DNA from: Eledone cirrhosa
Lineage: Eukaryota
Direction: 5' to 3'
Assembly (NCBI GenBank): GCA_964016885.1
Contig: OZ024741.1
Span: 380,432,001-380,496,000, forward strand
DNA length: 64,000 bases
The position numbers and the translations under genes are program-made. Numbering within the stretch: position 1 is the stretch's first letter; every line of letters begins with the position of its first letter. Below are positions 1-64,000 of the stretch, piece by piece. Below the pieces are notes generated by a model that saw only the letters and a program-made list of their open reading frames with translations, had not been told where the DNA came from and did no database searches.

Positions 1-731
1 AGCTTTCTTTTTGGTGCCTGTTTCATTACGGCCACACTTCTCACCAATGACATAATCATTTTCCCTAACACACTGCCTAACAATCCTGAACACTTCATAT
101 TTCTGGTCTTCATGCAGCAAAAAAATTATCATCTAGCTTCCCTACTGGCCTCTATATAGTGTACTCTGCTTCCCTCCGTTCTTCTATTTTTACATGCCTG
201 TCTCTTGGCCTTAATTTTCACATCTACCTTATTGTTCCACCACCAATTCCCTCTCCTTCTCTCTGTAGCCCTGCTCCATCCACAAATCTCATCTGTCAAC
301 TTCAGTAGATTATCTTTCAGGATCTCCATATGCTCTTCTATATTGAGTGTCTCTATCTGTTCTTTTTATAGCCGTAGGCTTCTGGCAAAATATCTCTAAA
401 TTTGTTACTGGTTGAAAGCTCTTTCAACATATTCTTCACCTAATGTTGCCCTCTTTTTCCAAGTTCCTCAAGTTCTGACAATGAAATCGATAACTACTAG
501 GTTATGTTTAGAGGTGCATTCCTCACCAGAGAAGGATTTTTTGTTTATCACCAGCACTCTATCTCATCCCCTGGTAAGGATAAAATTTATCTGCCTAGCA
601 CATTAACTAGATATGTAGATGATCAGGAGGTTGTCAAGTTTTAAGAAGTTTCATATATATCAATATACCATTAATGTCACAGAATTGTAGGAACCTGAAA
701 CCTTCTTCAATTCTTGTGCCAAACTCATAGA
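1..731 (-). mobile_element. RTE-clade LINE fragment (APE endonuclease end and linker), decayed
   Basis: Minus-strand translation LLKLTDEICGWS..WWWNNKV..IKAKRQA aligns by eye with the RTE LINE at about 40400-41220. Confidence 0.85.
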
Positions 732-929
732 CATTGGAAAAATATGTGAAGAGTTCTACAGAATCTATGAGTTTGGTACAAGAATTGAAGAACGTTTCAG
801 GCTCTTACAATTCTGTGACATTAATGATATATCGATATATATCAAACTTCATAAAATATAACAAACTTCATATATATTCTTTAACGATCGATTTCGTCAA
901 ATCGGACCGAGAAATCATTGTGTCCATTA

Positions 930-1096
930 GTATTACCAGTTGCTAGTACTATCTATCAGTCGCAACTCCAGGTAGAAGGAGTAACGTGAAATAAAGTGTC
1001 TTGCTCAAGGACATAATGCATCGCCTGGTCCAGTAATCAAACTCACAACCTCACGATTGCAAATGCAATTCTCTAACCACTCAGCGACACGCCTTC
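930..1096 (-). mobile_element. tRNA-derived SINE with CORE-like central motif
   Basis: Minus strand: A-box-like TCGCTGAGTGG, degenerate B box, then TGTCCTTGAGCAAGACACTT; similar to 58381-58655 and 58965-59122. Confidence 0.7.
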
Positions 1097-1683
1097 ATAT
1101 ATATATATATATATGTTAATTTTATTGTTCATTTTTTGTCGATTCTATTGAATGATGAATAGCTCCTGTTTATTTTAACATGTCTATCGAGCACTCTTAT
1201 TCGATATGTGTATTCCACATTCCCGATTATCTTTCGCGAATATAGAGGTTATCTCCCTTGCTAGACTCCATGTGCGTTTAGCTATAGTTAATTTCTTCAT
1301 TCGTCGGACAATGGCCCGTTGATAAAGTTATTCCGGTCCCTCTTCTCCCTAGAAGTCTTATATATTTTTATGTGGGCTGATAGGGGGCGGATTAAGGAAT
1401 AGCAGAAACCCAAGAAGCTAGATTTACCACCTTTCTAGTGGGTCCGGGTAAGTTTTTTACATTCATATGATTTATTGATTTATTGATATTTTATCTGAGT
1501 GACCCGAATCTTCCTGGTCGTTATTTTTCGGCTGCACGGGTGATTTTAGGCATAATCTTTGTGTGTTGGTATCTTAACGATAGTTATAGCTCTGATTTAT
1601 CTGAATTATTGAGCCCTCTGCCACTCATGTCGGATTTTGTTTATCGTAAATTCGTGAGCTGATTTTCCGATACTCGATTATTC

Positions 1684-1783
<100 letters not shown>

Positions 1784-3540
1784 ACATGAATCAAAGTTCT
1801 GTTTAAATCATTTATTTGCTTACAAATGTTGCTTCCAAACCGACGTTTGAAGTCTTCGGAGCAATTATTCAGTGATTTTTTTACATACTTGACCCCCTTT
1901 TCAACACAAGAGACATGTAGAAACATATTTATACATATTGACCCACAGTGGGTTGACATCCATTATAATAATATAGCATGGCAATTTACATACAAAGATT
2001 ACAGTCATATTAAAGGACAAAGTTAAAGTTAAAATTAAAATTAAAATAAAACATTGGCAGTATACGAAGATAAAGCAAAAGGATAGTTTGGAGTAGCCAG
2101 TGTATGCAACAGTCACACGTGAGGCATGCACGCGTGTCCTATTTATACAAGATTATAGTGCGGCAGATTGTTACATGTAAAACAAGCAGTCAAAGCAGGC
2201 AATCAAGAGCAATATGGGGGCTGTACTGGTAAATCATTTTTCACACACACCTGTACAATATAGAAGCCCGTGTGTAGAGAAACACCAAAAATATCAAAAA
2301 TATTACAAATGAGAAGCAAAACAGCACCACTGTCCTCACACACACCACCACTCTCACAATCCAGGAAACGCAATTTATAGACTACATGTCCATCACACAA
2401 TCCACGATGATTCAACATTGGGTGCCTGGTGAACCATGTTAGAATATCACAGCTTGTCGTTCTCTAATTCTATTCTATAGAGCAGGTTGTTTTTGTTGTG
2501 AGAGTTGACATCGTATTATATTCCGGAAGTGTGTGTGTGATTAAGGGGAGTTAATGCGTAAGGGGAGGTAACTAGCTGATTTCTATAGCTAAATTTATTA
2601 TCCTAAAGTACATTAATGGTGTCTCAAATGAGTACCTATCATATGGGGTTATAAACACTTTCTAAATTTAAGTATCCTATCTATAAATTACAGTGTAGTC
2701 TATCAAGAAGTACTAAAGGTGTTCATATTAGGATGATTACCTTCTATCATAGAGTGCCACAACCGAATATTCTACATGAAGAGTCAGATCTCCAAATCAA
2801 TGATCTTTGTAAGTGTAGTCCACCCTCAGAACCTGGCAGGGTCTTATTAGAAACACTTCTATATATGACTCCTGGTAAGCTCTGGGTCATTGCATGTCTG
2901 ATTGCATGGCAAAGTTAAATATCACTAGAGTAGTCCAGAGATCAATTCTCACTTACAATGACACTAATCTGACCATCAAGTCATACATGTATGTATAACT
3001 GATACAACACCAGTAAATAATTCATTGCACTCCGCATATAGATAATATAGCTCTTTTATGTTAATAAATTAATTACTTAATATTCCATTTATCCAATGAT
3101 TGCACTCCATACACAGGACAATGTTAGAACCACCAATTCCGTGCTTAAAGTTTACATTAATTATATATTGGTGTAATGTAGCCTAAGTAATTGAAGGCCA
3201 ATATACCAAAAGTAGAAGTACATGGGGATATCTCTAGGGTAAAAGATACTAGGAGGATGTCACTATTTGCGTTAAAGTGGATTAATGGGTGTGGATATGG
3301 GGTGTAAGGTGTGCCCCTGATGTGTGTTGCTAGAGGTGGTGACGGGTGCAAGTCTGACATTGTTATATATTGGGTTTAAAGTTTTGGAAGGAGTCTCGGA
3401 AGCGGTGTTGGCAAGACGCGAACACTTCTGATTTTTTATTAAGGAGGTTATGGTTTGAGAAGATGATAGTATGGGTCTCTAGTAGACAGAGGTTACAACA
3501 TTTATTAGGTGATTTGTACGATGTCGCGTTACCTATCACT

Positions 3541-4115
3541 AACCCTAATAACAATAGAAATAATAGTAATAGCACTAGCGTAAACAATAACGCTGGGAAC
3601 GACAACCCACATAACCATAATCATATAGCTACCATCCAGACTTCTACACAACATAATAACCGGCAGACTAATACCCAGAATAATTGTAACTGTAGATCAA
3701 ATAGAACCTGCCCTTTAGATAAAAAATGCTTAATCAAGGATATTATATACTCATGCACAGTCACAACTAGCAACTCTTCTGAAACCTATATAGACTCTAC
3801 TTCAAACTGCTTCATAACCAGATACAATTCGCACCTCCACTCTTTCAAAAAACACAGTCTAGCCAACTCCACTTCACTATCTAGCTACATACACTATCTA
3901 AAAACTAAAAATAAACCATATACACTTAAATGGGAAGTGATAGGTAACGCGACATCGTACAAACCACCTAATACATTTTGTAACCTCTGTCTACTAGAGA
4001 CCCATACTATCATCTTCTCAAACCATAACCTCCTTAATAAAAAAAATCAGAATTTTTTGCGTCTTGCCAACACCGCTTCCGACACTCCTTCCAAAACTTT
4101 AAACCCAATATATAA
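3541..4115 (+). pseudogene. PLE GIY-YIG endonuclease remnant
   Basis: CNCRSNRTCPL..CL..IIYSC..ETYIDST..RYNSH..W..CNLCLLE..LLNKK. The right arm is frameshifted in an A-run; the left arm keeps LNKKSEVFASCQHR. Confidence 0.9.
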
Positions 4116-5608
4116 CAATGTCAGACTTGAACCCGTCACCACCTCTAGCAACAAACATCAGGGGCACACCTTACACCCCATCCCACACCCATTAATCCAC
4201 TTTAACGCAAATAGTGACATCCTCCTAGTACCTTTTACCCTAGAGATATCCCCATGTACTTCTACTTTTGGTATATTGGCCTTCAATTACTTAGACTACA
4301 TTACACCAATATATAATTAATGTAAACTTTAAGCACGGAATTGGTTGTGCTCACATTGTCCTGTGTATGGAGTGCCATCATTGAATAAATGGAAGATTAA
4401 GTAATTCATTTATTAACATAAAAGAGCTATATAATCTATATGCTGAGTGCAATGAATTATGTACAGGTGATGTATGAGTTATACATACATGTATGACTTG
4501 ATGGTCAGATTAGTGTCATTGTAAGTGAGAATTGATCTCTGGACTACTCTAGTGATATTTAACTTTGCCATGCAATAAGACATGCAATGACCCAGAGCTT
4601 ACCAGGAGTCATATATAGAAGTGATTCTAATAATACCCTGCCAGGTTCTGCGAGTGGACTACACTTACAAAGATCATTGATTTGGGGATCTGACTCTTCA
4701 TGTAGAATATTCGTTTGGGGCACTCTATGATAGAAGGTAATCATCCTAATATGAACACCTTTAGTACTTCTTGATAGACTACACTGTAATTTATAGATAG
4801 GATACTTAAATTTAGAAAGTGTTTATAACCTCATATGATAGGGACTCATTTGAGACACCATTAATGTACTTTAGGATAATAAATTTAGCTATAGAAATCA
4901 GCTAGTTACCTCCCCTTACGCATTAACTCCCCTTAATCACACACACACTTCCGGAATATAATACGATGTCAACACTCACAACAAAAACAACCTGCTCTAT
5001 AGAATAGAATTAGAGAACGACAAGCTGTGATATTCTAACATGGTTCACCAGGCACCCAATGTTGAATCATCGTGGATTGTGTGATGGACATGTAGTCTAT
5101 AAATTGCGTTTCCTGGATTGTGAGAGTGGTGGTGTGTGTGAGGACAGTGGTGCTGTTTTGCTTCTCATTTGTAATATTTTTGATATTTTTGGTGTTTCTC
5201 TACACACGGGCTTCTATATTGTATAGGTGTGTGTGAAAAATGATTTACCAGTACAGCCCCCATATTGCTCTTGATTGCCTGCTTTGACTGCTTGTTTTAC
5301 ATGTAACAATCTGCCGCACTATAATCTTATATAAATAGGACACGCGTGCATGCCTCACGTGTGACTGTTGCATACACTGGCTACTCCAAACTATCCTCTT
5401 GCTTTATCTTCGTATACTGCCAATGTTTTATTTTAATTTTAATTTTAACTTTAACTTTGTCCTTTAATATGACTGTAATCTTTGTATGTAAATTGCCATG
5501 CTATATTATTATAATGGATGTCAACCCACTGTGGGTCAATATATATAAATATGTTTCTATATGTCTCTTGTGTTGAAAAGGTCAAGTATGTAAAAAATCA
5601 CTGAATAA

Positions 5609-5657
5609 TTGCTCCGAAGACTTCAAACCTCGGTTTGGAAGAAACAATTGTAAGCAA
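5609..5657 (+). ncRNA. Type I hammerhead ribozyme motif, CCGAAGA (U4C) core
   Basis: Stem I TTGCT/AGCAA, core CCGAAGA, stem II hairpin 5621-5640, GAAAC-AATT-GTA with palindromic stem III; a more decayed copy lies at about 1816-1864 (-). Confidence 0.75.
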
Positions 5658-6020
5658 ATAAATGATTTAAACAGAACTTTGATTCATGTAATTTCTCTAT
5701 AACTGCTCTGTAAAACAACTGATGTTGTTACATTGAGCTATTTATCTTACTGGTAATAAGATAGTAATAAATTACTGTCTTTCACTATTTAGGGTTTAAA
5801 ATATATTTAACTATAAAAAGATTTTAGTATATACATAACCATAAATAGTATCCATAATACTATATATATATATATATATATACAAAACTTCTATGCTTAC
5901 ATATGTGTTATCTTTGTGTGTATTTATATGTATGTACATATGCATATATACAAATATGTGCATATATATGAATAAACACGTGTGTGTGTGTGGGTATATA
6001 TATATATATATATATATATA

Positions 6021-6320
6021 TCATCATCATCATCATCATCATTTTAAGTCCGCTTTTCCCTGCTTGCAAGGGTGGGACAGGTCCTATTCAGCACAGCATC
6101 TCTCCGTTCGTCACGGTCCTTCGTCATCTCCTCCGTTAGCTTCAGCGATCTGAGATCAGCTCTCACCACCTCCACCCATGTTTTTCATGGTTTTCCTCTA
6201 CTTCATCTTCCTTTTACTGGGATTTCTTGGCACTTCTTTACCCAGTGGTCATCATCCATGGCGCATCACATGTCCATACCAACGCAGTCTTCTCTCCCGC
6301 ATACTACAGCTTATTCTTCT
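6021..6320 (-). mobile_element. RTE LINE 3' end with (GAT)n tail
   Basis: Minus translation RGKP.KTWVEVVRADLRSLKLTEEMTKDRD; same family as 47481-48035. Confidence 0.8.
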
Positions 6321-6644
6321 TATATATATATATATATATATACTATAAAGCTGACAGCCGTATGTAGGTAACAAACTTTCCGCCAAACGGCTGGACCCAA
6401 CAGGACAAAATTTGCACCAGAGATGTAACTTTTTCCAAGTAAAAAAGTAAGGGCATTTTTGTCTCCTGAATTTTGTTAAATGATTAAAGACATTATTTAA
6501 ATATTCACTTCTTTAAAATTTCAAATGTCAACATTTCCGGTTATACTCCATTACCCCTCTTTTTCTTAGTCTGTATGTCTGGCTGTCTGCATTAGTTAAC
6601 GTTTTTCGAAATATTTACTTCTGCGTTCACAGACGGATTTTTTT

Positions 6645-6697
6645 AAGTTTCAGAAGATCCCGTTAAGGGTGAAAGCAGCAATTCTTTGCTTAAACTT
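6645..6697 (+). ncRNA. HHR-like motif, CAGAAGA (U4A) core
   Basis: Stem I AAGTTT/AAACTT, stem II CCC-GTTAA-GGG, GAAA, stem III AGCA/TGCT, CUU site; copies at 53419-53469 (-) and 62841-62891 (-). Confidence 0.6.
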
Positions 6698-6707
6698 TAA
6701 TCTGTTA

Positions 6708-6748
<41 letters not shown>

Positions 6749-6809
6749 GTGTACAGATATTTTTGCATACACAAAAACAAAAATTTATTTCACGAAAGCG
6801 CAGATGGCT

Positions 6810-7350
6810 TATCGTCATTGTTACTGTTCGAGGTTAGAGGACCACAGTCTTTCCAAGATCTGAGAACCATCAATGGTCATCAATGTTCCCCTTACCATTT
6901 GGCTTGCCAGATGCATGGTATGTTACACGATGACAGCCATTGGCAGCTCACTCTGCAAGAAGCAGCAACTGCTAAAGTCCCTTCTCAGCTGAAAAAAAAT
7001 GTTGCTATTATGCTGCACAACTGCGATCTCACCGACCCTCTCGCAATGTGGAACAACCACCGCGAAAGTCTAGCTGAGGACATCCTCCACCGCACACGCA
7101 TACACAATCCAAATGTAACATACGATGTCGTTTTCAATGAGGTGCTCATTTGTCTTGAAAACAGCTTACCTACTCCTGACAGGAGTGTCCAGAGTTCAAC
7201 GTTTACAGAGCTTCGCGAAACGAGCTACGAGATCAGTGATTCTCCTATGATCAATCGTACGTAGGATGCTCTAGGGTGAGCTCGCCAAACAATCTCTTCA
7301 TCTTTGCTCCGGAGGGCCGAACAAAAATATTGTATACGTTGAGGCTCTAA
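6810..7350 (+). pseudogene. Helitron Rep/helicase remnant
   Basis: Rep-Hel linker motifs fused directly to the C-terminal YVGCSRV..TK.IVY segment, so most of the Pif1-type helicase is missing. Confidence 0.85.
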
Positions 7351-7613
7351 CAATGTAATTTAAATATTTTCTGTTACTTGGAATTTCCATAATGGTTGTA
7401 CAAATTATTGTTTCTTAAAAAATGTGTTCTCTGTTCAGCCTTTATTGTTGTAACTATCAATTTTCTTTAACTTACTGGCTGCTGATCTGGGGAATCCTAA
7501 AAACTATTCAAACCCAACATCAGAGCACGTTAACCCCCCACCCCCGACTTGATAGGGTGTGCGGTATCTTTGCACCAGAGTGTAGGAAGGATTCCTGAAT
7601 AGATAAAAGCTAG

Positions 7614-7698
<85 letters not shown>
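7614..7698. repeat. (TA)n microsatellite
   Basis: Seen directly. Confidence 0.98.
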
Positions 7699-7704
<6 letters not shown>

Positions 7705-7835
7705 GTGAGGTTTTTTTTACAAAATGAAAAATAACCGAGGTGTCCTACACGAGTGGAAGTATAAAGAAAAAGGGATGAAATCGAAAATGCAACTGAAGTC
7801 TTATTTTTTTTTTAAATATATATATTTATTTGGTT

Positions 7836-7873
7836 CCTTTACCGGTTTCGCAGTTCTTCTGCTTTTCAAAAGG
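7836..7873 (-). ncRNA. Minimal type I HHR, UUGAAAA (U3-A8) core
   Basis: Reverse complement of 7956-7993. Confidence 0.8.
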
Positions 7874-7955
7874 TGAGTTGAGATGGAGGGTCTGTGGTTT
7901 TTCTCACATCGTACGTAGGATGTGAGAAAAACCACAGACCCTCCATCTCAACTCA

Positions 7956-7993
7956 CCTTTTGAAAAGCAGAAGAACTGCGAAACCGGTAAAGG
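7956..7993 (+). ncRNA. Minimal type I HHR, UUGAAAA (U3-A8) core
   Basis: CCTT-TTGAAAA-GCAG AAGAA CTGC-GAAAC CG GTA-AAGG; palindromic ACCGGT stem III, GUA site. Confidence 0.8.
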
Positions 7994-8062
7994 AACCAAA
8001 TAAATATATATATTTTTTAAAAAAATAAGACTTCAGTTGCATTTTCGATTTCATCCCTTTTT

Positions 8063-8152
<90 letters not shown>

Positions 8153-8547
8153 CCCACCCTTGCAAGCAGGGAAAAGTAGACGTGAAATGATGATGATGAT
8201 GATGATGATGATGACGATGATGATTATATATATATATATATATATGTTTATTTATATTTTCGAAAATGTTTCTATACCTCCTTGTTGTTGAGTAAAACTG
8301 ACAGGTTAGTTGGTGAGCTATTTCTAGAGCTTCTTGTAACTTGACGCCAGACCACCTGTTACTTTTCCTCATACTGGATAGTAAGTACATGATCTTTTTG
8401 CATAAAAAAAAAACACTTATATTGTGGTCATGTGAGGGGTTTGTCTTTTACTGCTGTTCTCATGATGTTAGACGTCTTACTAGTTAAGAATTTGGATGTT
8501 GGTCTTGCAGATTATCAATGCATAACTTTGTAAACTTAATTTATATA

Positions 8548-9130
8548 TCATCATGCTCATCATCGTTTAATGTCTATCTTCCATTCTAGCATGGGTTAGA
8601 CGGGTTTATCCCATTTAGAGGCAAATTAGGTTGGGTGAACGTGTCTCACTCATATAGGACTGTTTCTGGCTGGTTTTCTACCCTTCTTAATGCCACCCAC
8701 ATTTACAGTGTGTGCAGGGTTTATTTTGCCGTGTCTTTTACTTGACTACTTTACAGCGTGGGCTGGATAAGTTGTGATGCCAACATAACATACACACATA
8801 TATATATATCATGATAATGGTATATATATATGTCTATTTTCCACGCTAGTATTGGTTAGATGAGTTGTCCTGTTATGAGCAATCCTAGGTCAGGTGAACA
8901 TGTCTTGCTCATACAAGACTGATTCTAGCTTAGTTTCTACAGCTGGATGCCCTTCCTAATACCAACCTCATTTACAGTGAGTACTGGATGCATTTGGTCG
9001 TGACAACTACACGACCACCTTAGAGTGTGGGCTGGGGGCTTCACAGGATTCATTTAGTGTCCTTACGGGGATGTATGGGAGGATCGGTTGGGGCATACTG
9101 TATATATGCCTCGGCTTGTGCTCTGAGGAA
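8548..9130 (-). mobile_element. Two decayed RTE 3'UTR-derived copies
   Basis: Share GCTGGATGCCCTTCCTAA..CCAACC and (CAT)n CGTTTAA motifs with the 3' end of the RTE at 38336-38700. Confidence 0.7.
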
Positions 9131-9310
9131 GTCGATACAGTTCAAGATTAAAAATGATACATGCAATCTTTCTGCAGCTTTGCTTTCAGACTGAGAGTCT
9201 CTTCCTTTCACTACAACAGTAAAACTCAATTGGCTGTGAACCTAGCAGGAGGAATGTCCTGCAACGTCACACACACATACAGTCACACATATATATATAT
9301 ATATATATAT

Positions 9311-9414
9311 ATAGGAAAATAGTCAGGACCTCAATGGCTGAGGTTCAGGCATTTCGACAGCTAGATCTAGCTGTCGAAATGGCTAGAGCTCAGCCATCCT
9401 GACAGCTTTCCTAT
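9311..9414. repeat. Imperfect 104 bp palindrome with perfect 32 bp core
   Basis: CATTTCGACAGCTAGA|TCTAGCTGTCGAAATG at 9350-9381. Confidence 0.85.
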
Positions 9415-9513
9415 TATCCACTCTACTACCCTAAGTATTGAGTACTCTGCTGCGTTATGCTCCACTTGGTATTTTACCACACCCTCGTTGTTATATATAT
9501 ATATAGATAGATA

Positions 9514-9660
9514 GATGTGAGAAAAACCACAGACCCTCCATCTCAACTCACCTTTTGAAAAGCAGAAGAACTGCGAAACCGGTAAAGCAACCAAATAAAT
9601 ATATATATTTTTTTTTTAAATAAGACTCCAGTTGCATTTTCGATTTCATATCTTTTTCTT

Positions 9661-9664
<4 letters not shown>
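9514..9664 (+). mobile_element. Third, single-arm copy of the HHR-bearing unit of 7919-8069 (HHR 9551-9588)
   Basis: Near-identical to 7919-8069; (TA)n on both sides. Confidence 0.85.
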
Positions 9665-9696
<32 letters not shown>

Positions 9697-10550
9697 TTTA
9701 GTAAAATCGAAGCTTCAGCTGTAGCCAACCTGACGAGATACAATGAGGAAGTGTGCAGCCAAGCACTCAATGAGGAGTCTCAGAGTAATAACATTCATTC
9801 GACGGCATGACAAATTGAAAACTGTGGCCGACAAACCTAGCCACGACACCAAAGCAACGAGAAAACCAACAGATTAATAAAACAAACCTGGACCATCTCG
9901 GTGGTAGATCGTCGTTTCTCCGATAGGTTCCTATGAATTCCAAATCAACAATGCTACTTGCGTAAGTATGTAAGTTTTTGGTGTTTGAAGACCGAACTGG
10001 GGATTCATATTATCGACAGGTTTCTGTTATGTGCCTTGACCCGGTGTGGTAGGAAGTAGTAAGCCACTGTTGTTAGCAGTGGCTCATGCCTCAACTATCA
10101 CGTTCTTCTTCCCAAGGGAAATAACCCTGGGTTTTTTTTGGTGGGCAAATTCAAAATGTGGACAAGGGAATTGTGTTCCCTGCACAAACTGAATAAGAAG
10201 CACTTAACCAGTCATTAACTTTGCCTTTCATCCTTACGGGGTCGATAAAATAAAGTACCAGTAATGCACTGGGTAATTACTGGCCTTGTGCCAAAAGTAG
10301 AAACAATTATTATACACACATAAATAATTAATCAATCAATGGAATTGTCTAATTAAATTGATTATACATATATATATATAAAATGACTCAGAAAAACGAG
10401 TGCAGGGGTGGTTAGAGTTGGGGGAGTCTATGATGGAAATGACACATCCAATCTATGCATGTGTGGAAAAGAGAAGTTAAAAATGATAATGATGATGTTG
10501 ATGATGATATATATAAAAGTCCCACTGCATTGGACAATTATTTAATTTAA

Positions 10551-10737
10551 CTGTTTCTACTTTAGGCACAAGGCCAGCAATTATCCAGTGCATTACTGGT
10601 ACTTTATTTTATCGACCCCGTAAGGATGAAAGGCAAAGTCAACCTCGGCGGGATTTGAACTCAGATCGTAAAGGGACGTAACTATGCTGGAAAGCATGGC
10701 GTCCGACCCTCTACTGATACTGCCAATCCACCGCCCT
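10551..10737 (-). mobile_element. Full-length tRNA-like SINE (most abundant family in window) with TSD
   Basis: B box GAGTTCAAATCC, conserved GCCTTTCATCCTTACGGGGTCGATAAAATAAAGTACCAG body, TSD CAATTATTTAATTTAA at 10535 and 10738. Confidence 0.9.
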
Positions 10738-11658
10738 CAATTATTTAATTTAACAACACTGAATAATATATGATAAAGTTGACCACCTTGGGATATGATC
10801 TCAGAGCAGAGAGACTGCTGGACATTTTATTCAATGTTCTAATGGTTCTGTCAATTCATTACCTTATCTAACCAATGGTATACTCAAACAATCCAAACAG
10901 AAAATTCCATGTAAAATGGATGATTTATGTAAAGTGTATCAGTGGAATAAGAATGTCATAGTTCTCTTTCAAACTCTATAGGAATTGAGTCTAAGTAGCG
11001 TCAATTATAGAAGTCAAGGAGAAAGCAATAATTCTATTTTAACGAGAACTTTACCGATTTCGGAAAATATAACTGCATAAAAATACATCACATTATACAA
11101 TCTAAAAACTCATAACCAAAAGTAAATTGAATAAGCAATGATTCTTAAATTGCACAGTAAGCTTTCTTATATTTCTCTATCTATATTTATCTGTTTTTTC
11201 TTCTTAGTATTACTGGCAAAATTCATTAATAACTCTAAAAGTGATAGTACATTTCTTCTGCCTAATGATGGTGACAGTCTGAGATATTGTATTCAGGTTC
11301 ATATATACTGTTCCTTCATTTATCCTAATTGCATGACAATTACAGAAAATGCAACTTATTCTGTAACGATCTGCATAAGCAGAGATTAAACACCATCATT
11401 TTTCAGCTGAAAAATTCAATCATAGAAGCATTAGGTTATCAATACATTTTGAAAATTATGCATTTAATGGAAGCACATTAAAACAATACCTCAAGAAATG
11501 ATACATGACCTGGTAATGGAAGTAATGTTTATGTGCATAGAAGTACAGGAATAGTGTTGCATGCAAACGGTGGGTAGAGTGTTGATAATGAAAGTGGTGT
11601 TGTTAATGGTGGTGGTAGTGGTGGTGACACTGATGGTCGTGGTGGAGTATTATTATTA

Positions 11659-11860
11659 TTGGCAGTATTGGTAGAGGGTCGGACGCCATGCTTTCCAGCA
11701 TAGTTACGTCCCTTTATGATCTGAGTTCAAATCTCGCCGAGGTTGACTTTGCCTTTCATCCTTACGGGGTCCATAAAATAAAGTACCAGTAATGCACTGG
11801 GTAATTGCTGGCCTTGTGCCTAAAGTAGAAACAATTATTATTATTATTATTATTATTATT
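11659..11860 (+). mobile_element. Same SINE family, (ATT)n tail
   Basis: Matches 10551-10737; partial copies also near 10216, 28198, 51500, 58668, 60720 and 61035. Confidence 0.9.
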
Positions 11861-12946
11861 ATCATAGCAGTAGTAGTGATGATGAAGATGATGATATGGA
11901 TTTTGGTATTGGTAGCTATAATAACAGTCATACTAGTGATAATGGCGAAGGAGTTACCTATGCTGGTAGTGAGAGTTTAGTGGTGTCAATAAAAGGAGCA
12001 GTGATTCACCATAGTGATTATGGTGGTTATGATAGAATTAATGATGATATCAACAAAGTGTTTAGCAATAATTTTGAAGATAACTACGATAATGGCACTA
12101 GTTTAGATGAAGTCTTCAGGCATTGAATAAAATAAAAATGTAAAAGTTACAGAAATTATATGAATTTGAAATTATTGTAATTAGATAATACTATTCTAAT
12201 TAGAAGGATTCCTAGCATTATATAGGGAAGGCAGTGGTAGTTTGTGTTGTTATATTTCTTGAAACGTAAAGTTTCCCTAGGCAGAATTTGAATTATGAAT
12301 GTGCAGAGTCATAACTAATTAGCACAAGGCACTTTTTTGTTGTCTTTCCTCAACTGATTCTAGCAATTAACTGCCATTGAAATGTTTGTCTTATAATATT
12401 TACCATTACTTAACAAGTTAGACTATTTGCAATCATTGTTTATGATCACTGTTATGTATGTTATTGGAGCATGTGGGTGTATGAAGTTAGTTGCTACTGA
12501 CAGGAATTTATAACATAAAATAATAGAAAATCATTGACATACTGGTTAGATAGCTTTTATAATAGTTTGTTGTTCATAGTAGGTTGAATAACAATAAGAT
12601 TACAAATACAGTCATAGAAATAGGAAGTGAAATCGTCCAAGAAGAATGTAATCATCTTTTTATAAATATATTTTTATAGTTTAGTCAGAAGAAAGAGACA
12701 AAGTCCATGACATTAGTAAAGTCTCTGAGAAGGGTGAGATTAATATGGTTGATGTGCAGGAAAACTATTCCAGAAGGTAGAGGATTGGGCAGTGTGGTTG
12801 GTGTGAGACATTAACGATGAAGGAAGTCAAGATGGGAGTTTCAAGATGGCCTGTGTATGCAAATAGCTCATTCAAAAAAGTAGATGATAACATATTGAGA
12901 ACACATTCCAAATATTAATGCAAAATACATTGGCTCTTATATAATA

Positions 12947-13886
12947 CTAGCAGTGGTACCCGGCGTTGCACGGGATAAGGTATTTTGGAATGCAGGCCAT
13001 CAACAGACCTAATCGTGGAAAAACTGCATGCATGTAGAGAAAATAAACCGAATACTCTGATGGCTGGATAATCTTTAAGATTTTCCTCGATGAAGCAGGA
13101 AAAATGCAAGTTTTCACCTAATGCGGGCCCTAGGGGATCAAGGAAATGAATTTTTTTTATGTGCATAATACGCCTTGAAATTTCGGGAAAATCGGCTAGA
13201 TGTAACGCCTCAAAAAAGCCATAACAAGCTGAAAAAATGAAGTTTTTCACCTAATGCAGGCCCTAGTCCATAAAAAGTTGGATTTTCTTTGCTCACGGTA
13301 TGAAGAAGAGACTGACTAATACATAGTTGCAATTTCAAGGAAATCAGTCTGACGTAATGACACAAAAAAAAACTAAAAACCTGAAAAAACGCAATGTTTC
13401 ACCTAATGCAGGCCCTATGGGGATCAAAAAGTTAAAGTTTTTTATGTGCAAAACACTCCCTGAAATATAAGTAATACACATGTAAAGTTGGAAAAAAGTC
13501 GGTTGGGTACTTCTCGAGTTTTAGGGATTCAAACTCACATACACACACACACATACACACACACACACGCACACAGACATCCTCAGGGAAGTGACGTAAT
13601 TCAGACAGTCAGACATACAGACAGATATTATAAGGGTGCAACGCTAAATGTATGTATCTATCCAAAAAGAGAAAGACTAAGAATTATAGAGAGAGATCGC
13701 TAAATCGCCTAATGCAGTCCGTAGGGCATTGAAAATTTGAAATTTGTTTTACTCACAACACCCCCTGAAACAAGTATTACATGTGTAAAGTTTGAAAACA
13801 GTCGGCTGGGTGGTTCTCGAGTTTTAGGGATTTAAACTCACACACACACAGACAGACATCCTCAGTTTTATATATATATATATAGA
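12947..13886 (-). mobile_element. Non-autonomous Helitron
   Basis: Minus strand starts A|TC at 13886 and ends with hairpin CCCGTGCAACGCCGGG followed by CTAG|T at 12947; no TSD; internal repeats. Confidence 0.88.
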
Positions 13887-14021
13887 TTATTGTCTGCAAT
13901 TGTGGAAAAATTACTTTAGACAGATATCACACCACAAAACAAAAACAATAAAATTGATTTTATGCTTAACAATTTTTTTTTTTTGTCACTTGCCAGACAG
14001 GTACTACACCAAAAATTATAA

Positions 14022-16320
14022 CTTTTTCTTCATCTTCTTTGCTCACTGATTACTGAGAGTGTCGTGGGGAGCAGAGTCCTCAGAAGGTCGTGTCAGAAGC
14101 AACTGTCTCCAGCTGATCTGGCTGAATCCCTAAATGAGACCAGCAAAGCTCATAGATTGTTGTCCAACCATCTACTCCTGGGTGTCCTGTAATATGTGTC
14201 CAGCAATTCTTGAGACATTCTAACCACATGTCCATAGTAGCAGCTCTAGCTGGAGTGACTCTGATCTCCAAGCTATGCACTCTGTCAAGTAACATTACAA
14301 TAAAAACCCTTTGGTGGAACTCTATTTCAGCTGCTTATATCCGTGATCATATTTTTGTCTGTCATTACCCAAGATTCATGACCATAGATAAGGTTGCGCA
14401 GGAATACCGAATTGAAGATAAGGATTATGGCTTTTACACCTACCTCCCTTCTTCTGATGCTGGCACATTACTGCCCACGATCCTGTAATTCTTGCACTTA
14501 ATTCAGCCTCCTGCCTCCCATACTCGAACATCTCCACCTGCTTCAGTGGAACACCATTCACATGTAGAGTGCACTGCGCATGCTTACTTAAGAAGATGAC
14601 TGTCTCAGTTTTTACAGTACTGATTTTCATTCCAGCCATGCAGCACTCGGCATCAAACCTATTGATTGCATGTCGGAAACCACCTTCTGTTGAATTAAGT
14701 GACACCATGTTGTCTGCAAATTCCAGCTGACTTATTTTATACCTGCCACCCATGATACCACTTCAATCCCGGCTGTGCATGTCAATCCTGTTCATGAAAA
14801 TAATGAACAGGAGAGGTGACAGTACACGCCCTTGGCGAAGTCTGAATCACACATTAAATGGTTTTGATTTAGCATCATTTAACCAAACACAAACAATTAG
14901 CAATTCATGTAGACATCAGGGCAGAAAATAATTGACCATTGATCCAATACTCCTGCACAACCTTCCACAGCAAATCCCGAGGCATGTGGTCATATGCCTT
15001 TTCCAGGACTATAAAATAAGAATATATGTCTTGGCGATACTCTGATTATTTCTTGAAAGACTTGCCAGAATCTGAAAATTTGGTCGGTTGTGCTGTGTCC
15101 AGGGCAAAAACCAAACTGTTTATCAGCAAGCTTGGAATCGAAATTAGTCACCAATCTCATGTAAATCAGAAGATGCTGTTGTGATTGGGCTTAGGAGATC
15201 AGCAAAGCATTCTCTCCACGTTGCGCGCGTGTACCTTTCTTTAGAGAGGAGAACCCCAGATGCAACCCTGATTGCAGGTGGGGAGGAGGATTTCTCATTA
15301 CAAAGTTGGCAGATGGTCTGCCAGAACACTTTATATTCTGATCTGAAGTCATAATCCAGCTTAACCCCAAAATCCTTCCAGGTGTTAACTTTGAACACCT
15401 TTACTGTCTCTGCTACATATTTTCAATCCTGCTTGTTCTTCAAGTTCAAGAAGGAGGACTTATTTCCAAGTCAAGCTTTGTAGGCTTCCTTCTTTGCTCA
15501 GATTGCATCTTGCCCTCTTGATTGGACCAAGAGGCCGTGCTGCTATCCAGCACCACACCAAGGCTCTTTTACCTGCAGCAACCCAGCATTTAATAGCTGA
15601 AGCACAAACTGCTGCTTTGAACAATCTCCATTCTGTCTCAACATCCTCAGTTTGCCTAGGGAGTTCTCTGAATTTGGATGCTATAGTATCTGCATATCTG
15701 GTCGTTCTTTATCCACCAGCGCATGCCACTATATCCTGTAGGTCACCTTGAACCTGTCAGTTTTGAGGATTTCCTTGGCTTTAGGTAGTCTCAAGTTGAG
15801 CAGTTGACAGCCAGCTTCTCTCTTAACACAAACATCCAGCATAAAATTGAAGAGATCAGAGACAATAACAAACTCAATTATTGATCTATGTCCCTGATTC
15901 CTCTTATACCATGTATATTTATAGATGTCTCTGTGCTGTAAGGTGTTCATAATAGAGAGTCCATCGCTACAACAGAAGTTTAATAAGGCCTCTCCATTTG
16001 TATTTATATTGGGGTCACCATTCCTTCCATCCACTCTTTTGCATGAGAAGTGGTCAATGGCAACAAGTGCATTGATGTTTCTCATCAGGATATATGACTC
16101 AGTCCTAACTATATCTCAGACTGCACTGACTTCATCAATGAAGGAACTGTATTCAGACTCCTTGTTTGGTGCATAAACTTGAACCACCCACAGGGACGTA
16201 TATTTCAGCCTAAGCTTCAAAACGCAGTTCCTCCCTCTTACTGGGATCCCGTCCATAACACATTCTCACAGCTGGGGCTTGTGTCTGTCCCCACTCCTGC
16301 CTGTGCATTCATTTCTGGCA
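14022..16320 (-). mobile_element. Decayed RTE LINE, second family (endonuclease, RT and 3' end)
   Basis: FADNMV (F/YADD), GMKISTVKTE, KAYDHMPR, NGEALLNFC..LSIMNT..KYTWY; homologous to 43247-46170. Confidence 0.88.
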
Positions 16321-17951
16321 CTATGGCTAAATATATTTCTAAATAGGATAATATACAGGCAACACACATAGTTTGCTGAATCATTACTAATACAATACTG
16401 ATAGTAATTTTGTACTTTCCAATCAGGCTGAAAGTGAAATCAATGCTAGCAAGAGGAGAGTGAGGCTAAATTTTGTACTTCATTCAGGTCATGTGACTAA
16501 ATGTTGCTCATAGGATCTGACTTTGGCTTGGTTCTCTATCGCCCTCATGAATTTGGTATTAGGCCCTTCCTAATACCAAATTCATCACAGAGTTTACTAG
16601 TAGCATTTTTCATGGCAACACCACTATCACCTTACAGGGTAGACCAGGTGTTTCTTTTGTGGCACTCATGCGACCAGATTTCAAGGTTGACTGAGCATCT
16701 ATATGCTTATTTGACCCACTAGAAATTGCAACTAGATTACATTTGATTTACACAAGATCGCTGTTGCTGGAATACATTTTATGTTGCATTTTTTTTTTTC
16801 AGCTAATCATTGTTAAACAAGCATTACAAATACACATAAACTATCCCACCCTATCAAACATATTGTAGTATAATCAACACAGATTGGGTTAGTCTATGTG
16901 ACAAAATCCTTAGAGCATAGAACAAGTTACCTTGTGATATTTTCTTATTGCCCTTTACTTTCTGAGTTCAAATCCTACCAAGGTTAACTTTGCATTTCAT
17001 TCTTCTTGGGTCAATAAAACAACCACAAGCCAATTACTTGACCCATATAATGAATTCTGCAATTCCCTCAATATTTAATTATTTATAATGAACTAACTCT
17101 TTAAAATAAGATATGCTTGACTACACACCTTATGTGGTAGACTTAATCTGGCATGCAGTATAATAATGTGGCTGAAACCACCTTTGCTTCTACGATACAA
17201 AATTGCTTGTTTCAAAATGTTCATAGTTTCATGTAAAACATTTTTTATGTTCCAAATACCCGATTAATATGAAGAAAATTAAATATATCGCTACATTTTT
17301 ACAAATTTTTATTTTTAAAATTCAGTTGAAAACACGTTGCCAATGTCTTACAGAAATATAGTCAGGAAAGTGTTAATTCATACACATCACCCTTGTGTGC
17401 CTTTATCAAAGTTCACTTTGTTCTAAGCATTAGTCTCTGGCTGGAGGATGCCTTGCACATTTCGTTTCACCTGTACACAAGACATATTAAATTCAGCATT
17501 TCTCAACATTTATACCCTTGTGGAACCATTGAAATAGTTTTCCTGTCTTAAGAACCCATGCATTAAAATTATTATATACTATTCATCACCATCATCATCA
17601 TCATCATCGTTTAACGTCCATCTTCCACGCTTGCATGGGTTTGGAGGATTATTAATATTTATTTATTGTTTCTATTTCATTTAGAACCTTAGTCTTCCAA
17701 GGATCACTGTTTGAGAAATTCTGTATTAATTTATTTGTTCAAGTAAGTTTCACAAACCTATTTCAAAGTGTACTGCTTGATAATATATACATATTGGATA
17801 TTTTATTTTTCATTTTTATTTATAAATTATTTTTACTCATTTTTTTGCAAAATGTTTAACTGACAAGACAGTTAATCATACATGACTAAGACAGCTGGAT
17901 GTATTTTTTCTTGTGACTAACCAGTCTCTACATTCAATTTAATTCATATTG

Positions 17952-17952
<1 letters not shown>

Positions 17953-18033
<81 letters not shown>
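17953..18033. repeat. (CA)n microsatellite
   Basis: Seen directly. Confidence 0.98.
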
Positions 18034-18041
<8 letters not shown>

Positions 18042-18276
18042 GAAGGCAAATATATTCCTTGAGTTAGCATAATTTCAAGGTATATTGATAGCGTTGTGAA
18101 TATGTTTCCTTTATGTCAGTGTAATTAAATTAAAAAAATTATTCAATAAATCAATATGAAGTTCAGATTTTTATGATTATTTCAGTGATTTCCCACTAGA
18201 ATAACTGCTTATTGGAGTGTGTATGAGAATTATTAATACATTTTTCTTGCAACATACTCATACATGCATATATCTG

Positions 18277-18360
<84 letters not shown>

Positions 18361-19419
18361 TATAGATATATAGATATATAGATATATATATATACATATT
18401 TGCTATGTTTGAAAATATATAACATACAAATAGAAAAGCCACAATGGCTCAGATTGAAATTTACCTGTAAATGTAACATAATTGTTTATAATGAGGGCAT
18501 TTTTATTTCGGGAGAAGATTATTGAAAATTACTGTTCATGCAAGAATATTTTTCCTTTTTTTGTATGAGTTTTCATAGCATACCAGTGTCTAATGCAGTG
18601 TGCCAGAAATATATGCTTCGTAAATATAGTGTACCACTTGCATTAATTGTGTAAATACCGTGCATATATAAGAATACAGAAAAACAATTTTAATTAATTT
18701 GAAAATACTATTTAAAATAATATTCTATATTTTTCTTGAAATTCTTATGTTTTAGACAAATACTGTGTTTTAGACTAATCAGATGATGTATACTTTAGAG
18801 AATATTATATATTCTCAAGAGTTCTAGTGTGTAGTAGAAAAGGGAGAGATACACTATCTTCATGAGGGGCAATAACCATGACACAATTGTTGATTGTTTC
18901 TCTCTGCTACTGCTAGAACAAATGGATAATGATAATTGTTTAAAACACATAGCATTAGCAGGTTGTATATTAATAAGGTTATTATATATATGTATATCAA
19001 AGGTATATATTGAGTTAGGAACTCAAAATAGTCTCTTACAACAAAATAGCTCTAAGACTAAGAAAGATATATTTCCGAGCCGTATATTATAATTGAATAT
19101 GATGATCATAAATTGGTAATTCTATTCTGATGACCTTGAATTGGTAATTCTATTCACAATTAAGATTGCGAAACAGCACCAAGTTGTCTGGGTGATTGGT
19201 AGTTACCACAATTCCGGTTTGTATTTATTTTCTTGATTTTTTTCTTAAATTGAGACAAGGAAACCCAATTGTCTATAGTTAGTATTCTTTTCACCTTAGC
19301 GAATGGTCCCTTACGATTTGAACTCTTATATGTATATATCTGTGTTCATTTTTCTTTTATATTCAATTATAATTATATATATATATATATATACATCCCG
19401 GAATAACTTATATATATAT

Positions 19420-20170
19420 ACAGTCCATGCTGTAATGTGGCCGTGTAGGCAACACGGTAAAAACCTCCCAGTTCCACACTGTAAATGTGGTTGGTGTTAG
19501 GAAGGGCATCCAGCCGTAGAAAACCCGCCAGACAGTCCTATGCGAGCAAGACAACCTCAAGTGGGAAAACCCCCGTCCAAACCCATGCAAGCGTGGAATA
19601 TGGACGTTAAACGATGATGATGATGATGATGATCATCATCATCATCATCATCACCGTTTTTCGTCCTTTCTTCCATGCTAGGATGGGTTAAATGGGTTGT
19701 TCTGTTGTGGGCAATGTTAGGTCGGCTGACCTTGTCTTGCTCATACAGGAACTGATTCTGGCTTGATTTCTATAGCCGGATGCCCTTCCTAACACCAGCC
19801 TCATTTTCAGTGAGTGCTGGGTGCTTTTTTCCGTGGCGCCTACACGACCACTCTTCAGTGTAGTCTGGGTGTTTTTTTGTCGTGACACCTCCACGACCAT
19901 TTTACAGTGTGTGTTGGGGGGTGGGGGTCATGTATTGTCTATATGCTTCGGCTTTGGCTTGTTCCCTTGGGAAGACGGGTCTTCTGTATTACTATGTGAC
20001 ACAGAGGTCACGATCCTGCGTCATCGCTGTTGAGAGGTGCAATTGGGCAAGTTTCGCTTTTATCACCTCATCCTAGGTACTCTTGGGTCCCTCCACTTCA
20101 TGGATTCCATCAACCTTTAGTGCTCTGCACCTTTTTATGCAGCTGTCAGCCTTCATACGCATCACATTTA
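19420..20170. mobile_element. Two RTE 3' ends joined tail to tail at a (GAT)n/(CAT)n junction near 19633
   Basis: Left copy on +, right copy on -, both carry the GGATGCCCTTCCTAACACC motif. Confidence 0.8.
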
Positions 20171-20244
20171 TACATAATGATGTTCATCAAGCATGAGTTT
20201 TCATGTGGGGTTGCATCCTTATTTTGGCAGTTGCACAGTACTCC

Positions 20245-20700
20245 ATTCTAGGGATGGGTTTCAGAGGTAATTGATTTATTTTGTTTTGTCATATTAGTGT
20301 TGGCTATGTTCCTAGTTAAGTTATGTGTAGTGGAATAGGAGAGTCTAATTGTGTTCCTATTAAAGGCAGTGTAGTACCAATTTTATGTGGGAAAGTGTTT
20401 GTTTAATAATTTAAAGAAGCTCCTAGCTATTGATGTTGACACAGCTCTTTTGAAGTGGGGTTGTACCAGCTAATTAGCCTATGCCTATTTTTCTTATGGT
20501 TCCAACTGTGCTGTCTAAGTAGGTAATCTTTTCTTTAAAGCTGCTGCAAGCAAGAGCCTCATTGTAGTAGGGTTAGATGCTTTACAGGTGTCTTCATTGG
20601 CAGAGAGACCTGAAATTCTAAGTGAAACACTTCTTACTAGGTTTTAATTATTGTGGGGTGTTTGGAGTTAACGTCTATATTCATTAGGTCTGTGGTTACA
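20245..20700 (-). mobile_element. Decayed PLE fragment (RT thumb/linker)
   Basis: Minus translation ISWY.P..RAVSTSIARSFFKLLNKHFP..AFNRNTIRLSYSTT.NL, homologous to the ORF at 63148-63597. Confidence 0.8.
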
Positions 20701-23700
20701 GTAGTAGAGGGAAGTTTCTAACTCATTGACACCAAAAATTCTTTGGCCAGAGCCTGACAATTATCAGTCACTCATAAACTTCTTTTGTATAGATATATGT
20801 TTAGAATAATTGAACCCTTCAAAAGTGTGGTGGTTCGTGTGTATGTGTATGTGTACGTGAGTGTGAATATGAATTTTGACTTTTATCTGAGTCCTTATAT
20901 TATGGTGTATATATCTAACATTCTGCAGAATTAGCTCTGGTGTGTCTTGTGTTCAAGACACACATTACTTATACATGTTTCAAGAGAGTTATTTATCGAA
21001 TTATTGGAAGAATGTTGTGTGGAATTGGTATATTCACGATTTATACAATTAAAATGATATACAGATATAATTTGTACTTCTCCATTTTCAAAGGATTTGA
21101 AACAACTTATTGAATTGCAACAGGGTATATCCGAAATTCAATTCCTTTATACATGATAGAGAACATCAAGTCTACATTTTTAAATCTTCTGACGATGTAG
21201 AAGTACAAATTATATCTGTACAAACTTTTGTATGTATAGATCTTGATTATATAAATTTCACATAACATTCTTCTAAACATTTGATGTGTTACTATCTTGA
21301 AAAATGTGAGGAATTAAACATGATTTAAAAGCTAATTCTTCCATCTAGATATTTGTTTATATGTGCTCTGTGTATATGTCTGCTATTCCAATTTTTTCCC
21401 ACTAACTTATCATCAGACCAATAATATATAAACACACAGAGCTAATTCTGTTTACATTTAAAATTCATAATACTCTTAAAGCTCCTTAAAAACATACAAT
21501 TGTGTATGCCTGTATATGTGTGTGTGTGTATGTATACACACAATTTATGCATAATTATATTTATAAAAGTAAATATTAGCTAAATTTATGAATGAGTTAT
21601 GAATGAGTTTATATATTTTCCTGTAAAATATGATGGTTATTTTAAAGGAAATGTAGCGATGTTGATTTTTAATACTAACGATAAGGCTGAGAGACACACC
21701 CTAGAGTCGTGCTCTACATATTAAATACCAATAGGTTTGGGACTAGCATATGGAAAGTAACAAGCTGAAAAGTCTAAATTAAAGCATCCATTTCAATTTG
21801 CATTGTCTATATTGACCATACATTTCAATCAACTGAGATCATTGTAGGTATTTGGCTTGCTTAATGTTTTTAGATTTCAAAATCCCGCTAGAGAGACTAT
21901 TTCTATAGAAATTTCTTTGATGAAATAAGGTATTTTTATTTAGAATGCAGAATACATCCCTAAGGCACACTCCCTCTGCTATATTGTTCGTATTCCTTAT
22001 TAGCATCATATTCCCTCTATCATATATATATATAGCAAGTTCCTGGCTTTAAGGGTGTCAGGAGAGGGTAGAGCTGTTACCTTTACAGGGGAGGTGGGAC
22101 GAATATTTAGGAAAAGATATGCAAAAGATCCTGATGGTACCCAAGATATATTTCACGGTTTTGCAGATTTAATGCATCATGGCTGTTCTTGCAGTAGAAT
22201 TTGGAAAAATTAAAGCACTGAAGGTCATAAAATTACTTTTCTTTTGTCTGAATTCCCTTATAGTCGAGTAAAATAGGTAGGTGCTAGCTGCTTTTTCTAG
22301 CAAATGTGTTACTCACTAAACGTCCAGCGTTTACCTTCATTCTGTGACAGCTATACCACGTGATCATCCTCCCACCTGAGTATTGTTCACTTGTAACGAT
22401 CAGTTCACGAATTAGTTCTTTCACTTTAGGGGTCTCTTGAGAAGCCGACAGTCTCACATCTCTGGTGCACGTTTATTGCATTATTGCTGCAACCAATTGG
22501 TGAAACTGCAGTCGGGACTTTGTAGAAAAAAATTATTCATATATTATCTAAAATTTATTTATTTCATGTCCAGCCTTCCTCATGGTTATACAGTACATCT
22601 GCAGAAGCTCCAAATGCTTCAGATAGTCAAACATTTAAACCAAGTAACATAAACCAACTAATCAAGTCACTTGTTCCTTTTCTCGGCATATAGAGAATGT
22701 GAAAATGTGAAAAAGATGTCAAGCAGCTTTACTCAAAACAATAATTTCCAAAGAGAGAATGAATTTAAGATATCTCATTTCTAAAATTTTTCAGAAATTA
22801 GGTCCAATCATTTATCATTATGACTCAAACCCAATGTTAATTTCCTTCCATTTATGAATTCAATACAAAAGCAGAGATGAACGATTTTGCAAAATTTAAA
22901 CAAATGACAAATCAGGAGAAACTGAATGACATTAGGATACATTTGTCATCCATTATTTAACCCTTTTGATATGAAACTGGCTGAAATTAACCTTCCTTCT
23001 ATAGTAGTTTTTAGTTTTAGATTTTTTTTATATTCATATAAAAGTTTCCATCAGAATTTTATGTACAAACAATATGCTCTAAACACCAGCTTATTAATGA
23101 GGAAGTTAAATATATTACTATGTCCCTCCATATTTTTATGAATTTCAACATAGTTTGAAAATCATAGGCAGTATCTTTCAATATACGTAAATAACATCAT
23201 TATTGCTCCAATCAGTATACTAACCCTCAGAAAATACCCTAAAGTGAACGCCAACCTGTACGCATAACTCCTGCCAAACAAACTGTAATCCCCCATCAGA
23301 ATTCGACGAATCAAACATAGACCATCCATTCTCCCAAGCTTGGCTTACGCAACCACACATTAATAGCCACCTGACAGGGGAAGACAGATATTGTTCAGCT
23401 ACAATTGTATTATTATATATGGTAATGGAAGGATAAGAAACACCATGATAACTTTTGATAACGAACACCATGAAACGACCTTTGGTTTTATGATACAAGA
23501 ATGCCTGATTTAGCGAATTCATACATATATTAAAACATTCATACATATATTAAAACATTCAATCATAATTTTATACGAGAGCGTTTTATTAAGAAATGCA
23601 TCAAACACTAAAATTACTACTGAATAAAAGTAAGTTTACTGAATTCTACCAATTGTTATTTTTCATTCAAATGAAACACATTTTATGAGCAATATGATAA

Positions 23701-24038
23701 CAGATAGGTTTCAAAAATCTCTAAGAACTCCAAGAGCCTTGATTTCTTCATATTTCTTTGACCATTCCCATACCTGCTATTTACACAGGAGAACCCATCA
23801 TTGCATTAATTAACCTGTCTATTAAACTCACTAACTGAGATGTTGAGGCTGCTATCGTTTGTTATAGATGAGGACCTTATATATATGTCCACCTATTCAT
23901 TTACCAGCGCTGCTTGTGGTGTGCATGAGGAAAGAACAGTAGTTATTGTTTTGCCAATGTGTTGACGAAGTTTAATTATTCTATTCTACTACATTGCAAC
24001 CACCTCAATTACATTAATTATCCATTTCCCAACAAGAA

Positions 24039-24165
<127 letters not shown>

Positions 24166-24325
24166 GAATTAGTAAATTTGTATTCCAATGTGACTAAGTA
24201 GTTGCATTGGATGGAGTCAACCGACGTCAGAGATTGCTCAACGTATAATAAAGTGTGTTTTAAAATCCGGAGAAAATATGGAGAAGAAGTTTATGAAATG
24301 GAAATGCGGGTATACAGAATTTATT

Positions 24326-24442
24326 AGGTAGAAATTGTTTCTATAGTGTATGGGTTAACTATACCTCGCTATTTGAATAATATAAAAATATTATCATAAA
24401 CCGAAGGTACAATGTAAGCAAACACACCATGTCGTCAGACCT
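24326..24442 (-). ncRNA. HHR with very long stem II (left-arm copy)
   Basis: AGGT-CTGACGA...GAAACAATTTCT-ACCT; stem III mutated. Confidence 0.55.
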
Positions 24443-26064
24443 TTGTATTGGAATGATATGAAAATATTTTATACACTAGATAAAAGAGAAAGAAGGAGGT
24501 AGGAAGAGAAGGGGAAGAGGGAAGTGAGTAAGGTGGAGGGAGTCTTAGGATTTAAGACTGTCAGACTAGCAGAGATTGTAAGGAGAGAATGTTTTGGCAG
24601 CAGTTAGCTTAATGAGGCGTGTTAGGGTTGGCGGGGGAAGTAAATTCTTCTAGTGGTGTTGTTCGGACAAAATTTAGTTAAAGGGGTCCAAGTGGTACAG
24701 TGTCACAGACAAGTTATTGGGGCTATTATAGTAGCAGGTTATTTCTAAAGGGGCCCAGAAAACAGTGTTTAGTACTATTATTATAGAAAGCCATATCTTG
24801 TGTATAAACATATAAAACAGAAATTTGCAAACGGTGGTGTAAAAAGGTAACATTATATGCATTTAAAAAAAGAAAAAGTCGTTTTCAAACGATGGTTACA
24901 GTATAGAGAACGTTCAATTTTGCTGTTCAAAAGTTTGTTTACCGACATTAAAATGCAGTATATCTACAAATTGCATAACTTGCAGAATCGATGATTTTGC
25001 TGATATGCAGGCGCATCGGCAATAATTTGCCAATCAAGGGAGAATGCTTGATTGTTCCTCCGGAGCTGCCAGGCTTTATCGGCGAGGGTTGTTACGGAGC
25101 GCATTTTCTCGTGCCTGATCGAAGATCGATGTTGGTATAGGCGAGCCTTGAAAGAAGTTGCGGTACATCCGACGTAATACCATTTGTTGGTTCCGGAATT
25201 TATTGTACATCGGTAGACGATATTGCGTGCTAGGCACTGGTTATTCAGTGAGCACGTACCTGGTTTGGTGCAGTTACAATTAATTTTATGTTTTGCAGTA
25301 GAATCCTGGATAGTTTGGTGGGGTTGTAGTTGCGTGTTAGTGCGTTGTATGTTGCTATGCTGGTGCGTTGAATCATTAGGGATCTACTTATTTAGTATTG
25401 CTGAGTTGAGTTTTTTAATTAGTTGTTCTATGTTAGGTGCAGTGGAGTATGAGAGTCTAATCGTGCGCGGGTTAAAGATTTTATAGTATTTATGTGAAGT
25501 TGTAAAGTGTTTATTGATTAGTGTATAGAATTGTGAGATAATCTTAGTGCTAATAGAAGAATTGTACACGGGGTTATACCATATGTACTCTCTACGTTCT
25601 CTATACTGTAACCATCGTTTGAAAACGACTTTTTCTTTTTTTAAATGCATATAATATTACCTTTTTACACCACCGTTTGCAAATTTCTGTTTTATATGTT
25701 TATACACAAGATATGGCTTTCTATAATAATGGTACTAAACACTGTTTTCTGGACCCCTTTAGAAATAACCTGCTACTATAATAGCCCCAATAACTTGTCT
25801 GTGACACTGCAGCACTTGGACCCCTTTAACTAAATTTTGTCCGAACAACACCACTAGAAGAATTTACTTCCCCCGCCAACCCTAACACGCCTCATTAAGC
25901 TAACTGCTGCCAAAACATTCTCTCCTTACAATCTCTACTAGTCTGACAGTCTTAAATCCTAAGACTCCCTCCACCTTACTCACTTCCCTCTTCCCCTTCT
26001 CTTCCTACCTCCTTCTTTCTCTTTTATCAAGTGTATAAAATATTTTCATATCATTCCAATACAA

Positions 26065-26181
26065 AGATCTGACGACATGGTGTGTTTGCTTACAGTGTAC
26101 CTTCGGTTTATGATAATATTTTTATATTATTCAAATAGCGAGGTATAGGTAACCCATACACTATAGAAACAATTGTTACCT
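26065..26181 (+). ncRNA. HHR with about 90 nt stem II
   Basis: CTGACGA 26069-26075; nested pairs ATGGTGTGT/ATACACTAT, TGTACCT-CG/CGAGGTATA, ATAATAT/ATATTAT; then GAAAC-AATT-GTT-ACCT. Confidence 0.7.
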
Positions 26182-26225
26182 AATAAATTCTGTATACCCG
26201 CATTTCCATTTCATAAACTTCTTCT

Positions 26226-26267
<42 letters not shown>

Positions 26268-27173
26268 TTATATATGTATATATATATGTGTATATATATA
26301 TATATATGTGTATATATATATATATGTGTATATATATATGTGTGTGTATATATATATGTGTATATATATGTGTATATATGTGTGTGTGCATGTGCATGTG
26401 TGTGTGTACAAATGAAAACAAAAGGCAAAGATTAGTGCTTAATCAGTTTATTGGTTTATGATTATTTCCGGAGATTGATTGATCATGATAAGTCGATTTA
26501 GTGACTAATCAATTATGTTACCACATATTATTAATCTTATTGCTCTAGATCCATCTCACCATTTTTCTCAGAAACATATTGTCCCGATTAGATAAAATGG
26601 AAACTACTAGAGAGCCCAGACTAAACATCAACAGAATAAAGAGCTGAGCATTCTGCCTCAGTGAAAAAAATCGGGTTTTTACAGGGTTTAAGTACATAAA
26701 AAAATACTTGATCCCTACAAATGAGATGCTTAAGGGTTACTTACACCGTAAGTGACACTAGTGCTATCCTATCATAATTCAAACATTTTAATACAATTTT
26801 TAGCATGACACACTTTTCTACATATCAATCTGTAACTGTCTTCCACAAGCTATACCACACTATCAATTGATTTGAATTATTACAAAAACAAACCAACACA
26901 AACACACAGAAAATGGAACAACAGATTTTCTGGGCTTTAACCCATTTCCACAAAAAATTAGATCTTGTTCAGACATTTGATCTATGCCTGATGAATTACA
27001 TCTAAATCAAGCATTCTGCATGACCATATACAGTCTGCAGTTACCACCATGCCTCAGCCTTGAAACCTCAGGTAGCGCAATATGTTACATGTATGAATCA
27101 TAATATTTAGCTCCTCTTTTTCACTAGATACAGTGCTTTTTTCGTTTTCTTTCCCAAAGACATTTTTACTGCA

Positions 27174-27245
<72 letters not shown>

Positions 27246-27354
27246 CTAATATTTCTGCTCTGCGTATACGCATAGAGCTTAACTAGCTACCGTCACATAT
27301 TTGGTAGGTCAGACGAGATCATCGCGATTCACATACGACCTACCATACATCTTG

Positions 27355-27404
<50 letters not shown>

Positions 27405-27970
27405 AAGTTTTATTTAAATTGTTGGGTTAACAACGAGTAAATATTTATAACTGATATAAAAGCACTCAACAAGTATTTGGAGTATATTTACGATATTAAA
27501 TAAATGGAAACTATATTTATAAAACCATATTTATTTCATTATATATATTTCAGGGATATCATATTAAAAATATGTTATGCCTTCTTCAGACAAAATACAA
27601 TATAAACAGTCTTATAAATAGATAGATTCGACATACCTTTCAACTTCGACTTCTATTTGAAAAGTTGATTTGGTAGTGAAAAAATATTAGGGACAGTTAT
27701 AAAAAGAAAGAAAGAAAAACGAAGAAAAAGAAGAAATGCATGCAACTAAATAGAGAGAGATAGATATAGAGAGATAGATAGAGAGAAGAAATTCATGTAA
27801 AGAAACAGAGAGAGATATATAGAGAGAGGAAAAAAACACAGAGATAGAGAGAGAGAGAGAGAGAGAAGAGAGGAGAGAGAGAGAAAATATAGAGAGATAG
27901 ATATAGATAGAGATAGAGAGAAAGAAAATAGGTAGTTGGGCACCAGTTGAATGACGTATCAATGATATAT

Positions 27971-28001
<31 letters not shown>

Positions 28002-29035
28002 GCTCTAGTATTAATGTAGAGAGAGATATATGTGGTTAAGAGAGAAAACAGCCGTTACATAGAGAGAAAAGAAAAATATCCAGACATAAACGAGGCAGAT
28101 TTAAAACACTATGTTTCATCAATGTAAAAAATATCAATTCGTATAAAACAGGCATTATAATGTAAATATCAGTATTCATGAATGAGACACGTATCAATAA
28201 TTGTTTCTACTATTGGCACAAGGCCAGAAATTACCCAGTACATTACTGGTACTTTATTTTATCGACCCCGTAAGGATGAAAGGCAAAGTTAATGTGTGAA
28301 AAATAATGATCATATGTCTAGTTTAAAATTCCTAGGTTTATATTAGAGTTGAGATAAAATAGAAGGTTATCCCAGATTTTATACTATATACATCCATGTG
28401 AATTTACGTGATCAGCTCTGCAAATTCCTATTTCACACGAAAACATTCTCATTGTGCTATAAAAATTCTAGTATACATATATGTGTACATACACACAAAT
28501 ATATATAGAGTCTACATTAATTTTAACAATACTATTCATATCTTTACTCTACATGATTATCGTTCAAGCATAAATAGAGAACAGATATCAATATATCAAT
28601 AAAAATATCAGAAACAAAAAATAAATAAAAAACAAAAAATCAAAAAAATATTAAAAATAAAAATATTAAAAATATTAAAATTAAAAGAAAAGATAGTATG
28701 CCCCGCAAATCAACCACAGAGATCAACCCTTCAAAGTTAATTGACAATATATTGCCAAGTTCGTTATAAGCATCAGAATCAAAAGCAAACAAAACCAAAA
28801 ATTATTTACCAAATCCTGTCTAGCAGAAAACATTCCAAAAGTTTAGGATACCCATTTGATCTACAGATGGTCTTATATTTAATATAGAAGTTTATCTAGT
28901 GTAAAATTTATTCGATATATTTGGAGCATCAGCTTTTAGGGTAGTTTAATTATTCATGAAGAATGTTTAAAATAAAAAGGAATCGAAAGATTTATCGGCG
29001 AGTTTCATAAATAATTATAAATCAAATTAAATATA

Positions 29036-29970
29036 CTACATTTTAAATTTATATTTATATTTAAAAGTTGAGTTCAATCTATGTCTGCAGCAACTAAATA
29101 AATTTGTCCGTAAATTAAGGGAATTTTTAGATTTTAGTATAAAGAATATCTCCTCCGCGCAGAGGTCACATGTCTCAGAGGATGAATTAAAAGGAATCCC
29201 TCTTGAGACTATATTCCAAGCCGTTGAATATCCAACGTTATCATGCCTAAGTTGCCAGAGTAAGCCTGATAGTGATGTTGAGGATTTTTTGCTTGGATCT
29301 GTGAAAGAATTCTTGTGGTTATTATAGCGAAGTTTAAATTCTGTCGAGGTGGAACCAACATAGTTAAAAGAATTTAAGTCCGTTTTAACATTACAGTTGT
29401 ATATTATATTTTTAACTAAGCAATTGTTATTTAACGGACATTTAGCTCTATCTCTACAGTTACATTTGTTAGCTTGGATATTATTTATGCTATTATCGGT
29501 ATTTTGGCTAGGTTTTAAATTCCTATTATTTATTCTATTAATATTTTGTGCTAAATTTTTGGTGGATGAGTAGGTTAATTTTATAGTATGTCTATTGAAA
29601 ATTGAGTGATACCTATGTGTTCTACCTATGTACATAAAGGCGGTGGATGGGCAGTATCGGTAGAGGGTCGGACGCCATGCTTTCCAGCATAGTTACGTCC
29701 CTTTACGATCTGAGTTCAAATCCCGCCGAGGTTGACTTTGCCTTTCATCCTTATGGGGTCGATAAAATAAAGTACCAGTAATGCACTGGGTAAATGCTGG
29801 CCCTGTGCCTAAAGTAGAAACAATTATCTATGTACATAATTTTATCACTATATCTTGCTCTAGCTAACGCTTCATTGTAATACTGGGCTTTTTCGTCGAA
29901 AATCTTTTTATTAGATGAGATTCTAGCGATACGATTTTGAACAGAGTCTACTATAGTATTTTTAACAGTA
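29036..29970 (-). pseudogene. PLE RT thumb, linker and GIY-YIG remnant interrupted by a SINE
   Basis: RIARISSNKKIFDEKAQYYNEAL.. | IFNRHTIKLTYS..CNCRDRAKCPL..IIYNC..YVGST..RYNNH..CDLCAEE..LNLRTNLFSCCRHR. Confidence 0.9.
29638..29827 (+). mobile_element. Full-length SINE with 12 bp TSD
   Basis: TSD CTATGTACATAA at 29626-29637 and 29828-29839. Confidence 0.93.
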
Positions 29971-30969
29971 TTTTTATTTTAATATTTTTAATATTTTTAA
30001 TATTTTTATTTTTAATATTTTTTGATTTTTTTTGTTTTTTATTTATTTTTTGTTTCTGATATTTTTATTGATATATTGATATCTGTTCTCTATTTATGCT
30101 TGAACGATAATCATGTAGAGTAAAGACATGAATAGTATTGTTAAAATTAATGTAGACTCTATATATATTTGTGTGTATGTACACATATATGTATACTAGA
30201 ATTTTTATAGCACAATGAGAATGTCTTCGTGTGAAATAGGAATTTGCAGAGCTGATCACGTAAATTCACAAGGATGTATATAGTATAAAATCTGGGATAA
30301 CCTTCTATTTTATCTCAACTCTAATATAAACCTAGGAATTTTAAACTAGACATATGATCATTATTTTTCACACATTATTGATACGTGTCTCATTCATGAA
30401 TACTGATATTTACATTATAATGCCTGTTTTATACGAATTGATATGTTTTACATTGATGAAACATAGTGTTTTAAATCTGCCTCGTTTATGTCTGGATATT
30501 TTTCTTTTCTCTCTATGTAACGGCTGTTTTCTCTCTTAACCACATATATCTCTCTCTACATTAATACTAGAGCTAAATAAATAAATAAATAAATAAATAT
30601 ATCATTGATACGTCATTCAACTGGTGCCCAACTACCTATTTTCTTTCTCTCTATCTCTATCTATATCTATCTCTCTATATTTTCTCTCTCTCTCCTCTCT
30701 TCTCTCTCTCTCTCTCTCTCTATCTCTGTGTTTTTTTCCTCTCTCTATATATCTCTCTCTGTTTCTTTACATGAATTTCTTCTCTCTATCTATCTCTCTA
30801 TATCTATCTCTCTCTATTTAGTTGCATGCATTTCTTCTTTTTCTTCGTTTTTCTTTCTTTCTTTTTATAACTGTCCCTAATATTTTTTCACTACCAAATC
30901 AACTTTTCAAATAGAAGTCGAAGTTGAAAGGTATGTCGAATCTATCTATTTATAAGACTGTTTATATTG

Positions 30970-31035
30970 TATTTTGTCTGAAGAAGGCATAACATATTTT
31001 TAATATGATATCCCTGAAATATATATAATGAAATA
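30970..31035 (+). ncRNA. Type I HHR, CUGAAGA core
   Basis: Stem I TATTTTGT/ATGAAATA, stem II AGG..CATATT/AATATG..CCT, GAAA, palindromic ATATATAT stem III, AUA site; mirror copy at 27532-27597 (-). Confidence 0.72.
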
Positions 31036-31075
31036 AATATGGTTTTATAAATATAGTTTCCATTTATTTAATATC

Positions 31076-31121
<46 letters not shown>

Positions 31122-31297
31122 GAATATGGCAAAGACAGCCATTAATCGGTCATATACAGGAAACTTACTGGCCAATCTGCTGATATGCAAATCTGGCTGA
31201 TCAGCCAGTCTGCTAATATGCAAATCAGGCCAATCATTCACTGTATATTTTAGAAAATATCATATTTTCACTAACTCTAAGAGTTGGCAGGCGAAGA

Positions 31298-31356
31298 GTG
31301 AACAGCACTGATGAAGGGAAATACCCAGAAACATTAGTATCTGCAGTTCTGTTTAC
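31298..31356 (+). ncRNA. Decayed minimal HHR candidate
   Basis: CTGATGA-A-GGG AAATA CCC-A-GAAAC ATTA GTA; distal stem GTGAACAG/CTGTTTAC; proximal stem I imperfect. Confidence 0.5.
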
Positions 31357-31445
31357 ATGCCAACACAGGGGCAAGAATGGGGGGCTTATTCTACTGACAT
31401 GGCTTTAAAAAAGTGGCTTATTAATATTCGAAAAACCCAGATTAC

Positions 31446-31504
<59 letters not shown>

Positions 31505-33602
31505 TATTTACGTATGTGTGTGTACTCATCTATTTTCTCCTTCTTTCTCACTCCCTCTCTCTGATTTTATATTAGGGAATATAGATTGATTTAAGACCAG
31601 AGGCACAGAACCTCATGCAATTTTCCGATCTTGCTTCCTATATAACAGCTCAACAGTAAGAATGCCACGTGGGTAGATAATTCACTTTGTAGTGATTCGT
31701 TCAATATACACTGGCACCTATATAGAACAAACAGGCAGATAACAGACAAAGAAATTTAAGAATTCCAACAGTTTAACTAAGAAAGATTTGAGATACTTGC
31801 ATTTCTACGACTTGGCCCAAAACATTTTAGTTTTGACCTCTGAAAAAATCTGCCAACCAGTAGTATCGAAACCTGATTATTGGCAAATTAGGAATATGAG
31901 ATATTTAACAACAAGTAGCCTTACCGATAGCAAAAGTTATTCTGTTCACACATAGGCAAGTTTTGCAACTGCTATCAACCATTATCTAATAAGAAAAGAT
32001 ACTAAAAATAGCAGTAGTTTGCTCAGCCTATCAAAATCAATTCAATTATATATGAAATGAAGCGGAGTTAGAAAGTTTTCTAGTGATGAAATAACACAGC
32101 AAAATAAGTGGTTTTGTTTAAATATAAAATTTACTTCACTTCAGTGAATAAAGGAACAAAGAATTGGATTAGTACAAATCATAAAAGTTGAAGATGTTTT
32201 TGTTGTTATTTTGTTATGCTGAAATAAAGAGTGGCAAGAAATAGTTTGTTAGTCGTTGCAGCAAGTTAGCAGTCCTCACCCAGTGACAAGAATAGGTGAC
32301 ATTTTCTTTTGGTGATAGAAAATTCTCTCTGTCCCCTGATTTCAGGACAGCCTCCCACTATCTCCTCCTCCCTTGGCGTCGTTAAACGTAGCATCCGGAT
32401 TCTTCATTTGTTTTTCTCTAAGTGTGGTCAAATGTCGATTTTTATTGGCCAAGTCAGTGAGAGTAACCACAGGAACCTTTCTATCGCTACATATATATAT
32501 AATGCTTTTCATAACACCACCCACATTACAATGTGGACTGTGTGCTTTTTGTTGTATCAATTGTATGTGTATATATATATATATTTCAAATGTGTAAATA
32601 TATGTATATATAGAGAGCAAGAGAGTAAAAACATTGTACTGATACCACAAAAAACACACAGTCCTCACTGTATTTGGTTGATGTTAAGAAGGGCATCCAC
32701 CAATAAACGTCAAGTGAAAATATAGATCTGGAGCAAAAAAACGGATGTGGTCTCTTGACTTAACTTGCCTCATATTGTGACAATCCCTTTAACCCATACA
32801 ATCATGGAAAATAAACATCAAATGATTATGATGGTAATGATGATTGTTATTTATAAAGACTGTTTACTTGGAAGTTTTAACAAAGCTACTGAGGATAATA
32901 CATGTCTTTCTTTTAAGATATTCCAACACCTGACGTGCTGCAAGCATCTCATTTGATAGCGTTTAAGAATTCCATGAACATACCTATATTTGTTGTCTAT
33001 CCTTAGACATGCGTGAGCCAACAAATTTTTCACTAGCAATGTTTGAATTATTTGATGGAAGTTACAACAAAAATATTGATTGATAAATTATTGATTTGTT
33101 TTTCTGACTTAGAAAATAATTTTCAGTATAAATTGATTATATACTGAATCATATTGTTATTGACTACAAGCACGAGTTTGGAGAATTTAGTTCAGTAAGA
33201 ATTTGGCTTGAATTAAAGAAATTAGCTAATGGGAAATAAGTTTTAAATCATGACATTATTGTAAAAATCATAGAGGATGATCTGCTTTGCTTCATCAAAC
33301 AAACAAAATATACTTGCTGAAGACTCAATCAAATTGAATTGAGATGAAAGTAATGCAATGAAATAGCTTAATGAAAAGGAAGAAAACTGTATAATATATA
33401 ATTTTAATGCCAGATAGGAACATGCATAATATATAAAAATTATAAATAAGACAAAAATACTAACAAAAATCGTTAGATAAAAGTAGTTCCGTAAATAAAT
33501 ATCAACATTAAAGATTTGGTGCATAGAAGAATCACAAACAAATAAATGAACAAGTGAAAGTGGCAATTACACAGCAATTTGGAATAATAAAAATAAAAGT
33601 AA

Positions 33603-34030
33603 TAATTGTTTCTTCTTTTGGCACAAGGCCAGCAATTACGCAGTGCATTACTGGTACTTTATTTTATCAACCCTGTAATGATGAAAGGCAAAGTTAACCT
33701 CGACGGGATTTGAACTCAGAAGGGCCGTAACTCTATGCATCAAAGCATGGCATCGGACTCTCTACCAATACTGCCAATTCACCGCCTTTATAAAAGTAAT
33801 AATAATAATAATAATAATTGTTTCTACTTTAGGCACGAGGCCAGCAATTGTGGCAAAGAGGAAAGTCGATTAAATCGACCCCAGCGTATTTGGGGTACTT
33901 CATTTTATCGACCCGTAAGGATGAAAGGCAAAGCTAACCTTATAAGGTTTGGAATTCAGAAGGTAAAGGACCATAACTCTATGCTACAAAGCATGTTGTC
34001 TGATGCTTTACTGATACTACCAATCCACAG
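33603..34030 (-). mobile_element. Two tandem SINE copies
   Basis: Both match the SINE consensus; the first has TSD ATAAAAGTAATAAT. Confidence 0.85.
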
Positions 34031-34972
34031 CCCTAGGGCCTACATATAGGGGACAATACAAAAAGCCGGGGACAGTGGGGATTTACAATGAAATCAAGTA
34101 AAAAAACAAATTAACAAAAACAATTAACAATAAAATTAAAACAACAAAAATTCCCCAATAGGGGAAGAACCCAGGGGCGACTCAGGTACGCCCCCCCCCC
34201 CACATTCTGAACCTCCCAATGTTTCAAGAGTACCCAGGGAGGGCACCTCACTCCTCAAATAAACCAGCCTACAGGCACATACTCAGAATATGCCCATTTA
34301 CATGGGCCATTTTTGCCACATTCATCCACATTTTAGCAAATGTACTGGGGGGGGGGGGGGGCAGTACTTATCTCTCCAACCTTACCTTCCTTTCCAAATG
34401 ACACTTAAAAAAAGTTGATGAGGGATTGGTTGAAGACAGAAGTGTCTGATTTCATTCATTTCAACCTGGTCCACCACACAACTTCTTTCGCTACCGCCAC
34501 CAGACAGAGGGAACTGCCTACCCTTCCCAGCCAAAAGAAGGTGGCAGGGTGATCTTCACTATGGGCTCAGTTGATAGCCAGATTTATTCTACATGTGACA
34601 ACAGCTCTTCAACATAACTCAGCAAGTCAGTAATGCATTGTTACTGGATGAGTGCATGCAGAATGGTTTCATCGCTCTGCATGCACCTTGGGCAGACCCA
34701 TCTGACAGCACTTCCATGCCTGTAGAGTTATCTTAAACTGGCAGCGCCCCCTGGTAGCAGAAGCAAGAGATTTCTGGAAGTTATCCATAGTCCCTGGCTT
34801 GAAAGTCTTCTAGAATAGACTGGTCTGTTCAACTTCATCAATGCCTGGAGCCTCTCTGAGTGCATTGTTGCACTTGCCTACAACTAAGCCCTTATAGAAC
34901 ATGTGAGTGGAAGTTCCACTGACCACATTGCCTGCCTGGTAAAGGGCAGTGAATGCCTATCAACATTCCAAC
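34031..34972 (-). mobile_element. L1/Tx1-type LINE 3' fragment
   Basis: Minus translation GALPV..YRHG..CPRCMQSDETILHALIQ (CCHC-type knuckle) and AVAKEVVWWTR. Confidence 0.7.
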
Positions 34973-34977
34973 AGCAA

Positions 34978-35182
34978 CAATAATAATAAGGCCAGCAATT
35001 TTCTGTGAGGGGAAAATCGATTAAATCGACGCCAGATGGTAACTGATACTTTATTTTATCAACCCCATAAGGATGAAAATTCAAAACTAACCTCTGCAGG
35101 ATTTGAACTCAGAGCATAAAGGCATAACTCTATGCTGCAAAGCATAGTGTCCGACATTCTACTGATACAGCCAATCCACTGT
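34978..35182 (-). mobile_element. SINE copy
   Basis: Matches the SINE consensus. Confidence 0.8.
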
Positions 35183-35741
35183 TCTAACAAAAACAATAAT
35201 AATAATAGGTATATTTAAAATTTCTTTACTTGAAACTGTCAATGATGAAAACACATTTTTAGAATCTGTTTCTTCATTTATTCTTTTTGCTTTATTTTTT
35301 TCATATACATTTTGTAAAAGTGACAGAATTATTTGTCAATTGAATAGAATATATATAGAATTGGTAAGAATTTTTCTTACCTTTAACAGAGATGGAATTT
35401 ATTGTTTTTTATAAAATCTTAAAATGAATGACATGGATCTAGAAGTGTGAAAAGGAAGTGATCAACAACAATTCAGATATATTTAAAAAAAATAAAACTA
35501 TTAAATCACAAGCCATAACTTATAAAATATATTTTAAGCTAATGCACATTGTAATAACTTCTTTTCTTTGATAGTACATATTTATTCAGATGTTGTGCCC
35601 ATGTACATACATATATGCACATACACATAGATTCAAGCACACGTGTACATCAAATTTAAATAAATTAAACATTATATACAGACCTACACACATACATATG
35701 TATATATATATACATAAATATACATGTGTATATATATATAC

Positions 35742-35793
<52 letters not shown>

Positions 35794-35862
35794 TATGAAG
35801 AGAGAAGAAACATTTAGATATAATTAGTAATAAAATGTATCATACCTAAACTGTTCCTAAAT

Positions 35863-35950
35863 TCCTCGACTACGTAGTTTCGTGGCATAAACAAAAACAA
35901 TATATCAAAGATATAGAGTCCTTGCGAGGTCTGCCGACTTATCAAGAGGA
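35863..35950 (-). ncRNA. HHR, UUGAUAA (U3-A8) core
   Basis: Reverse complement of 36774-36861. Confidence 0.8.
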
Positions 35951-36773
35951 TACCTCATTTTACTAGTCTCAAGAACGCGTCTACACGACGTGAGAAAGGA
36001 TCCCAAAAGGCGGAGGGGGAGATAGTCACGCGATATAACGGTCGAGAAACAGAGCTAAGCCTCTTATAACCACGAAGAAAATACCACGGAGGCGGAGGGG
36101 GTATTCATATCGAGGCCGCAGAAGAGGTAGTGAAGAAGGCGAGAAGTATGAGTAATGGAAGCTTTCCAGTTGTCCCCACACTTCAAAGTGATAAGTCGGC
36201 AGACCTCGCAAGGACTCTGTATCTTTGATATATTGTTTTTGTTTATGCCACGAAACTACGTAGTCGAGGAATTTAGGAACAGTTTAGGTATGATACATTT
36301 TATTACTAATTATATCTAAATGTTTCTTCTCTCTTCATAATGTATTTTTAACTCTGATACTGGTTCAGTCTGGTTCAAACTGAATTGGTCTGTCCCAGTC
36401 ATTCATTGAGCAACATCGGTGAAGTAGGCACCCTTAACTCACAGTTGGGTGCGGATGCATTCATGTATATATGTGTGTGTCCGCATGTATCTGTGTGTTT
36501 CTAAATATATTAATAACTCCCTCTGGTCGAGCAATCTTTGAAGTGTGGGGACAACTGGAAAGCTTCCATTACTCATACTTCTCGCCTTCTTCACTACCTC
36601 TTCTGCGGCCTCGATATGAATACCCCCTCCGCCTCCGTGGTATTTTCTTCGTGGTTATAAGAGGCTTAGCTCTGTTTCTCGACCGTTATATCGCGTGACT
36701 ATCTCCCCCTCCGCCTTTTGGGATCCTTTCTCACGTCGTGTAGACGCGTTCTTGAGACTAGTAAAATGAGGTA

Positions 36774-36861
36774 TCCTCTTGATAAGTCGGCAGACCTCGC
36801 AAGGACTCTATATCTTTGATATATTGTTTTTGTTTATGCCACGAAACTACGTAGTCGAGGA
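36774..36861 (+). ncRNA. HHR, UUGAUAA (U3-A8) core, long stem II
   Basis: TCCTC-TTGATAA-GTCGGCA...TGCCAC-GAAAC TACGTA GTC-GAGGA; palindromic ACTACGTAGT stem III, GUC site. Confidence 0.82.
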
Positions 36862-37092
36862 ATTTAGGAACAGTTTAGGTATGATACATTTTATTACTAA
36901 TTATATCTAAATGTTTCTTCTCTCTTCATAATGTATTTTTAACTCTGATACTGGTTCAGTCTGGTTCAAACTGAATTGGTCTGTCCCAGTCATTCATTGA
37001 GCAACATCGGTGAAGTAGGCACCCTTAACTCACAGTTGGGTGCGGATGCATTCATGTATATATGTGTGTGTCCGCATGTATCTGTGTGTTTC

Positions 37093-37164
<72 letters not shown>

Positions 37165-37192
37165 TATATATATATATCTTATATACACACAC

Positions 37193-37228
<36 letters not shown>

Positions 37229-38335
37229 TTATACATATATATGTAGAGATGGTGGGTGGGGTTACATATATATGTACACAGTTATCCATAATACAAGTTT
37301 CTAACAATTGCTCAAAGCCTATATGTAAAATTAACGAAAGAAAAATATCAAATGAAATTGCCTATGAATTATAAAACTATCACATATAATCTTTATTAAC
37401 TGAAATCTTTTCACTTTGAATAAAAACAACATCATATGAAAATATTCTTGTGATTTGAAAAGAGCTGAAGAATAGAGATCTATTATTTTTGTTTTATTTA
37501 TATTATCTATGCATTAAGAAAGGATTATGTTGAAACCTATCATTTGAAAATCTACCTGCCATTCACAGAGGGAATTAAAAACAAAGGCCTACATATTATA
37601 TTTCAATTCTATTTTTAAATTACATATGAACCTCATGAACTGATTCATAAATAAAACGCCATACATGAATGCAAACTTGAATGCAGATTCTATCTATATC
37701 GTTATTTCTGTATAATTTATCTGGGATAATTGAACATAATGGAAATTTGGGGAAATTTGGATATCTGAATATCAAATTGGATTTATACCTTAAAATTCTG
37801 TCATAGGAAAAGGTCATGTTACAGCACTTAATCAATAGTTTGGTTAAATGAAGATGACTTAATAAAATGGCTGAATGGCGGGTCAAAGATGATGATACTA
37901 TTCCCATATTCAGCAACATGTGTGGGATGCTCAAACCACAACAAAAGCAAATTTCCTAGCAATTACTTTTAATAGAAAGAATTTTACAACAATTTATTCT
38001 TATTAATAATGGTTGTCAAAATTTTCTATGTATTGTAATATTCAAATGTAAAGATGTATATCTCATTTATCACAAGTATTATCTACAACTTTGATGCTTG
38101 TTAAGTTTATCACAGTACTAAGAAAATGGTTATTTGAAAAATGTTGTTGTATGACTTGAGGAGAAAATTGAATACAGTTTAATGGTAGACATTGAATGTG
38201 AATGCTTTGATAAATTGACTGTAATTTAAGTATGTGTCCTTCAGAGCTTGAATTAATAGTATATTTCATAGATTTTGATGTTGCTCAGCACAGTTCTTAT
38301 TGAAAAGATCTGTGATCAAAGATGTTCCAATGGTT

Positions 38336-41300
38336 ATCATCATCATCATCATCATCGTTTAATGTCTATCTTCAATGGTAGGATGGGTTTAGACAGGAAT
38401 TGTCCCACATAAGGCAAAATTGGTTGTCTTGCTCGTATAGGACTGTCTGGCGGGTTTTCTATGGCTGGATGCCCTTCCTAACACCAACCACGTTTACATT
38501 GTGGACTGGGAGATTTTTACCGTGTTAACTACACGGCCACATTACAGTGTGTTTTTTTTTTGTTGTGACACCAACACGACCTCAATTCTTTAGGACTGGA
38601 TGTTGTGTCACCAACATAACTTTATAGAGAAAGGGGTGGTGTAGATGGGGGCGTGGGTATGGGGTGTATTTTGGTTAGGAGGTGCCTACTGACTGTAGGT
38701 TTTGCTTTGTACTTAGGCAAGGTGGGTATTCTGTATTACTGTGTAGTGCCAAAGATCTCGGTCCAGTGACATTGTCTTGGAAAGGTGTAAGTGTGTAAGG
38801 TCGGAATTTATCAAATCGTCCCAGGTTTTGCTGAGTCTGCCTATTCCGTAGCTTCCATCTATTTTGATTGCCCTGCAGTTTTTTATACAGCTGTCATCTT
38901 TCATGCGCATCACGTGACAATACCAACGTAGTCTTCTCTCGAGTAAACAGCATCTGATCCCTCTTATTCCTAATTTCTCACGTAGTTCATTTATGATATG
39001 CCGTTCACGTATATTACTATTACACATCCAGCGGAGCATGCAAGCTTCGTTCCTCTCCAGTCTGCGTATATCCTCTGCACACAATGCCCAAGTCTCACTT
39101 CCATGTAACATTGTTGTTCATATGCAGGCAGCATACAGTCTGCCTTTCATTTTTAGGGAGAAACCTTTAGCGGCCAATAGTGGTATAAGCTCTCTGAACT
39201 TTTTCCATCCCGTTCTGACTCTAGCTACTGTTCTTTCAGAGCACCCTCCACCACTGCTGATATTGTCACCCAGGTAACCGAAGGTGTCCACTATTTCTAT
39301 AGAACATCTGAGCAATGGAAGTAGCTAGTATCCTGTGGGCACTTGCTACTACTTATTGCACCTGAGCACCGGCCATATATAAAATCTATGTTCTTAGTTA
39401 GTTTACCTGTGATCCCACTACATCGTTTATGCACTCATACTGCCTACTCCTTTCCTACACACTGAGCATGGCCATTTCCCAGAAGGGACCAGTGCCCTAT
39501 TTTCCTTCCTACATACTAGAACTTTAGTCTTAGACAAGTTAATTTTAAGGCCTTTTGATTCTAGGCCATGCTTCCAAGTTTGGAATTCCTTCTCTAGTTC
39601 AGCCATTGATTAGCTATCTTCGTATAGAAGTTCCCATGGGCAGCCGGTCTTGAACTCCTCTGTTATAGCCTGAAGGGCAATAATAAATGGGGGGGGGGGC
39701 TAAGGAGAGACCTGATGAACACCGATTTTTAAGCAAAATTCTTCACTATATTTGTTGTTAATTCTAGCCTTGCTGACTGTTTCTTTATACATGGCTTGTA
39801 TAGCTCTCATGAGCCATTCATCAACACCTAGTTTTCTAAGAGCCCACCAGATAATGGAGCGGGGGACTTTGTCAAAGGCTTTCTTCAAGTCAACAAAATC
39901 TAAGTATAAGGGTTCATTTTAGCTACGACTACTCCTGTAATTGCCGTACAAGGAAAAAGTGACTGTGGTACTTTTACCTGACACAAACCCAAACTGCATT
40001 TCATCTAGATCAATTCGCTATAACTTTTTCTGTGACCTTCATGACCTGGTCAATTAATTTAATGCCTGTATAGTTTCCCCTATCTAGGGCATCTCCTTTA
40101 CCCTTGTAACAGTTAATAATGATGATGCTACGCCAGTCATTTGGTATGACCCCATTCTGTATGACTTGGTTTACTATCCGGGTGACCATGGTGTGCCCCA
40201 CCGATCCAGATGCTTTCAGCATTTCAGCAACTGTCTCCGAAGGCCCAGCTGCTTTGCCTTTCTTCATATCTTTGATTGCCTTACTTATACTACCTTCAAC
40301 TTGCACTGCTGGTCCCTCTATTGGATTGATTTGGGGGAGGCTGTCTTTCTCCCATTTATTCTCCGCATTTAGTAGCCTTTCATAGTGACACTTCCAAGCT
40401 ACCTTCTTATCAACGTCAGTGATGGCAAGTACACCATCATCATTACGGACACACTTCTCCCTGACAATATCACGGTTTTCCTTGACACATTGTCTAGCAA
40501 TCCTGAACACCTCACGTTTTTGGTCCTCACGTTGTAGACCATGCTTGAACTTAATTTCGTCTGCTTCCCTTCTTGCAAGGTACACTTGTCTCCTAGCTTC
40601 CCTCCTGGCCACTTGATAGTGTTATAATAGTCCCCCATCCTGCCATACTTTCCAAGCTTGTTTTTGGCCTTGATTGACTCCTCCACCTTACTGTTCCACC
40701 ACCATGTTACTCTCCTCCTGCCTATAGGTCTGCTCCAGTCAGAGATTTCATATGTCGCCTTCAGCAGGTTAACTTTCAGGAATTTCCACTGTTCCTCTAT
40801 ACTGTACATTTCTAATTTCTCTTCCTTACTGTCAAAAGCATCAAGTAGTATCCCTTTAAATTTGTTACTGGCTGTGGGGTCCTTTAACTTCCATATTATT
40901 CTTCTTAGGGTCATCCTCCTCTGTTGTCGAGTACATCTCCTCCTGACTATGAGGTCACTAATTATGAGTCTATGTTGGGAGGTGCATTCTTCGCGGGGGA
41001 GGGATTTAGTGTTTACAACAGACACTTTGTCACGTCTTCTGGTAAGGATATAATCTATCTGACTGGCGTGTTCCCCTGATCTATAGGTGATCAAGTGATT
41101 GTCTAGTTTTTTGAAGTTTGTGTTGCAGATAGTTAGGTTATTTGCGTCACAGAATTCCAGAATTCTGAAGCCTTCCTCATTTCTGATACCAAACCCGTAG
41201 CCGCCATGGATTCCATCATAGCCATCACGATGTTGTCCAACATGATCATTTAGGTCGCCAGCAATCGTTATGTAGTCACTATCGGTTAGTTGGGAGGTAG

Positions 41301-42160
41301 TGAGCATTAGCAACTCATAGAATATGTCTTTATAACGCCAGGCAGTCCAGATTGGGGTGCATAAGCGGATATTATTGTCACAGTAGTTCTATTTAGGACA
41401 AGTCTTATTTTGATTATTCTGTCATTCACTCTATTTACGTCAATTACCTTATCTACCCATTTTTCTACTAACATAATTCCTACTCCACCCAGCCCATTTT
41501 CATTTCCCACCCAGAAAAGTTTATAGCATCGTTTTTTACCCACAATGAATCTAACAGACCCACCCCTCCAACTAGTCTCTTGGACGCAACAAGCATCAAC
41601 TTCCTTACGTTCAAGCATCTCTACAACCTCGTTAGAGCGACCCTTTAAAGTGCGTACATTCATGGTACCAACTCTGAAGTTTTGGATTTCGTTTGATGGG
41701 TGGAAGAGATGAGTTGGAGGTGTAGGGAGGGGTGAGGGAATGAGGTTATGTTTGCCAGCCGCATCTGAAATAAAGAGGAATCCTTGCATTTTCGTCCGGC
41801 CACATGAGGTGAATTTATCTTTATCTTTGACATTGTCATTTGAGTGTCCAGATTCTTCGTACTCTCTCCAGAATCCCACAGTCCATCTAGCATATCAAAG
41901 GCAACCAGGTTTAAACTTAAGGAGTGAATAGCCGAGGTGGTGGTTTTGTGTAAGAGATTGTTAAGAGAGACGTATAAGTCGCTGAATTATGATTGGACCA
42001 TCTAATAATGGTGGCGAGTGGGAGCGGGGGGACGGATGTGGGGAAGTTAACGAAAATCTAAGCCTATAAACGAATGTATAACAGTAATCAGTGTTTAAAT
42101 ACGAGAAGGTTATTAAACGAACGTATAACAGTAATCAGAGTTTAAATACAAGAAGATTGT
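38336..42160 (-). mobile_element. Near full-length RTE LINE, frameshifted
   Basis: APE motifs VGTMNVRTL, CCVQET, AGDLN.HVG, SQIDYIL, SQHRL; RT motifs KKAFDKVPR and GVHQ; C-terminal MLHGSETW and RRLRW; (GAT)n tail; 48 bp tandem duplication near 42067-42160; 5' boundary approximate. Confidence 0.95.
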
Positions 42161-43246
42161 TTTTTAGGGTCTGACAGAATTAACAAATGAAATTGAAAGC
42201 TTGGATTCTAAGTAAATGGACCATGTAAAACATAGAGAGAGACAAGAAAATGGTGTAAATACATTACATTTCTCAAACGTCCCTTCGGCAAGGATGAAGA
42301 TTTGAAGAATTCTGAAATTTTTGACAACCGACAGGTTCATTTTATACTTGCTAAGAGAGAGAGAGGGAGGCCTGTAGGCTTTTAGACAATGCATTGGTGC
42401 ACAGAGTAGAGGAGAAGAAGAAGGAAGAATGTTCCCCAAAAAGTTATAACAAGAAGGTTATTTTTTATATTTTCTATATTTATCCCCATATTTGTCGAAA
42501 TGTCCCTCCTTTTTTAAAACAGAGGCATGTCTGTTTGGTTAAGCACTTTACTTCTAATTACATGCTTTGCAACTTGATGCCAATGCATGGTTGCCTTGGG
42601 CAAGTGAATTCCACCACAACATTTCATCGATAAAAACCTGGTGATTAAAATTTGGTAAATGAAAACTGTGATACCACCTCAAAAGAACTATTCTTCTCTT
42701 ATAATCGGCAACTTAAATCACCACCTAGCACTTAGGTTGTTTTAGCAGAATCCATTCTATTGCAAAAATTCAGCCCAGGCTTCTTTCTTTTCTTCAATCA
42801 GTCCCAGAAGCTATCGAAATAAATAGTAATAGTAGGTCTCCTTTCTCCTCAATGTCATCAACCATAATAATATATATGTATATATATATATGTAATGTTT
42901 CAAATGTAAAAACACAAACATATGCATAAGGCATTCCCTATTTTGAACAAGATACTACCATAAGAAGTTTGTTTTTCAGTCACAAAGTAGATTTCTAACC
43001 TTACATTTGTCCCTATTATGAAATATTTCTCCATTAACTTCTGTTTGATAACTGTACATATGCTGAACATTTATATAATTATATCCTAGAACTAAATTCT
43101 CAAAATACGTTAAAATTTAATCACTTCAATATGTCAATAATCAAAATAAACTATAGGATTTCTCTCATGCAAACTATACATTTCCCAGTGTGTATGATTG
43201 TTTATATATTCAATAACTCTGGTATATACAGCATATCAAGACTGGT

Positions 43247-46170
43247 GTCTTCTCTTCTCTTCTTAATCTTTGCTCACTTATTCATGAGAGGGTTTTAAGA
43301 TAGAGTCTTCAAACACTCCTACCAGCGGGTCCTGTCAGGAGCAATCATTTCCAACTGATCTTGCTGGATCCCTAAGTTAGATCAGCCAAGCTCATGTATG
43401 TTATCGAACCATCTTGCTGAGGTCGACATTTTGGTCTCCTGCCAGTTGGTTTTGCCTGTAAAATCTGTCCGCGATTCTTTCCTGAGACATTCTAACAACA
43501 TGGCCATAGTATCAGTGCTGTGATCTCTCATTTCAGAGAAGTAGTGGCTCAACCTAGAGTGACTTTCTGATCTCTGAACTATGGACTCTATCGAGGAACG
43601 TTACACCGGGAGGAAGCCTATTTCAGCTACTTGTATTCATAACTGTATTCTTTTGGTCATTACTTAACATTTATGACCATAGGTAGAGGTTGGCACAAAT
43701 ACCAAATTGAAGAACGCGAGTTTGACTTTTACACCTACCTCCCTTCTTCTGATGAGCAAATGCTGAAGCTAGTGATTATTGCACCATCTCCTGCAATACT
43801 TACACTTAATTTAGTCTCCTGCTTTCCATCATTCATGCACATGGCCCTGAGGTACTTGAACTACTGTACCTGCTCCAGTGGAACTCCATTCACATGTGGA
43901 GTGCACCACACAGGCTTCCTTTCTAGAACAAGTGTCTCAGTTTTTGCAGCAATGATTTTCAGTCGATCCCTGCAGTACTCAGCATCAAATATATCACGTG
44001 CAAGTCAGAGATGGCCTTCTGTTGAGTTAAGTAACACCATGTTCTCTGCAAATTTTATCTGACTGATTTTACACTAGCCACAGTCATAATACTACTTCTA
44101 ACCCGGGTTTACATGTCAATCTTGTTCACGAAAATAATGAAAATGATTGGTGACAGTACACACCCTTTGGTGAGTCTGACTCTCGCATCAAATAGTTTTG
44201 ATTTAGCACCATTTATCTGAACATAAATACTCAGTCATTAATATAATGATATCAGGGCAACAAGAAGCTGAACATTGAACCCTTACTCCTGCACAATCTT
44301 CCAAGGCAGGTCCCAAGGAATGTAGTCATATTATTTTACGAGGTCTTCAAAACAAGTATATACTTCTTGACAATACACCCACAATTTCTCGAAGACATGC
44401 CACAGTGTCTGGGGTGGAAACTGCACTGTTCATCAGCAAGCTTGGATTCAACAATCTTCCTACATCCCTTTTCCAGACACTCAATAGAAGTTTCTGAGGA
44501 GGCTTAACAAGGAACAAGGAGATCCCTCTGTAATTGGAACAATTTCTCTAGTCTTCCTTTTTTAAATTTGGGATTATCACTCTTTATTGACATTGTTTAG
44601 GAGCCTTTCCAGAAATCCAGGCCATCCGACCCACATGAATCAGCCAGAGAATACCTTCTGTTATTAAGGCTATTAACATCTTGGGCTGGATTTCATCTTC
44701 CCCAGCAGCTTTGCCACATTTGAGCTCTTTAATTGCTTGACAATTCAGCCTCTGCGAGATTAGTCACTGCCCCCAGATGGACCACATGTACATCAGAAGA
44801 TGCTGTTGTGATTGAGTTTAGGAGATCAGCAAAGTATTATCTCTACCTTGAGACGATGGACCTCTCTGAAGAGAGGAGAATCACAGAAGCATTCCTGATA
44901 GCATGTGTGGAGGAGGACTTCTTATTACTAAGTTGGTAGATGGTTTGCTAGAGCACTTCATTTACTGATCTGAAGTCGGATTCTAACTTCACCCCAAAGT
45001 CCTCCCATGTGTTAACTTTGGATGCCTTTACTGTCTCTGCTGTGATTATTCATGCCTGCTTGTACTTCAAGTGCAAGAAAGAGGATTTATTTCCAAGGCA
45101 GGCTTTGTAGGCCTCCTTCTTTGCTCAGATGGCATCTTTTCCTCTGGATTGAACAAAGGGATCCTCTTGCCATCCAGTGCCACACCAAGCCTCTTTTGCC
45201 TGCAGCATTGACCAGCTGAAGCACAAACTGCTGCTCTGAACAACCTTCACTCTGTCTCAGCATCCTCAGTTTGCCCAGGGAGTTCTCTGAATTTGGATGC
45301 AATAGCACCTGCATACGTAGTCCTGACTTCCTTATCCACCAACACTTCCCACTTAATCATGTAAGTTGCCCTGAACCTGCCAGTTGTGTGTGCTTCTTTG
45401 CAGATAACTAGATGGTGAACAGTTGTCAGCTCAGCTCCTCTCTTAATATGAACAACCTGCCCAGAATCGAAGAGATTGGTGACAATAACAAAATTATTTA
45501 TCTCTGCCCCTACTTTTCCTTATATCAGGAATTAGGCAGAGGAGCCTTTTCGAGAAATATATTGCAGTCTCCATTTCATGCCACAAACCTGGCAATGGGT
45601 CTGTGACCTGTCCTGGGAGGTTGGACATGGATGAACATATATTGTGTATCCCGTGACCCCAAAGAGGATTCAGAAGGGAACAAACCTTGAAAATGTGAGC
45701 CTGGAACATCACAACCCTTATAGGTAAGGAGCAGAAACTAGTAGAGGAGGCTAGATACATTCAGGTGTGGTGCCAAAAATGACTGCACAGGCAGGAGTGG
45801 GATGCTCACCAGCCCCCAGCTGTCAGATTTAGTTATGGACTGGATCCCATTAAGAGGGAGGATTTGCCTCTTGAAGCTTTAGCTGAACGATAAGCTTCTC
45901 TGGCAGGTGCAAATTTATGCACGAAACAGGGAGTCCAAATACAGATCCTTCCTTGATGAAGTCACTGCAGTGTTTGATGTAGTTAAGACTAAGTCATATA
46001 TCATTAAGGGAGACATCAATGTACATCTTGGGACTGACCACCTCACATTGAAATGAGTGATTAGAAGGAATGCTAATCCTGATCTAAATACCAATAGAAA
46101 GGCCCTATTAGAGTTTTGTTTCAGCAAATGAATCTCTATTATGAACACCTTCTTCTAGCACAGAGACATC
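43247..46170 (-). mobile_element. RTE LINE (second family) with inverted 5' segment (about 45530-46170, +)
   Basis: 43247-45528 is homologous to 14022-15910; about 45785-46170 is the reverse complement of about 15925-16310; TSD-like CAAGACTGGT/CAAGGCTGGT. Confidence 0.85.
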
Positions 46171-46260
46171 CAAGGCTGGTCACTAAAAATTAAATATGTT
46201 CAATACTGTTGTTGTCATAATTGATGTCATTGGTTCGCTAGTAAAATATATAATAGCAAC

Positions 46261-46535
46261 ATGTGATTTGAAGGAGATCTAGTTGCTACTTCTCACAGGA
46301 CAGACAATTCTGCAGGGGTCTCTCATTGGCTTGCATGCTGTAATGTTGCTAGGTGGTGATGTCTCTTATTATATGTGATTTGAGAGAAATTTGGTTGCTA
46401 CTTCTAGCAGGTCAAACAATCCTGTAGCATTCCTTCATTGCTTGCATGCTTTAAAGTTTTAGGTGGTTATGTCTCTGTTATTGAATGTGATCTTTTAATA
46501 TTTGGTTGCTACTGCTAGCAGGTCAAACAATTCTT
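46261..46535. repeat. Diverged tandem repeat, about 112 bp period, about 2.5 copies
   Basis: ATGTGAT...GTTGCTACT..TAGCAGG recurs near 46261, 46373 and 46485. Confidence 0.75.
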
Positions 46536-46596
46536 TCATGTCTCTATTGTTTCTAATATTTCAGACCCCATGCCATTAAATACAGATCTTCAGATG

Positions 46597-46798
46597 TACA
46601 AGTGTCGACTGAAAGGTTCATAGGCTTTCTATGAAGGAGTGATGCTAGGGCTGTGAAATCTTGCATGCATTAATTTCAACTCTTGTTATTAGCAACTGTA
46701 ATGTTTCTTTCCAGGGACTATGTTGAAAAATAAACTTCATTTGGTCATTCCATGAGAGTATCATGGTCAGCCTATGAACTTTTCAGCCGACCTTCATA
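46597..46798. mobile_element. Tc1/mariner-type MITE
   Basis: About 30 bp imperfect TIRs TACAAGTGTCGACTGAAAGGTTCATAGGCT / AGCCTATGAACTTTTCAGCCGACCTTCATA with TA ends. Confidence 0.75.
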
Positions 46799-47480
46799 GA
46801 ATATGATTTCCATCTGGACAAGATCACACAATAAAGTCATGTGTGGAAAGGGGCAGTAATTAAAAAATATGATGATCTATTTTTTGAGGGAGGTAACTCA
46901 TTTTAAATGTGAATTGTTGTGATGTAATGTGTATATTCATGTGTGCGCGCACGCATGTGCGTGTGTGTGTGTGTTCTTTTTTTAAAGTGTTCTAGTGAAA
47001 TACAGTGTAATGTAGGTTATGGAAGACATTTTACAGGCATAAGAGATTCATATGTAGGAAAAAGTGACATACATCAAGTTTTTAATATCTTATGGTGGAT
47101 GTAGTACATCTGTTGACTGGATATTTGAAGGTTGGCTCTTCCATGATAAGAGCAGGTGTCGTTTGAGGTGTATATATTTATCAGTATATAGTCATGTATA
47201 TGTCATCATCATTTAACGTCTGCTATCCCTGTTTGCAAGTATTGGACATGTTGTCGATTGATGAAATTGGTAATGATTGCATGGATGTTTGGGGGAACCT
47301 TCATCTCACCTAAATACATTCCTGCACTCTACCAAGTGCTCAGACAGGCTAGTGTCTCATAGCATGCTTATATATGATTTCCTACACTACTGACTATATT
47401 TTCTAATGATACAAGCACTTGTAAGTTTGCCATGTATTCATGGAAAATACATGTGAAATGGTGATGAAGAATATGATGAT

Positions 47481-48035
47481 CATCATCATCATCATCATTT
47501 TACGTCTGCTTTTCCCTGCTTGCAAGAGTGGGATGGGTCCTATTCAGCACAGCATCTCTCCACTTGTCACGGTCCTTCGTCTTCTCCACCATCAGCTCAG
47601 CGATCTGAGGTCTGCTCTCACCAGCGGTCATCCTCCATGCGCATCACATGTCCATACCATCACAGTCTTCTCTCCCACACACTACAACTTATCCCTCTTA
47701 AACACAGTTTCTCTCTCAACACATCCATGCTCGGTCATTTGCGCACATTGACATTGCACATCCGACGGAGCATGCTTGCCTCATTCCTCTCCAGCCATCG
47801 CATATCCTCTGCAGTTGCTGCCCATGTCTCACTACCATGCAGCATCATACACCTCACACAGGCATCATATAACTGGCCTTTCGTATGCAGAGAGAAACCC
47901 TTCTTCATCAGCAGAGGAAGCAGATCGCTAAACTTCTTCTAACCCATCCTTATTCTAGATACTATGGCCTCGGAACACCCCTCTCCCATGCTAATCTGAT
48001 CACCTAGGTTCCGGAAGCTATCAACCATTTCTATA
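47481..48035 (-). mobile_element. RTE LINE 3' end
   Basis: Minus strand encodes the YLG..MLHGSETWA..RMC region; (GAT)n tail. Confidence 0.85.
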
Positions 48036-48226
48036 GAACCCAGAAGACAACAGAAATAAACTCCAAAAGATAGGAGGGATGAAGGAGTTGTAAGTGAATC
48101 CACTCACTGGATGTTTGATCTAGGTAGGGGATGTAAAAGAACAAGACTAGCAGATAGACTGTCAGGCTATGTCTTCAAATGCAATCATTTCAGCTAGGAT
48201 TGCAATTTCTTGTTGAACATCTACAG

Positions 48227-48390
48227 CAGTTATGGGCAAACTGCAGCCCGCGAGGCATTTGTGGCCCATTTAGCTTTCTGAATGGCACGCCTAATTCCAA
48301 AATTGTCTTGAAATTTTTAGTAGTGTAGCCGGCCATATGAAAAACCACATCCTATGTGGCCCACTGCTTGAAAAATGTTGCCCATGCCTG
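48227..48390. mobile_element. hAT-type MITE with 8 bp TSD
   Basis: TIRs CAGTTATGGGCAA / TTGCCCATGCCTG; TSD ATCTACAG at 48219-48226 and 48391-48398. Confidence 0.88.
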
Positions 48391-51300
48391 ATCTACAGTC
48401 ACAGCATATTCTGCTCTGACATTAAAACAAAATAATCTAGTTACTAATCATGATGGATTGTAACAAGAATGGATGCTACAAAAGAGATTAAGTGTTAATA
48501 ATGGAATGGCACTACAGTGTTAATTAATAGAATTGAAATATTAAATGTATGCTATAATTGGTAAATAATACTAAATCAATGTGCCTTATGAAAGACTGCA
48601 TGATCTTAATCCATATCCAAGTGGCTCTAACCTTTTCTAAATCTTTTAGTATTATCGATGCCTTTTTCAATGTACTGTAAATATGGAAAGTAAATAGACA
48701 TTTTAAACACGTGACTTACTTTATATAGAATTTTTGCTGGAAAAGTGGATTATTTTCTTAGTTTCACAGTCAGTTCTGATAGCATTATTAATGTCATCTG
48801 GATTTATTACGAAAAGCAAGCATAAACTACTGGCTTATAAAATTAGTCAGCTCTATTTATTCTTTTCTTCTATTTTCCTGCTTCCAAAACTACCAAAATA
48901 TATAAATAGTGTGTTATTTGAACTGAATCTATATGTATTATATAACTTTGAATGTTCCATATGCATTGTAAGACATGATTTTCCAGGGTTTAGTTACTTA
49001 AAATGTGCAGTTCTTATAAGGAGCTTGTTAATAAAGATGAGGATCCCACATAATGCAGGTTATTTAACTGTGTGAATACATCCTCACTGATACATTTCTT
49101 TGTAATAGATTCACATCAGAAAATTATAAGTAAATTCTTGTCGTTTAGCTCTAAGGTCGCCATAATCAAAGATCCTTCTCTAACCATTACTGCCCTCTAC
49201 CTTTTAGGTATTGTATCTAGGATTGCATCAACCAAGGTGCCTTCCTTTTTATAAGATTTAAAGGGTGTTTAACTGCTATTTGTAAAAGGTTAGACAAGTC
49301 CTACAGGCTCTCTTGTTTCCTTATGTAGTTATCATTGAAGGAACAAGAAAATGGTAATTGAGCGATACAGAAATTGTTGTTATATCCAATGATACAAAGT
49401 CTTTGAAAACTATTCATCCATAACTGTCACCTCAGTCTACAACAAGAATGCAGAATCTTGACCTGCTGGATATAGAAGTCAAATGTACCACAAATGGCAC
49501 CATGCCATGAAACATATATGGGATAGTCATGACTAGAACTGTTTTGACCATATATATACACAATCAGGGCTGGACAGGGTCTTTCCAAGAACAAGAACAC
49601 CAATCATAATAATAACTAATAGAGCAATAATCAAGATTGTATGTTAAGAATTTTACTCAAGAAATTTACAGATGAGAAAAGAGTACATTCCTTGATTTAA
49701 AATCATCTTTATAATCAAATATCAAGAGCCAACACAGTATTTTAGAAATTCACATCTTTGTACATGTTAAGGCTACATGACAATCTCAAAGCTGGGAAAA
49801 ATAAAATACAATGAAATCATCATAACTGTTCTGTAGCGTGAGACATATTTTATACTTAATTGATTTAATATTCATTTTTTTTTCAATCTTTGCGTTCTGT
49901 GCATTATTAACTGCCAACCTGAAAGTTATAGCAGATGGTATCATCTGACACTAACTTGTTAAAATAATTGTAATGTAATTGCTTGGGCACCACGTCTCCC
50001 CATGTGAAGTGAGAGACACACTCACATAAACATACATATCCACATACAATATTAATTCCCAATGAACTGAAAAGAATTTCCAAAAAGGAACTGATTCACT
50101 TGTAAAAACTTTTGTTACAAACTCTTCAACTTTCTGAAAAAGGGATTCTCTGTATTAAATTAAACAGCAACAATACTGAACCAACATTACTAAAGTAATT
50201 AATTTTAGCTTTAATGAAAATATTGATTTAGTCATGTGTATCACAGCTGGTGAATCACAATTAACTGGTGTCTTACGAAATATCACTCAAGTCAGTGTAA
50301 CAAAAGTCTAATCAACAGATCGCTTTAACTGAAATGGTAAACATATTAGTCTGAAGACAGAATCTCCACCTGTTTCTTGTTTCTACAAGCACTTTATCTT
50401 TGTCTTCTACCACACTAAGAATTAAATTTTAGTTAAATTTAAACGTAACTTTTAGAATTATTTGCCTATGTAATAAAAGTGATTTGATTAGTTGCTGATG
50501 CATCAAATATTTTATGTCTTGTTAGAATAGACAGTTATCACAATGTTTAAGTCAAATAATGGTTTCTAATTAATGTACAAGGCCAGCAATTTTGAACAAG
50601 GAGAACAGACAATTAAATCAATCCCATTCCTTAGTTGATCTCCAGAAAATTTGAACTCAGAGTAGAATGAACTAAAGCAAATGCCACAAAGTACAAAGTA
50701 TTTTGTTTGACAATAACAATTCTACAAAAAAGTGCTATATACATTGAGTTGAATACGCTAAGATAAAATAATCAATTTGAAGACAATTAAATTATAATAG
50801 CTATAGTGTAAAACATCAAGCAGAAATTATTAAAGTAACACTGAATAGTTTTTAAATCAAACTACTAAAATATTACCTGAAATAGATAATTAACAATCTG
50901 TAATTAAACTCCACATTTCCTCTTCCCCTTGCATGAGTGGAACTTGTATCAAGCAGATAACTAATTACAGAAAACTCTGTCATGTCAAAAACAACCTTAG
51001 TAAACATTGTAATACCTGTTGTTGTAATTGTGATTATGATTTTGTGATGTTTGCAACAACTTTGTAAGACTTAGGTACATGTGCAGCTTATTACCATCAC
51101 AGAGAGGTTTCTGCTAAAAATGAACATACATTCACACACACACAAAAAAATCAACAAAGTATCTGATTTAACAATGAAGCCAACTAATTTTGTAAGCATC
51201 ATGACAAAAAGAAAATCTTCCTATTGAACATGTCTAATGATCATGAGAAATATGTACTGTAAGACTACAAAAAAACTACAATGTAACGTGTTTCAAAACT

Positions 51301-52572
51301 GGGAATAAATATAAAAAGATAAGCTAAGCTGAACATTATTTTCAGTTATATAATGTTTACTTACAAATTGCTCATGGCAAAGTTAATATGGTATTAAACT
51401 ATCTAACTAAACAGTGGTTGTTAATATCACATCCTCAACTATGTACCATGACATATAATTCACAATGTTTCCATCTATCTAACTGAAAATAGTTGAAAGG
51501 GTCAATAAAATAAAAGTACCAGTAATACACTGGGATAATTACTGGCCTTGTGCCAAAAAGTAGAAACAGTTATCATGTAAACATAAAGGGTATTGTAAGG
51601 AGAAAAAGAAATATAAAGTTAGTATGTTTCTTTAGCTTACTGTTCTTAGTTCAAATCTATCTATGAACCTGGAGAATACAGCATAAATGTACACAGACAC
51701 ATACCTAACTGTTAACCTCTATTATTCTCTGAAACACAAACACACTCTAACAATTTCAGCAGTCATCACCAGCATATCATTGTCTAAAGTACATCTGAAG
51801 TTCATACAGTCAACATTTTTTATAGACAGGCAAACAAACAGACACAAAACAACTCAAATTATACAATAATTACCTGCCTTACTAAAACTCATATTTAAAG
51901 TAATGTTCTGACCCACACTTTTCTTCTTTTTCTTACTCTCATCTATCCTACCATCCCTCATTCTATCTTCCAAGACACTTTTCTACTGTCTCAAATGTTA
52001 AAGTAATATATATATATCATTGTATTGTATTGTTCCCAATATTGTTTTTCTTATTGACTCTTTGTGCATGCACACACACATACACACACACACATATAAT
52101 CAACATCATTGTTTAACATCTGCTTTCCTTGCTAGCAAGGTTTGGACTGGTCTACATACTTTAAGTCATTACTGAAGCAGGGCTAATGACCTCCCAGACA
52201 AGCTATACAGTTTGCATCGTGGTTACATAAGGTCTCATGTTCTACGGAGTGCACAGGTGAGGATGTCAGGTCTTTGATACAAATGGAGGGCCCTTCTAGA
52301 CGTATGTTTCACAAGCTTTTAATTGAGCTCCAGCCATTTTAATAGCTAGTTCCAAACTGAATCGCTGCTGTTCTGGCAGCATAATTAGCTGAAGTCATCA
52401 GAGGTCCCTTCTCTTTCACATTAGCACACTCTACTACCCAAAGTATCGAGTACACTGGTGAGTATTTGATACTTGATATTAGAGGTTTTTACTGCGTCCA
52501 TTCTGATTTATATATATATATATATAATATGGAAAGCGAAGAATCAGTAATGCATTGAAACACAATTTATTA

Positions 52573-52663
52573 CGTATTACAATGGTTTCTCTGGCGAACA
52601 GCTTGAGGTACGATCTGTTTGTGGATCGAACCTGACTCTGGATTTACAAGTTCCTCAGATATG
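52573..52663 (-). ncRNA. HHR candidate, CUGAGGA core, long stem II
   Basis: CATAT-CTGAGGA-(long hairpin including AGGT.CGATC/GATCG.ACCT)-GAAAC CATT GTA-ATACG, followed by AATAAA and (TA)n. Confidence 0.62.
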
Positions 52664-53172
52664 TCTAGTGATTCCGAAGCAAATCCTCTTTCTGTTGGAC
52701 TCCGACCCTTAGAGTTTCTATCATTTACCATCATCCTGTTTGTGGCCCATCGATTGGTCAAGAGTTCAAGATGTCATCTGTACGTTTGACCATTCAAGTC
52801 TGCCCACTGCCCATTCAGGCCTGAGCTGTCACTCTCCTTAATTCTGTTGTCAGAATTACTGCTAGATTGTTAAGGCGTTATGAACTGCCTTGCCATTCCC
52901 TAGCTTGCCCTTTGCCTGACACCTATACACCCACACACCCGTGTGTTCACACATAGACATACATTCCGGGCTCTGATCCCACACTTATCTGTTCGGACAT
53001 ACACACACACACACATACATAGAGCTCGCGCGTTTGCTAAACACATATGCAAGCATATATCCATCACTCATATATAGGTACATGTATACATAGACATATG
53101 CACACACGTACACATACACGTACACATACACGGACCCACAGATATACATATATTATCCATACATACACTCAC

Positions 53173-53218
<46 letters not shown>

Positions 53219-53296
53219 TATACCCGCGCGTACATATGCAGTCAGGCCTACTCACATGCACACACACACATGCAAGCAGAGAAAGGCGGACGTAAA

Positions 53297-53328
<32 letters not shown>

Positions 53329-53396
53329 ATATATCATCATCATCGTTTAACGTCTATCTTCCACGCTAGCATGGGTTTATATGTATATATATATAT

Positions 53397-53830
53397 ATTT
53401 ATTAAAATAACAGATTAAAGTTTAAGCAAAGAATCGCTGCTTTCACCCTTAACCGGATCTTCTGAAACTAACAAAGTCAGTCTGTGAACGCAGAAGTGAA
53501 TATTTCAAAAACCGTTGCAACCGGAGGAAGACAGGAAGACGATACTTTGGTTTGTGGAAACGTTACCTGCCAAAGAACGGGAAAAACGAATATAATACGT
53601 TATTATTTGGAGCGGTGAAAAACAATTACAGGCAAAGACACAACCACGTTTATGGTATAAAAGAAGTCGTAGACTAATATCCTATTAGGTGGTTCATAGA
53701 GACGTCCTCTGGCAATGAACGGAAAATACGAAGATATACGTCATATGTGGAGCGGGGAGAACAATTGCACGCAAAGACAAAACCACGTAAATGGTATAAC
53801 GGAAGTCGTAGACTAAAATTCTAACTAGGA
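53397..53830 (-). mobile_element. Solo PLE pLTR (same family as 62818-63147) with HHR-like motif 53419-53469 and an internal about 140 bp diverged duplication
   Basis: Matches 62818-63135 and the reverse complement of about 6600-6713. Confidence 0.8.
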
Positions 53831-54297
53831 AACCGAATGATTCTCGGTTTCAGAGTTAAGAATAAAGTAAATAAAATACAGAGGTAATTGAAATTAAATA
53901 AATACATACACGCATCCATATACGTACATACACAAGCATACGCGAAAACATTCGCCATAGGTATACAAATACACGCACGTACACAAAAAAGCACCCTAAT
54001 GCCAAGTCACTCAACGTGTGCATGAAAGTGTGTCTGCATATACGTATATACTGCTATGTGAGATGTGGCCTGCATTATTTGAAGTATTCCCTATATGCAC
54101 TTTTTTTTTTTTTTTATGTATTTCTTCACACAAACTGTTATCGTGTACTCCTTGATGTACAGCATCATATGCATGTTTCTATGTACTTTCCAAGTAGTTT
54201 TGTACAGTTTCTTTTCGTATGTGTGCACGTCTGTATGTGTATATATGTGTATATATGCGGACGTAAAATGATGATGATGATATACATATATATATAT

Positions 54298-54382
54298 AGT
54301 AATAATAATAAATTTGAAGATTAAATCCAAAGAGGGCTCGATAACGACAAATATATATAAAATATATAAGAACTGTAGAGCA
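54298..54382. repeat. Unclassified dispersed repeat shared with 62731-62815
   Basis: AGTAATAATAATAAA.TTGAAGA..AAATCCAAAGAGGGCTCGATAA; both copies follow (TA)n and precede PLE sequence. Confidence 0.75.
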
Positions 54383-54489
54383 CATAAAGAAACCTTATAA
54401 ACCAATTTACATGTCAGAAGCTTATAGGAACAATGCAAAGGATATACTTAAAACGTATACAAAAAATATATTAAAAAATACCTAGACAC

Positions 54490-55400
54490 ACATAACCTCA
54501 GCAACATCTGCCCCACATCACCAGGAAGAGGCAGACCACTCACTATTACACCAATGGCCAAGAAGACCCGTACAGAAAGATGGAGCGGGTGGACCAGTGC
54601 CATACTGACCACCAAAAACCATGATCAATTAAAGACAATGATCGCACATGCAGTGGGAGCCAGTATAAAACTAACCCTTAAAGAACATATGTTCAAATTT
54701 AATGGCAAAACCTATGTCCAGAGGAGTGAGCAGCCATTGGTGTTAGCATTGCAGGTGACATAGCTAATCTCTTTATGGTATGGTGGGTCAGAAAACATAA
54801 AGAACAATTAGATGACAATTTTATAACCCTGACTATGTACTCCCACTACGTAGATGACATAAATATTGTAGTAAAAACACCTTACAGGAGAACAGTCAGG
54901 AATTAGAGAAGAACGCTATGGAAAACATCCAGCAAATAGATAACTCCATCCGCTAGAGTATTAAAGTTACTATAGACTACCCAAATAAACACCCCAACTA
55001 TAGATTACCCGTACTAGACACAGAACTCTGGTTGGAAATTATGAGTAATTGAATGCAAATCCTCCATTCACATTATGCCAAACCCATGACCTCTAAATAC
55101 CTGATCCACCGAAACACCAGTTGTTTCGGACCACATCAAAATCAGCATACTGATTGCAGACTTAGTAAGAGTGATGAGGAATGTGTCCCGCATGTGCAAC
55201 CCCAAATAATTAGAGAGATACATACAACATGTCATCCACCACATGCAGTTCCCTGGCTACAATGAGAGGGACAGGATCAGGGTATATAAAGGAGCTAGAA
55301 CCAAATGGGCAAACATTGTAGAAAATGATGCAAATTGAACTTACCCCATGTTTCCTTGGAACAGAATAGAAATGAGGCAAATAAAATAAATTCATGGTAT
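54490..55400 (+). pseudogene. PLE reverse transcriptase remnant, apparently a different PLE lineage
   Basis: HMFKFNGKTYVQ, AIGVSIAGDIANLFM, YSHYVDDINIV, LPVLDTEL, HYAKP; several frameshifts. Confidence 0.85.
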
Positions 55401-55408
55401 GTTGCTCT

Positions 55409-55590
<182 letters not shown>

Positions 55591-55654
55591 ACAACAAAAA
55601 GCACCCAGCCCACACTGTAAAGTGGCCATGTAGGAGTCATGGCAAAAAACATCC

Positions 55655-55995
55655 AGATAGTGCATATTATACATATGCTTTATCTTCGGCCCATGCCTGT
55701 GGGAAGGCGGGTCTTCTGTATTACTGCATAACGCCAGAGATCCTGGTCCTGTGCCATCACATTTAAAAGGTGCTATTGTGAGAGGTCAGCTTTTATCACC
55801 TCATCCCATATCTTCCAGGGTCTTCCCACACCACGGCTTCCATCGACTTTGAGCACTCTGCACCTTTTTTATACAGCTATTATCCTTCATACATATCACA
55901 TATCCATACCAGCATAATCTTCTATCCTACAAACTGCATCTGATTCCACTTACGCCTAGTTTCTCTCTCAGTACACTTTTGCTTTGCCATTCATG
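55655..55995 (-). mobile_element. RTE LINE C-terminal fragment
   Basis: Homologous to about 19940-20170 (GRPWK.WDEVIK.D region). Confidence 0.7.
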
Positions 55996-58038
55996 TATAT
56001 TACTAGTATCATCATCATCATCCTCCTCACCACATCATGTCCATTTTTCCTTGCTGGCATGGGTTTATATGACGATGATGTATATGTTGTGTGATCAGTG
56101 AACAATAACAAAATTCAGAGAAACTGCAGAGAGTAATCTCAACAATAAAATATACAAAACATATGAATATATTTGTAGGTATGGGTGTGTGTGTATTGAT
56201 TTAATATTTTTGCTACCAGCCTACCAAATATCAGCCCTGATGCTATGATTAAATTAACATTTGTTTTAGTGTTCATATTTAAAATTAAACATTCCAATAT
56301 CATTTTGTGTATGTTATGTTCTCAACTTATATTAAAATAGTCAAATATATTATTAAATCCCGCAAAATTTTTAGAATTAAAAAAATTAATCATAAATATT
56401 GGGTTTTGTCTGTTATTAGGAATATGGTAAAGAAAGTATTAACAAATTAGAAAATGCACAAATTTTTCGAGCCAACAGTGTCAAATCAATGTGTTTATTA
56501 CCTTACAATTACAAATATGTAACAATCAATGATAAATTATTTTTCTAGCCTGATAACCACTCAGTAAAACCCATGTCCAACTCATTTAACTTGCTTTGCC
56601 TTACACCTACCAAACATACAAAAATATATGTTCCATTTTTCCATTAAAACTTGTTTGAAAGAAAAGCATTCAGATAAGAAATAAAACAACACAATAATTC
56701 GTAGACAATATGAAGCAAAATGTTATCATAAAAAATTAACCACCAGAAAGAACATTACCAAAGAATAATGTCTCAGCATTATATTCAATATGTTCATTGT
56801 TCTGACTACACAAGTGTATTTGACCAAAACTACACATGTTCTTTTCTATTCTGATATGAAATGCAGCATATGATAAACAGATGCAATTAACCACAATGTT
56901 ATGCTTCATGTGGTATATACCAAACCAAATATTATGGCTATAGCTGCTTATAGTATCAGTTTTTGATAATAGTAACAACAGACTACAATTGCAAATAGGT
57001 GAATGATTTTCATATTGAGTTTCTCTTGATTTATTTTTTATCCTATTTTTATTCTAACGTTTCCATTTGATAATATTTGTTTTGTTTAATTAGTCTTCTG
57101 TGACAAAACATATATCCTGTCTGTCTCTCGTAAAATAAATATTTTCTATCTCAAATATCTTTCGAAATGAAGTTAATTATATTTCTTTGATCTTCTACAT
57201 ATATTTTTATGACATGGTAACAGTTAAATAACTAAATTTGCCTTCCTAAATATGAGTATAAAAAAACAACAAACTATTTGGATGATAATTTATTATTTTT
57301 GATTGCTTGTTTTCTGTATATCAACATGAACTGAATAAAATGTGGATCAAATATTTGTCATAATCAATATTTGATGAGTTGGGGAAGAAACAATGCTGCA
57401 TATGTTATTGATACTATATAGAAATGTTTTGTTTTTCATTGTAATGATAGAAGCAAGATTTTCCGGCACCATTTCTCTGTGAAATTGATGGGAAGTGTGT
57501 GTGTGGTTATTCATAATCAGGAAACAAAAATAAGAGATAGAAATGCAGGCAATGATGTAGGCAGTGGCTGTGGTGTTAAGAGGTTGTCTAAATAATGAAA
57601 TCATCTTTGACCTTGTATCACAGATCAATACTACTGCCTAGATATGAAGTATCAGTTATATGATAAATGATCACCTATTACAAATTTAACTGTCAATTTT
57701 AATGTTATTATTTCACCTTGTCAATAAAGTCACATTTTATTAGGTCATTTGCATCACAATTTAACAACTACAACAATGGGAGCAGAGAAAAAACAAGAAG
57801 CATATTGAAATTTTAGTTATATTGATAAAACAAAATAGATGCCAAAACTGAAAAGCAATAGGCATGAAACATTAACTGAAAACACTGTAAATTTACACAA
57901 AAACACATGTATTTCATCATCATCTTCGTTTAACGTCCATTTTCCACGCTAGCATGGGGTAGACTTTATATTTATAAATATGTGCACATGATCACATGGA
58001 CGTGGAACAGGGACGTTAAACGATGATGATGATGATGA

Positions 58039-58095
<57 letters not shown>

Positions 58096-58259
58096 CATCA
58101 GCATCGTCATTTCCACATCAATTTTCCATGCTGCCCTGGGTTGGACAAGACTTTTCGAGGCAATGTGTTACAGCCAAATGTCTATCCTGACAGCTATCTC
58201 TTTAGTCACGTCTTACGACATGCAGGAATTCAATGTATCTAATATAAACTGGACCATAT

Positions 58260-58655
<396 letters not shown>

Positions 58656-58964
58656 TTATATATATAATAATTGTTTCTACTTTTGGCACAAGGCCAGCAA
58701 TTATCCCAGTACATATCTGGTACTTTATTTTATCGACCCCGTAAGGATGAAATGCAAAGTGGAATGCTTATTATTGTCATCATCATCATCATCATCATCA
58801 CTTTACGTCCGCTTTTCCCTGCTTGTAAGGGTAGGACGAGAACTGATTCTGGCTTGATTTCTACAGCTGGATGCCCTTCCTAACACCAACCTCATTTACA
58901 GTGAGTGCTGGGTGCTTTTTGCCGTGGCACCTCCATGACCACTTTGCAGTGGAATGATATGGAC

Positions 58965-59122
58965 CCCAGTCCCTATCATCTCATTTCTACAGCTGAGTAA
59001 ACTGGAGCAATGTGAAATAAAGTGTCTTGCTCAAGGAAACAACACATCACCCGGTCTGAGAATTGAACTCACAACCTTTCGATTGCAAGACCAATGCTCT
59101 AACCACTAAGCCATGTGCCTCC
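58965..59122 (-). mobile_element. tRNA-derived SINE, same family
   Basis: TGGCTTAGTGG A box and TTCCTTGAGCAAGACACTT on the minus strand. Confidence 0.75.
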
Positions 59123-59670
59123 ATTATCACTCTTTCTGTTAGCCTCTTCCTCACCCTTCACTCACTCACTCTCTGTTACTTCCTCTCGTCCTCCTCCTTC
59201 TTCCCGTTTGACCTGTGCGTAATTCTTTTCTTTCACACGCTTGACCAGGCCGGTTCGCCTTTTTTCTCTCTCTCGTCTACGATTTCACAGAACTTATGTT
59301 CACCGAATTCACGGACTAGACCCCTTCTTCCGCCCGTTAGACCTCTGCGGAATTCCTTCCTTGCTCACATTTCAACCAGGTTTGATGGTCTTTATTCTCT
59401 CTCGTTCACGATTTCACCGAAATTATATTCATGGGAATTTGGGACTTGACTCGTTCTTCCTCACTTTTCGTTGCTTCACCATCTTTGTTTGTTTACACTC
59501 TCGTTGTTCCCTTTATTTACGTGTCCCAACGACTTTCTTTAGCCGTTGCTCGCAACAACCGGAGGTATATGGTCTTTAAAGTGAAGAAATACCGATGATG
59601 GTTGGAAGATCACTAATGAAGGACCACTTTATTTATATGTAACCCATTTGCAACTGCGCAGCACGTTTAT

Positions 59671-59705
<35 letters not shown>

Positions 59706-59710
<5 letters not shown>

Positions 59711-59886
59711 GTTTCTACATTTGGCACAAGGCCAGCAATTACCAGTACATTACTGGTACTTTATTTTATTGACCCTGTAAGGATGAAAAGCAAAGTTAAC
59801 CTCAGCGGGATTTGAGCTCAGATAAAAAGGGGACGTAAGTCTATGCTTCAAAGCATTGTGTCCGACTCTCTACCGATACTGTCAAT
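59706..59886 (-). mobile_element. SINE copy (abundant family)
   Basis: Matches the SINE consensus. Confidence 0.85.
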
Positions 59887-62679
59887 TGACACCTCATCCA
59901 TGCTTATTATATATATATATAATAATAATAAGCATGGACGAGGTGTCAACTTTTCACCACGTCTATTCAGGTGGGATGCACGTTTCACGATTAATCAACT
60001 GAAGGTTCGATCCCTATTGATCGGGCCTGACTCTGGAATCAAATCGTATCAGACTTCTGTTAGTGCAATATATATATATATATATATGCACCACAATAAA
60101 ACCTTCCCCAACCCCACTCTACTATCGCATCACATCCATCATACACTCATATCATTATATTCGTTACCGCCAAAACATTACCTTTTCCTCATGGCATCTT
60201 TCCTACTGCCCCAGAGAGGGCTCATCAGTCAAATTAAAGATTGACAACTTCCCCAGTGCTGGGGTTAAGCAGGTCTTCAGCCAATGTTATCAAGCCAAAT
60301 GGTTGAGATAACTCTTCACTCACAACACTGCAATGTCTTTTATGCTGGTTCCACAAGATTGATGTAGTACCCCTTGGCATTTGTAATAGGAATGGTATCC
60401 AGCAAAGTGAATACTTTTCTTCTGCATGAGAAATATGACACCCTACTTATTGCTGGTGACAACAAAATACACTTGGAATATTCAGTGGAAAAATAGAGAA
60501 TGGGAACATATAAAAATGAGATGTGTCCCCCAGGCTATCTGAGAGATCAGTCACTCTGATTAAGTTGACGATACATATACATAACCACACACAGACACAC
60601 ACACACACACATATAAACATCATCATCATAATCATCGTTTTTATGACTACTTTACCATATTTGCATATACATACATTCATTTGCAAACATACACACAGAT
60701 TTTGCATGTCTAACGTCTGATTTCAAATACTGCCAAGGTTAACTTTGCCTTTCATCCTTACAGGGTTGATAAAATAAAGTAGCAGTAATGCACTGGATTA
60801 ATTACTCGCTTTGTACCAAAAGTAGAAACAATTAATAATCTGCAAAATAATACTATCCAGAAATATGAATTGTTAGCTGTTACTTTTTCTTTACAGTCAT
60901 GTCTTCTCAACAATAGATCAATGACCATACACTTTGCTTATGAATCTAAGAAGATATACTCTATTATGTCCTTCCCTTTTCAAGCCATTGTGTTTTCCTG
61001 CTGTTTCTAGCAGATTGTGAGGGCATATAAAGACTCGGTGGATTGCATAGAGTTACGGCCCTTGCCATTATGAGTTCAAATCCTGCCGAGGTTAACTTTG
61101 CCTTTTATCCTTACAGGGTCGATAAAATAAAGTACCAGTAATGTACTGGATAATTGCTGCCCTTGTGCCAAAAGCAGAAACTGTTATGTATCTCCACTGA
61201 TAATTATCGATAATGCAAACTTCAAACATTGATTTTAATTGTAAACACCAAAGAGTTTTGTAATCCATGTATAGAATTATTCCTAGACTATCTATTGTAG
61301 TAGTGAATTGGCAGATTTGTTAGAATGTTCGATAGAATGTCAAATAGAAGATCTTGTGTTACATGATCCAGTTGTCTGCTCTCTGCATTCAAATCCCACC
61401 ATGCTCAACTTTGTCTTTCATCCTTTTTACATCAATAAGAACGTCTAGTACTGGGGTTGACTTCTCATTGATATCTCTTTCTCGTTCCCTCTCTCTTACT
61501 TTCTATCCTTCTCTGGAAGATCTGCTCTGTTCAGAGCTGGTGAAGATTTATGTAACTAGGGTGCCCCTATGACTCAATCAGGAGTTATGGGGCCACACCA
61601 TACTAGCAGGCTTGTTTTGGCTGATGAGATCTGTAGAATTGGCCATAGTAACTGCAAGGGAAATTCTGTCATCTCACGCCACTCATGATGGTTAATGTGA
61701 CATTAATAGCCAGTTAATTAGTTTGAATTGTACAATTAAATCTTCGTTAGCAAACCCAAACCATCAATTGCTTGATTTCAATAAACTAACATCAATATAT
61801 ATGGACTTGTTATGAGATATTCTGTTAAACTTCATTCCTTCAATTGGTTTATGGTTTGCATCTCCTACCTGATATTTTACAAAAATTAACTTTACAAGAA
61901 TACAAACAGAAGTAAATATATCCAAGCTTTCTTTCAGTCATTATCTGTGATTTATATTTTATTTCATATTATTAAAAAATAAAAATAACTTTTGAAAGAC
62001 GGAGAGACACCAGTAGCATTGATGTATGTCCATCAGTTTTGACTATAAATATTCCAGCTGCTCACTCAACAGAACATCCTATTAGGGAAATTGATATTTA
62101 AGAGGCTGAACCCTCGAGAGACATGCATGCCATCAATATAATTTTCAGAAAAATTTAGTGTAACAAGGCTGGCTGTTTCAATTAGAGATTTAGTCAATCT
62201 TACAGCCTTCCAAATAGCTTCCATTAACCCAGTTTTACTCACAAGTCATGGGGTCAACCTGTGACTGTGGTAAAGGCAATTTGCCGAAGATGCTACACAA
62301 TAGAATCAAATCTGAGCGTGTCCATCAGTGCTATACATACAAAACACCCAACCAATTTTGAGAGGCAAGTAAAAACAATTGTTACTAGACCTCAGTAGAA
62401 GTCTATACAGAGTACAACTGAAAAGAAAAATTATATATGATGTCTGAAATTAATATGAGAAAAACGATATCCACATCTAAAACAGAAAATTGCATTGAAA
62501 CATAACTGATATCATGTTGATAGAAAATTTGCAATGCTGTAATCACTGTTGTGTAACAATAGAATTTGTCTGTAATATAATCAGAAAAAATGTTCAACAC
62601 GTAAATTGATTATAAACTACCATTGTTTGGAAAACTATGTTTGATAAATAAAATATTGCAAAATAGTTCACAGTATATG

Positions 62680-62734
<55 letters not shown>

Positions 62735-62817
62735 ATAATAATAAAATTGAAGACTAAAATCCAAAGAGGGCTCGATAAGGAAAATATATATCAAATATAT
62801 AAGAGCCGTAGAGCAAA

Positions 62818-64000
62818 TATTTATTAAAATAACAGATTAAAGTTTAAGCAAAGAATCGCTGCTTTCACCCTTAACGGGATCTTCTGAAACTAACAAAGTC
62901 AATCTGTAAACGCAGAACTGGATATTTAAAAAAACGTTGCAACCGGAGGAAGACAGGAAGACGATACTTTGGTTCGTGGTAACGTTCGCTGGCAAAGAAC
63001 CGGAAAAAACAAATAATACGTCATCAATAGGAGCGGTGAAAAACAATTACGCGCAAAGACAGAACCACGTTTATGGTATAAAAGAGGTCGTAGACTAATG
63101 TTCTCTTAGGTGGTGCATAGAGACGTTCTCTGGCAAAAAACGTTTCGTTGAGGCTTTCCCGTCTTTCCACCAACGAGCGCATTTTCAACGACCATTCCAC
63201 TTATTACAATGAAGCTATTGCTCGAAGTGGATTTGTCGATAAGGTAGCATATACAGACTACGAAAATAGACCTAGTAGAAATAGATCCCGTCACATTTGT
63301 TGGTTTAACCCACCATATAATATGGAGGTGGCCACACCATTAGCTAAGATCTTTCTTTCCCTTATTACGAAGCATTTTCCCCCTACACATAAATATAGTA
63401 AAATCTTTAATAGAAATACTATTAAAATGTCTTACTCTACGACTCCTAACCTTGCACATAACATCACAGCTTCAAATTTAGCTAAACTACCTAGCCGTAG
63501 GAACACGTGCAACCCTGTAATTGTAGGAATCGGGCTGATTGCCCCCTATCCGGGAAATGCCTCTCAAGTAACATTGTCTACAAATGTAAGGTTGTAACAC
63601 CCACGTCCCGTAGGGCCTACATAGGGTTAACCGCCAATAGTTTCAAACAGCGTCTTTACATGCATACCCATTCTTTTCGTTACCCTCTAAGAAGGAATAT
63701 GACGTCAATTTCAGCTTATAACTGGAGTCTAAAAGACAACCACACCCAATATAAGTTACACTGGGAGATTCTAGCTAGGGCTAGATCGTATAACGGAAAT
63801 AAAAGACCATGTGACCTCTGCGCCTCTGAAGCCCTGGAAATACTCTACGCCACAGACCATATCTTAAATAAAAAATCTGAGGCAATTTCGGCTTGTAAAC
63901 ATAAATTGCAAAAAACTTTCCTGTAGTACAGCCCCACGTTATACCCTAATGGATAGCACGATCTATACGTGGATATTTTACGTCTTGATGTGGGAGCTAA
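62818..64000 (+). mobile_element. PLE (Naiad-type), 5'-truncated, with inferred inverted pLTR 62818-63147; runs off the window end
   Basis: ORF remnant on + strand; upstream segment carries an HHR-like motif on the - strand (62841-62891). Confidence 0.85.
63148..63926 (+). pseudogene. PLE RT thumb and GIY-YIG endonuclease, one frameshift near 63510
   Basis: WFNPPYN..KHFP..IFNRNTIKMSYS | CNCRNRADCPL..CL..IVYKC..YIGLT..FKQR..CDLCASE..LNKKSEAISACKHK. Confidence 0.92.

What the first reader, a model, noticed from the sequence alone, without database searches (positions are those of the whole stretch)
7760..8069. 310 bp palindrome made of two outward-facing minimal U3-A8 hammerheads, with a solo copy 1.5 kb away
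No coding sequence is present. Each arm of about 150 bp holds a 38 nt HHR with UUGAAAA core and ACCGGT stem III (too short to fold as a monomer, so dimer type), then AATAAA. The solo copy at 9514 begins at the same GATGTGAG position as the arms, which suggests a defined unit boundary rather than random truncation. Inference: a tiny non-autonomous ribozyme retroelement (retrozyme-like) mobilised by PLEs.
Basis: partly seen in the sequence, partly recalled or inferred. Interest (0 to 1): 0.75.

Follow-up and report, generated by a model that had tools for sequence, protein, structure and literature searches.

The report
Back-to-back Penelope retrotransposon start stubs
This mirror-image DNA is two short back-to-back copies of the front end of a very abundant Penelope-type jumping gene, joined by a patch copied from nearby DNA, so it was likely built on the spot by copying the start of the element's RNA onto both ends of one DNA cut, and it is not a separate ribozyme parasite.

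Summary
The palindrome and its minimal U3-A8 hammerheads are real, but the element is 7698-8069: a long arm (213 nt, with a 62-nt tail) and a short arm (151 nt), both ending in (TA)n. Both arms are the terminal repeat (pLTR) of a two-ORF Neptune-type Penelope-like element found intact elsewhere in the genome. The hammerhead core occurs 11,848 times. In a position-ordered sample, 53 of 123 arms start within 7 nt of a site 30 nt after the parent's TATA box (likely the transcription start). Head-to-head pairs are long+short in 32 of 32 classifiable cases. The 8-nt centre is copied from this locus's own flank (7254-7268), so the palindrome was joined in place. Best model: the two cut target strands prime two cDNAs at the two internal start sites, both run off the RNA's 5' end, and end-joining seals them. 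The retrozyme tests failed (no same-direction repeats, no cut-to-cut unit, no promoter), and ribozyme-cut ends are at most 1-2%. The architecture is published, and this scan has noted the class often on other DNA. Added here: the locally templated junction, and ORF-bearing copies almost never stop at that start (1 of 88).

The parts
7698..7910 (-). Long arm: PLE pLTR from the shared 5' boundary (+1 = G of GATGTGAG) to the distal end point (+213)
   Evidence: Identical to the parent's pLTRs except one base each; 214-nt match
7698..7759 (-). 62-nt 'tail' present on one arm only (between the two inferred reverse-transcription start sites)
   Evidence: in the parent it runs on into the ORF1 leader; tail concept from PMC11167929
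7836..7873 (-). Minimal U3-A8 type I hammerhead of the long arm (activity untested)
   Evidence: Sequence; folds
7911..7918 (.). 8-nt junction filler, not from the element; with 3-nt and 4-nt flanking microhomologies it copies 7254-7268
7919..8069 (+). Short arm: pLTR +1 to +151, ending at the proximal end point (TTTATA)
7956..7993 (+). Minimal U3-A8 type I hammerhead of the short arm; predicted cut after 7989 (activity untested)
7614..7697 (.). (TA)n tract at the long-arm end (target microsatellite)
   Evidence: 110 of 123 sampled arms end in a TA repeat
8070..8148 (.). (TA)n tract at the short-arm end
7254..7268 (+). Donor of the junction filler: 15-nt exact match to 7908-7922
   Evidence: 2 matches in the window, 0 of 100 shuffles reach 2
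9513..9664 (+). Solo short-type pLTR stub, independent insertion between TA repeats; different subfamily variants; stem I weakened by G-to-C at 9588

Best explanation
The palindrome is two head-to-head copies of the 5' leader (pLTR) of an autonomous Neptune-type Penelope-like retrotransposon, joined through a patch copied from the local flank, and it likely arose at this site when both strands of one cut in a (TA)n tract primed reverse transcription on the element's RNA. Shown: identity with the parent's pLTR; two fixed 3' end points (+151, +213), both ending in TATA; one long plus one short arm per pair; a 5'-end peak 30 nt after TATAAAA; a filler matching the local flank. Inferred: (1) the parent mRNA starts at the A of CCAGATG; (2) the RT/GIY-YIG protein, probably as a dimer, nicks (TA)n on both strands; (3) one strand primes at +213 and the other at +151, sites that also lie near the RNA's 5' end, so both cDNAs are short and run off that end; (4) host end-joining or an RT jump seals the two cDNA ends, here borrowing 8 nt from 430 nt outside the element. 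The stubs lack the TATA box and are likely dead ends. The hammerhead is a passenger that RT reads through. Whether both arms come from one RNA or from two RNAs of one subfamily is open; I lean to one RNA or one source locus (about 60%).
For: Parent found: L056 has pLTR+tail, ORF1, ORF2 (RVT_1 E 5e-7, GIY-YIG E 3e-6), 3' UTR, pLTR+tail. Of 37 head-to-head pairs in the position-ordered sample, 32 are long+short, 4 are long plus an arm ending before the short site, 1 is unclassifiable (one arm cut by the locus edge), and 0 are long+long or short+short (2e-10 if independent). The same holds for 22 of 22 close pairs among the 30 best hits and 7 clear kb-scale pairs among 20 loci. 5' ends: 53 of 123 at -1..+5 (7.6 per nt) against about 0.07 per nt upstream; TATAAAA begins at -30. 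Filler donor; also L010 (19 nt) and L097 (17 nt), 3 of 15 gapped junctions. Arms share subfamily variants (34 of 35, 32 of 35, 30 of 32, 30 of 32; younger-type haplotype 21 of 25 against 7.8 shuffled). Published biochemistry shows a PLE protein nicking and extending both strands from two internal RNA sites that define the tail, with a predicted dimer (PMC11167929).
Against: No RNA evidence for the start site was obtained. My cap-derived extra-G prediction failed: GGATG occurs in only 84 of 6,245 copies. Only 1 of 88 loci in which the tail runs into ORF1 begins at the inferred start, which a single linear mRNA model does not predict. The T/A run at about +95 to +107 differs between the two arms in 11 of 12 otherwise exact pairs (window T3A10 against T6A7), which fits two separate RNAs or a copying hot spot. 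Shared subfamily variants could reflect one subfamily active at a time. Penelope of D. virilis has a TATA-less internal promoter (PMC2377424, abstract only), so a TATA promoter is not general for PLEs.
Confidence: 0.75

Rival explanations
1. Independent non-autonomous retrozyme-like element: the 150-nt unit or the palindrome is transcribed, self-cleaves as a dimer, circularises and spreads as its own family.
For: Thousands of short copies with a shared 5' boundary and an intact hammerhead motif; animal retrozymes are proposed to derive from PLE pLTRs (bioRxiv 10.64898/2026.07.22.740005, part 1 of 5).
Against: The hammerheads are on opposite strands, not in same-direction tandem. Unit ends (+1, +151, +213) are not the cut site (+72). 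94.8% of copies keep the three bases before the cut (12,762 of 13,461; 95.7% expected from point changes). No TATA box in the stubs. 24 of 28 adjacent junctions are unique. The filler comes from the local flank.
Confidence: 0.05
2. Fold-back (self-priming): one cDNA or an antisense RNA snaps back and is copied, giving the mirror arm (the reading in PMC3846280 for head-to-head palindromes).
For: Near-perfect symmetry; arms share variants; 4 of 28 junctions have a one-base centre.
Against: A snap-back copy must be nested in the first arm, but the tail-less arm reaches further 5' than the tailed arm in 7 of 27 adjacent pairs (by 73, 28 and 11 nt in three; 4-6 nt in four) and by more than 1 kb in L049 and L050. 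A filler copied from the genomic flank implies two free ends.
Confidence: 0.1
3. Same dual priming, but the template is not the coding mRNA: stubs are copied in trans from short transcripts started at the TATA box of the many 5'-truncated copies' 3' pLTRs. This would be non-autonomous mobilisation without a separate element.
For: 2,472 copies keep the upstream pLTR sequence against 90 tail-to-ORF1 junctions. ORF-bearing copies show no stop at the start site.
Against: A few short inserts contain the ORF1 start looped back into the pLTR (L207, L218, L241, L233), and one junction holds 77+ nt of ORF2 (L017), so coding RNA is a template at least sometimes.
Confidence: 0.3
4. A DNA transposon derivative (MITE) or an assembly artefact.
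For: Long inverted repeats inserted at TA.
Against: Asymmetric ends, variable length from about 200 bp to several kb, RT/GIY-YIG parent. Contigs of a public run show the same end points with (TA)n loose ends and opposite-strand joints at the 5' boundary (that run may be the assembly's own sample).
Confidence: 0.02

Closest known systems
EN+ Penelope-like element insertions with an inverted 5'-truncated pLTR and a one-sided tail (Adineta Pen2a, PMC3846280; overview in PMC8557442)
   Same: Head-to-head inverted pLTR, tail on one end only, partial tandems, microsatellite targets.
   Different: Here the whole insert can be just the two pLTR stubs. The tail is 62 nt, not 30-40. A target-site duplication cannot be read inside (TA)n.
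Poseidon element of Anolis (PAc; PMC11167929)
   Same: Two internal start sites define the tail; both strands are extended; the hammerhead is not needed for insertion.
   Different: In PAc the start sites lie in the ORF and have no homology to the target. Here both lie in the 5' leader and end in TATA that matches the (TA)n target.
Minimal PLE hammerheads, U3-A8 variant (Cervera and de la Pena 2014, PMC4209133)
   Same: U3-A8 core, short stem I, palindromic stem III. That paper also mentions pairs 100-700 bp apart on opposite strands in Schistosoma.
   Different: Stem II is 4 bp with no extra base before it. Cleavage was not tested here.
Metazoan non-LTR retrozymes (PMC7229834; bioRxiv 10.64898/2026.07.22.740005)
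   Same: Short, non-coding, type I hammerhead, related to PLE pLTRs.
   Different: Retrozymes are same-direction tandem units released by two cuts as circles. This is an inverted pair whose ends are not cut sites.
L1 twin priming (recalled, no call)
   Same: Both target strands prime cDNA and the products are joined by microhomology.
   Different: In L1 the two parts do not overlap; here both arms copy the same 151 nt.

Membership tests
EN+ Penelope-like element, Neptune type (parent) | RT followed by a C-terminal GIY-YIG endonuclease | tested here: met
   RVT_1 and GIY-YIG Pfam hits above cut-off in L056 ORF2; DKG motif in the translation
EN+ Penelope-like element, Neptune type (parent) | CX2-5CxxC linker before the endonuclease and CCHH residues in it | tested here: met
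   CGRSNCGTC, CKGC and two His read by eye; definition from PMC8557442. Shared with Nematis and Naiad.
EN+ Penelope-like element, Neptune type (parent) | Phylogenetic placement of the RT in the Neptune group | not tested
   No reference PLE RT set was held; the label rests on domain order, linker, hammerhead and target
EN+ Penelope-like element insertion | pLTR with hammerhead, inverted 5' copy, tail on one end | tested here: met
EN+ Penelope-like element insertion | Microsatellite target preference | tested here: met
   110 of 123 arms end in a TA repeat
EN+ Penelope-like element insertion | Target-site duplication | tested here: inconclusive
   Both ends lie in (TA)n; no empty site was found for the window flanks among held loci
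Non-LTR retrozyme | Two or more same-direction tandem units each with a hammerhead | tested here: not met
   Arms are on opposite strands; the solo copy is 1.6 kb away and independent
Non-LTR retrozyme | Unit delimited by ribozyme cuts | tested here: not met
   Ends at +1, +151, +213; cut at +72; 94.8% of copies read through the cut
Non-LTR retrozyme | Expressed as linear and circular RNA | not testable with these tools
   No raw RNA reads were available
Minimal U3-A8 hammerhead | Core UUGANAA/GAAA/UH with stems I and II and a palindromic stem III | tested here: met
   (motif and fold only)
Minimal U3-A8 hammerhead | Self-cleavage as a dimer | not testable with these tools
   Needs an assay. 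2 of the first 100 copies start exactly at the predicted cut, a weak hint.
MITE | Uniform element with symmetric terminal inverted repeats | tested here: not met
   Ends asymmetric; lengths and centres vary

The most novel reading that the evidence does not exclude
The genome's thousands of stubs record two different templates in the Penelope cycle. RNA started at an upstream TATA promoter yields only dead-end palindromes, primed at two sites by a dimeric enzyme and sealed by repair that copies patches from 400-700 nt away. Coding copies come from a template with no stop at that start (read-through, circular, or an LTR-like strand jump), which is how the element regains a promoter lying outside its own transcript.
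Probability: 0.35. Interest if true: 0.6.

Novelty: new member of a known kind. Interest (0 to 1): 0.35.

Why it matters
How PLEs make their inverted ends and one-sided tails is stated as open in PMC8557442 and only partly answered in vitro (PMC11167929). This family gives sharp predictions: the RNA start, two priming sites, strict long/short pairing, and junctions patched from local DNA, which argue for two free cDNA ends over fold-back. It also warns that hammerhead palindromes are easily mis-filed as retrozymes or MITEs. The architecture itself is known and common, so the locus is not surprising.

Tried and rejected
Cap-derived extra G: suggested by the top BLAST hits, but that was selection by my query. 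Only 84 of 6,245 copies read GGATG, and the parent reads CCAGATG in 2,465 of 2,472. Rejected. Ribozyme cut as a major 5' end: rejected. Solo copy as a local duplication: rejected. Rfam: no hammerhead hit, only hairpin-type microRNA models below threshold. RNA: no RNA holder listed; the three runs laid were contigs of unrecorded kind. Empty target site: none found for the window flanks among held sequences. Compensatory change in stem I between subfamilies: not seen. Structure after the ORF1/ORF2 slippery site: no better than shuffles. NCBIfam added nothing above cut-off. The first pairing rule (4 kb) mis-paired three loci and was replaced by nearest-partner pairing within 1 kb. Literature: 'penelope' + 'twin priming' + 'inverted' gave 2 papers, neither about PLE mechanism by title and abstract start; subscription papers and supplements were not seen, so dual priming of PLEs may be in print.

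Full report
Observation. The inverted repeat is real: arms 7760-7914 and 7915-8069, 155 nt, 97% complementary. Each arm holds a 38-nt minimal hammerhead with a UUGAAAA (U3-A8) core and a palindromic ACCGGU stem III. Stems I and II form in the predicted fold and stem III does not; two copies pair through ACCGGU in a co-fold. The fold energy is unremarkable (z -0.76), and Rfam did not report it. The element is larger than stated: the left arm continues for 62 nt to 7698, so the insert is (TA)n, a long arm of 213 nt, an 8-nt filler, a short arm of 151 nt, and (TA)n. I number positions from the G of GATGTGAG as +1.

Parent. Among the 30 best genomic hits, L005 had a GIY-YIG coding end upstream of the unit. 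That piece gave 1,626 first-look candidates, and one of 20 loci fetched, L056, is complete: inverted truncated copy ending at the short site, partial tandem, pLTR with tail, ORF1 (400 aa, no Pfam family), ORF2 (RVT_1, CGRSNCGTC linker, GIY-YIG), 3' UTR, pLTR with tail, (TA)n. The window's long arm differs from each parent pLTR by one base. The unit is therefore the pLTR and 5' leader of an autonomous PLE. 'Neptune type' rests on domain order, linker and target as described in PMC8557442 (passages), not on a tree.

Copy number and sampling. A 26-nt hammerhead word occurs 11,848 times (control 0), while the tail-to-ORF1 junction occurs 90 times. For a sample not chosen by score I took the first 100 listed hits (C1, 0-36 Mb), which with their partner arms gave 123 arms. 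Arms starting after about +49 are under-sampled by this selection, so the cut site was tested separately.

3' ends. 68 arms end at the long site, 45 at the short site and 10 elsewhere; 110 of 123 run into a TA repeat. Both sites end in TATA. Of 37 head-to-head pairs, 32 are long+short, 4 are long plus an arm that stops before the short site, 1 is unclassifiable, and none is long+long or short+short. The 22 close pairs among the best hits and 7 clear kb-scale pairs follow the same rule. This matches the tail of PLEs, which PMC11167929 (parts 1-2 of 4) traces to two internal RT start sites, with both target strands nicked and extended.

5' ends. 53 of 123 arms start at -1..+5 (7.6 per nt against about 0.07 per nt upstream). 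In the parent, TATAAAA begins 30 nt before the A of CCAGATG, the textbook spacing of a Pol II promoter (established knowledge). I infer that the shared boundary is the transcription start and that stubs lack the promoter. A cap-derived G was predicted and not found (84 of 6,245). The ribozyme cut is not a major boundary: 12,762 of 13,461 copies (94.8%) keep the three bases before it, against 95.7% expected from a 1.45% mismatch rate. Of 7 exceptions I found among the first 100 hits, 5 are point changes and 2 start at the cut, a weak hint of rare cleavage.

Junction. The 15 nt at 7908-7922 are an exact copy of 7254-7268 (0 of 100 shuffles), and the 8-nt filler is absent from the parent. The donor supplies ATC and GATG microhomologies to the two arm ends. 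Among 15 junctions with a gap of 5 nt or more, 3 match non-repetitive local flank for 15-19 nt (window, L010, L097; donors about 430-660 nt outside the element), 4 re-copy the element's own 5' end, 1 begins with ORF2 sequence, 2 are TA-rich matches that I did not count, and 5 have no clear source (only the window case was shuffle-tested). Of 28 adjacent junctions, 4 share a one-base centre and 24 are unique. A patch taken from this locus's own flank means the palindrome was joined here and was not inherited as a unit.

Fold-back or dual priming. PMC3846280 (passages and Discussion) reads such palindromes as self-priming. A fold-back copy must be nested in the tailed arm, yet the short arm reaches further 5' in 7 of 27 adjacent pairs (clearly in 3) and by more than 1 kb in L049 and L050. 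Arms share subfamily variants far above shuffles, pointing to one RNA or one active source. Against a simple one-RNA copy, the T/A run differs between arms in 11 of 12 otherwise exact pairs; this is unexplained.

A result the simple model does not predict. Of 88 loci holding the 90 tail-to-ORF1 junctions, 1 starts at -1..+5, 55 extend upstream and 32 start downstream (one of the 32 abuts unreadable sequence). Among copies that reach the start region, 1 of 56 stops there, against 53 of 97 in the general sample. Coding copies thus come from a template that does not end at the start, or RT jumps across it. This restores the TATA box in partial tandems.

Comparison. Inverted pLTR, one-sided tail and microsatellite targeting are published (PMC8557442, PMC3846280). 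U3-A8 minimal hammerheads and opposite-strand pairs are in PMC4209133 (parts 1-2 of 4). An ORF1 separated by a frameshift is in the Fig. 1 legend of PMC8557442, and a two-ORF Neptune is in PMC12602865 (passages). Retrozymes are defined by same-direction tandem units and circular RNA (PMC7229834, passages; bioRxiv 10.64898/2026.07.22.740005, part 1 of 5); the first is not met and the second was not testable. PMC13282606 (passages) had nothing on this structure; PMC2377424 was seen as abstract only. No supplements were read. Earlier notes of this scan describe the same class in at least 45 genomes and in this one; I had reached the reading before looking, and they are not independent support. 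Two of them report ribozyme-cut ends as common in their families, which I did not find here.

Verdict. A real feature and a new member of a known kind: an in-place insertion product of an abundant PLE, not a retrozyme. Interest 0.35.

Noticed in passing
L056:5654-5744 (also L050, L051, L058, L059, L063, L064): ORF1 and ORF2 overlap with a U-UUU-UUA heptamer in the ORF1 frame, conserved in 7 of 7 copies found: a likely -1 ribosomal frameshift. No strong downstream structure. A frameshifted ORF1 is noted for PLEs in PMC8557442.
   Followed up: partly
window 7804-7816 and 8013-8025 (unit about +95 to +107): A T/A run of nearly constant length (13) whose T/A boundary differs between the two arms of one insert (T3A10 against T6A7; 11 of 12 pairs differ). 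Four ORF-bearing copies also start at +101 in this run. Possible RT slip site; unexplained.
   Followed up: partly
L207 (G000:C3:292518800-292521200): A long/short insertion whose short side is a 165-nt tandem (about +101 to +266, tail plus ORF1 start, no hammerhead) in three copies; L218, L241, L233 and L192 show single loop-backs of the same kind. Looks like repeated template jumps or a small RNA circle.
   Followed up: partly
window 10548-11837: Inverted pair of a common 180-nt repeat (96%), 930 nt apart; the same repeat has many other copies in the window.
   Followed up: no
window 682-813: A long hairpin that scores against microRNA precursor models below their thresholds; probably another inverted repeat.
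   Followed up: no
window 8149-8215: The right flank is the 3' end of a frequent repeat with a (GAT)n tail, with more than ten relatives in the window.
   Followed up: partly
window 59056-59113 (-): Partial tRNA-like match just above the Rfam gathering score; may be a SINE head.
   Followed up: no
L031:8736-8866: A diverged (79%) head-to-head stub related to the same unit, suggesting older subfamilies with the same architecture.
   Followed up: no
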